Part shown: positions 1 through 64,000 of the stretch, one piece after another | How the letters are laid out: the number at the start of each line of letters is the position of its first letter | How positions within the stretch are numbered: position 1 is the first letter of the stretch | Assembly: GCA_027923505.1 (NCBI GenBank) | Contig: BROI01000001.1 | Span: forward strand, 1,054,001-1,118,000 | Direction: 5' to 3' | From: Mayamaea pseudoterrestris | Lineage: Eukaryota | Length of the DNA stretch: 64,000 nucleotides | Notes under the pieces: model-generated | Told to the model about the DNA's origin: nothing | What the model saw: the letters and a program-made list of their open reading frames with translations, nothing else | Database searches by the model: none | Translations under genes and position numbers: made by a program

Positions 1-202
1 TTAAAAAGGATAGTACGGTAGCTAATACCAAGCACAGCCGCCAGTCTGGATACAAGACTGTACCGGTATGAGCCGGTACGCTCGTCAAGCGTTGGATCAC
101 GCAGACGCTCTCACAATTTCGTCGAGCATTTCCTCGAAGGACTCGCTCTGTCAACACACCAATCACCACTGCTACTCCACCATGATGGAACGAAGATTCA
201 AC

Positions 203-2717
203 ATGCCGCGACGAATAATAGAGCAAAAGCTCTTTTTAGCACTGCTAATAATAGGGACACTGCTAGTGCCAGAAGCAAATGCCGAGCCAGAGCTCTGTCC
301 AGGCTCGACGACAGAGTTTGGCTATACATCAATCAACTCCATCAATACCGACATTACCAATGAGCTCATGCGCATACAGAGTGGTGCGACTCCAAATGGC
401 ATATATACGTACAGTCTCTGCAGGAATACCGTCTTTGACGCAAACGCCGGCCCCTTACGACCTGGCCTAAGCAACTCATTCTTCATTTGCGGGCCAGACG
501 GAAATCCAAACAACAAATGCACGATACAAGGCGGAAACATTCAAGTCGAAATAGTTAATTCCATGCTGCCAAATTATGAGCTTGCCGAGATCACTTTTTT
601 GGGCATTCAGTTCAGTGGATTCACGACGCAAGCAGTCTCGGCGTATGCATCCTTTCCCACACAAGCAAACTTTCGGAACGTTTTATGGACAGTACGTTGA
701 GGAAACACAAGTTTGACATCATGTAATGATTGCTGCTTTACCTCTGACACTCATTGCTTTTATTTCGCTTCATCTAGGACTTTACGAGCGAATTTGTTGT
801 CCGGCAACAACCGGGCAACGGCACAAGCACCGACATCGCACCTCCAATGACAATCGATATATCAAATTCGACAGTGTCCGACGGCACGACTAGCGCCGTA
901 TTTGACAATGACGGAGGCTCGCTGCGGGTGCAGCAATTGCAAGCGACGGGCGTAACAGCGCCCGCGTTGATGGCAACATCAAATGGTGGCAACTCCTTTT
1001 TTCAGGACTCGGTTGTTTCGGCCAGTCGACTGGATTACGTGACGGAAACGTCTGGATCGGGTGCCCAGAGCGTCATCAATGTCCAGGTCCGTGACATGCT
1101 ATCCATGGTCAATACATTTCGCGTCCAGGATGTCGGCAGCCAGTTGACAATAAATAGTGGTGCAACTATTACAAACAATAAGCTCTCTGGGTCGCGATTC
1201 TCTGGCGTTTACGCAGAAACTGGAGCAACAGCGAAAGTGAATGATTTTACCATGAGTGGCAATGAAGGCGTTGCCTTTGCCTTTTACTCAGTTGGCGTCA
1301 ACACGAACGTGCAAGTCGCTGACTCGATAGTCGACGACAATGTTGGAACGGTACGTGGAAGAGGAGAACGAAGTTAAGCATGAAAAGTGATCGGAGCAAC
1401 CATTAGTCTCAACTATTTCCTTACGTGCAGGCTAATCCTCGGTTCATTAGCGCGCCTGGCATTGCGCTGTCAAATGGAATTCTTTCGGTAGACAGCACAC
1501 TGTTCAATCAGAACAACCAGTTTGCGGTAAGCCATTGCCCATTCGTGGCTCCGCGCGGTATATTTGTTTGCTCATGATGTGTTTGGCTCATGTTTTTGGA
1601 TGCCCTGTTTTTCCAGGGAGCGCTGCTGGCTCTTGTCGGATCCCAATTAAACATTGTCAGGTCATGTTTCACTAATTCGCAGTCAGAGTACGTTGTCTTT
1701 GTCGATGCTAAGTCGAATTACACGCAATCCGATAATTTTGTATCTGGGTATAGCTCTTCAAGATGTGCAACGGAAAGCGGGCGTCTATTCCAGGAAAACT
1801 CAGAAGCAGGATGCTTCACAGGCTCCAATATTTGTACCGGAGAGTGCAGGATACTGGCCAACGCAACGGTGTGCATGGCGAGCACCATGCCTACGGCCGC
1901 GCCGGGATTTCCAACTGCAATTCCGACGACTATGCCTACAAGCATCGCTGTGGGACCCTCCGCAATGCCAACTGTTGAGCTTACGACGGAACCAGTGCCG
2001 ACGCAAAGACCTTCAACTTCTAGGGTTCCTGTACCTACAGCTGTGCCTACGACGCTGAATACCGTCCAACCCCCAACGATCGATACGTTTATACCCACGA
2101 CACTAACAAACAACACCTCACAGCCAACAACGCTCACAAACAACACTATTCAGCCTACATCGCTGACGAACGTTACTTTCCAGCCTACAGTCGCGGCATT
2201 GACAGGACCACCTTCCAATGCGCCATCGCCTGTACCAATTACACCCGCCCAATCATCCCAACCAGGCGCCCCAACTTATGCGCCGCTACAAACGCCCACG
2301 ACCCGGCAAACACCTCGGCCAGCGACGCCGTCACCAACGGCCTGTCTTACTTCAAAAGGCATCAAAGGCTCCAAATTGCCAAAGGCCCCAAAAGGTAGTA
2401 AAGGATGGTATAGCAAGGGCGCAGCACATGGAAGTAACGTGCATGAGCTTTGTTCGTCTTCAAAAAAGGAAGACAAGAAGGAAGCTAAAGCTAGCAAAGG
2501 CAGTGTAAGTGGAGCCTTGCCTGCTGCCAAAGCAAAATATAGAAATGGTTCCTGGTCCGGCTCTGATGGGAATGGTATTATGTCCATGATTTACGTAAGC
2601 GATTCAGGATCAACAGCAGTATCGGGGAAGGAACGAGCAAAGTACGGCAGGGACTTGCGCGATGTGTCGCCACCGAGACAAAAGCGGAGGATTCGGCACC
2701 ATCACAGTCGCAGGTGA
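203..2717 (+). CDS. Secreted/cell-wall-type protein: Cys-containing N-terminal and beta-rich region, Pro/Thr mucin-like stalk, Lys/Ser/Gly-rich (KxxK) C-terminus; 4 exons (203-691, 778-1350, 1431-1526, 1617-2717)
   Basis: Three + ORFs plus a 96-nt exon join in frame through GT-AG introns 692-777, 1351-1430 and 1527-1616. Signal peptide KLFLALLIIGTLLVPEANA. An alternative ATG lies at 182. Confidence 0.8.
2094..2189 (+). repeat. Coding tandem repeat, 3 x 30 bp (PTTLTNNTSQ / PTTLTNNTIQ / PTSLTNVTFQ)
   Basis: 10-aa units visible in the translation, each with an N-x-T sequon. Confidence 0.8.
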
Positions 2718-2939
2718 TAGATAGCTGGTGTAGCAGTTTCCATGTAAGATAGAATCCATGTCATGCACAAACACTGTGTTATTACATTAAAGTTGTAGTA
2801 GTTGTAGTAAAACCAACAAAAAATTGACAATGCGGTAGTTTACAAACATAACTCATTGTTAATAGGCATATACCTAAGATATATAAGAAGCGAAGCAACA
2901 AGCTCACGACATCCCATGTAGCGGTAGCACGTCTTCGCA

Positions 2940-4586
2940 TTACGAAGTTGCCTGCCGTTGTTGCCGCTGGTTTGAGGGCCGCCTCCTCCTTCGCAATGGA
3001 TTTTTCCAAACCCGCCTCCATATTCCCGAAAGAACCGACGACGTTCCGATACCAAACTTTTTGAAGAAGGAGCCAATTCGCCATCCTAACAAACGCCACA
3101 TTCCAGCCGTGCCTGGTCGGCCGAACCCACCAAACGCGCGCGAATGAAAGTTGATGAGAGCCTTTTCGTACTGAACATTCCTCAAGTAGCTCGTTGCAGC
3201 CTCCCATCCCCATCGCTCGGCCTCCTTGCGTGCCGCCTTGCCCATTCTCTCGCGAAAGTTGGCGTCACGCAGTTGAGTCAATCGCTGTACATACGCATCA
3301 GTGTCACCCGGCTCGACCAAAAAGCCAGTCTTGCCTTGATTGATAATATCGGGAATACCTCCGGCATTGGCGCCCACGACGGGTACGCCGCTCGCCATGC
3401 TTTCCAGCACGACGAAACCGAGTGTCTCGGAATCCGATGGCATGCAAAAGACGTCAGCCGATGCAAAGGCTTCCGATAGTTGCGTTCCACTCAATTGTCC
3501 TGTAAAAACAGTATTGGTACCCTTGAAAAATTTCCGCAACTCCTCCTCCTGAGGTCCTTTGCCAACAATGGCCAATCGCGTATTGCTTGGTAGACGCTCC
3601 ATCACTTGCTTCAAATCCTTCAAGCGCTTCTCCGCTCCCAGTCGTCCAACGTAAACCATGAGAAAGTCATTCGGGTTATTATCCGTCATGATGTTTCGCA
3701 TATCCTTTGACTTGAACTTTGGATGAAAGCGAGTTGTGTCAATGCCCTTGCGCCAAACATCGACTCGTGCAATTCCATTCGACACAAGTTCATCGCGCAA
3801 CTGCGGACTCGTCACGAGCGTCAAGTCGGCTCTAGCATGCGCCCACCTCAATACTTCCCAGCAGGCTGCTTCAATGCCAGGAATGAATCCAAGATAGTTG
3901 CGTCCATAAAGCGGCAAGTGCGTGTGATAGCTCATGACGAGCGGCACGCACATGACGCGAGCATACAAAATGGCGGCAAAGAGTAAAAAGCCAGGCGACG
4001 TAACGTGAATCAAATCGGGTCGGGTAGTTTCCAGCATGCGGGCGCCCTTTAGTTCTGGAACATCAAAGGTTAACGAAATGTGATTATAGAGGGGAAAGGT
4101 GAATCCCTGCGTGTGTTCAATCGAGTAACCGGAAAACTCCTTTGGTAAATCCTTGACAGGCGTTTTGCTGTCGACGGTCAAAATGTCGACTTTGTCATTG
4201 GCCTTGGCCATGTACTTTAACATTTCCTGAAATCGATTCGCATAGCCGGAGACGTGCGTAAAAGGCGTTGGCTCCACCATGAGGCATATCTGTCGGGGTG
4301 GACTGCGACGAAGCGGAGGGACTGAAATGTTGCTGTCGTCATTCGTATTGTCGCTGTTTGAATCATTACTATGATTGCTGTTCTTGTTCTTCCTGTTTCG
4401 ATTCAAGGAAGAAATGGAAAGCATGGTATTGCTTTTAAATGTAACTAGTCCATGACGGGTAGCGATGGATTTCGACATGCGAGTGCACTGAGAGGCGGTA
4501 GGTGGAGCAAATGCATCAACGACGACATCCATTAACGCGACGAGCATGAGCAAGCCGAGACAGCATGATCTTGCCATCTGATGCAT
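2940..4586 (-). CDS. SQD2: Sulfoquinovosyltransferase (SQDG synthase, GT4), plastid-targeted
   Basis: Motifs VEPTPFTHVSGYANRF, MSYHTHLP, YVGRLGAEK, MPSDSETLGFVVLESMASGVPVV. Signal peptide followed by VDA-FAP. Start ATG at 4586 or 4577. Confidence 0.93.
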   Translation of the reverse strand: MHQMARSCCLGLLMLVALMDVVVDAFAPPTASQCTRMSKSIATRHGLVTFKSNTMLSISSLNRNRKNKNSNHSNDSNSDNTNDDSNISVPPLRRSPPRQICLMVEPTPFTHVSGYANRFQEMLKYMAKANDKVDILTVDSKTPVKDLPKEFSGYSIEHTQGFTFPLYNHISLTFDVPELKGARMLETTRPDLIHVTSPGFLLFAAILYARVMCVPLVMSYHTHLPLYGRNYLGFIPGIEAACWEVLRWAHARADLTLVTSPQLRDELVSNGIARVDVWRKGIDTTRFHPKFKSKDMRNIMTDNNPNDFLMVYVGRLGAEKRLKDLKQVMERLPSNTRLAIVGKGPQEEELRKFFKGTNTVFTGQLSGTQLSEAFASADVFCMPSDSETLGFVVLESMASGVPVVGANAGGIPDIINQGKTGFLVEPGDTDAYVQRLTQLRDANFRERMGKAARKEAERWGWEAATSYLRNVQYEKALINFHSRAFGGFGRPGTAGMWRLLGWRIGSFFKKFGIGTSSVLSGIWRRVWKNPLRRRRRPSNQRQQRQATS

Positions 4587-5409
4587 TGTTAAATGACTAA
4601 TAGCTGTAAAATGCAGTGAAGTAGCGTAGCTGGGCTGTTGCTTCTCAATTCTCAACTGTCCCTAATTCGGATTGAAAAGGTGAATGTGAATGAACGACGC
4701 AAGAAGACTGGTTGATTGCTGCTGCTTCGCTTTGGCTGCTAAATCGGATGTTGCTTTGTAGCGACGAATGGCTGCTGCTGCTTTCGGCTGCAAGAGTCTC
4801 GCTCGATCTCTCTTGGTGATCCTGGCAGAGAGCTCTCCCATGGACGAGTGCGCACTGCAAAGCAGCAGCAAAACTTGCGCGCGAGCTTCCCTTCAACCGT
4901 TTCGTGAGCAACGGGTCATGGCCAGACGCTTGACGTAGAATCCTTACCAAGTTCCACGTGAGTGACAGATTCGTCACTGCGAATCTTGATCGTCGGACCG
5001 GTATCTGGTAGCCAATTCTTCGACGACGAGCCTAGCCCGACTCCACGCTAAAACCAAAATGCCTTGCTCAAACCCCATCTTTGAGCCAAGCAACTGCGTT
5101 GCCAACGATCTCACTATCGGTTTCCACCTCACCCTTGCAGATTTTACCATATGCAACAACAACTTGGCGCAAAGAGATGCTCCAACAAGTTTCGCTTTGC
5201 TGTGAGCTACTTACGCAGCATCCGCTATGCAGATTGGTTCCATCATAACACTTCAACCTGTATGTCGTGCCTGATGTGTGCCGCGCATACAATGGCATTA
5301 TCAGGTTGTTTAGAGATATCAATGCAGCAGGTGCGGCAGCTGTCATTGTCTTTAGTAAATAAATTGTGTCTGCCATTTCCACCGAACTTGACCTCGTCGC
5401 TTATGCACT

Positions 5410-5614
5410 GGCACGCGCAGATCCGCACCTTCGTGACCATGTTGCGAGTCGCACATCCCTAATCCACAAGCAGATGGATGTTCCAAGATCATGTTCCTGC
5501 TGCTTTGAGCCAATCATGGTTCCACTAAAATTTTCGTGACGCTTTTGCGTCAATTGTGATGCCGCCTCTTATGCTGCCACGCGCGGGGTTAACTGTCGCG
5601 TGCCTGCTCGTGCC
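5410..5614 (+). promoter_or_regulatory. Candidate iron-responsive and bZIP-type elements upstream of the ferric reductase
   Basis: GGCACGCG (5410), CGCGTGCC (5597) and CTCGTGCC (5607) are each one mismatch from CACGTGCC or its reverse complement. Palindrome TGACGC-tttt-GCGTCA at 5537-5552. Confidence 0.3.
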
Positions 5615-5831
5615 AGCCACAGCCGTTCTCGAGCTGGCGCAATAAGGACATGAAACATCCCGTGAAAGGGCACTCACAAAACATCAGTTTTGGATTCCAA
5701 CCAACTGCTTTTTGATCCTTTCAATCAATCGACGATACAAAGAAGCAACCGATAGTCGAAAGGTAGGCAGAGGAAGCGTTTGGGCTGTTTCTACGTTTTC
5801 GTTTCTCACATTTTACGCGATCCTCAGCAAC

Positions 5832-8685
5832 ATGGTGCTCGGAACGTACCTTCGCGAGAACGGCAAAATGATTGTCTCGCGGATGATTCCATACTGGCTG
5901 ACCTGCGTATCGGCAGCCTGGATCGTTACATTCTTGTATATCTGGTTAGTAGATGCGGCTTACGCTTGGTATGACACGGTGTTTGGGTCAAAAGTAAGTA
6001 AATGCCGCGGCGCTTTCGCATTGGTGTAACGGACTGTAGAACAACGCCTTTTAACACCACCTTCCCTTGATATATACGCTGCATGTTTCTTGTTATAGGT
6101 AAGAACAGTAGCGGTTCATTGACATCTTGCCTAGTCTCTTCATTCTCATTCTAACGCTGTCGTTCCTCACCTCCCGTTCGAAGATTTTCAAAAACTTTGG
6201 CGACGAAATGATTGTTGGATATGGCTCTATCATGGTCGGCCTCATCGTTCCATTGATGTCTACCGCGTCAATCGCCGCTTTTCTTGTGACCAAGACGCCG
6301 CTTCCTGCATGGAAATTTTCCTGGGCCAACAAATTCTTTACCATGATCCGTCGCTTCAGAGCTGACGACGCAGAATACGGTCGCCACCTGGCTAAAAGGA
6401 ATCAGTTTGCGAAGGGGGAAGCAAACTTTAATCTGATGGCCATTTGGTTTGTTGCCCTTCCCAGTCTCATTGGCGCATTTGGCTATGTGCCATTTACAAT
6501 CGAATACGCGCCCATTTCGGCAGAGGAGCACGGAGTGAGCGAGGAACGCATGAAGTGGGTTCATGCCTCTGCCATTCTCGGATGGGGATCAATCATCGCC
6601 ATGTCAGCTTTTTTAATACCAGGTATGAGAAATGCGAATGCGATTTGATCTATCACATTCCTTACCATCAACTGCATCGTTTTGCTGACTTGCTTCTGCT
6701 AATAATTGCCATCGCTTAACCTTTTGCCAGTGGCCCGACATTCGATTCTATTGACTGCCATGGGGTAAGGATTTGTTGTCATTGCATGCGATTCACACCT
6801 TTACTCCAAACATACGGACTCAATCAATAGATCTGCTTCTTGCACGTTTGTTCCAACAGATGGTCTCCTATTCATGCTTTGCGCATACATATTTGGGCAG
6901 GATATTGCAGCTTTCTCATGGCCATGAGTCATACGGTCACCATGTTTGTGGTCTTTTGGGGCTTTGACAAGATTCCGCTTCGAGACCAATTTATTCCCAA
7001 GGCAGAATGCTGGGCGAAGGATGCCAACTTTACGCTTGCGGAAGGCGAGATGCACCCGCCACCAGAGGCTGATTGCCTTTGGCAGTGGTGGAATCTGACA
7101 GGAGGGTTTGCAGCGCTGTTTTTAGTCATCCTCTGGGCGACAAGCATCAATTGGGTCCGTCGCAAGAACTATCGTGTATTCTACGTCTGTCATGTTGTGT
7201 TTGGAACGCTCTTGATCCTGGCTACTTTCCTTCACTTCGATTTCTGCGCCATTTATATGTAAGTTCATGTTTGAGAGTGCATGATAGTGCAGTCAGGTGA
7301 AAAGGCTAAACCGCTAGACAAACGCATGCCGCAGGCTACCTAGCACGGCCTACTACATTGCAGCGACGGCGCCGTCTTTGATTCAAGCACTTGCTTCTCG
7401 CTTCCGCGGCGGAAACAAAATCGTTAAGGTGGTGGCGCTCCAAGATGCCGGGGGTTGCGTCGAGTTCCATGTCGCCACTGACTCTGAAGCTGGCAAGGTA
7501 ATTAGCACGGAAACCAATCTCTACGTCAAGCTTTGCGTCCCCAAGAATTCCTTGATCTGGCATCCATTTACCGTCTACCAGCATCCAGCCGATCACAACA
7601 TTGTCCGAGTCCTTTTCCGCCCCGTCGGTCCCTTTACCAAGCTTTTGTCCCTTCACTTGACCGCTCCTGAGCGTCCGGTTACCATTTTGGATGGCTTTTA
7701 CCGCGGTTCAGACCGAGTCGCCCATTCGCTCTTGCACGACCATGTCACCATCATTGCAGGCGGAGTCGCCATTACTTCCTTCCTTTCCTTTGTTCCGCGT
7801 CTGCTGGATGCCGTAGCCATGCAATCCAAGGAAATCCGCCTTTTGAACAGCATCACGCTCCACTGGGCTGTTCGCGAAACGGGTCTCGAGAAGTATATAC
7901 TCAAAGAGTTTTTACGTGTCTTCATGGCAAAAGCCAACGTGATCGACGGGCTTGATTTTCAGATCAAGATACATTGCACGGGAAGAAAGGCGACGGCGGT
8001 GGCGACTGAGGGCAAGGACATTGAAAGCTCCGACGATGGTGCCGAGCCGGCTATTGCAGTGGACGAGACGAGCTCTGGTTCTGATAGCGCCGAACTGATC
8101 AAGGAAGACACTCAGGCGGCAGTGGTTCACGACATTGCCAATGACACTGGCTTTGCCATGGAGCTAGCTCGCACCATGCCTGCCCGCTTTACGGAAATGC
8201 AGCGAAATATACCATACGCAGCTGGTTTTGTGGGCTTCATGTGGCTTGGATTCCACTTGACATTTTTCCAATACTCGTGGAATGATGACATCAACTATGC
8301 TGGTCTTACCAAAGTGACTTGGTACACGATACTCTTTGTCGTCCTGTCCGTTGTCTACGGCGCTGTTGTCGAAGGAGGGGAGCTCTTGTACCGCAAGTAC
8401 GTCCCGGCACCGCACGCGGATGACTTTATCGTGGAGCAAGGCATCAAGACTTTGGACGATGAGACGAATGCTGCCGTTCTCTTTGACTCTGCCAAGCTGT
8501 CAAAAACCTTTGGTCGTCCGACTCCCGAGTTGCTCTTGAGTGAGGCTAGTAATTCCGAGGCGCCTGGCATTTTCCTCTGCGGCCCGACCGCGTTGTGCCA
8601 TGATGTGTTCAAGGAGGCGCGCAAGGAGAATTCGTTCTTGGGGCTTACGCGATACTGCATCTACGATGAGCCGTTTGAAATGTAG
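5832..8685 (+). CDS. FRE: Ferric reductase-like transmembrane flavocytochrome (FRE/NOX family); 5 exons (5832-5993, 6112-6622, 6731-6764, 6860-7258, 7335-8685)
   Basis: Heme-His helices (LRIHIWAGY...SH; FYVCHVVF...LH), FAD motif WHPFT, NADPH motifs IAGGVAIT and LCGP, C-terminal EPFEM. In-frame GT-AG introns; the first acceptor is the least certain. Confidence 0.88.
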
Positions 8686-8949
8686 TAGTAGTCACTAATC
8701 TCTAGTGCGCTGAAGTTAATAGTGTTTGGAACATGATCTACCAGAACAGTACAGTGCCGGGAGTTCTTGCCGTCGAATCGTCGTACGAGGTACTGCCTTC
8801 GGGTGAATAGCTCGCCATCGCATCGGTACTCATAGACTTTTCGCAGAGCGAGAAACCACCATGATGATCCATGATCCATTTCCGCCACTGCCTTTAACGC
8901 TACCCAAGCGATTACGCATCAAATGAATTAGCATATCACATCATTTATC

Positions 8950-11900
8950 ATGTCAATTTCTCCTCGTCTATCGCAAATATTGACGCCTCCGCCCATGGCG
9001 ATTAGCAGCAGCAGTCTCGAATCAATCACCGGCTCGGCAGCCATTCGCTCGCTCGCAGCGCAGACAAGCCTGCATCAGTGCGGTTTTGATACTGGTACGA
9101 CTAGCAATCAGGTGAATACGTCAATGACTAGCAATAAAGGTCGATCGGGAACATCGGATGCAGCACTGAGTTCGAGCGCAACAAGCACTACTGGAGCTGC
9201 CCATGCGACGCAGTTTCAAAGCATTCAGCGAATGATGACGCTACATCCAGTCCTTCCTTGGGTCGCGTACGTCTTGGAGTATACAAAGTCACATACGCAA
9301 CAATCATCTTCATCATCATCGAGTCAGCATAAGACGCTCGTCGTGCAGGATTTACAGACGCAGCAAGTTCATTGGAGCTTGACATGGATGGATCTAGCGG
9401 CTTGCTTGTATCAGACGGAAAATACGCCCAGCAAACTAGCGAGTGCTGCCAAGAGCCTTGGAAGCATTTTTGCATTAGAATTCGTCGATGCTTCTACTCT
9501 ATATTGGTCCGGAATGAGTCCGACGGCAAGAACGCGACAATCATCATCAACAGCAGCAGCAGCAGCAGCAAATTCATATTTACCACCTTCAGCCTACTTG
9601 CTTGTTCAAACGTCTCATCGCTGCTTGGTTTTGCAGCTACGCAAGTCGCCCTATAGCGACTGCATCGTTTGGACCAAGGCGGAAGTTTCCTCTCGATTGC
9701 TAGCCCGACAGGCGCTGCTTGTTTCGCACATGGAGCCGCCGTCGCATCATGGTCATGCCAGCACTGATGACGACAAGAGCACTAGCGCCTCTTCCGACAA
9801 GATCTTGCCATCAAGCAACTGGTTACCACTGTCGGATGCACTCTACTTGGTCGGATGTTCCGATGGAAGCATGCAGTGCTGGAACTCGCGTTTGGGACAA
9901 GTCGTCAAAAGCATTCGGGGTTTGGGAAGTAGCTCCAGCGGCGCCGACAAGGATTGGATCACCATGCTGCACGCGGCGAATCCATATCACAAGCGATCTA
10001 GTGCTGCGAGTGCGACAAGTGGGATATTTGGTGCGTCGAGTGGAGAAGTGGAACCGTCGGCTGCTGCAGCATCACAGCGCAGACGCATTTTGGCAGTCAC
10101 AAAGAAGGGACTGGCATATCTCATGGAGATTGAATGGCATGAAGTAAGCATGGCATCTGTGGATTCGTTGGAGGACGACTTTGACGACATGAACATGATG
10201 ATTGAAATCAAGCCTCCACTTGCCCGCTTCGTCGGTGGGGCTGGTACTTTGAGTAGCCGTGACACAGCATTGATGGAGCATCAGCTATTTCACTATGATG
10301 CTCATCGCGACTGGATTCTATGGCTGCAGCCGGTGTCGCCACTTCAACCAACAACGTCCAAAAGCAAGCATGCAACGACGACGACCGCTCCGACGCTGCT
10401 CGTGTGGAACCTCAAGCTACTGGAGAAGGAAATAATGGCCAACGCCGTTGGAGGAGGCAAGTCCATGATGAAACCCGAACCTACGCTGACAATGCAATTT
10501 TCCGCCGCGCCGGAAGACTCAATAATGACCGTACTACCATTGCAGCAACACACGCCATTTAATGAAGATACAGTGGTGTGTGCGGTGGTCTCGACGAATG
10601 GCGATTTTTGGATAAGCGCAGCGTCCGCACGATCGAGAAACACGGCGGCGATTCCAATATTTGCCATGCATTTATCGAATTTACTGCAGAGTGGGGCTGA
10701 CTTGGATCATGCTCCAATTGTTCGTATACATGGATTGGGTAGTCAACCATTAAGTGATAAGTCAATGCTCGCGCTGGCGACAAACCTTGGCATTATCATT
10801 CTCGAAATTCCAGCTGCAACGGGCGATCGCCACATGCATTTGGGAGCCGGTCTTGGCACATTTGGCAAAAGCCTACTGAGTGTACACAGCAACTCGGAGC
10901 TCGTTTACGAATCGCTGGACGTGCTCAAGGCTAATCCATATGGCATTATGGAACCGAAGAACCCTGTCCCTGTGTATGAGCTACGACCGCCGGTGCATTT
11001 ACCGATGGAATATCAAAAGCGATCATTTCGATTAACGCCCTCATTCATTCCAAGCCCATCCGGTTTGTACTTGTGTTTGTTCAATCCGGGCGAGTTCCAG
11101 TATGAAATACTGCATCTGCCGTCGCTCCTGCAACGGGTCGGACAACAGCGTGGGAACGCCACGCCAGGTGGATCCAAGCCACTCGTTGCTTCTGGCACAG
11201 GCATAGCGTCGTTTGCATGGGTTGGCGATGAAGACTGCTTTGCTATACTGCATGCAGAGGAATGGATGAATGAAGCTTCAATGCTTATATCAGCGGCGTC
11301 AGCAATTAACGCGGGCGAAGGAACGCCCGCAGCATCTTCATCGCTGCTGGCAGGTGTCACATCAACAACCAAGATGGTTGGAGGGGCCGCGGCACTTGTC
11401 GGCGGGGCGACTCTCAACCTTACGAAGGCAGCCAAAAGTACAACCATGGCAGCTGCAACGGGTGCGTCGAAGGCAGCAACCATGGCAACCACCACCGCAA
11501 CAAAAACGGCAGTATCGGGCTTCAAAAAAGGCGCTAAGCTTGCGACATTTGGTGTATTTTCCAAAAAGAAAAAGAAAGGTGGTGATGATGACGAGGGAAT
11601 GAGTACAATGACGGATGACATGGAGGAAACGAGTGCGAATCTAGAAATGCTACAAGTTGGCGGAGCACCGCTGCCGATTGACACTGCTGGGTCGGAAATG
11701 CGCATCGCTTTGAAGCGACGCTATGTGGAGTTGAAATTGCTGATATTAGTCGAAAATTCGGGAGACCCTGCTATTGGCAATGTTCCAGCGGCGACTACCT
11801 CATCTATTGGCAATCTAACGCTCCGGGGCGGTGGGCAGAATCTTCCTGTCGCATTGTTTGGTGGACCGGTTCTTTGCGTTGCGAGTCAGACGGATGGGAA

Positions 11901-12975
11901 TGACGCTGGTTATGCACACTTTTATACCCTTAAAAATGATGAAACGGAGAAAGATGCGTCACTCTACATTTCGACGGGCCCAGCTTTGCCCTTTCCAGAC
12001 CTTTGTGTTTGGGACGACGAGGGCGTTTTATGCGCGATTGTGATGTGCAATCGGGTTTCCATCTACATGTCGCAGAGTCCTGAATTTGTTCTACTTGGGT
12101 CGGTTGGCATAAACACCAGCTCAACAATTCAAAATGCCAAATTCATACATGGTGTTTTATATTGCTGCAGTTGGCATTCGGTTTCCTGTGTAATCCTGGG
12201 CGATTTGGACGGTCAGGTGTGCGATGTGGACTGCTACATGCTAACTGCTTCGTCTATCCAAGGCATTCCAGACATTCGTTTTTTGGATGGAGACTACCAT
12301 TCTCTTTCGCCTTCATGCCGTCCTTTACCTCTTGTGCAACCAGCTGTCCTTGGTTATCAGAATGGATCTTTGCTGATTTCGACGGCTCGTGGCGTTTTTG
12401 CACTACCACTTGATCATCCTATCTTGCGCATCGGTCTGCTGCTCGCATCAAATCAGGTGGAACGAGCGACAAAATGGCTCGATGCCATTCCAGACCACGA
12501 CCACGAACCTTTGGCAACATTTCTGGAGCGTCGTGGTCAAGTTGAATTGGCGTTAAAGCATTTGAACGGTTTAAGTCTAGAGACTATCATTGACATGAGC
12601 ATGCGCCACGGTTTCATTGATCGCCTTTGCGAAGTGGTAGAGGAGTTTGGTGTCAAAGGTATCTGCGCTGTGGATTTGGGGCGCGGCTACAGCACGAATG
12701 GCATGTTTGGCCCTGAGCGTGAAAGTCAGAGTTTGCTTGTCTGCGCCGCTGCCTATCTCCTCGGTCATGGAAAGGTCGAAATTGTACGTCGACTGACCAG
12801 CGAGCTACTTCGCACTGATAACGGCAGAGAGGACGCACTATTGCTGGCGACATTGCTGTTACATGTCAATGAACCCGATGCTACAAGACTCATGGGACGT
12901 GCCGTCGAAGGCAATCTCAGCTCCGACTGGGTCATGGGCGCGTTTGTCCGTTATCATGTGCTCAAACAGCCATAG
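8950..12975 (+). CDS. Large WD40/coatomer-like beta-propeller plus alpha-solenoid protein, most similar to TSET/TPLATE subunit TWD40-2 (TTRAY2/TstF)
   Basis: 1341-aa ORF. N-terminal LHPVLPWVAY and a WD-like LVGCSDGSMQCWN. C-terminal LDHPILRIGLLLASNQVERATKWLDAIPDHDHEPLATFLERRG resembles the TWD40-2/beta'-COP solenoid start, as recalled. The true start may be downstream (e.g. 9124). Confidence 0.6.
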   Translation: MSISPRLSQILTPPPMAISSSSLESITGSAAIRSLAAQTSLHQCGFDTGTTSNQVNTSMTSNKGRSGTSDAALSSSATSTTGAAHATQFQSIQRMMTLHPVLPWVAYVLEYTKSHTQQSSSSSSSQHKTLVVQDLQTQQVHWSLTWMDLAACLYQTENTPSKLASAAKSLGSIFALEFVDASTLYWSGMSPTARTRQSSSTAAAAAANSYLPPSAYLLVQTSHRCLVLQLRKSPYSDCIVWTKAEVSSRLLARQALLVSHMEPPSHHGHASTDDDKSTSASSDKILPSSNWLPLSDALYLVGCSDGSMQCWNSRLGQVVKSIRGLGSSSSGADKDWITMLHAANPYHKRSSAASATSGIFGASSGEVEPSAAAASQRRRILAVTKKGLAYLMEIEWHEVSMASVDSLEDDFDDMNMMIEIKPPLARFVGGAGTLSSRDTALMEHQLFHYDAHRDWILWLQPVSPLQPTTSKSKHATTTTAPTLLVWNLKLLEKEIMANAVGGGKSMMKPEPTLTMQFSAAPEDSIMTVLPLQQHTPFNEDTVVCAVVSTNGDFWISAASARSRNTAAIPIFAMHLSNLLQSGADLDHAPIVRIHGLGSQPLSDKSMLALATNLGIIILEIPAATGDRHMHLGAGLGTFGKSLLSVHSNSELVYESLDVLKANPYGIMEPKNPVPVYELRPPVHLPMEYQKRSFRLTPSFIPSPSGLYLCLFNPGEFQYEILHLPSLLQRVGQQRGNATPGGSKPLVASGTGIASFAWVGDEDCFAILHAEEWMNEASMLISAASAINAGEGTPAASSSLLAGVTSTTKMVGGAAALVGGATLNLTKAAKSTTMAAATGASKAATMATTTATKTAVSGFKKGAKLATFGVFSKKKKKGGDDDEGMSTMTDDMEETSANLEMLQVGGAPLPIDTAGSEMRIALKRRYVELKLLILVENSGDPAIGNVPAATTSSIGNLTLRGGGQNLPVALFGGPVLCVASQTDGNDAGYAHFYTLKNDETEKDASLYISTGPALPFPDLCVWDDEGVLCAIVMCNRVSIYMSQSPEFVLLGSVGINTSSTIQNAKFIHGVLYCCSWHSVSCVILGDLDGQVCDVDCYMLTASSIQGIPDIRFLDGDYHSLSPSCRPLPLVQPAVLGYQNGSLLISTARGVFALPLDHPILRIGLLLASNQVERATKWLDAIPDHDHEPLATFLERRGQVELALKHLNGLSLETIIDMSMRHGFIDRLCEVVEEFGVKGICAVDLGRGYSTNGMFGPERESQSLLVCAAAYLLGHGKVEIVRRLTSELLRTDNGREDALLLATLLLHVNEPDATRLMGRAVEGNLSSDWVMGAFVRYHVLKQP

Positions 12976-13103
12976 CTACCGGTACTCTACATACTTACGA
13001 ACCCGACGCTAGAAAACTCATGGGACGTGCCGTCAAAGGCAATCACAGCTCCGACTGGGCCATGGGCGCGTTTGTCCGTGATCATGTGCTCAAACAGCAT
13101 TAG
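12871..13103 (+). repeat. 105-bp direct duplication of the last 35 codons of the upstream gene (12871-12975 and 12999-13103)
   Basis: 96/105 identical with no indels; both copies end in TAG. Confidence 0.95.
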
Positions 13104-13423
13104 TTATAACTCATCAACTCTCTAACGTTGCATGTATGGCGTTGTGCAATACAACCTGTTCAAAGCAGCATGACTTTAAATTGTATGGAAATGGAGCCGC
13201 TACTTAAATTGTCTGAAATTATCGTAACGATTCATGCGTACTTTTACCAAGAGGTAGAGAAGTTAAACGGCAGCAAGTGGATGAACGGTCGACTGTCGCC
13301 CAGTAGGTTATAGTCGTGCTTTTAATATTACCTATAGCTTGCGAATGCGTCTGTTCAGTGTTTTCTCTCGTACATACCCGTCGGTTGTATTGCATTTGTT
13401 GCTGAGTCGCGACGTTATGGCTG

Positions 13424-13509
13424 AACAAACATGGATACCATATGGCACAGCAAAGCTCAAGTAGCCAGCCCAGATATGCAGCCGTCAAGGATGAACCGGA
13501 GACCATCTG
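13424..13509 (-). pseudogene. Decayed fragment of a ferric reductase paralog (equivalent of exon 4)
   Basis: Minus strand reads cag|a WSPVHP*RLHIWAGYLSF versus the intact cag|a WSPIHALRIHIWAGYCSF (6857-6914). 44/58 nt identical, same acceptor phase, in-frame TGA. Confidence 0.75.
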
Positions 13510-13805
13510 AAAAATAAGCGGCAATAGGTACCGTGATGACGGGTGACATGTAAGATTTGAGCAAAGGCAATCAGCATGTCGAATGTTGATCGCTCGTGGA
13601 TGGGCGAGGGATGCAATACCGATAGGTGTTGCAGCGCAATCGCCTCCTGAGATACATTGCTGGCAGCGAGAACAGGCTCCTATTAATAGTTTGATGAATC
13701 ATGGCAAGTATAAGAAATTTGTGACGCTGCTGTAACAGGTATCGCAGCCATCATGAACGATGACAATCTTCTAGTCGCACGCGAATGCAAAATGATCGAT
13801 GCGTG

Positions 13806-13838
13806 TGACGCTGCGTCATTCTGACGTCATTGTGACGT
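13806..13838. promoter_or_regulatory. Cluster of TGACG (CRE/CCRE-like bZIP) sites
   Basis: TGACGC, GCGTCA, TGACGTCA and TGACGT within 33 bp. Confidence 0.35.
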
Positions 13839-13993
13839 TTTGAAGATACCCACACCCTTCATGCATCACATCTACGGCGTGAATTGAGATTGCGCATAGT
13901 AATCCCGCCGACTACCTCGGCTAAGCCAGCGAAAGGTTAGCATAAATCGTTATGATCCTTCTAGTATTTTATCACGCAATCAGTTATCTATAA

Positions 13994-15774
13994 TTAACTC
14001 TTGTGCTCCGTCTCTTCGTCTCGCTCCATGGCATTCCACTTGAATCCAATGGATTCTAAAAGTCGCATTCGTTCAAGCGTCATGTGAGTAGGCTGGTTAT
14101 CTTGATACTGCTTGAATTGTGACCTTTGAGTACTGACCTGTGTTAAATGTGTGAGAGTCCTTCTGAGATAGCAGTAGAATAATGAACGTTTCGTTAACAT
14201 TTTGCGTACTTACCCATCTTCCCAGTGCAGGATTCTCTGCAAACTTGGTAGGAACTTCAGAAAGGACGCGGAATCGGTGATTAAGTTAGAGTGAGTTTGA
14301 TTTGGACGTGTAGATGCAACGACAAGATGTACAATGCCTACTTACCTCTGCAGTGCCCATTCTGTTGTGCATATTCCTGCAACTGAGCAAACCGAGTGTC
14401 CCACGAAGGTTGCCCTTTGCGTTTCGCCCACGAGAAGCCAATGTCGTTCAGCGCTTGCTGCTTGGCGGCGGTCATGCTTGACTTCAGCCCTTCTTGTTTA
14501 AATTTTGCTTCCATACGTTGTTTGTTGACCCATATACCCAGTGCAGGATTCAAAGAATACTTCTGTGGCACGGCACAATCGCCCCATAACTCCTTGTAGG
14601 CAATCAGGTCCGACAGCCGTTGGTACCACACAATTAGTGCCGCCTTTGCTCGAGGAGTTTTGGCATCTTCGAGTTCTTTGGACGAAGGCAGGCGCTGCGT
14701 TACGCGGGTAACGTTATCTTCATTCGGCTTTGACGGCGGTTTGGCGAGCTGCTTCTTCTTCAAGGCAGCAGCTCGTTGTCTGGCAGCTCCTCGCCTCGCA
14801 TTCAAAGGCGTCGGAAGTGTTCCCAGCGGAGGCTCGCGCGAGTCGCTCTGCCTTATGTCTTCTGCAAACATCGGAGGAACGTGTTCAAAAACCTCATTCC
14901 CACCTAATCGATACTCAATAGGATAACGCGGTGGCGGGGGCGGGTACATGCCATACGACCCAACTGGGGAGGAGTATTCCGGACGAAAATGTGAAATTGC
15001 GTATCCCGGAGTCGGCATTGCGTCTTGCATTGCATACTGCGATAAAGGCAAACGTTCCGCCTTGGGCAATGCATCATATTCATCATACGTATGAAGCTTG
15101 TTCTCGCTATCTTCATTGGCTTGGATGACCGAGAATGTGCTTTCCGTTGCCCCAACAAAAGAGCCAGTGGCGCTAGAGTCTCGCTTATGGTTCCGTTCGT
15201 TGGGCTGAGCGGCAGGTTTTTGGTATTGCTCATCGGCATCATCTCGCGCGGCATGAGAATCAATATTGTGGCTCTCTTGTTCCTCGTGGGTCGCATCTGC
15301 GGTGGCGACGGGATCGTTGTCGAGATCGCAAAAGGGCGAGTTGTCAAATGCACTGTAAGTTCCGACATCATGACATGGTCCTCCAAGATGTTGATGAGGA
15401 GAATGAAGATATTGTTCGGCGCCCACAGAAGCTGGCTCGGGCGAATGAGTAACGAGACTGCCATCATCACGGTACATGTGATAGAGCTGTGGCGCGTATC
15501 CCATTGCTCGTTCCTGCGCCTCAAGCATACCGCCCACCCACGCCTCCCGGTTCATGGCAACTACAACGTTCTTGTCAACTGCAGGCGGATGTGCCGTGGT
15601 CGTATCCATTGATAATGTCACGTCCTGAAGTTGTGTCTCGAATCTACACGGGTGAACACTCCTCCAATGGAGAAACATTCGTCGGAGGAAGCCATTGACA
15701 TCTTTTTCGGCCACGAGAGCGACAAGGTCGTCCATACTTTCGCGTTCTTGAGTGAGGCATCGGCTTTCCTTCAT
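13994..15774 (-). CDS. Helicase-associated (HA) domain protein with two C-terminal HA repeats; 3 exons (15774-14346, 14254-14214, 14137-13994)
   Basis: WYQRLSDLIAYKELWGDCAVPQKY..LGIWVNKQR..LNDIGFSW, and spliced WDTRFAQLQEYAQQNGHCRVPTKFAENPALGRWVSTQR..LESIGFKW. Start uncertain (15774, 15735 or 15609). Confidence 0.88.
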
Positions 15775-16213
15775 AAGTATCAAGCGAGTTCTTTGAATGT
15801 AGGAGTGTGCCTATGCCTCTTTGTTTGGGCTTGGAGAATGCTCCGAGACTGTTTCTAGCGACCGCCATTATCATGTGATAAAAATTTCGCGATGGATTGT
15901 GTATGGGACAGACGCGTTGCTTCCCTCAAAAGCTGCAGCTGGCCCTCCCAGATTATGCTTTACTGATGGTTCTCAACTGACTTGAGAGAGGTGCAGCATT
16001 GGAATGTATTCGGTGTTTGCCGCGTCACTGTGTCACTTGAAGCGGTTGCGTGGGGGCCGCGGTGCCCCACTGCAGATCGCTGCATAAGTGATGATATAAG
16101 GCGAATACATCAAATGAGATCCAATTGATACAAATATATTTAGTATTTAGTTGCTTTCCATGTTTACACACCGAAAACCTTGTTGCCGCACGGAAGTCGA
16201 TCCGTTTTAGATT

Positions 16214-16774
16214 TCACAGCTTGCCTTCGTTCTCGTCCTTGAGCGCCGCTTGAACCGCATTCCATGCAATAGAATTGCAGTGCAAAGTAGACGAAATATT
16301 AACCGACGAGCAATCATCAATGATGAAATGAATTCCACGCGGCTCGTCGTCCTCGTCGTCGCTCCATTCCATGTCGACGTCATTCTCATCCTCGTCGTCC
16401 GCGTGCTGGTCGAAAATACTTTCAAGACTAAGTGTTTGCAGTCGCTCATTGTTTCGAAACGAGCGCACTCTATCGCGGTGATATGGATCGTTATTCCATG
16501 CCTGCTGGCTTGGAGAATAGTAATAGTCAATCACTTCTTTGTACGAGTTGTTCTTGTCCACGAGCAGCAACGACGATGACAAGTCCGCCATGACAGAAAC
16601 GGGTGATTGTGGTGAACTTGCAGCTTCAGCCCTTATTATTTCGACGCCCTCTTGATCAGCTTCAGCCTCATAGTTATTTTCTTGCTTGAAGGAAGTCATG
16701 TCGGAATAGTGAGTAGCAGAGGATGATGCTAGACAGCCGATTAATTGTGAGCGCTCAAGGAAGGAGCAAGTCAT
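16214..16774 (-). CDS. Hypothetical acidic protein
   Basis: About 186-aa ORF from the ATG at 16774, Asp/Glu-rich; no recognised domain. Confidence 0.5.
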   Translation of the reverse strand: MTCSFLERSQLIGCLASSSATHYSDMTSFKQENNYEAEADQEGVEIIRAEAASSPQSPVSVMADLSSSLLLVDKNNSYKEVIDYYYSPSQQAWNNDPYHRDRVRSFRNNERLQTLSLESIFDQHADDEDENDVDMEWSDDEDDEPRGIHFIIDDCSSVNISSTLHCNSIAWNAVQAALKDENEGKL

Positions 16775-17545
16775 GTTGCTATATGGTGTCTTCGGTTGAT
16801 GATGTCGATCATGAAGGTTCACCAAGTGATCTCGACTGTCTTGTTGGATCGAGGTGATCTTGCTGATACAAGAGGTTGACTAGGATGCAATTGAGAGACG
16901 GCAAACGGCTGTGGCCTTGTGGGGTCTTGCATGGATCTTGTGAGCGCAAGATGTGTGGATCTGTCTCAAAAATCCACGAGCGAGCCCGTCACACGACTCA
17001 ATCATTCACATGCGAGAACTTTATTACCGATACGACAAATTTGAAATTTTAAGTTGCCGATTTCCAAATCAACGAGCAATAATGGACTGTGTGACTTCGT
17101 CTGTACGAGGAAACCCTTCAGGTTTGTGCTGCATTTTCATACAACCCATATGGATCTTTGAGAGCATGATTCAGTTCCAGTTGCAACATCCGTTTAGTTT
17201 GAAATTAGGACGTGGGCATGGGACGTTGCGGCACGGCCACACGACGGCGATGAGCGATGTGAACAAGACGACTCTACGTGGCTTCAACTACAAAATACCT
17301 CACCAAGCGTTAATATCAGCGATATTGAAGCTCCTTCATGTAGCTTGCTAGCTAAATTGGTAAACGCCCGGACTCCGTTTTGCCTTTGCAACGTGGGGTG
17401 GGCTCAATTTCGACTTTCGACCATGGCCTTCGCTGAAAATTGACAGAAGCGTCAGTTGCCCATCACGCCAGTCCAATGAAATCAGCGTGGCGCGATGAAC
17501 CATTACAAGCAATCGAGCACCATTGACCAACAATAATAAAGCAAG

Positions 17546-18358
17546 ATGAAAGATCTCAACGAAACCGACCGAATGGCAGCCGACGAAGCGGAAAAGCCTG
17601 CAAAACGATCCAAGACTGCAGGTATAGAAGAAGAGGGAATCAATCTTCCACTGCAAGTTCGCACTGTAGCGCTATGTGTCAATCGTTGCTTTCAAGAACC
17701 TGGGTTGACGAAGATCATCCAGGGATACTATGCGGGCGTGCTGATGGAAGATGCGTTCCAGAGAGTGAGAGCCGCGTGTCTATCTCTCGCCTTTGCAAAT
17801 GCGGTTGACAGTCGAGTTCTCTCCATTCACCAAGAACTTTTGAGTTATCTTCATTACTATGCGGAGAGTATCACGTTCAATTCAAGTTTGATGGATTGTT
17901 TATTGTGTCGGCAGTGGTGGTGGCTGCTGACTCAATCGACGGTGCGTCATGAGCTCATCATGACATTGATTGGCCCATTAGTTGAAGCAAGCAGGCGCTC
18001 GATGTTTGAGCTTGGGATAAAACTTGTCTTTGTCATTGAGGCGTACTTTGATCCTTTGGAGCACGGACGTCCACCTGGCGAAGCCATGACGCAATGGAAC
18101 CGGAGTTTTGTTGGACACCTCTGTTCCTTGAATGCTATAGACACTGTACTTGATGTTGCTGACAATATGCGAGCACATGTCGATGTTGCAGAGGAGGGAA
18201 GTAAGGCTCGTTCGGTTTTCGGCGTGTTGAACGTGATGTCTGCTGTTCGGCTGTCCTTGCGGCAGGATGACCCGTCCCATGAGTTACTCACTCGGCTCCA
18301 ATCTCGTCTGGAACGAGTGGAGATAGAGTTTGCTGATTTCCTACCGGCAAGGGACTGA
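17546..18358 (+). CDS. Hypothetical helical protein
   Basis: 270-aa ATG-initiated ORF with an NLS-like KPAKRSK; no recognised domain. Confidence 0.6.
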   Translation: MKDLNETDRMAADEAEKPAKRSKTAGIEEEGINLPLQVRTVALCVNRCFQEPGLTKIIQGYYAGVLMEDAFQRVRAACLSLAFANAVDSRVLSIHQELLSYLHYYAESITFNSSLMDCLLCRQWWWLLTQSTVRHELIMTLIGPLVEASRRSMFELGIKLVFVIEAYFDPLEHGRPPGEAMTQWNRSFVGHLCSLNAIDTVLDVADNMRAHVDVAEEGSKARSVFGVLNVMSAVRLSLRQDDPSHELLTRLQSRLERVEIEFADFLPARD

Positions 18359-18611
18359 CGGACATGATGGCATGCCATCGTGGAGACAATGATGACTTAT
18401 TTAAAACTATGGTCATCGTTCTTGCGTCGTGCATAGTAACATTTATTAACGTCAATCTCAAGGCATACGGAGGATAGCTAACGATCATGCGACGTACGTA
18501 CCGCGCAAAACCTTTGCGACAGTTGCTGAAGACCAAGCAAACCGATGAACGAGGAAATGGCGCATCACCATGTTGTCACTTTTCGCTTGAGCATCTATTT
18601 TACATGGAGGC

Positions 18612-20986
18612 ATGAAGCGACCTAGACCATATGAAAATATAAGCACTAATACTCAACGAGCAAACAATAATTCATTGTCGCGTTGTAACGTTGCACTTGT
18701 CATTTGGTTCTGCAGCCTTGCTTCGATAGACGCATTCACCTCGCCGTCGACTCACGCATTTACAACCGCGTTTGATCGGCCATCTATCCATCAGTCGCGA
18801 CGTTTGTCAAGTACCGTCTCTGTAGAATCGTCACTTGAGTCGCTGACCGTCAAAGAGCTCCGAGAGCTAGTCAAGCAACGAACAGATTTCGAGCGGGGCG
18901 TCATGTCGCGTTTGAAGCGAAAGCAGGATCTCATTGACTACTTGAGCACTACGGAAACGAGTAACCATGACGAACCACAAGCAAAGATTGCTGACGAGAT
19001 GCAAGTTGAGATTGAAAATTTAGAAGAAATTGCCGTTGGATCTGCTGTAGTACCATTAATTGGAAATGAAGATGCTCCACGCAAAGTCGTTGAAGAGACA
19101 TCCAGTCAACAGGCGAAACGACTTCCCATCAAACATCTTCCATTGCCCGACTCTGCGTCAGTCAGTTCTACTGATACTATTTTGACTGCCAAGGATATCA
19201 TTCTACAGGATGTCTATCGACGATATCCGCCAGTCGGGGAGGAAGCTGAAGCAGCTGCCCTGCTGCATGCATCGATTGAAGCCATTGAATCTTGCAACAA
19301 TGAAACATCCTTTACCACTGACATTAGACAAAACTATCATCCCATGCTACAAGCTATTCGCAACGTCTCAGCCACGTCCGACATGGATCTTGTCTTTATT
19401 GGAACGGCAAGCTGTACTCCAGGAGTAACCCGAGGCGTGTCATGCACGGCACTTCGGCTCAATTGGAAGCGTAAAGCAAGTACGTTGGCCTTCCAAGACG
19501 GCAAGGTGCAAGCGCAATCAAAAGTCGATGCCTCTGGACAAGGTTTTCAGGGTGGGACTTGGTTGTTTGACGTCGGTGAATGTACTCAGGTAAGCCGATG
19601 AGTAGTATGCTAAATATCACTTCCATCGACGAAAAGAGGCTAATGATTAAACTAAAGATGCTGGCACCCGTCCGAGAGTGCTATTCTCATTGTGCTCGTT
19701 GCGGATTCTCTTCTTGCTTTTTTATATGAGGCCTTTTTCAAGACATGCCTTGTTACATGTTGATTACTATTATATTTAACATTGCCTCACCCGCGCCTCA
19801 CCTACTTTTATACCAGCTTCAAGTGCAACGAACCAGTTGCATTCGGCCGAGCAAGATTACCAAGATATTTTTAACGCATGCACACGGCGATCATTCTTTT
19901 GGGCTGCCTGGCTTACTATGCCTCATGGGCCAAGATCGCGACCGCGACTCCAACGGACCACCCATTGAAATTTACGGACCTGAAGGCTTGCGCATGTGGC
20001 TACGAGTCGCTATTCGATACAGTGTCAGCCGCATCGTTCCACCATATCGTGTCCATGAAGTTATGAATGTGCCCATGGCACCCGAGTGGGAATATTCGCA
20101 TCGCTCTCGGCGATTTTATCGTCGCGCATGGACAGGCAAGGAGGCGAGCATGCCATGGGTTCCAAAGGGATTGGCTGGCGAGGATGGAATTAATTGGATC
20201 TCCCAGGCAAATCGGCTTGACCTTGAACCTTCATCCATGTACGGCGAGATTGATGGAGGCCGAAACATTTATCCCATAAATGATCATCCTCGGTCAGTTG
20301 GCGGTGCGCCGGTTTGGGAGATTGAAGATGAAGGCGACGTCAAAGTTTTTGCGGCTCCCATGAGCCATGGAATTCCATGCTTGGGATACGCTGTCGAGGA
20401 GCTACCTCGAGCTGGTCGATTACGAAACGAGCTGGTGGCACCAATGGTGAAGCGTAATTTTGCGGCTCTGAAGGATGCTGGATTCAAGGTGCCAATGAAA
20501 GCCTTGGCTGTTATCAAGGATTTATCGATTGGCAGTTCCTTCACATTTCCCGATGGCACTGTGATTACACAAGAGGAAGCATTAGAGCCGCCTCGGCCGG
20601 GCCGCAAAGTTGTAGTTTGCGGCGACACGGCCGATGCTCGAGCCTTGCATAAACTTGCGCAGGGAGCAGACGTGGTTGTTCACGAAGCAACCAACAGCTA
20701 TCTGTCTGGTGTCGATAAAGATACAAATTTACGAGAAGTTACGCGTGACGCTGTGCTGCACGGCCATTCGACGCCTCATTTGGCTGGTGACTTTGCCCGC
20801 GCCGTTGAGGCTAAGCGATTGGTTCTAAACCATTTTTCGGCGCGCTATAAGGGCGACGTTTCGGCCGATTCGTTGTCCATAATGATGCGGATTGAACGTC
20901 AAGCAATCAAGACATCCAAGCTGGATGAAACACAAGTGGCAGCAGCTTGGGATCTCATGGTGGTGCCCATTCCTCGGCGGCGTTGA
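18612..20986 (+). CDS. rnz: Ribonuclease Z (short-form tRNase Z, metallo-beta-lactamase) with probable plastid presequence and N-terminal SAP/Rho-N-like domain; 2 exons (18612-19589, 19817-20986)
   Basis: FIGTASCTPGVTRGVSCTAL, WLFDVGECTQ|LQ, IFLTHAHGDHSFGLPG, CGDT, VHEAT, HST, LNHFSARY. Intron 19590-19816. Signal ends in IDA-FT. Confidence 0.92.
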
Positions 20987-21092
20987 GTGCCGCTTTACTG
21001 TCAAGTATTTATAGAAACATTTATAACATCTTCCTGTATAAAGTCAATAGCATTTTCATCATCTTATTATGCTTGTTATAATTTGACATGTA

Positions 21093-22187
21093 TTAAACAA
21101 TAATGAACGTTGCCGCCGTCGCAAGCATTGTCATGACAACCATCAACCATGCACATCCACTGACTGCAGCCGCTCCACTCAGCTCCTGAATGGTTCCATC
21201 GCCTGCACCCGTTGGCGATGCGGTTGGTTTTCCAGCTCCGCCCTCGCAAAAGGCACATTGCTCTCCCGAGTAGTCGCAACCCAAGCTGCAAGTGCCGTTG
21301 CAGTTGCCTCCGCAGTCGATCGTCACGCATGTTGCAAAGATGAATGGGTCTGGGACAGCAGTTTCATTAGTAGTGTTTGTCATAATTGTAGCATTCGCCT
21401 CATCCTGCAACCAACGACGCATCGCAACCGTCTCTAAAGCGGTTGGAGCCGTCGTTAGAAAGGGTGATATGACCGTGCCGGCTGGAGTAGGACCGGCAGT
21501 GGCCGCTGACACTGTCTCGTTGGTAAGCGCGCCATCAGTCGCTGCAGTTGGAGTTTGCGTCATGCTGCCAGTTGTTGGAGGTTGCGTCATGCTCGTTGAC
21601 GTTGGAGCCATGGTCATTGAAATGGATGGCGCCATTGTCGTTTCAGCCGTGGATGGCGGCATGGTTTGATCGGCCGTGCCAATGTCTCCTTCACTGCTCG
21701 GCGCCATGCTTGGGGCTTCCGATGGAAGGTACCTGCTGCAATCCAAACTCAGCGATGAGCTTCCAAAATCAATGGGGCAAACTGTACAAGGACAGTTCTT
21801 GGGAATCTTGCTTGTATTCGATGGCGTGATCAAGACGCTGCAGCTGCATCCATTCGCACGTCGGAAGTCAAACTGCGCCACGCCCAGCTCGCAAACAACT
21901 GTGGCATTCAAATCGACATAATCTTCCGGCGTTCCGACTCGCTGATGAATGAGACAAGCAAACTCCAAGCCGCCCTGGGTGTAACAGTCCGAGCTCGGGG
22001 CAATCAAGTCGGGCAAGGTGCCTCCCGATGTCTGAAGGGCCCGAGGTGACTGCTCGCGCAAGTAGGCGGACCGAAAGTCATGAAACTGGAGTGCCGCATG
22101 GGTTGCTCTTGGAGAATTCAATAAGAGGGCAAGAGCGATTAACAGTAGAGACATCCACGACGAGGTTGCCGCTGAAACGGTGAGCAT
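21093..22187 (-). CDS. Secreted Cys-rich, Thr/Pro-rich surface protein with hydrophobic C-terminus (GPI-anchor-like)
   Basis: Signal peptide, two Cys-rich domains flanking a TMAPS/SMTQ repeat stalk, RXL motifs RALQ and RWLQ, hydrophobic tail. Confidence 0.8.
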   Translation of the reverse strand: MLTVSAATSSWMSLLLIALALLLNSPRATHAALQFHDFRSAYLREQSPRALQTSGGTLPDLIAPSSDCYTQGGLEFACLIHQRVGTPEDYVDLNATVVCELGVAQFDFRRANGCSCSVLITPSNTSKIPKNCPCTVCPIDFGSSSLSLDCSRYLPSEAPSMAPSSEGDIGTADQTMPPSTAETTMAPSISMTMAPTSTSMTQPPTTGSMTQTPTAATDGALTNETVSAATAGPTPAGTVISPFLTTAPTALETVAMRRWLQDEANATIMTNTTNETAVPDPFIFATCVTIDCGGNCNGTCSLGCDYSGEQCAFCEGGAGKPTASPTGAGDGTIQELSGAAAVSGCAWLMVVMTMLATAATFIIV

Positions 22188-22830
22188 GATGCAATGGTGG
22201 CTGACGAAAGTGAATGTGATTGGTGATGCTGGGCGAATGTGAAGGTGCGATGACAGAATGAGCAGTGAAAGCGAGGATCTACCAGCCGATAGACAAACGG
22301 ATTCTTCTTTCTTTTACTTGAGCAATACAAGCTGGATTCGCGCGCGCGATACCTCACGTAGCCCTTACCAACGTCGTTCCGGCACTGATTCGCCACCACA
22401 CAACTCAATCATGACGCACCAAGGGCAGACAGTCGATAACGGACTCTCGCCACGACAAGCTGATTGTGATCCCGCCGGAAACGCTATAACTACGTGAAGC
22501 AGCAATATAAACTATACAGGCTTACACAATACAATCATCCAGTGTATACGACGCTAAAATTAAGTCAATCGGAGCTTGTTTGAGTATGTGGGACCCGCTG
22601 CAATGTGAAGGATTCATTTGCGCGCTCCCTTGCCGGCGAAATGGAATTAAATGCCTCAGATAATGATCCAAGTAAGAAATCCAGCTATCAGCTCATTACT
22701 CATCATATAATTAAGACAGCGTTGACGCAAAACATGCTGAAAATTGTACCCTTTCAGGTCGTAAATGGAGGCAGCAACCAGAGAGACAATTTGATGAGCT
22801 CTTCTGAGGCAAGTAAACTCACCATCCAAC

Positions 22831-22911
22831 GTCGTTAAGGCCACTATTACTCATCAATTGCATCCATGGCATGTGTATACTCGTTTCATCCAATAATAGT
22901 GGCCTTAACGC
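22831..22911. repeat. About 80-bp hairpin module, copy A
   Basis: 17-bp perfect inverted arms CGTTAAGGCCACTATTA (22833-22849) and TAATAGTGGCCTTAACG (22894-22910). Confidence 0.9.
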
Positions 22912-23163
22912 CTCATACTTGTCTTCATCTTGCCAGTTTTGTGGCGGCGGCATGGAACGAGCCCTTGCCCAAAACGATGATTTTGACGCACTAGCCGATC
23001 CTTAGGCTGACGAATCGCTAGATATGACATCTCCGTGATCACGTTTGAGTATGGACAACTTTGCGCCGGTGTTGAAAGACCTCTTCGGTTTGATCGAACC
23101 AAATTTTGCCGAGCATGGTCGAGGCAACGTACCACTGCGAGGAGAATTACTCATGATCCCTAT

Positions 23164-23245
23164 GTCGTTAAGACAACTATTATTCATCAATTTCATCCGT
23201 GGCATATTAACGCATGTTACGGTCCAATAATAGTGGCCTTAACGC
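23164..23245. repeat. About 80-bp hairpin module, copy B (direct repeat of copy A)
   Basis: First 42 nt are 37/42 identical to copy A, last 23 nt are identical, and the central 16-17 nt differ. Confidence 0.9.
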
Positions 23246-23895
23246 GTCAAACTGGTCTATAGTTGACTCAAGAGCAGCTCTCCGTCGAATTATCGTGTGA
23301 TTTAACACGGAGTACCGGTACGATGATAAGCGAAGCCCATTCAACCGGTGCGACTTTGGTAAGGGCTACGTGAGGTATCGCGCGCGCGAATCCAGCTTGT
23401 AGTAGCAGATATTGTAGAGGTGCGAATTGTGGCAGCAGGTCGTCTTGGTCGCTCGGAACGTTGGGCCGCGAGTTATTGGATCGACCAAGAATGACCAAAT
23501 GACAGTTTACTCACGGGCGTCGTAGAATAGCGCATGAAAACCCCACAAATTGGGGTTGTAGACGCAAGTAAGTATAATCGAGAACCGGTCCGATTCTATT
23601 CTAAGCCGGAGCGACATTTCATTCTTTCGCCGTTTTGGTCATTTTTTGGCGAGGCAGTCGAGCGTCGCGCAGTCGATCGACCTTCATTCTCGCCCATACG
23701 AGCTGCAAGTATCGAGCTGCTACTTCCACACTCGATATACCTTGCATCAAGCAGCTCGTAGACACAGAGGTGAGATGATTTGACGCCTTATTGCCTTGTG
23801 TGACAGGACTTGCATGCTTGAATGGAAATGCTTGCTAGTGGCTTCTTTCGATTGTTACAGATTATTAATTGTGATAGTAAGCGTATATTAGAACT

Positions 23896-25329
23896 TTACA
23901 GTAGTTTCTCGATCCGCTCGTTTGCCATTGCTCGACCATGCTTCTCCAAGTCTGATCGGGTAGCGTAGCCACCTAGCGGTGGCTGCTGCCAAACCTTCCA
24001 GTGCGCGAAATCAAGTTGCAGGTCAAGCTTGTCATTGACCCTCATCAAAGCATACCACCATATATGATAGGCGTCGGTGTTTCGAGTGGTGTGCGAAATA
24101 CCTTTAGGCGGCCGCTTGAGCCACTGTACAAAATATGAGGTGAGTGACATGACGTGAAAATCGCATACCACTCACTAAACGTCTGTTCACATACCGGCTT
24201 CTTGCTACCCACGAAATGCATAAAGTCGCACATGAATTTTCGGCAGGCAGTGGTCACATGTATTCGCGGTTTCGAGTAGTTTGCAAAGGGGTTTGAAAGG
24301 ATGCTCTGCAGGTACACTTCTCCCTTGTCATTGGCAGCCCAATTCTCAACCTTGTCTGGAAATACAATGGACACCGAGCGCTTGTAGTACTTTGTCCAGT
24401 AGTACAAAAGTCCTTGGTCACTAAACGCAAAATGAAACGTCCAATTGGTTCCTCGCACGCCAGGCCGTCGAGCGACCCACTCATCTGGCATCTGAATCGT
24501 GTGGCCCCATCCCCTCAGCTCATCAAACTGGTAGTTATTATCAATCGAGCTCTCCTCGCGTCTCCGAATCACCTTGAGCAAGGAATCGTAGTCGCCTGGT
24601 TTGAGCATGAAGAATCCGCCATTGGCAGGCTCGAGCGCACCCGCCACCACGACATTTTCCTTTAAAGTTCCATGTAGCGATAAATCAAACAAATAATCCA
24701 TGTTTCCCATGGGCATGACATCACCGTCCATGAGTAACACTCGTTTGTATTCGGTCAGTTGCAGTATTTTGAACTTGTTTATGACCTGGAGAGAAAAATC
24801 GCAAGTCTGTGAGTATGCGCAACCATTGATATCTTTCACTTGCTCGCAAGCGATCCTTCGTCGTCATTCAAGCTGTCATACTCACAGTATCGAAAAAGCT
24901 TTCCAGTGGAGAAGGAGGAATGTATCGTATCCTAACATTCATATCCGTAAGCGCTCGCGTATGTTTTGCTGCAAGGCTTGCGCTGGTCGAGTTGATGGAC
25001 ATTTGAAAGATTGCGACAATATTCTGCGTGGAACCTTCCTCTCGAAGAATGTGAGCAGCGACCAGTATATTGTAGATAAAGCCGTCGCATGAAGTATCAT
25101 CAACTTTGCATCCTCCAATGACGAATGCATATGCGCATTGACTAGTAGATGAAGCAGACGATGCTTGTTGAAAGCTTGACAAATCGTACGAGAGCCTTGT
25201 CCTTGTTCCATTGCTTGAAATAGCCGATAATTGTTGCAAATTTTGCCCAAATTCCCAAATGACTTTGGTCCATATGAAAATGGCCAATATAAATAATAGA
25301 GCCTTGGCCCGGCGAGAGACACTGGGCAT
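23896..25329 (-). CDS. Glycosyltransferase family 8-like type II membrane protein; 3 exons (25329-24886, 24785-24195, 24123-23896)
   Basis: N-terminal TM; KFKILQLTEYKRVLLMDGD (DxD), NGGFFMLKP, SDQGLLYYW, HFVGSKKP|W; in-frame GT-AG introns. Confidence 0.88.
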
Positions 25330-25506
25330 GCTTAGAACCTCCTCATCCTTGCAACGAGCCGAATGTTGTGATGATGTTGTTGTTGTGACGGCATCTCATG
25401 GTGTCACGTCAGTACCGGTGCGATATTAGCCATATCTTGCAGCGCTTTTCTCCCTCCACACTCCACACACACAAAACGTACCAAGAGCATCAAACTCGAC
25501 GCAACC

Positions 25507-26630
25507 ATGGCGAAGAAGAAGGTCCTCCTTATGGGAAAGGCCCATTCGGGCAAGACGAGGTAAATGAATTGCTGCAGTGCTGCTCTATGAGAGAAAGTGG
25601 AGCTAATCTGCAGAGTTCTTCTACTCAGTAGCTCCTTTTGCTGGCTGCTGCTTGCTGCTACTTTTGTACCTCCTCCATTTTGTGTTAAAACTCTTTATTT
25701 ATTCTTATTCACTCTCTTGTCAATTCTTGTATTAGCATGCGATCCATTATATTCGCCAACTACTTGGCCCGCGACACTACGCGCCTTTCGCCAACACTCG
25801 AAGTGGAATATCACCACATTCGTTTCATGGGTGATTTGACGCTCAACCTTTGGGACTGCGGTGGGCAAGACGCCTTTTATGACTCCTACTTTGAACGTGA
25901 TCGCGAGTCCATCTTTCGAAGCGTCGAGCTGCTCATTTACGTCTTTGACATTGAGTCAGAGTCGCCGGAAAAGGATTTTGATCACTTTTGCGGAGTCTTG
26001 GAAGCTATCGAAGAAAACTCGCCTGATGCTCGCGTCTTTGTATTGGTTCATAAAATGGACTTGGTGGCCGAGGAGGATCGAACGGCCATTTTGGAGGATC
26101 GCAAGCGGTTGATTGCGGATAGCTGCCAGTCGTGCGGAGTCGAAAACTTTGTCATTTTCGGAACCAGCATTTGGGATGAAACGCTCTACAAGGCGTGGAG
26201 CGAGATTGTCACCAACCTCATTCCAAACATTGGCTTGCTGGAGAATCACTTGCAAAACTTTTGCAGAATCTGCGACGCGGACGAAGTTGTCTTGTTTGAG
26301 CGAGCGACTTTTCTCGTCATTAGTCACGCACAAGTCAAGCCGTCGGCGGATGACCCAACCCTGACGCAGCGGACGGAACATTTTGACGCGCATCGCTTTG
26401 AAAAGATTTCAAACATTGTCAAGCAGTTCAAGCTTTCCTGCGGCAAGGCGCAGTCCTCCTTTCAGGGTATGGAGGTGCGCAACTCGAGGTTTTGCGCCTT
26501 TATTGACGCATTCACGGCGCATACCTATATTATGGTGATTGTGAGCAACGCGCAGGTTCATACGGCAGCCACGGTGATGAACATTCAGAATGCGAGGAAC
26601 CATTTTGAAAAGTTTATTCCGCGTGTCTAG
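25507..26630 (+). CDS. RRAGA: Ras-related GTP-binding protein A/B (Gtr1/RagA); 2 exons (25507-25559, 25736-26630)
   Basis: [68 protein letters not shown]. Confidence 0.97.
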
Positions 26631-26742
26631 GTTTAGTATGGGGCCGGCAGGTGACGAGTTGAAGCATATATTGTAACATTGTCGGCGTATGTATTTAGTA
26701 GCGACTTTATCTTGTTCTATTCTACCAGTACATGGTACTTTC

Positions 26743-29700
26743 TTAGTCGTCGAAAGCACCCAGCTCATTCATCCAAGAACGTCGCATTTCGACTTCCTCG
26801 CTATGGCGTTGACGCTTGCCAAGGGCTTTTGCCCGATCACGAAGCTCTACGGCAACCTTTGCTTCCTCGCCTTGCTCACGTTGCTTCTCGAAAACAATCT
26901 TTGCCATGGGTAGCAACAGCTTTAATAGAACATCAACCAGCTTGTCGACTGATTCAAAGTCGCGAACAATGAAACGAGGATACTGCTCCAGATCAACCTC
27001 ATCAATATGCTTGACATTGACGGCGGAAGTTATTTCCTTGATGGCTTCACTTTCCTCCTGATCAATCTGGTCCCATCCTTCGTCATCTTGATCGTCTGAA
27101 CTTTCGCCACCACTGATTCGTTGTATATCCTCCTTGCTTCCACCACTAATTTCAATGTCAACACCGAACGGTGAAAATCGGCCAGGAAAGCAAACATCAA
27201 CTCCTTTTGGAAGTACACCACGTGGAAGCAAAGACGCAATTGTCGCAATGTGCCGAGGCCGCAAGCCAGGGCTTCGTAAAACACACTCGGGCCCATCAAC
27301 GCCTTCCACAATGCCGACCAGATCGATGCCAAGTCGCCGGCACGACGCATGTAGATGCATGGTTTTAAGCTGGCTTTGCAGGTGAGCGGGCAGCGGCCCA
27401 TATGTTTCCTTCCAATAGTTTGTGAGAGCAACCAGCTGCGCAGTATTCTCAGCGAGGCGGGCTTTGGCAGCCTCTTTATACATCACTTCCTTGTCTTGTA
27501 TGTAATCTTCGGAAACCGAAAACGTATCAGGAGATCCAAAAGTAGGAACGAGCATACTCGTTCGCACCACAAGCGGCAAGTCCAAGCCTCGAAGCTTGCG
27601 AATACTCTTCTTCAGCATGCGCATGTAGAGATCAAAGCCAACTTTTGCGGCCAAACCAGACTGCTCCGTGCCTAACAAGCTACCAGCGCCACGGATTTCT
27701 AGATCGCGGTTCGCGATATCAAAGCCGGACCCCAGCTCATTCATTTCGGCCAGAGCTTGCAGTCGCATCGCTGCAGTCTCTGTATAAGACTCCACTCGAT
27801 GAAAGAAGTACGCGTACGCTTGCTTGTCGGATCGGCCAACTCGACCTCGGAGCTGGTACAAGGTCGACATTCCAAAAGCCTGGCTGTTCACGACAATAAT
27901 TGTGTTCACAGTCGGAATATCGACACCATTTTCAATCACAGTCGTTGCCAATAAAACGTCATGCTTGCCTTCGGCAAATGCTGCGACATTTTCTTCTGCG
28001 CCGTTTCGCAGCATTCGACCATGAGCTCGAATAATACGAATGTCAGGTGATATCTGCTTGATCGTTTCCTCGGCATCGTCAAGCATGGAAATCTTTGGAA
28101 CAACGTAGTAAATTTGCCCTCCGCGATTCAACTCTGTTTCAATGGCTTGGCGAACCAGATCTTCGTCGTACTCCTGAACGTAGGTGACAGTCGGCTTGCG
28201 CATCGGCGGAGGAGACCGAAGCGTCGACGTGTCCCTGATACCGCTCAAACTCATCTGAAGTGTTCGCGGAATCGGTGTTGCACTGAGAGTAAGAACATCA
28301 ACTCCGTTGTAGATGAGCTTGAGTCGTTCCTTCTGCTTGACGCCAAAACGCTGCTCTTCATCCACCACCAAAAGCCCGAGATTTTTGAACGAAACACGGT
28401 TAGACAAAAGGGCGTGTGTACCTACAACCAAGTCTGCTTCGCCGGAAGAAATTTGCTCTCGAATATCTTTCGCGGAAAGTGTTCCTCGCTTACTGCCACC
28501 GCACAGCAAAGCAATTTTTAGATTGAACGGCGTGTCGGGGCCCATTCGCTTCATCAAATTCTTGTAATGCTGCGATGCGAGGACTCCAGTTGGCGCCAAT
28601 AGGGCAGCCTGTTTGCCATTTATGATGGCTCTATACAAGGCCCTAAAGGCAATCTCGGTCTTTCCAAATCCGACGTCACCGCAGACAAGCTTTACATAAA
28701 AAGATAATTGGACACGATGAGTTCAAGGCAATGCAGATTCAAGACATTTCATTTGCCAACAAGTCACACTTACTCTATCCATCGGTCGACTGCGCCATAT
28801 CATGTCATTCTCCACATCTTCAAAGCACTTCTTCTGATCCACCGTCGGTTCAAAAGCAAACGTTTCCTCCAATTGCTTCACCTTAACTTCCTTGGCCGGA
28901 TCAAATGGCGTTCGCTGCACCGTCTCTCGCGTTGCGTACAGCGCCAAAACATCCTGTGCCATTTCCATGGTATTTTCCTCAACGCGCTGCGTTGCCTTGG
29001 CCCACGTGTCGCCCCGCAGCCGCGATAGTTTTGGTTTAATTGCAGCGTCGCCAGCTCGGTAGCGACTCAATCGATACGCTCGATCCAGTGGCACGTGAAC
29101 AATGCCATCCATGTAGGAGACTTCCAAGACTGTCGTTTGCGGATTGGATACAATGTCAGTGTCTTCCTCCGTTCCAAACTTGTCGCGAATTTCATTAATG
29201 TCCTTCGCCGTGACAGATCCGTTGATGTCTTGCAGCTCCTTCAGCTTGATTGTCAGTATCTCTGCTCGTCGTTTGTCGCGAGCTGCGATTTCATCAGTTG
29301 AAAGCTTGGTTTTTGGTTGCAGGCATGTCCGATCAAATCGCCCGATTCCATATTTGCGATGAACAACAAAATCTCCGGGAAATACTTCCAACGACCATCC
29401 ACCGGCGCTGCCAATGCGAATGCCAGCTCGTTTCGCAAACGATAATGACTTGTTGGGTAGTACAGGTGCTGGTGTCGATTTTGCACGAGCGTCAACCTCC
29501 TCTTTATCTGTATCACTTGCCAATCCAATCTCTAACTTTTTATCAGTTGTACTGTCCTCTGCATCACCTTCCATGAGCGCTTCCCACTCGGCTGTCATTT
29601 CAGCGTCCATTTCGCCGCCTCCGGCTTGCTGATTGGCTTTATTGTTCTTATTTACTTCATCCATTGACGGCAAGACAACCTGAAACTCAAGTCCCTGTGC

Positions 29701-30282
29701 TTGTGCAATGGCGGCATGTATTGCATGCTCCTTGTCCTGCTGAGCTTGAAGCGCTTGTTGTTGCTTCAATGCTCGCTTGGCAGCAGCAGCTGCTGCTTCT
29801 CTTGTTTCTTCTGAAAGTGATGCAGCCATTGCTGCTTGCTCTTCCTCTATCCGTTGATTGTTTTTGGTAATGGAACTTTGCCAGCTGGCGTCTTCGTCAT
29901 CCCCGTCAGTATCATCATCGTCATCGTCGTCTTCGTCTTGAACAGCTCCCCATTTGCTATTTGAGTCGTCGTCGTTGATCCGTTTCCGTTTCACTTGATT
30001 GCTGCCGACAACGACATCCAAGTCGTTTGGATTGTGAAAGCGAGCCATTTCGAGTCGAGTACCTGATACTCTGAAAGAATAGAATAGTCCATGCCTTTGC
30101 CTCTCGTCTTGTCGCCTCGAGTGAAAGTTTGATTGATGTAATGCTGGAACGAGTGCAACAGAAGCATGTCGCCGCGTGACGGATGCCGAAAAGGAGAGGG
30201 TCGTTGGCCAATTGAAAAGACATGCAGACAATATGACAGCCAATGTATTCAAGCTATAGGCGTCTCGTCTTCTCCTTATCAT
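26743..30282 (-). CDS. mfd: Transcription-repair coupling factor (Mfd/TRCF-like DExH helicase), probably plastid-targeted; 2 exons (30282-28774, 28689-26743)
   Basis: CarD-like [73 protein letters not shown]. Signal peptide ending TLS-FS. Confidence 0.93.
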
Positions 30283-30577
30283 GACGTTATAGTTATAATG
30301 GGCGCAAAAAGTGGAAGGAAAGATGGACCTTCGAGCCCAAAATGAGCTGATCGTTCCAATCGAATGGCAAAATCTTTTGTCGCAGTGGTGCTCACGACGA
30401 CTTACACCATGGGATATGGGACGCAGAATCGGCGATAACATTATTGACTGGCACAAGCAACTCAAAGACACTTGTGTAGCTTCTATATAGTGGTTCATCT
30501 AAGGCATGCTTGACTTTATTGACTTCGTGTAACGTGTGTCTGGCAGCAACTTTACCCAGCGTCACTCGTCATTCATT

Positions 30578-31870
30578 TCAATTTTCGGAATCGTCATCCG
30601 AAACATTCAACCACACTTTTGCCATTTCGTAAGTTCCAAATCCAATGGCGGAAAAGGCGCCGGAAAAGGCCATGCGCGAGCCTGCGCCAGCGTACAATCC
30701 CTTCAATCCTTGCTCGGTGACCACCAAGTTGACGCAGGCTGGTATATCCACTGGACATGTTCCTGTAGATACTCTCGTTCTTAATACATCAAAGGGGGTC
30801 ATCAAGCCGCTCGCCAATGCGCCAGCCAAGGCACCTGCCAAGAAGATGCGAACTGGAACAGCCGTGGCGGATGGGAGTGCGTGATCATCTGCGCCATTTG
30901 TTGACATTTGTCCTCCCGTCCTTGCTCGTGGCGTAGACGCTGCTGATACAATGACGGCTCGCTTTAGTTCCTCGTAAATGCAAAAGCGCAATATGGCTGA
31001 TGGTATATTCCGTAGCAAAGTCGTTTGCCAGCCGCGATACAAACTATTGACAAAGTGCGCTGCAATGACTGGCTCCTTGACCAGCAGACTACGACTCGCA
31101 CCAGCCGAAGCACCAGAAGCAGCTGCCGACCATAGTGTTGCCAAGGTTGACCCAAGATTTTGACCCGTGTATTGCATCTGTTGCTTCAACAGTTCCTTTG
31201 GCACGAAGATAGCCGACGACGCCAAGTTGCCCGAGGCAGCTGCCAATGCGTGAATGAAAAATCGTTGCGGAAAGGTCAAGTCGTGATTGTCTGTCTGCTG
31301 TTTTCGAACTCGTCGATGTAAATGTCGCTTGACACTCGCATACGTTCCAAAGTATAGAGCCGAGGAGGGTATTGCTCCAATGGTGCTCGACACCAAGCCC
31401 TTGTAGGCTCGACCGACATGCCATGTCGATTGAGTTGATGGAGTTGCTGCTGGAGTATGAATCAAGCCCTTCAGTGCATTTTGGACGGATGGGTATTTGG
31501 AAGGATTGGCTTGTCGCAATGTCTTGGCAGAATCCATGGGAAAGAGCACTAATGTACCAACGGCTCCGCCGAGTCCTCCGCAAAAGCCTAGTTTCAATGC
31601 GTCGATTAAAGAGTGCTGATTGCTGTGGTGAGATTGTGATGATTGTCGTGATGGTTTTATCTTTGAATCTCTTTGCGGTCTATGATGATATGGTTTATGA
31701 GCCAGAAGATACTGTTCCCTTTCTGTCCGTATTCTTCCACTTGACGTATCATGGTTCCGCAGCGTGTTGGAAAGATGTTGCGAATTGGCATGGACAGTCA
31801 AATGTCGATAACAAGATGACAATAGCAGTGGCAGTAGTAGCACGTAACAAACATTGAAAGAAGACTTCAT
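30578..31870 (-). CDS. Mitochondrial carrier family (SLC25, SAM-carrier-like) protein with N-terminal signal-like extension
   Basis: Three carrier signature motifs (PMDSAK, PKELLK, PFDVLR) and GLKGLYAG. Start chosen at MKSSF; the ORF extends further upstream. Confidence 0.88.
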   Translation of the reverse strand: MKSSFNVCYVLLLPLLLSSCYRHLTVHANSQHLSNTLRNHDTSSGRIRTEREQYLLAHKPYHHRPQRDSKIKPSRQSSQSHHSNQHSLIDALKLGFCGGLGGAVGTLVLFPMDSAKTLRQANPSKYPSVQNALKGLIHTPAATPSTQSTWHVGRAYKGLVSSTIGAIPSSALYFGTYASVKRHLHRRVRKQQTDNHDLTFPQRFFIHALAAASGNLASSAIFVPKELLKQQMQYTGQNLGSTLATLWSAAASGASAGASRSLLVKEPVIAAHFVNSLYRGWQTTLLRNIPSAILRFCIYEELKRAVIVSAASTPRARTGGQMSTNGADDHALPSATAVPVRIFLAGALAGALASGLMTPFDVLRTRVSTGTCPVDIPACVNLVVTEQGLKGLYAGAGSRMAFSGAFSAIGFGTYEMAKVWLNVSDDDSEN

Positions 31871-32105
31871 AGCGAGTGGGCTTAGACGTATCGGCTTTCT
31901 CCGTCGTTTAATCATGACTTGGCCGTTTCTTGATTTGAATGCGCGAAGAATTAGCGGCGCAGAATCATCATCATGGTGGCGGGAAGGCGAAAGATGGGGC
32001 GGATACAGCTTCAATACCGTTAAGACTTTTCTTGAGTACCGCTGCGTCGTTTCACAGCACAGAACCCGTCGCAGCTTTGCAGCCCAGCCACAAAACCGTT
32101 TCACC

Positions 32106-32806
32106 ATGGTAAGTGCTTCCGCTGCTACTGCTGCTAAATTCCTGTCTCGTTATAAAGTCAAACCTGTCTCATGAATCTTTTTGCAATGAGCAGTGGTAAA
32201 ATCTGGAAGGATTTTGTTGCGTTTGTCATTTTGAATCAGTGTGCGTCACATTTTCGTTGCTCGTTACTTTGTCTCTGACATTTACCATTGCTTATTTGTT
32301 TACAGCCAACGGGGAAGGGAAGCAAACTATTAAAATACGTGGAGCATCGACTCCGCGTGACTCTCCATGATGGTCGCAGCATTGTCGGAACCTTTTTAGC
32401 CTTTGACAAGCACTTGAATCTGGTACTGAGTGAGGCTGAAGAATTTCGCATTTTGAAGAAAAAGGGCGCTCTATTGGAGGAGCGAACCGAGAAGCGCAAC
32501 CTTGGTCTCGTGCTGGTGCGAGGCGAAAATGTGATTAGCATGGCTGTTGAAGGTCCTCCGCCACCGTCGGCTCCCAAGGCAGCTCCTGGTGGACCGGGAA
32601 TGGCGCGCGGCGTTGGTCGAGGAATGTTGGTTCCGCCGCCACAGCAACCACCCGGCGGCATGGCTCCGCCGGTTGGTTTGGGTGCCGCTCCTGTCTATGG
32701 CATGGGAAACTTGCCGCCGCCACCGCCTCCTCCGCATGGTGCATATCCGCCGCCCGGAATGGGCAGAGGCATGCCACCGCAACAGATGAGACCTCCTGGA
32801 TATTGA
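32106..32806 (+). CDS. SNRPB: Small nuclear ribonucleoprotein SmB; first coding exon is the ATG alone (32106-32108), intron 32109-32305
   Basis: RLRVTLHDGRSIVGTFLAFDKHLNLVLSEAEEFR, LGLVLVRGENVISMAVEGPPP, RG/Pro-rich tail; accATG|GTAAGT ... TACAG|CCA. Confidence 0.96.
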
Positions 32807-33768
32807 GCGAGTATAAAACGCATTATAGCAGTGTTCAGGGGTATAGGTTCTGCGTAGTAGAGTCTTTTACTTCTTATCAAAGTTAGTCCATATTCAATAG
32901 ATGACTGTTAAATTTTAGGTGAATTTCTCGTCTTGGTTGCCGGAGGAACATCACCATCGAATCGAAAGGGCAAACCGTTAAGCTGTCACCTACTTTGCTT
33001 TCCTTGTCTTCCATGCCCGTTTCCAGTAGAATTACGTTACCTGTAAAAACACTTTGGCTGTCTTTGCTGGACTGCGGCTGGTAAAAAAAGTCAAAACGTT
33101 TGTTTAGTGAATTTGATATAAGCAGCTCAATCTGCGGCGTGATAGCCATTAAGCACAACCATGACATTTTATCATCGATGTTAATGACGACGTCCCAGTA
33201 GACTTTCTTCAATGGGCTTGGTGTGAACGAAAGACAAGTAATGACTACTGTAGGGCGAAAGCGAGTCATCTCAAGGGGCAAGCGGCGCGAGTCGGCAGGA
33301 TCACAGATTGTCCGAGCTCCCCTCGCTCGCAATGAAAGTGGAAAAGGCTGCTTGAAAGAGCCATGGGTAGTTCATAGTGCTTGCTTGCTCCGATTTTGGT
33401 TAAAAAAAATTGGCATCGACGGCAGTTAATAAGAAATGTGTATCGTTTTGCTTGCGCCTGTGAGCGCCTGACTTTGGATCAAGCATCGTTCGGAGCTACG
33501 GGATCAGCAAAGAGTCGTAACTGCGGGAACCAATTCTCGCGAATCTGCTAGAGCTTCCCGTCCACTGTAAACGAATTGGTGAGAGTGTCATGGGATGAAC
33601 AATGAACACTGTCATCATGCTCATTGATTCGACAGGTCAACTCAAGCTGACGTCCGAAAAACCGTTGCGACAGAGAAACTGCTGCTGCTCGGCGAACCAT
33701 CACCATGGGATTCTTCGATGAAGCTGCCGTTAACGTACTTGAGTAGCTACAGCAGGTAACGAAGCAGC

Positions 33769-36700
33769 ATGTCTTGGAACAATAACAACAATAGCTTGGG
33801 CGATATTCGAGAGGATGATTCTGAAGATGGAGAAATTGACGAAGAGGAGGGAGAAATTGTATTGCCAAGCGACAATCCGCCTCCACCACCAGCTTCGGCT
33901 TCCGCGCCAATTAATCAGCCACCAGCTTTAGTAAGCAGTATCAGCGGCCTTCAAAATAATCCTGCATCTCAGCAGCAGCAGCGGCCTCCTCCTCCAAATT
34001 TTCCTCCTCCGTCTCTTGCCCGCCGCAATTCATGGCAGGGACGAGGAGGACCGCCCGATGGTCTTGCAGCTCATCGAGGCCGAGGATTTCCTCGCGGTGG
34101 CGGACGACTTGGAAATAGACGTCACTCCTTCAACACAAGTGACGTTAACAATAATAATCAGAGACTTCCTTTACCATTGCCTGGAGCATCAAGGTCGCAA
34201 AGCTTTTCGGCGGTTCCCATGCACGTTGTTTCGCAGTCGCAGCAGCAGCTACACCAACAGCAACATGGTCCTTCCAACCTTGCTCCAGCGGGATTGTCGC
34301 CTCGGCCGACGGATCCGCGTTTTCGAGGAGGCTTTGTTGGAAACTCCAGTCATCCGTCGGCCATGAAAGCGCGCATGGCGGCTCTGGAGCACAGCGAAGC
34401 TGGCAGCGCTGCTGCTTCTTCATCATTGCTCGTTCAGCAGCTAGATCAACCTGCACCCGACCAGCGCGAACATAGTTTGGAGCCCAGCTCCAGCGATGGA
34501 CGAGAATTGCAAGGCCGCGATGAAGGTTTGCAACAGACTGACGGAGAAACACGCAGCAATGAAACGTCTCATGGGCTTCCTCGTCCGCCCTTTTTGAACA
34601 TGGCCATTAGTGAACCAATTCCAAGAATAACCCATTTGCAGAGTCGCAGACCATCTTCTAACATCAGTGGTCATCATGCTTTGGAAGGAAGCATGGGAGA
34701 GTCAAGTTATTACGGTCCGGCAGCAAGTGGAAGCACCACAAATAGCGCTTCATTGGGACCTCTGGCTAGATTACGGACTGGCGAACATGGCATGGCAACA
34801 GAGACAGGCCATTATGGACCAGCGGGCGCCATGGATGAATCGGCTCCTCCAGGTGTGCATCGAACCGAATTTCCGACGATGACAAGAAAGCCACCGAAAT
34901 CAACGCAGACGATGGGCCATTATGGGCCGTCGAGTGATAATCAAGAGTTCACGGCCACAGAGGAGGATCACATGCCATTTGCGGGTGCGTCGCAGCGACC
35001 TCCAGTTGACGCAAGGGGACAATCTGCCTTTGCTCGAGAACATGAGGATCGACCATTTGCGGGTCAGCAGCGTTCCTTCGATGGACGGATTCCAACTCAT
35101 CAACGTTATGCGCACGCTGGTCGCGGCGACAACTGGTCATTCGGGCCGCGGCAGCAAATGGAACATCAAGGAAGGGGCTTTGGTCCGCATTCCCAGCAGC
35201 ATGACCAGCGAAATATCAATCACCAGCCAGACAATCGCGGTCTGAATCAGCAGGGGCGAGTTTTTGGCCCACAGCAACGCCAACCGCCACTGCAGGATCG
35301 TGGATTTGGTTTTCGCAAGCCACCATTCTCGAGCGAGTCATTGTCCCCACGCGGTAGCGTGCAAGGTGCAGGCGGCTTTTCGCGTGATCGGCGCGACTGG
35401 ACTCAACGAGCATCACCGCAGTCTTCCCCGTTTGGTCGCAAGAATATCGTACCAATGCCTTTGCAAGGACCTGCGATACCATTACCAGCATTGGATGGAA
35501 ATGAAGTGGAAGTCGAAAAAGAGAGGCTTCAAGGTGACGCTGGCCAGCTCAAGGACGATAAATCTGCCGCTCAGACTCATACTGCTGGAGTATCGGCTAT
35601 AACTGTACCGAGTGATGTGTCAATGCCTCCACCTGCTGCTCCACCTGCTGCTCCATCGTCTGCTCCCATTGTCGCACCTTTGACCAGTCTAACGACTAAT
35701 TTTTTGGGCGACGAGGCGACTATTGAACGCGCGGAAGCTGCCATCAAGAAATTGAGCGAGCTTGTTGGCAATCCAAGTCTGAAAGCTACCCCAGGTCCCG
35801 AAAGTCACAGTGATCTGCCAAGCAAACAGCTCTTGTTTCATGCTCTAGCAACGATGGATACTACGGTTAAAGCACTTCAGCAACAAGTCACGGACACTGA
35901 AAGCGAGCTCGAACATACAGAACGTTTTGCGGAGGCGGAAGTCGCAAGTGCACAGCATCGCGCCAAGCAATCGTTTCTAGATGTTGATAAGGACCGGTCG
36001 CAACAGGAAGAAGCGGCTCGTAGGGTAGTGAATGATGAATCAGAGCGAGAATTAGAACTACAGTTGCAACTCGCACAGAATTCGTTCGACGTTGATTTGA
36101 GTTCAGAACTTGCGAAGCTAGACGAGCAAGTTGCTGCCAGTAAACAGCAGGAGCAGACTCGACTAGCAGAAGCAACGATAGCGCAAGTCATTGTGGCGGC
36201 AGAAAACTTCGACAAGGACATAACGAAAGCCAGACGCGAATTAGAGCGAGCGGCTCATTCGACGAAGAAGACAGAAACGAAAGTTGCTATTGCCGAAACT
36301 AGTTATCAAGCAAAGATTGAGAGCGATTACGAACAAAAGGAGTCTAACAATGCTGAGTGTCATAAAATTCCAAGCTTGGTGTCAAACATTCTTGCCGAAA
36401 ATAAGCGTCGTGCTGCCGAGTCGCATATGAGTATCCTTTTTAACGGTCTTGGTGATGAAGCTGCGTCGACAGTTCGAGATCCGAAGTTTGGTTTGACCAA
36501 TACCGAATGGGGAATAAAGGCTCGGCAGGTAACTGGTCTTGCCGACGCTCTATATTCAGAGCCTTGCGAAACGCCTTACTATGACACTATCGAGCAAAAC
36601 CATGCAGCGATTGCTGCTCTAGTAAAGGAGTTTATTCGCGACAAGCAGATCCGTCTGCAGGTCCACTGGAACACTTTAGCTATCGAGTACGAGATACGTC

Positions 36701-38727
36701 AAAAAGCACACGATAAGCATTTACAGAAATTGAATGCTGGCAAAACTAAACGGCAGCGCTCTTCTAGCATAGTTCGACATTCAATCTTTTCGAAACCTGG
36801 CCTACCAATTCTAGAGTCGCAAGGTGGGCGCACGTCATCCAACCCTTATCGTCGAGCGAGGCGCGGAAATGAAGTCCGGTCTGAATATGAGCAGGAACAG
36901 ATCATTGCAGAATTAGCCGCAAAGGAAGCTTACGAGAGAAAAATATCACACGGTGGATCGGACCTTCCGAGGCAGATTGGCCAGCTGGAGCGAAGCCTCA
37001 CTGCTACGTTTTACAATACTTTCGAGGGACAGAGAGTTAATATGATGGAGCAGGAAGCCAACCTTGCGTTGGAAAATGTATGGACTGACATGGAAAAATG
37101 CATATTCTTGGATCGGTTTATGCAACACCCAAAAGATTTTCGCAAGATTGCCATGTTCCTGAGGAATAAGGGCACCAACGACTGCGTCAAGTTCTATTAC
37201 GACTCAAAGCCATACGTTCCATACAAAGCGGCTTTAAAAGAGTTTTTGATGCGGCGAAAGAAGAAAGAGTCTGCTACGTGGGACGCTACGATTGACGCGG
37301 CTATATCATGCGGAGCTGTTGTTGTGGCAGGTGACAGCGAGGAGAAGCCTTTAGTATTCATGCTTCCGGAAACCTCTTGCCACCATACTTGCCACTTCCA
37401 CCCGATGAAGAGAGAGATTCTGGATTCGTTGAATGAAAATGACGTAATAACCTTAGACGTTGCTGGTGATGATTCGGACGACGAGACACCTCGGGATCCT
37501 GGAAAGCCTAAACGCAGATCGCACATTCCCTTGTTCCATCTTGATCCAGAGCAGCGGAAATTTATAAAGGGAACATCGTCTCATGAGCATCTGAAATTGT
37601 CGTTGAGCCGTGCTAGTCTCGCTGAGACGGAAATGACGGGCGATAGTAATAGCTTGGGAGATATTTACGACGAGAGAACCGAGAAGACCTTGACGCCCAT
37701 GCGGCGCCCTCCTCAGAAGTGGAATGAAGATGAAAAGAATATATTTGTCGAGACGCTAGCTAAACATGGACGCGACTGGAATCTTTTAGCAAACGCCGTC
37801 GGAACAAAAAGTACGTCACAGATCAAGAACTACTATTATGACTACATGAAACAATCAGGCAAACTCCGTCCTGATAAAGCGAAGAAGCTGAGAGTAGACG
37901 GTCGAAAGCGCAAACGAGAGCAAGAGACTGATACCAATCCTACCCAATTTCAAGGTAGCGACAATTCAGAACCCAGCCTTCCACTTGATGAAGTGCCACA
38001 ACTTGCGCCTGTCCTACCTTTGGGACAACAACCGCCGGATCTCCATTCTGGACCTGCACTCGAAGCACTTTTTCGACAGCAACAAGAACAAACTCAAAAT
38101 TTTCAAGTGATGTCCAATCAGGTTAACGATTATTCTGCTACAGATATTTGGCTTCATCAGCAGCTTCAACAGCAACAAGCCCATCATAATCAAGCGCCAA
38201 TGTTGTCATCTAATACAGATGAGATGACGCACCAGCTTTTGCAGAGGCATACGTCGCAATCCCAGCAGCGTCAGCAATTACTTCAAAATATGCTACCATG
38301 GAACGCCCACAATCAGCCTCAGATGAGACAATCTAGCGCATCGCACGATTACCTCAGTGACGCATCCTCATTTGCAACCTCATCCCAACTGCAGGCCTTG
38401 CTCCAATTGCAGCAGCAGCAACAACAACAGCACCGCCACCAGCAGCCCCACCATCAACACAACCCATTAGGGGCATACTCCGCTGGAGGAAATATAAGCT
38501 CGTTATCTGGTATAAGTGGACTCAATTCGTCCGTTTTGGAACTAGCGCTCGCGCAACAACAACGCAACCAGCAGCAGCAACATCACCACCACCTGGCGCA
38601 ACAGCATCAATCATCTCAGCAACTTTCGGCCGAGCAGATTGCTCTCCAACAACTACTTGGTCTTGGCGACAGTTCCGATGCCTTGGCGTTGCTTCGCCAT
38701 GCCATGAACAGCAATCGTCAAAATTAA
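33769..38727 (+). CDS. NCoR/SMRT/Snt1-like double SANT (Myb) domain corepressor protein
   Basis: VWTDMEKCIFLDRFMQHPKDFRKIAMFLRNKGTNDCVKFYY and KWNEDEKNIFVETLAKHGRDWNLLANAVGTKSTSQIKNYY; coiled coil; polyQ tail. Confidence 0.87.
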   Translation: MSWNNNNNSLGDIREDDSEDGEIDEEEGEIVLPSDNPPPPPASASAPINQPPALVSSISGLQNNPASQQQQRPPPPNFPPPSLARRNSWQGRGGPPDGLAAHRGRGFPRGGGRLGNRRHSFNTSDVNNNNQRLPLPLPGASRSQSFSAVPMHVVSQSQQQLHQQQHGPSNLAPAGLSPRPTDPRFRGGFVGNSSHPSAMKARMAALEHSEAGSAAASSSLLVQQLDQPAPDQREHSLEPSSSDGRELQGRDEGLQQTDGETRSNETSHGLPRPPFLNMAISEPIPRITHLQSRRPSSNISGHHALEGSMGESSYYGPAASGSTTNSASLGPLARLRTGEHGMATETGHYGPAGAMDESAPPGVHRTEFPTMTRKPPKSTQTMGHYGPSSDNQEFTATEEDHMPFAGASQRPPVDARGQSAFAREHEDRPFAGQQRSFDGRIPTHQRYAHAGRGDNWSFGPRQQMEHQGRGFGPHSQQHDQRNINHQPDNRGLNQQGRVFGPQQRQPPLQDRGFGFRKPPFSSESLSPRGSVQGAGGFSRDRRDWTQRASPQSSPFGRKNIVPMPLQGPAIPLPALDGNEVEVEKERLQGDAGQLKDDKSAAQTHTAGVSAITVPSDVSMPPPAAPPAAPSSAPIVAPLTSLTTNFLGDEATIERAEAAIKKLSELVGNPSLKATPGPESHSDLPSKQLLFHALATMDTTVKALQQQVTDTESELEHTERFAEAEVASAQHRAKQSFLDVDKDRSQQEEAARRVVNDESERELELQLQLAQNSFDVDLSSELAKLDEQVAASKQQEQTRLAEATIAQVIVAAENFDKDITKARRELERAAHSTKKTETKVAIAETSYQAKIESDYEQKESNNAECHKIPSLVSNILAENKRRAAESHMSILFNGLGDEAASTVRDPKFGLTNTEWGIKARQVTGLADALYSEPCETPYYDTIEQNHAAIAALVKEFIRDKQIRLQVHWNTLAIEYEIRQKAHDKHLQKLNAGKTKRQRSSSIVRHSIFSKPGLPILESQGGRTSSNPYRRARRGNEVRSEYEQEQIIAELAAKEAYERKISHGGSDLPRQIGQLERSLTATFYNTFEGQRVNMMEQEANLALENVWTDMEKCIFLDRFMQHPKDFRKIAMFLRNKGTNDCVKFYYDSKPYVPYKAALKEFLMRRKKKESATWDATIDAAISCGAVVVAGDSEEKPLVFMLPETSCHHTCHFHPMKREILDSLNENDVITLDVAGDDSDDETPRDPGKPKRRSHIPLFHLDPEQRKFIKGTSSHEHLKLSLSRASLAETEMTGDSNSLGDIYDERTEKTLTPMRRPPQKWNEDEKNIFVETLAKHGRDWNLLANAVGTKSTSQIKNYYYDYMKQSGKLRPDKAKKLRVDGRKRKREQETDTNPTQFQGSDNSEPSLPLDEVPQLAPVLPLGQQPPDLHSGPALEALFRQQQEQTQNFQVMSNQVNDYSATDIWLHQQLQQQQAHHNQAPMLSSNTDEMTHQLLQRHTSQSQQRQQLLQNMLPWNAHNQPQMRQSSASHDYLSDASSFATSSQLQALLQLQQQQQQQHRHQQPHHQHNPLGAYSAGGNISSLSGISGLNSSVLELALAQQQRNQQQQHHHHLAQQHQSSQQLSAEQIALQQLLGLGDSSDALALLRHAMNSNRQN

Positions 38728-38750
38728 ATGAATTTATTAGTATAAGTGAT

Positions 38751-39710
38751 CTAAACATCTTTCCTTAATTGCAGTACACTTCCAATCTGCATACTTCCTG
38801 GCGCATCCACAACGGCATAGACTCCCAAGTATGGCCCATGCTGTGGATAGTGCTGCGCCAATAGTTTCGGAACGTCCAAGCAAGTAAAGTTTGGATATTC
38901 GCTCGGATTGATTGAAACACCCTTGCATCGAACCGTCTTGCTAATGACGGTCAGCGTCAAACCACTCTCTGGCTCGAGTAGTTGCTGCTTGTTTGCGACC
39001 CAGTCAAACTCAGACCATGCCGGTGGACCTTGAATGACAATGTTGGGTCGAAAGCGTGTCGCCTGGAGAAATGGGAGTTGAAGAGTATTTTGAATGTCAT
39101 CAATCGTCGCTTGATTGATAATGTGAACCGTCCGCGTATCGTTTCGCTGCTTATAGCCTGACGAAGTGTTTCCAAATTGGTGAGTATGCTTATTCGAAGA
39201 AGAGTTTGATGTAATGCAGTGAACCTTCTTGCCGGATTCGGTGGACATGAATTCTGCAAAACGTTCGCGGTTCGTCGGTTGCTGCAAGTCAATCTCGTCG
39301 AAAAAGATTTGCCCAGTCGATCGACTCTTGAGTGTCAGCAGCCGTCGCTGAGAACCATCGCTTCCGTGTCCTTTTTCAATTCTATAGTTGGATTTAAACT
39401 GCGCCAAAAACTCTGGATCAGAAAAGGCACACAAGAAATTCTCCTTGTGGAGCCACTCGCCGGGCTTGTAGTTCTGTTGGGCAGACTCCAGCAGTAGAGC
39501 GAATCGACGATCATCAGGAAAAGTGTCTCCAGCTGAGTCAAAATCTACGCGAGTTAGTTGGTCGCCCGATAGACCCTTGACGGCATATCGATGCAGGCCC
39601 GAAACTGTCATGCAGGTGGACGACGATGCTGTCGCTGCAGCTGTGTTTGCTTCGAGACTATTACCGCTAGAAGTAGCAAGTAAGTGAGAAAGCCAATTGA
39701 ATGAGCGCAT
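38751..39710 (-). CDS. MOSC domain protein (mARC/YcbX-like)
   Basis: LHRYAVKGLSG, DRRFAL, RFRPNIVIQG..WSEFDW, RC motif, LGVYAVV. Confidence 0.9.
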   Translation of the reverse strand: MRSFNWLSHLLATSSGNSLEANTAAATASSSTCMTVSGLHRYAVKGLSGDQLTRVDFDSAGDTFPDDRRFALLLESAQQNYKPGEWLHKENFLCAFSDPEFLAQFKSNYRIEKGHGSDGSQRRLLTLKSRSTGQIFFDEIDLQQPTNRERFAEFMSTESGKKVHCITSNSSSNKHTHQFGNTSSGYKQRNDTRTVHIINQATIDDIQNTLQLPFLQATRFRPNIVIQGPPAWSEFDWVANKQQLLEPESGLTLTVISKTVRCKGVSINPSEYPNFTCLDVPKLLAQHYPQHGPYLGVYAVVDAPGSMQIGSVLQLRKDV

Positions 39711-40014
39711 GGTGCTTTATCTTATTTACGTTTTGTGTCCTGGGGCCAGTGCACTGTCGTCGAAGGACCGGCATTTTGTGAGGATCTTCATCATGGTCGT
39801 CGACGAAGCAACCATCAAGCCCGCGCCGGCGCGCCATCTCAGGACGCATCGGTAAACGGTTCCCGATTCCAATGCATCGCATGTTAGCTATGCGTGCCGA
39901 TAAGCAATATCATAGTTTAAGGATGCATTCGCGCATCCGAAAGATCATACCATATGGACGAACAACAGAATATTAAACCTTATAATTATATATATTTTTC
40001 CCAACTTTCACCAT

Positions 40015-40884
40015 TCATGTAATGGTTGGTCGCCTTGTCTGCAACGACTTGTTTGAGCTATGCGAAGACCGACCGCGCTGGGTAGGGCGAGGCTGCCGTC
40101 TCGTAAAGGCCATGATTGCAGCTTGCTGGTCCATGACAGTCGAATCGTCACCAGACGAGCCGACACTGTGGGCACTGCTATTGTAGCGGCAGAGCATGAT
40201 GTTTCTCTGCAATCGAACGCTTTCCGAACCATGGCTGCTGCTTGTGGAGCAGGTTTCTGAGGATACATCTTTTATAGATGACGGCGACAGAGCAACTTGG
40301 TCATAGTTTTCAAGAATAACATCATTCCTTTCGGCCGCTCCACTGTCTAATGACTTTGGATTTGTCGTTGGCTCTTTTGTGCCTTGCACGAGTGATCGCT
40401 GCTCAAGGAATGCTTGGAGCGAAATGGGGCGTGGCGAAGAGGTTTGTTCCTGACTGTAATGAGCAGAAGTGGCAGCAGGAAGCAGACGCGCATTCTCTTT
40501 TGTCTCGCAACGAATGCGTGCCACGCGCTTGATATGAATGGCTCGAGTTTCGCTTGTCGTGCTTGTTTCGAGAGCAATCGAGTTGCCTTGTTCGCGCTCG
40601 TTCGGGAGGGTGACTTGGTCGCTTGTTTCCGATGCCTGGCTTTCCAAGGACTGTGATGAATTACCAAAATGTGAAGATTGATGGCATCTTCTGGTAATGA
40701 CGAGACTTGGCTTGTTTTCGATATTCCGGCCACCGGTAGGCGTTCTAGGCGAAGGCGTGGCTCGATGGTCAAGTAGCCTGGAATTCTTCTTCAGAGCGGT
40801 AGTTGGAGGTGAGTATGCCGCATTGACATTGTTCATTGAGCGGCGCTTTAAGGTAAGCATCTTGTCGGCATTGTCGAAACCCAT
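40015..40884 (-). CDS. Hypothetical disordered Ser/Thr-rich protein, paralog A
   Basis: 289-aa ORF sharing N- and C-terminal motifs with 41969-43492. Confidence 0.8.
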   Translation of the reverse strand: MGFDNADKMLTLKRRSMNNVNAAYSPPTTALKKNSRLLDHRATPSPRTPTGGRNIENKPSLVITRRCHQSSHFGNSSQSLESQASETSDQVTLPNEREQGNSIALETSTTSETRAIHIKRVARIRCETKENARLLPAATSAHYSQEQTSSPRPISLQAFLEQRSLVQGTKEPTTNPKSLDSGAAERNDVILENYDQVALSPSSIKDVSSETCSTSSSHGSESVRLQRNIMLCRYNSSAHSVGSSGDDSTVMDQQAAIMAFTRRQPRPTQRGRSSHSSNKSLQTRRPTIT

Positions 40885-41968
40885 GGTGAAGAGTTGAAAG
40901 GATGAGGGTTGATGAATGCGCTGATCTCACAGTCAATGATTTTTGTGATCACCGAGTTGGTTCACCATTGAAGAAGCACTCCGAACAAATGACCTTCGGC
41001 GGAACTGTTGCAACTCCGAAGCGAATGACCGCATTTATGAGTATGTGTACATTACAAATCATACTTCACGAACTGTCTACGAGCCGTCGGAGAATTCGAG
41101 CGTTCTTCATCGAATATTGGTCATTTGCGTACTTCGGCTTTTCGTCATCAGTCGTGTTGCTAGCATACTAGCCGAATATATCATACCGGTGGCTTGAATT
41201 CACTGGTTTGGCTAACCATTCACGTAAAGCATTAGCATATAATGTCTCCCAACGGTGATATGGTAGTGCAGTTGTAAGAATTTCTCCCCACAACACGCAC
41301 TACCTACAAGTCGGCTCCCATTTGGCATGGCGACTTGACGGGCGCAGCGCTTGCGAAAACATTCCCATTTGCTTGCTTGCGAACGAGACGGGCAAGGTCA
41401 TGCAGTCTACCTGTCAACTAAAGGACAGCCCCGAGTACTACGTCGTTTCCGCCAAGACTGTCTTATACCTTGAAAAGCAAGTTTGTAAGTTGCCCGCAAG
41501 CTCACCAAAGACAATTCGTTGCCGTTTGTCGTTGCAGAGCAGTCTTGCCGGACGGCGACGATGACAAGATCCCCCAGAGAGTATGACCTGAGGCGGCGCG
41601 TGCAAGGTTGTATGGTGTTTGTGCGTTGACGGAACAGTTTGAAATGGGAGGAAACGTATATGACGCAAGACTATTGGTGGATAGGATAGTGTTACTTCGT
41701 GATAACATAGTATCAAACATTGGTTACATGAAGCAGCTTTTGATAGGTCGATCGCTTTCCATTGGCGACGCATGTTGAGTAATCGCAAGATGGGTGGAAC
41801 CTCGAACAAGCGACTCGATGCGCCAGCAGTACGCCACCGATACAAGAGCAAACAAATGCTATTAACAACCTCGCTTAACGACGCACATCCGTTGTACTAG
41901 CAGAGTGTTTCGTACGATTACCTGAAACCGTTTTTTAAGTAGCTTCCTGTACCATATCCTCGACCAAA

Positions 41969-43492
41969 TTACGCAATGGTTGGTCGTCGCTTGGCCATTG
42001 CTCTGCTAGTTTCTGTTGCCGCCGCTGACGTTGCTGTCAAGGCTGCCCGCGATGGGGCACCAATACTTCGAGAGACCTTTGGCGCCCGCCTCGTAAAGGC
42101 CAGCATGGCCGCGTGCTGGTCCATGGCAGCGTTCGCACTCCCGTCGCAACCACTTTCAGCGGCAAGAGCAGCCACCAAGCCAGATGGAAAGCGACTAACG
42201 TGTCGTACACCAATCTGAAGCTTCTTCTTTTGTGGACTATGCATCGTCGGTGATGCATCAATACTCGCTGCAGTAGTTGGTGTAATTGTAGGTGCTGAAA
42301 TGAAGTCAAAGTCAATATTGTCGAGACTGGCATGTAATCGATCGGTCAAGTTGCGGTTGCGAATGAGAATGCGGGTCTTGTTGCCTTGCTTGGGTGTCTT
42401 GATAGTGTTGCAGCTACTGCTGTTGGCCTCTGCTTCCGTTGCTGCAGCCGGAGTCGGCTCCATCGCCGCCTCGTTCAAAGGTGCGGCTTGGAATGTCAAA
42501 TCTTGCCCACATAACGTTACTTCAAGCGGTACTGATGCAGCCATTGGCAACGCTTCTTGCTTGGCCGCCTTTTGGAAAACATCCTTCATGCTTGGCATGG
42601 GACGAGTCTGGGACGAAGCTCGATCAAGTATGGGTGCCTCCAAGGTAACATCGGACGCGCAAAAGGGCAAATCACCGACACTTTTCAAGGCTTCCTGCAC
42701 CAGTACGGAATCATGGCTGCGATGCATTTCGGATAGAGCCGCTTGCAAGACAATGGCGTTTGAATCCACCGACGATACCGAATCATGAAAGGTTCGTCGA
42801 CTGTTGGCAAAGACTGGAGACGCAGTGCTATTGTCAAGCAAGGAACGCGATCCATCGTTGCAGGCAGCATTTGCGATTACTTGCTCAATATCGAGCGACG
42901 ATCCTGACGTGTTCATGGTCGAGGTCATGATGGTAGCATTGCTTGAGCCTTTGCGTCGGGCAGGCGCCTTGCGCTTGGACTTGCGAGGCGATCGCTGCAA
43001 GAGGAGCATGGTCTTGCTCAAGAGCTTGTCGTCTTGGAGAGACTTGTGGAAGCGACGATTTGTTCCTTCCTTTGTTGTATTCTCCGTGACAGTAGTGTTT
43101 GGGTCACTGCTAACAGAGAAGAGATCCGAAATGCTGATTTCATCGTCATCATCGTCATATTCGGAGCAGGCCGCATGCTGATCTTCGTCTTCGTCTCGCT
43201 TGATAGAAGTAGCACCAGCGGCGACATCATCCATGTCAAGACCGGATATTTGTTTCATCAGCTCGCACTTGGCTGGATGAGCTTGAATGATGCGTCGACG
43301 TGGTAGAGCGGCCTTGTTCGCCCGTCGCGGAGAATCGACCGGAGTGGCCTTCGAGTAACGCAAGTCATGCAGTTTAGACTGATTCTTTGGTGGCGGTGCC
43401 GATGCTGCTAGTGCAGAAGCGACTGGTTCTAAATTGCTTGTCTTGGAGCGCCGCTTGAGCGTAAGCGTCTTGTCGGCGTTGCCAAAGCCCAT
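41969..43492 (-). CDS. Hypothetical disordered protein, paralog B
   Basis: 507-aa ORF; terminal motifs shared with 40015-40884 and internal motifs shared with 45403-47661. Confidence 0.85.
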   Translation of the reverse strand: MGFGNADKTLTLKRRSKTSNLEPVASALAASAPPPKNQSKLHDLRYSKATPVDSPRRANKAALPRRRIIQAHPAKCELMKQISGLDMDDVAAGATSIKRDEDEDQHAACSEYDDDDDEISISDLFSVSSDPNTTVTENTTKEGTNRRFHKSLQDDKLLSKTMLLLQRSPRKSKRKAPARRKGSSNATIMTSTMNTSGSSLDIEQVIANAACNDGSRSLLDNSTASPVFANSRRTFHDSVSSVDSNAIVLQAALSEMHRSHDSVLVQEALKSVGDLPFCASDVTLEAPILDRASSQTRPMPSMKDVFQKAAKQEALPMAASVPLEVTLCGQDLTFQAAPLNEAAMEPTPAAATEAEANSSSCNTIKTPKQGNKTRILIRNRNLTDRLHASLDNIDFDFISAPTITPTTAASIDASPTMHSPQKKKLQIGVRHVSRFPSGLVAALAAESGCDGSANAAMDQHAAMLAFTRRAPKVSRSIGAPSRAALTATSAAATETSRAMAKRRPTIA

Positions 43493-43964
43493 GGTCTACT
43501 ACTGTCTGCAGTTCCTGTCTTGGATTGTGCCGGCGGACGAGCGATTTACCCTCGCGCGATGCAAAAGATGAGCCAGCGCAAGACTGCCCGATTTTGGTCA
43601 GTACATATTGCCACGATGCCAGGCAATAGTAACAAGTTCAAGAGCGTCCTTGTTTAGCTCATGAAGAATGTCTCAAAGAGATATGCCTCACCAATGATCG
43701 CGACCAATTAATGCTGCCTCATTCTTGCAGGCAATAATCTAACGAACAAGTGACAAATGTCGGTGACTACTGACGTTTTGTTCTTCCTTGGAATTCTTGT
43801 GGAAACCAGTACCGGTGCGTCGTCCGTCTCGCCGGCCTTCGCGACCAAGGAAAATCAACATGAGCTGCCGCTTGCCTGTGTCCATTGCTCCTGTTGATAT
43901 CGACACGAGACGCATCTTGCTGCACTTTAACACAAACAAAAACCGTCTCTAGCAATTTTCAAGC

Positions 43965-44855
43965 ATGGGTCGCTGCGCCGTTCAACTCGTCCTTGGACCA
44001 GCAGGCTCCGGAAAATCCACCTACTGCCAAGCCATTCAGGATCACTGCGAAACCACGGGATCCCGTCGTGTCCATGTTGCCAATTTGGATCCAGCTTGTG
44101 ATACCTTTGGTTATGAACCTAGTTTTGATATTCAGGAGCTGATTAGTGTCAATGATGTCATGACGGAGCTTGGACTCGGACCGAACGGTGGATTGCTGTA
44201 TTGCATGGAATATTTGCTCGATAATTTGGACTGGCTTGAGAATGAAATGAGTCAATTTGGCGACGATGACTATCTCATTCTGGACTGTCCCGGTCAAATT
44301 GAGCTGTACACGCACGTTCCGATCATGAAGCGAGTCATTGAGCGCATTCAAGAGTGGGGATTCGATATGGTCAGTGTATTTTTGGTGGATGCCGCCTTTT
44401 TGGTTGACGCCAGCAAGTTCTTGTCGGGATCGCTTCTTTCGCTGTCGGCCATGATTTCATTGGAGCTTCCTCATGTTAATGTATTGAGCAAATGTGACCT
44501 CATGGCCGCCGAGGAAGTGGATTCAATCTTGGATCAAACAAGCGCCATTCAACTGTGGGAGAGAGATCAAGTGCGGCAAAGCCTGATTGCAGAAGATGCG
44601 TCCGAGGAGGAAAGAAGCCGACAATCGCAGCTCGAGCAACGACGACGCCAGCGAGGACGTTTAACGGATGCTATATCGCAACTCCTTGACGATTATCAAA
44701 TGGTCAGCTTTGTCCCGCTAAACATCAAGGATGAGGAAAGTCTCGAACATGTACTTGCTACAGTGGATCACGCCATTCAGTATGGCGAGGATGCCGAAGT
44801 ACGAGAGACGGATATTGAGGAGCGCATGAACGCATCGAGCCATCAGGATGCTTGA
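43965..44855 (+). CDS. GPN3: GPN-loop GTPase 3
   Basis: GPAGSGKSTYC, NLDPA, LGLGPNGGLLYCMEYL, DCPGQIELYTH, ELPHVNVLSKCDL, IQYGED. Confidence 0.93.
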   Translation: MGRCAVQLVLGPAGSGKSTYCQAIQDHCETTGSRRVHVANLDPACDTFGYEPSFDIQELISVNDVMTELGLGPNGGLLYCMEYLLDNLDWLENEMSQFGDDDYLILDCPGQIELYTHVPIMKRVIERIQEWGFDMVSVFLVDAAFLVDASKFLSGSLLSLSAMISLELPHVNVLSKCDLMAAEEVDSILDQTSAIQLWERDQVRQSLIAEDASEEERSRQSQLEQRRRQRGRLTDAISQLLDDYQMVSFVPLNIKDEESLEHVLATVDHAIQYGEDAEVRETDIEERMNASSHQDA

Positions 44856-45402
44856 GCAATGAGCCATCGCCAGACTTTTGATGCCGCGCGCTTGATACTG
44901 GCTGCCAATAGCTATTTTCAATGAAAGTTTGCTTTTACATATACTTTCTGTGACTTATACTCGTACTGCCATCTTTTAGTTTGCACTGTTGCCGATGGCA
45001 GACCCCTACCGGTACAATTTGGCGAAGCATTCCAAGAAAACGAAGCGGTTTCATTGTCAGTGCGACACATTGCGTGTGCGTCGACTCCGACTGCCGCGCT
45101 GGCGCGCCATCGCGACGCGGTCAGTCGTTCATGCGACCATGAGGAAAGTGTGAATACTCGATTCGCAGTGCGCACCACTATGCCGATGATTGACGGACTT
45201 TGACCAACTTTGCTGCTGGACAGGAACCTATAGGGCGACACGGAGACGTAACATACGACGCGACACTCCCTGGCTGCTCGAATTTAGAAAGCAATCACTA
45301 CCAGTGCGCGAGTCAGCAGGCAGCACGTGCCGATTGTCAGCACTGCACTGCACCTCAACGTGCCCAACTTTTATCGTCAAGTGTTCGACTGCAAGCATTA
45401 TC

Positions 45403-47661
45403 ATGACAATCGAAGAAGACGACAAGGACGAGCAGGATGCATCGTTTCCTCGACATCATTCGCTGCAGCACCAGCAGCAGGAGGAACCGCCGACGCGTCG
45501 AGTCATTTCGGCTAGCAAAAGTCGGCGCGAGTTGATGCGACAAGTTTCAGGCCTTGGCATGGAGGACCCCGTATTTGACAAGGATCGCGACATTCAGAAA
45601 GTTCTACAGGAACGAAACATATTTGCGGATGATCCAAAGGCAAATTTGGATTTTAGCGTTGACAATGTCAATGGCGACGCGACATTGAGTGTGGCGAGTG
45701 ACAAGACGGCCAATGTACACGAAGGAAATGGTCTCAATCTGCGCCAGTTCCATGAGTCACTGTCAGCTCAAGATTCTATCATTTTTGGGGCGGCGCCGAA
45801 ACCATTACACGCCGACGACGACGCCGCTGGAATGGATAGGAAGCAGCATGACGATTTGCCCAGCAAGCACAGTGAGGAAATTCGCGTCAAGAAGTCAAAT
45901 TCGAAATCCAAATCATCCAAGGACAAGTCTACGTCTTCTTTAAGGAGCAGCAAGTCGCCAAGTCGAAAGACCAGCAGATTGGGCAGCAGAAGAACGCCGA
46001 AAACGAAGGATGCTGTTTCATCATCCGACTTGAACATGTCAACGCAGTCGTTGGATTTGGATCAAATACTTCAAATGGAGAAATTGGAGCACTCAACGAG
46101 AGCATCTGCCTCAGAGAAGCCGCAGTCTCATAATGTCACGATTGGAAAGTCGGGGCGCTCTTCCTCGAGGCCCTCCGCTAGCATGAGTCAGCTGCAGCAT
46201 AGTAAGTCAAGTCTCAACCAGTCCAAATCGACCATTACAAAATCCAAGCATTCCACAGGTGGCGGCGAGCAACGCAAATCATCGAGTACCAAACCTGGCA
46301 AGAGCAGCAGCAGTAGTAAGGACAAATCCCGGTCAAAAAAGGCTCAGCAGCCGGTGGACTCGGAGATGGATCAGCTAATTCGCGAAGCCGCACTTGCGTA
46401 TAACCCAAGCAATTCAAAGGACAATGACTTACTGTTTGAAGCCTTGCAAAGCTCACACACTAGTCTCGACGCTGTCAACTTGTTGTCTCTGGATGATAAG
46501 CAGGGGAGTTTGCGGAGTTTTGTGGATGGTAGCTTGTTGCAGCAACACCAGCAAGAGAGCAATACACCTTACTTTGAGAATCGACGCTCTCCGACAATCT
46601 CCATCGGAAAGACAAAAGTGTCGAAGGGTCACCGAGCAATGCCTGACATGCAGCAAATTTTTCAAACGCCAATCGCCGACGAAACTCCAGAGTCGTCAAT
46701 TGACAGGCAGCAATTATCCGTTCCAGAGCAACGCAGCGCCACCATCAAAGCGCTCGTCTCCACGTCACATCAAAAACGCAATAGCCCTGCCGGTAAAGCC
46801 TCCTTGTCCATTGTTAGCGACAATGCCGACTCTCACAAGGTGGCACGTCCCACGAAGTTACCTGAACGCGTCAATTTACTGGATCTGAGTGCAAGTCCGA
46901 CCAAACGAAGCAAGAGTAAAAAGACCAACAAACTGAGCAGCAGCTTCAACGCCATTTCGAAGAAGAACAGCATTTCGGAAGCAACAACTGCATCATCATC
47001 TGCACCATTGGATGAAAGTCCGCAAAGCCTTGCGTCGTCGTCCACAAGTTTGGATATGAGCGCCATCGATCAAGCCACTCCTGGCCGAGCTCGTCGTCTG
47101 TTAAACTCTTTGCACATGTCGTCGCACTTTGGCCGAGCCGACGTGTCGCAGTCACCCGCTCGTCAACGAGGGTCCAGTCGCTCTCAGAGTCGAGGTCGGA
47201 GTCGACTGATGAATTCTGTCAACAACATGTCGGCACACTTTGGGCGAGCCGACGTTTCGGAATCACCGGCCCGACAGCGACGATCGTTGAGTCGGTCACT
47301 GAGCCGTGGGCGACGGCTGAATCGACCAAGCGAAGAAATTAAGTCTCCCTCGCCGCGAAGCAACGGCAAACTGAAAGGCTTGCTTGGACGTTTGAAAGAT
47401 GATGATGATGTTGCTCCAAGACGCAAGGGCAAGGGAATATTCAACAAGAGTTTTTCCTCCTTGAAAAACTCTCCTGGCAATGGCTCCAATCATGGCATTT
47501 CGCTTCGAAGTACTCCTGGTTTGAACGTTCGAAATGGCTTGGCGATAAAGCTCCCATCACCGCCGCAGCCACAAAAAGATCCTGACATGGAATCTCCTCG
47601 TTCCCAGAGGAGAACGCTGATGGTCGGTCTCCAGGCGAAAGCTAGTCTGGTAGAATTGTAG
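45403..47661 (+). CDS. Hypothetical Ser/Lys/Arg-rich disordered protein (paralog C) with an internal duplicated motif
   Basis: 752 aa from the ATG at 45403; MSxHFGRADVSxSPARQR occurs twice (47116 and 47227). Confidence 0.8.
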   Translation: MTIEEDDKDEQDASFPRHHSLQHQQQEEPPTRRVISASKSRRELMRQVSGLGMEDPVFDKDRDIQKVLQERNIFADDPKANLDFSVDNVNGDATLSVASDKTANVHEGNGLNLRQFHESLSAQDSIIFGAAPKPLHADDDAAGMDRKQHDDLPSKHSEEIRVKKSNSKSKSSKDKSTSSLRSSKSPSRKTSRLGSRRTPKTKDAVSSSDLNMSTQSLDLDQILQMEKLEHSTRASASEKPQSHNVTIGKSGRSSSRPSASMSQLQHSKSSLNQSKSTITKSKHSTGGGEQRKSSSTKPGKSSSSSKDKSRSKKAQQPVDSEMDQLIREAALAYNPSNSKDNDLLFEALQSSHTSLDAVNLLSLDDKQGSLRSFVDGSLLQQHQQESNTPYFENRRSPTISIGKTKVSKGHRAMPDMQQIFQTPIADETPESSIDRQQLSVPEQRSATIKALVSTSHQKRNSPAGKASLSIVSDNADSHKVARPTKLPERVNLLDLSASPTKRSKSKKTNKLSSSFNAISKKNSISEATTASSSAPLDESPQSLASSSTSLDMSAIDQATPGRARRLLNSLHMSSHFGRADVSQSPARQRGSSRSQSRGRSRLMNSVNNMSAHFGRADVSESPARQRRSLSRSLSRGRRLNRPSEEIKSPSPRSNGKLKGLLGRLKDDDDVAPRRKGKGIFNKSFSSLKNSPGNGSNHGISLRSTPGLNVRNGLAIKLPSPPQPQKDPDMESPRSQRRTLMVGLQAKASLVEL

Positions 47662-47730
47662 AAGATATTTTGTACTGTAATGTTGTTCATGTAATTGTAA
47701 TAGAATATATGCATAAGTCATGGCATTACA

Positions 47731-48302
47731 CTACACTGTTCTGTGCTCCACCAGTGGAACGGAGCCAATCAGTTTCCATTCCGGTACGTATTCAACCGAC
47801 AATGGATAGGTGCACCACAATTCGACGCGAGATGCTGTGAACGTGTTTGGTGCAACCTCAATTTCCTGCTCTGCTGGTATGTCAATTGTTCCATAGAAGA
47901 GCGACAAGTGTGGCTTTAAAACGGGAGCAGGAAACACACTGACTGGTGTCGATGACAACGGCTCCAAAATGTCTTGGCATAGTTGAACAAGTCTATTCAG
48001 TTCATGCGACTCGTTGACGACGAGAATGGCTGCTTGACTCCAAACTGGTGCAAAGCATGCCGGTCTGCTACTTGACAAAGAATTGATCCGAAACCATGAA
48101 GTCCTTCCGTCAGATGATCCTGCAATTCTTGTAGTTTGTCGGTATTACAAGTGATGTTTCCTACCAGGGTGACGTGCGGTTCAAACAAGGGCGCTGGATG
48201 ATTGTTTGGACGTTGCGAAAGGCGAAGGATTTGTTCCTTGTACAGGCTGTCTGCTGGATCGTCTGGTCGTAGCCACAATGAGAGCTTGATAGTTTCAGTC
48301 AT
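47731..48302 (-). pseudogene. 2H cyclic phosphodiesterase (CPDase-like) split by a frameshift near 48050-48078
   Basis: First HxT motif (FEPHVTL) is in ORF 48302-47997; second HxS motif (LKPHLSLFYG) is in ORF 48078-47731, in the -1 frame. Confidence 0.75.
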
Positions 48303-48776
48303 TGCAAACCTATTCCTCTGAAAGTCATTGAGAGGTCTGTTGCTGATATTCCTTAAACGAAAGGAGGATAAACGAAGCCCGTTCCTTCGATTCGTCCCCG
48401 CCTACCTCGTCGCAGCCGACTCGCGATATCTCACGCTTCGCTTGCTTACTGTGAGTCCGTTACTCTCTACTTGTCGAAATAATGATGAGCAAGCACTACT
48501 AAATTAAAGAGTCAATGATTAAACGAGCCAGCCAAGGTTCGCTCGTCTGTTAGCTGCATTCAACAGCTTGGACTTTTCGTCGAAGAATTTTTGGTGAGGT
48601 GCGACTGAACGCATTGTGGGCTAAACTTTTCAAATATGACGTCATGCTCATTTTTTTGAAATCGAAAGATTGCAATCAGCGAACGTCTCACATTTCGCAA
48701 CTAAGTCGTCGTGGTCTTTTTGGTTGTAGTCGCTACAAAGTCGACCAATAAAGACCTAAGTCGCCTCTGAGACGGA

Positions 48777-50639
48777 ATGAGTGAGCGAACAGAAATCGTC
48801 CTTCTTGATCATGCTTCTGGGAATGGGCACGACTGGGCGAACACCTCCATTGAAACGTTCCTGGACGAACAGTTCCCGGCAGCACCAACATCAAGCAACG
48901 GTGAGAACTCTTCCGTCTCTTCAGCAGTCAGTACATTGGTGCTTTGCCATGACCTTCTGTCAGCCTTGTGCCATGCGGGACGCAGCCACCAGCAGCGATT
49001 CCTGGACGCGATCCGACGCTGCCCCAATGTGGTCAAAGTTTTACTCAAAATGGATGACATCCCAACAGAAGAGGCCGGTGACACTACAAGTGACGATATG
49101 ATACCCATTTACATAGAGCTTGGACAAGCTTTAGGAGCAATGGTGGAGCTGGAGACATTGGGAGTTGTGCTGGTCGATCTCACAATGATAAATCTCATTG
49201 CGCACCTACTCATCGGCGTCAAGCAGATATCGCGGCTTGAATGGACGTGTCGCATGACTCATAACAATGATGCTGCAAACGAAGCCACTTCTACCCATTT
49301 CCTTCTCGATTGCTTGAAGATTCATGAGAATCTTTTCAGCGTCAAGGTTGACGCAGCTTCAGAGCAAGGCATGGCAGTTGCGTGCGAAATGTTTGCCCAA
49401 GCACCAAACCTCGTTGAGTGTGAATTTGGGAGCTCAACGTGGACGAATCTCAGTCTATCCAGACCAAATCATGTTGAAGCACTTGTTCGAGTCATGGCCA
49501 GCCCGTTTGTCATTGACGTGAGGTTACGAATGATATCCATGACAACCGAGACTGCTGCCGATGCGTTTTGTACAAGTCTGGCAACAATAACTCTAGGAAG
49601 CTTGACGCTTACCAAGCTTGCTGTGCCTGTCACTCGGCAGAGGCTCTATGGCCAGGCGCTTTCCAAGGCTAGTCTCTTGAGGATAGCCTATGAAGATTGC
49701 GTGGTTGATTCGGAGCTCCTTGTTGGAATGGCCGACGCGTTTCATTGTAACCAGACGTTGGAGATCATTGATTTTGGACAGTGCCGTATGCACAACAATG
49801 AGTCACATGGGCTGGTTTCTTTGCTTCGACAAGTGGCACGGTCGAGCAATCTGAAAACCTTGTGTCCTCCAACGTGTACGTGGACCAGACCCTTGGATGC
49901 AGCATGGGGCAATTGCCTTCAACATGGATCACTGCGAAAAGCACGGATAGTAGGCCGGAATGATGGAATTGCAGGTGAGCCATTCACCGACGTGGCCAAT
50001 GCGATCAGTCAGAGTAAGACACTAGACTCTTTGCACTTTGATGTTTCCAATGTCCATGACAAGGATTACGGTGTCGTCGCCGACGCAGTCGGTGCCTGCA
50101 CTTCGCTTAAATGTTTGACTGTCTGCTTCCATCAGTGGACGGCCGATAGCCTTATCAGCGTTCTGCACAAAATTCGCAACAACAAGAACTTAAAGAGCTT
50201 GACGTTTGAGGTTGACTACTTTTTGCAACCTCGCGTGAATTCTTACGCAGCCGTCGCCGCCATTGTCGAGGTGGCCAAGAAGTGTTTTCACCTGACTACC
50301 TTGCGCTTGGTGAGTCACGACGAACTCTGTGATCCTCTGGAATGGGAACTGAACCGAAGTTTGAGTTTGATAACTAGACTGAACGAAGCCGGCCGAAAGT
50401 ATCTCCTAGAAAAGCAAGTCTATAGGGGAGCTGGGCTAAGAGTGCTTGAAGCGGTCAACGACGACTTGAGCTGTATATTTCTACACATGACCGAGAATCC
50501 GCAGCTATGCGAGATAGGCGGGACATGCCACAACAAAGTGGCAGCCAGCGATGAACCGGAGCGCTCTCAGCGTCAAACACGCAAGGCTTTATGCGGCGCT
50601 TTCAGTCTGCTTGGTTTACTCTTGAATGTAAATAGATAA
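48777..50639 (+). CDS. RNI-like leucine-rich-repeat protein of a diatom-expanded type
   Basis: Repeated NxTLxxLxL-type units; C-terminal RLNEAGRKYLL...VLEAVNDDLSCIFLHMTENPQLC cap. Confidence 0.8.
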   Translation: MSERTEIVLLDHASGNGHDWANTSIETFLDEQFPAAPTSSNGENSSVSSAVSTLVLCHDLLSALCHAGRSHQQRFLDAIRRCPNVVKVLLKMDDIPTEEAGDTTSDDMIPIYIELGQALGAMVELETLGVVLVDLTMINLIAHLLIGVKQISRLEWTCRMTHNNDAANEATSTHFLLDCLKIHENLFSVKVDAASEQGMAVACEMFAQAPNLVECEFGSSTWTNLSLSRPNHVEALVRVMASPFVIDVRLRMISMTTETAADAFCTSLATITLGSLTLTKLAVPVTRQRLYGQALSKASLLRIAYEDCVVDSELLVGMADAFHCNQTLEIIDFGQCRMHNNESHGLVSLLRQVARSSNLKTLCPPTCTWTRPLDAAWGNCLQHGSLRKARIVGRNDGIAGEPFTDVANAISQSKTLDSLHFDVSNVHDKDYGVVADAVGACTSLKCLTVCFHQWTADSLISVLHKIRNNKNLKSLTFEVDYFLQPRVNSYAAVAAIVEVAKKCFHLTTLRLVSHDELCDPLEWELNRSLSLITRLNEAGRKYLLEKQVYRGAGLRVLEAVNDDLSCIFLHMTENPQLCEIGGTCHNKVAASDEPERSQRQTRKALCGAFSLLGLLLNVNR

Positions 50640-50845
50640 CGAATATCGTTGGACTCGACTATACCGACATGTTAGGTTAAAGAAACCTCAGCTACTTCTT
50701 GTAGTACAGGTTCGTGGTGTCGCACCACCAACGATTTGAGCCGATGCGACATGCGCCAAAATTTTCGCGACCATCCAACATCCATCATTCCATCATCAGC
50801 CGACAAGTAGTAGTCATAGTCTCACTCCCAAGTACAGAGTCGACC

Positions 50846-52282
50846 ATGGAAGCTCTCTCCCCCAATTCGTACGCTGTCATGGTCACCAAGCTCCATGCCG
50901 AGCGCGTTTCTCGGTTCTTGCTGGGCAAAGATTCTCATTTTGCTCTTGAGGATCAGCAACAGTCGTCCGACGACAAGGGTTTTGCCTCCTCGGGATCCAA
51001 ACGAACTCGTAATGCTGATGATGACGAAGCAGACCAGGAATCATATTTTTATTCGAACGATGATAACATTAAGCTACTCGACGATCCTGCCTTGACGGGT
51101 GTCAGTCGCGCGAGACGAGGATACTTTTTGTTGCTCGTCAAAAATGCGCAAAACTCGATTGCGTCCATGTCACCCATGGGACGGCAAAACATTTCCTTCA
51201 TTGGACGTTTAACTCATTCAATGCAGCGACTGAATGAAACTGCAATTGCTGCGACGAACCCAGCTAAGGAAGGAGGAATTGCGACTACCGACTCTACAAT
51301 GACCAGCATATGGAACGTGATTGTTGAAGGCGGATTTGACTTGACCAAACACTGCCTTCGGATTGAGTGCCACCCACGCAACCAATTAGATTACATTTGC
51401 GACCATCTTGACCATGCTGTCTCACAACGAAAGAAAGAGAGCAATGACACGCTATCGAATGACAATGACCAGCTAATACAATTCACTGCATCAAGATCAA
51501 AATGCACACATCGACTGACCATTATACTGCTACCAACGCGAGTGTACTGGGGCCTTGAAAACACTCAAGACCATTCTGACATAATGAACGCTCCACTGAA
51601 CGATCGAGCCAATGCAGAGATTACCACGACGCCTTGCAATCCCGAAAACGAAGAGGATTTTACTGACAATCTTGATGCTGCCACGCCACTTTCACGCGCC
51701 TACTACAAGCTCCAAGAAGTTTGGACCGACTATGGTTTGCGCGAGAACAGCGAGAAACTGCAGCTACATAGCGGCGGCGGGTCCGGTCTTGACATTGGAG
51801 CGTCACCCGGTGGCTGGACGCAGGTCATGGTTAACTCCATGAACTTATCCAATGTCGTTGCTTTAGATCCAGCGCGACTGGCGAAGCGAGTAATCGGCTT
51901 GCCCCAAGTGACGCATGTACCAAGTCGGCTAGACGACGAGTCTGTGGATTTGAGCAAGCATGGTCCCTTTCGCATTGTGGTGTGCGACGCTAGTGTTTTG
52001 TGGCACACGTTGCTTGACGTCTTACTACAGAGTTTTGCACGGATCAACGCCACATGGACCGCGCCTGTGACGTTTGTTGTGACCATGAAGTTACCGTTCA
52101 AGACGTTGCAAAGCATTCAGCGACAGATACGGCAAATGAAAGAGCGGGTACCCACGTTTGCGGAGGGATTGGCAAAAATACTCTTCCCAAAACGAAGTGT
52201 TCGATGCCGCCATCGACTGTTGCATCTCATGGCCAATTCAGACAGCGAGCGAACACTGATAGTATTCTTCATGGAACGCTAA
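50846..52282 (+). CDS. FtsJ/RlmM-like RNA 2'-O-methyltransferase
   Basis: SRAYYKLQE, LDIGASPGGWT, VALDP, VVCDAS, TMKLP and SERTL give the K-D-K-E tetrad. Confidence 0.87.
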   Translation: MEALSPNSYAVMVTKLHAERVSRFLLGKDSHFALEDQQQSSDDKGFASSGSKRTRNADDDEADQESYFYSNDDNIKLLDDPALTGVSRARRGYFLLLVKNAQNSIASMSPMGRQNISFIGRLTHSMQRLNETAIAATNPAKEGGIATTDSTMTSIWNVIVEGGFDLTKHCLRIECHPRNQLDYICDHLDHAVSQRKKESNDTLSNDNDQLIQFTASRSKCTHRLTIILLPTRVYWGLENTQDHSDIMNAPLNDRANAEITTTPCNPENEEDFTDNLDAATPLSRAYYKLQEVWTDYGLRENSEKLQLHSGGGSGLDIGASPGGWTQVMVNSMNLSNVVALDPARLAKRVIGLPQVTHVPSRLDDESVDLSKHGPFRIVVCDASVLWHTLLDVLLQSFARINATWTAPVTFVVTMKLPFKTLQSIQRQIRQMKERVPTFAEGLAKILFPKRSVRCRHRLLHLMANSDSERTLIVFFMER

Positions 52283-52513
52283 GCAATGATATGAATAGCT
52301 GGCAAAGTTTCTTTGTAGGCGTTAGTAGCCAGCAGCGCTCATGTTAGCTACAAGCTGATCTTTAACATATGCTACACGGTAGGCAACGCGTGGATGTTAC
52401 CCGAACATCCTTACATTAATCTCTGTGCGGCTATTGATTCGCTCGAACTGTAATTTAGTCTTTTGCAATGCAATGGTGGTGTATAAGATAAAGACTATAT
52501 ATTTTAGTTTGTT

Positions 52514-53332
52514 TTACAAAAACATCATGCTTTCCAATGTCTCAATCTCAGTGCTTGCGGTCTCGTCCTCATCTTCCTCTTGTAGTGCCTTGACGGCGGC
52601 ACGAATATCTGAGATGTTGAGCTCCTTGCCATAGTCTTCTTCGTACGCATACCGAAGCTTGTTTCCTTTAAAAATTAGAAGGCCGCCTTGAAGGAAAACG
52701 TCACCGCCCTTTAAACGATTTTCAATTCCTTTTTTGGCCCAACGCCCTTTGTTTCCCAAAAAGCCCTTTATAAGCTTTAGAGGAGACAGCTTGCGATTGC
52801 CCATAGCTTTGTAGGTCAGCCACTTTTCGTCCTTGAAGATGGGGAAGTGGAAGTACTCACTGAAGAACGTGAGAATCCCTTGCTCCTCGACCCCGGTTTC
52901 CTTGACGATCGCCCAGAATGCGACGCTTTTATCTTCCAAATATAAATTCGTTAGTTGGTTTCCGTGCTCTCGACAACTGGAGCAGCCCGGGCGACGGACC
53001 ACAAACACAACGGATACTTTGGCTCGTGTGCCGTTTCCCAGTTTCGTCTCCTTCCTCAAGGCATACTTCAAAGGTATCGGATGCTTTTCTTTAACGACAC
53101 CAAACGTGCAATTGAGCGGAATGAGAGGGATTTGGCGCAAGTCTTTGGCGTTCTTGCGCAGGCTTTCGTTGAGTAACATGCGTTGGGGCACTCCAACAGA
53201 GTCAGTAGTGCTTTCTGTTTGGCGAGAGTGCTCACTGTCAACGAGCGTCTGCAGCCTCGTCTCTTTTAGAACGACTGGTTGATTGCAATCCTTCGCATTC
53301 GGACAAGAGAGCATGGTCAAGTGTTTGGTCAT
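52514..53332 (-). CDS. Peroxiredoxin-like 2 (AhpC/TSA_2, FAM213/SelU-like) protein
   Basis: VVFVVRRPGCSSCREH and GDVFLQGGLLIF. Start at 53332 or 53314. Confidence 0.85.
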   Translation of the reverse strand: MTKHLTMLSCPNAKDCNQPVVLKETRLQTLVDSEHSRQTESTTDSVGVPQRMLLNESLRKNAKDLRQIPLIPLNCTFGVVKEKHPIPLKYALRKETKLGNGTRAKVSVVFVVRRPGCSSCREHGNQLTNLYLEDKSVAFWAIVKETGVEEQGILTFFSEYFHFPIFKDEKWLTYKAMGNRKLSPLKLIKGFLGNKGRWAKKGIENRLKGGDVFLQGGLLIFKGNKLRYAYEEDYGKELNISDIRAAVKALQEEDEDETASTEIETLESMMFL

Positions 53333-54311
53333 GTTCAGCAACGATTAGAGTAAATACAACTGCGTAAAAAATGGGGTGGAGAAGGGATTTTGTGAGGAGA
53401 GTTGGCAATCGCCCACTAACAGTAAATCCTCCGACCCTGCCAGCACCGGCAGACATTGAGCCATTCAAAAATGTCCGTCGCGGAGAAACCATTACTTATG
53501 CCTTCGAGAAATGTATGACGTTCAAAAATGACTCATGGAAGCAGATGGGGCATATTGACACGTTCAACCGTGTCACTTCTAGTTCGCATTCGGTCGTACT
53601 TCACATTTTTCTCGACATCATTGTGGCAACTCCGATGATTGCTATCACCGCCGCCATGGCGATGACAGAAACAGAACCACTCGCTGGTGTGTGATGATCC
53701 TTGCTCGTCTGCAGTAGCTGCACTCACATTGCTGCTAGTAAACTATCAGTCAATCATCAGCAATTATGTCTTTCCGACTCAACTGACAGTGAGTGAAGTC
53801 CGTCTTTCTTTCTAATACTTTTGGGGCAACTCGCCATCGCTGTCGCCAACGCCACGGAGCCTGACCCAGACGCTGAGGATATATCTTGCGGGTGGAGCCA
53901 TCGTCCCGCGTTACAATCTGCCTAACCGATGAACGCTTATTGGCTCGTCATACTGCTTTGATTGGAAATGTTCCGCCGTTTCATGCACTGAATTTGCACG
54001 CTATTCGTGCGCGAACGAACTGAACATTAATAAATCGTCGCTCAAGATTATTTGGCTTATCATTCCAACCCATTTCTATCCAATAATCTTGCTGGTGCTT
54101 CATGCAAAGCCAACTTTGCAGCAAACTCACCTGAATTTCCCTGGAGATGATGACATGGAACGCAGCGACGGAGGTGGATCATCACCAGGCTTTGACGACA
54201 GCTTTAGAAAGACTTGGAAGAAGATTCTAAAAATCGCAACAAAGCTCAATCGTATCGGACGGAACTACTTTGTCGCGTACATGATGGCGGAAACTGCGGT
54301 TTTTAGTGCAA

Positions 54312-54368
54312 TTTGCGAGCATACATTCGTTCTTCGTTCACATCGACACTTTGCGAGCATACATTCGT
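54312..54368. repeat. 19-bp perfect direct repeat TTTGCGAGCATACATTCGT x2 with a 19-bp spacer
   Basis: Copies at 54312-54330 and 54350-54368. Confidence 0.85.
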
Positions 54369-54685
54369 AGATTATGATGGTGTTGACGTCACAAAAACCC
54401 TCAGACCAAGTATCAGAGCAAAACCACAATTAGTTGTAAGGCAGAGGGAGTAGCACGTGATCAAACACACCACGGAAACACTACAATATACTAATTTGTT
54501 TCCTATGTCAATTTTTTTTTAACTCTCCACTAATTTATTAACTGTACGATTGACGCTAGCTGCTGCATCATTCGCAGTGACAAGAGCCTCACTGGCGCCG
54601 AAAATCCTTGCGCGTGTTCAGGGTCAGTATAGCTTTGCAACTGAGGCTGAATTGACTTCCCTTTACTTTCGTGGTCACGAAATTG

Positions 54686-57600
54686 CTAGCGTCGCACAGC
54701 CTTGACAATGAGACCCCCGGCTGCGCAAGTTCCAATCCTTGCATGGTTCCCATCAAACAAGCAGACGCTTCGGTACCCCTCACGCACCGAGCCAGCTGGA
54801 AATGCTGCAGCTCCAAGAAATTGCTCCAAGCCGTCGTCAGTAAAATGCCAGATAGAAAAGGCAAGCATCGAAATAGATGGCGTCGGGATTGTAAAAGAAA
54901 ACTTGTTGTGTGATGTCCATGATGGGTTCAGACCATTGTGCATTGCAGGCTTTGTTCGGTAAGAAATGCGCATTTCTTTTGTCGAGCCCGAGTACATTGA
55001 CACCTTCACCATGGGATTGACAGCAGCAGACTTTCCATCCAACTTCGGTAGATTGTACCCTCCTAGGACAGTAAATGTCCATTTTTGCTCATGGTCAGCG
55101 TGTGAATCGCTTTCGGTAAGGTGAGAAGGTTTCAACGCATATCCACAGGAGCCATTTTGTCGAAAGCGTCCTTCGGCGATGAGAAGGTTCTCGTCGGTGG
55201 AGTGAAAGTTCGTCGAAACAAGCTGACATCCCAATGCCCAAGCAAACACTGAATCATAATTACTGCAAGGTTTTCTGTGAATTTCGCGCCAAGATGGAAA
55301 GACGCGAAACAGATGCGTCATGGTAAATGTCAGCACATTTCTCCGCTCTTCCTCGGGTTCCCGATCAACTCGCAACAAAAGTGTATTGTGCGACAGGGAG
55401 TGCAAATACGCGCCACTCAGACGAGAACTATTCTTCCACCCTCGATACTTTGTGGAGTGAAAATATGTGACACGAGCTAGATCCACTGGTACCTCAGTTG
55501 TGTCTTCCATGAGATGTTTGTATCTGAGGGCTTCATCGGCTGCGCGTCGTTCGAGTTCTGCTCTGGAAATGGCAACAGCTAAAGCTTGCACAGCCCGTTC
55601 TGCCTTCTGTCGTGCAATCACTGCCTGATTAAACGCAATGACTGCTTCCTGTTGGTAGACATGCTCAATTTTCTTCCGGTCCGTTTCGGATGCGACGTTT
55701 ACTTTTGCTGATTCGTAAACGTCGGCGCTTATTTCAAGACGTCGTTTGTCTTCCAGCATGTCGTGGTCTTTGGCTTCGCGCTCATCTTTTGCGCGGTCGA
55801 AATCTGTTTGAGCCGTTTTTCTGTTGTGATCCGCTTGCTCGAGTGCGCGAATAAAACACGAATGATCCTTAACCTTTTCAACTTCCTTTTCAAGATGTTC
55901 AGCTCGTTTTTTGCTCTTGGAAGCGATCGTAGCCGCATCAATTGCTGCTCTTTCGGCTTCCGCCAGCTGCGCTTCGAAACTATGCAGATAAGACCCCCGA
56001 TTTTCGACTGTCGCCTCGGCTCGCTGTCGAGCAATGTGTCGCAAGTTTGCTGCTTCACGTTCCTCGGCAGCATCCTCTGCTAGTTCTTCCGCCACGTGAG
56101 AGCTTCGATCTGCTGATTTACGAGTTTGAGCTGCTACTTCAGCTTGGATTTTCCAAAGGTAGGCTTTCTCCTCAAAGGCTTGCTGTAGGCGATTACGCCT
56201 CACTTGGGCAACTGAACTTTCCTGCATGGCTTCATTAATGAGCATTTGACACTTGTCGCGTTCCTCCAACTTCGTCGCATGCTTCTCCGTAAATGAACCC
56301 TTTTCAGGGCTTTGCAGTTTGTTTTGGGCTTCTTGAAGTTCCTTTCGAAACTGACTACTCCTTTCTATAAGCTGGATCTGTTCATTCAAGCGCTCCAGCA
56401 TTGATGACGCCTTTTCAACTCGGTCACGGCAGATTTTCGCCGATTCGGTGGCTTTCATGCACTCATGATGCAGATCATTTACTTCCTGCTCTAGATTCTC
56501 CTCCTTCTTTGTCTCTGTTTCTGCTCGTATGCGGTCATGTTCCGCGGCGGCAGCGGCCCTCTTTGACTTAGCTTCTGCATCGGCAGCGCGTTTTTCGCTA
56601 ATCTTTGCCTCGGTCAAAGCTGTTTGCACAACGTTACCAGCGCTTGATGACTGATCTTTGCTGTTTCCAAAAAGCTCCCGGACCTTTTCAAGTCGAGCTT
56701 TTGCACTCACGGCGTGTTCATGATGCGTTCGCGCTTCGGCAGCAGCGCGTCGAGCGTTTTCGATCATCAATTTTTCCTGTGCCTGTGACATGTCCAAGTT
56801 GGCTTTCGCCATTCTGTATGCTTCCTCCATGTCACGCAAAATCACATGACACTGCGCCTCATGGCCTGCTGCTTCTATCGCACGGTTGGCCGCCTCTTCA
56901 TAGTTCGAGCGACTGGCATTGACGAATTCGGGAAGTATTTCGTAAATTTCAAGACCTTCATCTTTGTTGCTTTTCTCTTCATTTACCATCATTTCATTAA
57001 CAGCTTCAGGAGTCGAGGAGCAAGTACTCGTTGTCATATCCGCTCGGCGTTGCAATTCAGCTTCAGACATGCCTGAGGCTTGTATTAACCCGTTGGCTCG
57101 TTTCTCCAATTCTTCGGCTTGAATAAGAAGCTCCTTCGCCCGGACATCAGCATCATGAGCTTCTCTGGCGGCCTGCGCGGCATTACTATCAGCAACAGCG
57201 AAGAGTTCTAAGGCTGATGGTGCGATTTCATCCGGGTCGTCGGATCTGATAGGTCCCAACTCATTAAAGCCAACGATAACTCGAGGATCGTCATCCTCGT
57301 CGACAACATCGGGTGCTTCGTCAGAGTGACGAAGCTGTTCAATATCAGTGTCAAAGTCGTCTTGCCGGATAGTTCGACCGGGACCAATAATCTTGGGCCG
57401 TTTGCCTATAATCAACACTTTACCTCGAATTGATTCTGGACTGGGCAGTATGTGGTCCACGTCGTCTAGCTGAGCATTCGATTCAACAATCAAATCGGCA
57501 GAGCCCAAATACTTTTGCAGTAGCGTTGCTATTCGCACCTGAACAAGATATGAGCAGTGATTTTCAATCTTAAGAATGACTGGGAAGGTGTATGGTTGTT

Positions 57601-59588
57601 GATCAAGAAATGTGCGAACGGAGCGGATGGCACTTTCGAACAAAGTGACCGCATCAGATGGAGTTCTTGGTGCGTATCGACTTAGCACTGGTTCTTTACC
57701 ATCCCAGCTGTCCCAGACATCAAATTCTAGGCATCGCACTCCTCGCAGCAAGGCAGCCATGTACGTTTGCTCGTCGGTTAAAACATGACCAGCTCTTCCT
57801 TTTTGTTGATAGGCGTTCTTTCCATGAATGCTCGACGCAATCGGAGCCAGGTATGTGTCATGGCTGGTGTTTATCCAATAGTGACACAGTGGTCGTGTCA
57901 TGTCGTCCGACGCGATTCTTCCGCGCGCTGGGTGTAGCAAATCGTTGGCGTCGGCCATGAGAAAGGCAAAGAACCGATCTTTAGACAAGCGATCTGGCTG
58001 TTGCTGGTGATCCGGCTTTCCCATTAAATCATCAGGCACCATCATTTGTTCCAGTATTTGAATTAATTCAATAGCCTCCTCCAAACTAGTTGAGTATTCC
58101 TTTTGTTGCGACCGAAGAAATTGTAAGAATGCGACGGCCGATATAGAGTCCGTCTTGTTCTGAATGTTAACCTCAACGGTGGACTCGTCACTGTCATTCT
58201 GCCAGCCCACAGGCGGGACTGAAGATAGATTGAGTATGAAAGAAGAGTGTGTGAGATTTGGCGACCATATAGAAAGTGCAATACGCGCAAATCAGCACGT
58301 CACAACATCGTACCTGGATCAGTCGCCACCAGCTCCGTCCAAAGACGCTCCCACGGATTCGCCTCTGGCGGCACGGACCGGGCTCGAACTACTTGCAAAA
58401 GGTTTGCCACCGCGGCATAACTAAGGTAAACGTCATCGGAACGACGCTGCTGCTTGCTGTGTTTGGCGCACTCTTGCTGAAACAGCGAAATACACTCGGA
58501 TCGCGACAACGGCGCTTGCATTCTTTCGCAAACATTGACAAAATCGGACATATTCAAATCAGAGTGCCATCCCTTGTTCATATCGACCAAATGTGCATTC
58601 AATGCAAGCAAGTGCGTCGAGTATCGCTGGCGCTCCTCCGCCTGTAGCACCACCAAGCTTTCCAAAACGGTCATTAACACTTCAAAATCGGCGGCATGTG
58701 GAACGACAATATCCAACGTTTCCAAGCATGACGACGATGACGTTGAGGAGAGTGACATGTCATTCAATTGATTACTCAAGGCCAATCCTCCACTATGCAA
58801 CCCAACACTGTGTGAATTGCTGTCATTCGACGTTTTGTAGTAAACAATACTCAAGCAGGAAACATCGCCATCTTGATCCAGTAGCTCCAAAACAGCTTGT
58901 CCATCCTTTTCCAACATGGCTTCCTTTCTAGCCAAGTGGAAGCGACGCGAGTGACATCCCTTTTGGATCCGATCAATGGTGGCAATGGCAATGATTTTAA
59001 TGTTTTGCGTGCTGCGATAGCGATCCAATTCAGCCGTGGTGGTGTAGAGAGTTGCTGCCGCATCAGATGAATGCAAGTGTTGCTGTGAATTGCTGTTTAC
59101 CGAAACATCCAGACTAATATTTGCATCAATATTTTTGTTCTTCTTGTTGGGTGTGGCCGTTCGCTTGATTGTCGAGATGAATCCCTTGAGCATGCGGCTT
59201 GGCGTGTGCTTGTATCGATTGGTGGTGACCAAAAGGTGTCGGTGATCCGGCGTGAAAGCGAGTCGACGTGTCTGGAGTTTGCCGGTCTGGTGATTGAATG
59301 TGAGGAGAACAGTTCAGCAGTAGTAGAGGTGAGTCAAGGCAGGGAAGTGATCGGCTAACGACAAACCTTCACCCTCTCTTCTTTGTCGCAACTCACCTTG
59401 GATACCTTCAACACTGGAAGTCCATACTCTTGCTTGCCGTTGCTACTGCTCGACGACGACGAAGACGTTGGTGGCGGCTGAATCAAGGATTCTGGAAGGT
59501 TGTAGTGGCCGATGGTTCGCTTAGTTGATGTGCTTTTAGGAGGCAGTGGCTGGAGAGCCCTTTGGCCCGTCCAACTTGAAGTTATCAT
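54686..59588 (-). CDS. PLC: Phosphoinositide phospholipase C-like protein (PH, EF-hand, X, long coiled coil, Y, C2), about 1565 aa; 3 exons (59588-59397, 59286-58314, 58218-54686)
   Basis: Spliced PH start GLPVLKVSK|TGKLQTRRL; X box DMTRPLCHYWINTSHDTYL, GVRCLEFDVWD, ENHCS; Y box GCQLVSTNF..GRFRQNGSCGYALKP; C2 NGLNPSW, REGYRSVCL. Confidence 0.9.
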
Positions 59589-60105
59589 GGTAGTAATGAA
59601 CAACAAATCTTGATCCTGTATAATCGTTAACCAGTTTGTCGCTGTATTGTGGATCAAATGCTAAGAATGATGCCATGAAAAACGACGCCAAATTGTCCAT
59701 TGTCCATGGCATGCCCGATCGCGAACAGCTTTTGTGTGTCGCATCGTTGTAAGCTAACTTTTTCGACGATTACTTAGGGAAGAAACGACTTTAAGGTCGC
59801 GCAAGCCAGGTCGCCTACTTAGACCTCATTCGCAAACAACGCGTCGGGCGAGCACCTCACATTTTGAAGCTGCGGTCGTGGCGACGAAACGACCATGGTC
59901 AATGGCGTTTCACATATTCTGTGGCAAGGCAATCATCGATAATACATTGACAAGAAGTGTAACAATATTAATACTGGCAACTAGTCTATAGAAGGCTAGA
60001 AGACAACAACGAAGATCATCTGGCAGAAAGTGTGGTAAGCGAATCAAAACCCTTCCGGCAAACCATCGTTTCCGTCACTGCAGTCGGCAATCCCAAGCAA
60101 GCAAC

Positions 60106-61302
60106 ATGAAGTTAAAAACCATTCAGTGGCTCCAATGCCTATCGCTTCTGATCTTTCATACAGCTACAGCTAGCCAAGGGATCCGCGGTAATTACGACCG
60201 AATGCTCTCTCCTGGTGAAGCAGTCAAGGAAGCCTTCCAAAATGCAATGTCTACGTCAACCACAATCAACACGACAGCAGCAACACCGACTGATTCATTA
60301 GCGACATTTTCAATCTACAACAGCAACGAGAACCAAACCATTGAAGAATCTATCATGTTTGACAAGATTTTTGGCGGAGTCGACGCACAGCCACTTGAAG
60401 CTCCATACTTTGTCATGATGCTATATTGGAACAATGTGACGCTGAAGTACGAGTTTGACGGCTGCGGCGGTTCACTCGTCAGTGATCGACATGTACTGAC
60501 AGCGGGACATTGCGGCAAGAATCGAGATCCAAAACTGCATCTTGCCTACGTGCAGGCGCATGCGCCTTTTGCAGGCAATCCAGGCGTGCCGTCGCATATT
60601 TCAAAGATTGTCAGTTACACGATCCATCCAGACTTTGACGACGTTACCAACGCCAATGATCTTTCCATTGTCACACTCGATAAACCTGTCAATGTTAGCT
60701 CGTTCAAAATGATTCGACTCGCCGGACCGTACCTGAATCTTTGGGAAAGCGAAATGGTTCAGGTGTATGGCTTTGGTTGGACGAATGACGTGACACGAAC
60801 TTTGGATCCGACCTTGCAAACGGTCCAGTTGCCGTACATTCCCTATGAAAAGTGTCAAGCTTACTACGGCTCGCATGTTCAGCCAGATATGATATGTGCC
60901 GGCTACAAGGAAGGCGGCCATGATGCATGCAACGGGGACAGTGGCGGACCCATGATTGTGCGCAAGGGCGACCAAATTTTTCAAGTTGGTGTCGTTTCGT
61001 GGGGCAAAGGATGCGGTCAGCCAAACCAGCCTGGTGTTTACATTTCGGTGCAATTTCATTTTAATTGGATACAAAAGACAATCTGCAGCAGTCTGCCAGC
61101 TACTGTTTCAGCCCCAACAATTTGTGCGAAATACAATTTAAAGGCAATCACTGGCGGAGCGTCGAGTCTGGCAACTGGCAGCTGCACGAAGAGTAAGCTT
61201 GGGGAACACTGCCATATAAGTAAGCAATGCTGCAGCGGTGTCTGTGAACGGCGGTATGGAAAGTGGTGGAGGGGTGTATGTGTCAAAGGCGCGTCGTTGT
61301 AA
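60106..61302 (+). CDS. Secreted trypsin-like serine protease (S1) with C-terminal 6-Cys knottin-like module
   Basis: Signal peptide, RML, K|IFGG activation site, TAGHC, NDLSI, DACNGDSGGP, GVVSWG. Confidence 0.95.
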   Translation: MKLKTIQWLQCLSLLIFHTATASQGIRGNYDRMLSPGEAVKEAFQNAMSTSTTINTTAATPTDSLATFSIYNSNENQTIEESIMFDKIFGGVDAQPLEAPYFVMMLYWNNVTLKYEFDGCGGSLVSDRHVLTAGHCGKNRDPKLHLAYVQAHAPFAGNPGVPSHISKIVSYTIHPDFDDVTNANDLSIVTLDKPVNVSSFKMIRLAGPYLNLWESEMVQVYGFGWTNDVTRTLDPTLQTVQLPYIPYEKCQAYYGSHVQPDMICAGYKEGGHDACNGDSGGPMIVRKGDQIFQVGVVSWGKGCGQPNQPGVYISVQFHFNWIQKTICSSLPATVSAPTICAKYNLKAITGGASSLATGSCTKSKLGEHCHISKQCCSGVCERRYGKWWRGVCVKGASL

Positions 61303-61535
61303 TTGCTAGCTTGGTCACTTTCGGCATCAGATAATGGACGCCTTCGATAGCACGACTATCATGATTGACCATGTGAGCTTCATCAAATAAAAATAGAATA
61401 CGACGTATAGAATTAGAAGATAATTGTATTATTGATATTAGCGCAAGAACATTATTTCGATTAGCAAATTCACCCGAACGCAGACTAGTATCCGTATAGG
61501 CACAGCATGCAACGATAACGAAGTGACCGCCCTCT

Positions 61536-63338
61536 CTATTCCCCATCAACATTGTTAACAGGCTTCATCTCGTCAGCCTTGCGCTTGTTACCAGTCGCGG
61601 CTCGCTTCGGGCCCCAGTGCGCCTGCGGATTCATGGGGAACCGAGCCACACTTCTAGCCGGACCTAGACCGCCCCGCGGCATTGTAAAATCAACTTTTAT
61701 ACTAGGCTCGGCAGACTGTATGTTCGCAGCAAAGCTCCCTTCCTCTGGTTGCTTCTTTGGCGGATGGAGCTTGGCCCATGCTCGCAAGATATCAAAAATT
61801 ACATGGTTGGGAGCAGTCGTCTTGATGGCTTGGGGTTCTTTATGGTATCCAGAAACGGTGTATCCGGCGTTAATAATCGCAGCCTTCATGGCTGATAGTG
61901 GACAGGCTTCAAGCTTGGCGGCCTTGGTCAGCTCTGATAGTTTATAGTAAAGAGGTGCATCGGGAAGCTCCTCCCGACACGACTCGAGCAAACCTCGCAA
62001 CCGCTCCTTGGTTGCAATCAAGCTCATGGATGGCACACTATCGGCTTGCTCCAAGCGCTTTAATGCTTCCTCAACAATTTGCACGTCATGCATTGGTCCC
62101 AGCCAAAGCGGTCCACCAATCTTTAGTGATTCCTTATCATTCATATCCATTATCTGGTCCTTACTCATCCGTCCAGCCTGATAGACATTGCTGTTGCGTC
62201 CGCCCAGCTGCCCTGCTGCTACTACATGAAAGACTGGACTATGCGTCGACTGGAAAACGTTCCCAGTATGCAGCGACAATCGACTGACGCCGGCCTTGTT
62301 CTCATTAATTTCCACAAAGACACGAACATAAAATGCCATGCCCACGCTCAAGACTGGATGCATAGTTCTTCCATATCGAGAGGCACTACTAGCAATTGCA
62401 TGCAGCAAAATGCGAATGGCTACTTCCTGCAAGTATCCAGCGCGTTGAATGGGAATACTAGCATACCTGCCAAAGCACGTTTCTGGATGCGCGCCACCCA
62501 GTGCCGCCATGTCAGTGCAAGTAATGCACAGTAGACCGCCATTGGCAATGCCTTGGACTGCCGCATCTAGAAATGGAGCAGCTGAACCGTATGGGTCTAG
62601 ATCAATGACATCCCATTGTGGTTGTAGCTGGTAGCTTGACGTGGTTGTTGTGTTAGAGTTCTTGTTGCTGGCTGTTGCTTCCTTGCTCGCTGGCGGAGGC
62701 ACGGGAGGCTTGCGACTGGCGTACATTTCCATGAGTGCATCACCAGTTTGAATGTGAATGCCATGAGGTCGTTCATAGCTACTCGAGTTGCCATTGCTTT
62801 GAATTGGAGCATCAGGAGCAGATGCATTCGCCAGACTATCTTGTAGATTGTTTTGTCTTACATTTTCCATGGCTCGATCCATGGCCGCCGGATCAATATC
62901 GTTAATAGCAACATGTTTGACATTTGGAATTTCCTTCCAGTATCTAAGTGAGCGCAATCCTGACGCTGCCAAAGCATCAAGAATGCAGAGTCCATGTTTG
63001 GAAGCATCCAGTGACGAAACAAGTGCTGTCGGGTCAATCGTTTTACGATATTCCTCCACTTGCTCCTTGATGGAAGATTCAGAATCGTGGTTTAACTTGT
63101 CTCGTCGCTCCTGCTTCAGTTGCTTCTCCTTTTCTTTCAAAGCAATTCTAAGAGCTCTTCGCTCGCCAGCCAATGTAATCATGAGAATGGAAAGGTCGCG
63201 ATTCTGAACTTGCACTGGATTGTAAAAGACTTTTGTCGCGTCTCCAGCTGGAAAAGTCATACTAATCGATCCTTCCGTGATTGTCGTCGTCGTTGGTTGC
63301 TTTGTATCATCCTTGGTTGAGTCGGGCATGATAGTCAT
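61536..63338 (-). CDS. TRM1: tRNA (guanine26-N2)-dimethyltransferase
   Basis: VFYNPVQVQNRDLS, ILDALAASGLRSLRY, DVIDLDPYGS, GGLLCITCTDMA, GGPLWLGPMHD, RFPMNPQAHWGPK. Start at 63338 or 63329. Confidence 0.96.
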   Translation of the reverse strand: MTIMPDSTKDDTKQPTTTTITEGSISMTFPAGDATKVFYNPVQVQNRDLSILMITLAGERRALRIALKEKEKQLKQERRDKLNHDSESSIKEQVEEYRKTIDPTALVSSLDASKHGLCILDALAASGLRSLRYWKEIPNVKHVAINDIDPAAMDRAMENVRQNNLQDSLANASAPDAPIQSNGNSSSYERPHGIHIQTGDALMEMYASRKPPVPPPASKEATASNKNSNTTTTSSYQLQPQWDVIDLDPYGSAAPFLDAAVQGIANGGLLCITCTDMAALGGAHPETCFGRYASIPIQRAGYLQEVAIRILLHAIASSASRYGRTMHPVLSVGMAFYVRVFVEINENKAGVSRLSLHTGNVFQSTHSPVFHVVAAGQLGGRNSNVYQAGRMSKDQIMDMNDKESLKIGGPLWLGPMHDVQIVEEALKRLEQADSVPSMSLIATKERLRGLLESCREELPDAPLYYKLSELTKAAKLEACPLSAMKAAIINAGYTVSGYHKEPQAIKTTAPNHVIFDILRAWAKLHPPKKQPEEGSFAANIQSAEPSIKVDFTMPRGGLGPARSVARFPMNPQAHWGPKRAATGNKRKADEMKPVNNVDGE

Positions 63339-64000
63339 GAGACGACAAAATATAGCGCGGCACACTTGCAACGAGGAGACCGAGGGAAAAAATGTCGCCT
63401 GATGATTCGCCAAGCCACAAAAGTGAGAAAGTCGGACAACAGAGACACGCCGTGTCAATCGAGGGATTATTAGTATATGTGACACTATCTTGAAAAAAGG
63501 CAGCAAGCAGGGTGGAGGAGGGACCTATTGCTTGTCAACAAGTGGATCAAAATCTGGAAGGATCGAGTGGCCGACGCCGCCGCGCCGAGTGAATCGCGCT
63601 ACGACTTGAATCGATTACCGCTACGACTAAAGACGAAATTCGATTTGACGAATTTGATGCATGCAATTGAGACTGTGAGAATGGACAACTTGCTGCTCCG
63701 TCAACATCATCCATCAAATCTTGCGCCAAACATTCCCGATGCCGAAAACTCAGGATTAAGCAAGTTGGCAGGATCGCTGTACGCTGTACTCTACATTTGA
63801 CAATTCCAAGTGCAAGGGCGAATGGCGATGCTCACTCCGATGCCATGCCATATGCCATGCCATTTTGGAATTTGTTGAGCCACTGGGAGTAGCTGTAGTT
63901 ACTGAATGCACTCCTTTAGGCATGGTGATATTATCCAAGAGTCCAAAAGACGAGAGCAGTCACCATGACAGATGACAGACTGTGACGCTAGCAGATTTCA

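Follow-up and report, generated by a model that had tools for sequence, protein, structure and literature searches.

The two hairpin modules at 22833-22910 and 23166-23244 are ordinary internal structure of a non-autonomous DNA transposon of 1,072 bp (22328-23399), which is present in many copies and whose insertion at this site is polymorphic. The window, by which we mean the whole 64-kb stretch of DNA that was analysed, had received a first-pass annotation in which these modules were singled out as the best candidate for an undescribed system. This rating is unsupported, the checks on public contigs having come out ordinary as far as the contigs show. The nesting of the modules in an element with terminal inverted repeats was borne out, both of them lying within 22328-23399. 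On balance, we consider it probable that the modules are paralogous, palindromic, MITE-like segments that constitute passive cargo of a non-autonomous transposon of the Tc1/mariner/pogo type.

An inverted-repeat search delimited the outer element by a left terminal inverted repeat at 22328-22382 (plus strand), which contains a GCGCGCGCGC run, and a right terminal inverted repeat at 23345-23399 (minus strand). With the TA included, the inverted arms (22326-22382 and 23345-23401) measure 57 nt each and are 95% complementary, the first 44 nt being identical in both. The ends begin CAAGCTGGATTCGCG..., and the insert runs from CAAGCTGG to CCAGCTTG with a TA on either side at the filled site. Each terminal inverted repeat also harbors a 12-nt alternating CG run (CGCGCGCGCGCG-like; 22338-22349 and 23378-23389), which forms a perfect palindrome. 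A 22-nt piece of the terminal inverted repeat recovered no matches in a prokaryote-genome collection and none in a viral collection.

The decisive evidence on mobility comes from a single contig of the public sequencing run X3, which joins position 22325 to 23400 and skips 1074 letters, with two letters (TA) that fit either side. This contig, which has a depth of 98.1 and 72 letters on its shorter side, reads GAGCAA-TA-GTAGCAG across the junction, and identifies 22326-22327 and 23400-23401 as the left and right copies of a TA target-site duplication. As the empty site in X3 retains a single TA, the outer element is a mobile cut-and-paste transposon that duplicates its TA target, and the locus represents a precise insertion polymorphism. 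The right flank of the element is covered in X3 solely by the empty-site contig, and all X3 contigs carry another letter at positions 22850 and 22879, which fits the absence of this particular copy from that sample. Since the precise empty site was found in another sequenced sample, the element has moved recently.

The outer element shares with the Tc1/mariner/pogo superfamily its TA target-site duplication and terminal inverted repeats, and on the basis of the TA duplication it most likely belongs to that superfamily. ISL2EU elements likewise generate 2-bp duplications. A Pfam scan of 38 ORFs of the window detected no transposase domain, and no further copies or fragments of the outer element were found elsewhere in it.

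The multicopy state of the element emerged from Logan contigs of four public runs, which were placed on 22200-23500 at 80% likeness and amounted to 170 in all; such contigs are of limited length and lose rare variants, and the comparison used tables in which their differences and pieces are partly listed. Run X1 supplied 73 and run X3 91 of the placed contigs, and these range from 80 to 100% in identity (99 and above, 95-99, 90-95 and under 90%: 28, 17, 18 and 10 contigs in X1; 20, 31, 22 and 18 in X3), so that the outer element constitutes a repeat family. In X3 the summed contig depth is 640-2586 inside the element versus 98-290 in the flank bins, a figure that is not a copy number; as a rough guess there are of the order of ten or more copies. 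The family is structurally variable in an internal stretch upstream of module 1 (22570-22755), where joints in other copies (22569>22651, 22595>22682 and 22636>22756, among the joints listed) skip 81, 86 and 119 nt, respectively. These three joints, all within 22569-22756, together with that of the empty site, make up the four joints listed, and none of the four skips a module or the spacer at 22911-23165. Likewise, no contig from which a module is missing was seen among the 170 placed contigs, which are short; there could be infrequent copies whose cores differ or that lack modules.

Within the element the basic anatomy reported at first pass, namely two self-complementary direct repeats 333 bp apart, is present in the sequence. 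Module 1 has arms at 22833-22849 and 22894-22910 (CGTTAAGGCCACTATTA and TAATAGTGGCCTTAACG), 17 nt in length, complementary at all 17 positions and separated by 44 nt, with a core at 22873-22888. The arms of module 2 (23166-23184 and 23226-23244) are 19 nt long, 89% complementary (17/19) and separated by 41 nt, with a core at 23206-23222. The modules are 333/334 nt apart from start to start. Their first 42 nt match at 37 positions and their right sides are identical over 23 nt (22889-22911 versus 23223-23245), both as originally noted. The arm occurs four times in the window at up to three mismatches against 0.04 expected, a number reached in none of 100 shuffles, and a solo module was found nowhere in the window. 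A stem of 17-19 bp is possible on both strands. When folded as single-stranded DNA, module 1 yields -16.6 kcal/mol (z -5.6; 0 of 200 shuffles as good) and module 2 yields -11.2 kcal/mol (z -2.6; 3 of 200). Both modules show the arrangement TTAA/GG...CC/TTAA.

The direct repeat extends beyond the hairpins, such that each module together with its shared flanks forms a longer unit, at 22817-22924 and 23149-23258 (both on the plus strand), with 79% identity over 110 columns. Beyond the TTAA the flanks common to both modules comprise a CG on each side, followed by matches at 5 of 7 positions on the left and 10 of 14 on the right. These shared bases fit the duplication of one unit, and the argument drawn from them at first pass against two independent insertions therefore retains its force. 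A 333-bp tandem duplication is ruled out by the unrelated sequence downstream of each unit. There are also traces of a wider symmetry: the left flank of module 1 (22785-22815) bears a weak inverted similarity to the right flank of module 2 (23260-23294), which is in turn a weak inverted partner of 23138-23163. With the arms included, 22796-22849 and 23228-23280 match in inverted orientation at 75% of 56 positions; the flanks by themselves were equalled by 15 of 2000 shuffles, and the left flank of module 2 against 23260-23294 by 65 of 2000. The left flank of module 1 may thus derive from the outer part of a longer inverted repeat of greater age, and the sequence hints at an ancestral unit in the form of an inverted-repeat element of roughly 150 bp, from which unit 1 would have been truncated on the right.

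The centres of the two modules had been described as swapped, and this claim stands in part. Outside the cores the units differ at 10 of 83 positions (7/47 on the left and 3/36 on the right), whereas the cores differ at no fewer than 7 of 17 positions (at least 7/17) in the best gapped alignment, an excess over the flanks with a binomial P of 0.002 and a Fisher P of 0.008. Hence, the cores do differ more than the sides. However, the best gapped alignment of the cores, with matches at 10 of 17 positions, is equalled by 24% of shuffled cores, so that a true replacement cannot be told from scrambling by small indels. A relationship in which core 1 is the reverse complement of core 2 was also considered and dropped, this alignment being no better than the forward one.

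The other copies of the element allow the fate of the cores and of the sequence between the modules to be followed within the family. One X1 contig of 127 nt (record 5) covers 22797-22922 and so the whole of module 1; it departs from the window sequence by 8 letters and 2 gaps, a tally into which a swapped 16-nt core would not fit. A loose end in two X1 contigs carries core 1 with one change (22879 A>G), and two X1 and three X3 contigs have one extra letter behind 22883. For module 2, record 20 of run X6 covers 23053-23249 with 11 other letters; as 8 of these are listed at 23057-23192, at most 3 can fall in the stretch that holds core 2. Other copies have the letter G at 23173 (A>G), which restores one pair in module 2, indicating that the weakness of its left arm in the window arose by decay in this copy only. 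The 255-bp spacer (22911-23165) is found at 87-100% identity in other copies (records 6, 7, 15 and 16). With the same cores and spacer in diverged copies, the cores are not hypervariable and the cargo is not exchanged: among the contigs listed both cores are fixed in the family and show point changes only. Accordingly, neither the hypervariable core nor the variable cargo envisaged in the first-pass annotation materialized, the structural variation being located instead at 22570-22755.

The spacer had further been characterized as a coding-like segment of about 250 bp. A spacer of 255 bp is indeed present, but it has no match to a coding or RNA family. Pfam searches with nine ORFs of the outer element gave three weak matches (E 0.05-0.9), all far under the cut-offs, and Rfam gave a sole match, to mir-251, which at 21.8 bits (E 0.18) stays under the cut-off of 45. 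An 83-aa open frame through module 2 found no relative in a protein search. A 60-aa frame through module 1, compared with 1.84 billion representatives, had one match, to a 626-aa repeat protein by way of a short DETSI..W motif, which was judged spurious. At the nucleotide level, the 19-nt arm occurs at one locus in a metagenome collection, as a single arm within coding-like DNA otherwise unlike the element, and the 17-nt arm at seven loci in a viral collection, again as a single arm each; the latter were taken as chance, and the two that were inspected are coding-like phage DNA. The arm and terminal-inverted-repeat strings were in no paper found, and no description of the element was found in the main texts of the literature on diatom MITEs, mariner-like elements and non-autonomous DNA transposons, a search with narrow coverage of diatom TA-duplicating elements as a class.

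These observations suggest a scenario for the origin of the paired modules. A single palindromic, MITE-like segment of about 100-110 bp would have been duplicated to give rise to the two modules, and the segment would have become part of the 1,072-bp transposon before the latter multiplied. The transposon is proposed to have been moved in trans by a transposase encoded elsewhere, with the modules being carried along passively. Small indels or a short replacement might have altered the unpaired loop of one copy in a single event prior to amplification, after which both centres would have been inherited and altered by point mutations only. The modules probably lack a function of their own. Certain features speak against such passivity: the arms of module 1 are perfect (17/17) and the right 23 nt of the modules are identical, and this in units whose left sides differ at 7 of 47 positions. 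Constraint or gene conversion, as opposed to pure neutrality, could account for the perfect arms and the identical 23 nt. Due to these features, and because both modules are kept, in copies down to about 87-92% identity, there is a slight chance that the modules are retained cis-elements, for example hairpins to which the transposase or a host factor would bind, or sources of small RNAs that regulate the family. If this were true, the arms would be under constraint and the two fixed cores would have distinct roles.

Among the alternatives to the passive-cargo origin, we regard as possible, though rather unlikely, two independent nested insertions of a mini-MITE of about 70 bp into the ancestor of the outer element, before its amplification. 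The target of such a mini-MITE would be either TTAA, for an element GGCC...GGCC of the Kolobok or piggyBac type, or TA, for an element AGGCC...GGCCT. The perfect 17-nt inverted ends and the TTAA on both sides of both modules are in keeping with this proposal. The ends of MITE families are often common and their interiors often unlike, which can be counted in its favor as well. As first noted, the TTAA/GG...CC/TTAA ends agree with the minimal Kolobok signature, which is given in an excerpt of PMC6004289 as a TTAA target and an RR terminal sequence, the RR after TTAA being a weak criterion in that two purines occur by chance in 1 of 4 cases; an excerpt of PMC5859163 moreover lists PiggyBac for a diatom. 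However, the flanks outside the TTAA are common to both sites (the CG and the 5/7 and 10/14 matches beyond it), and 23 nt that reach into the loop are also shared, so that conservation goes beyond the ends. Further, no joint across a module-less site is found among the joints listed, and the module bins in X3 are without extra depth (1508 and 809 versus 2191 and 1417 in their neighbours). Finally, there is no solo module in the window, and three public collections produced chance single-arm matches only.

An improbable alternative is that the arms serve as internal binding sites for the transposase, as in IR-DR Tc1-like elements or subterminal repeats, and aid the assembly of the transposition complex. 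The inner part of the left terminal inverted repeat does resemble the left flank and arm of module 1 (CCAACGTCGTTCCGG-CACTGATT versus CCAACGTCGTTAAGGCCACT-ATT), with 8 of 1000 shuffles scoring as well in what was one of eight comparisons; in addition, the outermost arms with their flanks make up the imperfect inverted pair described above, and the arms are better preserved than the loops. Against this, the right terminal inverted repeat has no such similarity (733, 679 and 428 of 1000 shuffles as good), and the arm is unlike the terminal 40 nt of the inverted repeat, where a transposase should bind. No additional arm copy is present in the outer element at up to five mismatches (0 versus 0.15 expected), the modules are placed asymmetrically in it, with about 505 nt to its left end and 155 nt to its right end, and the left arm of module 2 shows decay at two positions in this copy. 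We find it very improbable that the modules act as small structured RNAs, in which a constant hairpin scaffold would hold a variable or guide-like centre, or that small RNAs are processed from them. Such a role could draw on the 17-19-bp stem available on both strands, on the dissimilar centres of the two modules, and on two extra matches of core 1 in the window at three mismatches against 0.22 expected in total; core 2, in contrast, is unmatched elsewhere in the window. The centres are the same in other copies save for point changes, and hence not variable, and Rfam recovered nothing beyond the subthreshold mir-251 match, so that this suggestion of the first-pass annotation found no support. 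The stem is also short and the loop measures 41-44 nt, an inner stem predicted in module 2 is missing from module 1, and a mutation private to this copy (23173) breaks a pair in module 2. Hardly credible is the proposal, likewise made at first pass, that the modules are recombination sites bounding an exchangeable cassette of about 255 bp. It has in its favor that two like-oriented palindromic sites bracket a segment; yet the same spacer recurs in other copies as documented above, no contig or joint listed excises a module or removes or replaces 22911-23165, and there is no recombinase nearby.

The outer element resembles the non-autonomous elements of the Tc1/mariner/pogo (IS630-like) group and the Stowaway-like MITEs in its TA duplication, its terminal inverted repeats, its non-coding content and its multicopy state; like MITEs of the Tc1/mariner/pogo type it is insertion-polymorphic and located among densely spaced genes, with an ORF start about 140 bp away. 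MITEs are usually under about 800 bp in length, and unlike the Stowaway-like ones the outer element is 1,072 bp long, contains two internal palindromic sub-repeats, and has no matching transposase or autonomous copy that we could see. In IR-DR Tc1-like elements, of the Sleeping Beauty and Tc3 type, short motifs are similarly repeated in direct and inverted orientation inside a TA-targeting transposon; the motif under study differs in that it has no match to the terminal binding region, is situated far inside and asymmetrically, and is palindromic at each site. The modules themselves, as short inverted-repeat units with TTAA on either side, are like piggyBac-derived MITEs. However, piggyBac ends are of the CCC...GGG type, whereas those of the modules are GGCC...GGCC, and there is no sign of independent insertion. 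The modules also resemble Kolobok MITEs such as the Xenopus T2-MITE/Xmix, as described in an excerpt of PMC6004289, in being small, hairpin-forming and TTAA-flanked with GG...CC termini; unlike the T2-MITE of that excerpt they lack an AGGRR motif in the TTAA register and share flanks beyond the TTAA; moreover, no empty site or solo copy of them was found, and no transposase in the window.

The window itself is eukaryotic nuclear DNA, with Pfam domains such as Gtr1/RagA, LSM, mitochondrial carrier and PI-PLC among other eukaryotic ones. The nearest named relatives of its RagA-like ORF are from the pennate diatoms Seminavis, Phaeodactylum (83%), Fistulifera, Fragilaria, Cylindrotheca and Nitzschia, the top match overall being an unnamed protein at 93%. 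Descriptions of class II elements and MITEs from diatoms are scarce; according to an excerpt of PMC5859163, the diatom Phaeodactylum tricornutum harbors MITEs, PiggyBac and MuDR elements, the MITEs being newly seen in a diatom. A by-product of this study is thus a recently mobile, TA-duplicating class II element in a pennate diatom, and an active family of this kind could furnish a marker of strain differences or a lead to a usable transposase.

A minus-strand ORF lies on either side of the outer element; the start codon of the one at 21093-22187 is about 140 bp away. This 364-aa ORF, which adjoins the transposon and is without a Pfam match, contains two pairs of 27-nt tandem repeats with 74% identity (21547-21676). 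Other repeats were observed farther away: a 119-nt direct repeat with 128-nt spacing and 87% identity (12860-13106) lies at the end of a long ORF (8932-12972) that likewise has no Pfam match, and a 58-nt inverted pair (6857-6914 and 13452-13509), 76% complementary and 6.5 kb apart, could be due to chance or represent the ends of a larger old element. On the minus strand at 26746-30498, two neighbouring open frames, with a stop or short intron between them near 28722-28726, carry DEAD, Helicase_C and TRCF domains along with a CarD_TRCF_RID domain. Taken together, these frames resemble a gene for a bacterial-type Mfd (transcription-repair coupling factor) within diatom nuclear DNA, the product of which is presumably organelle-targeted.
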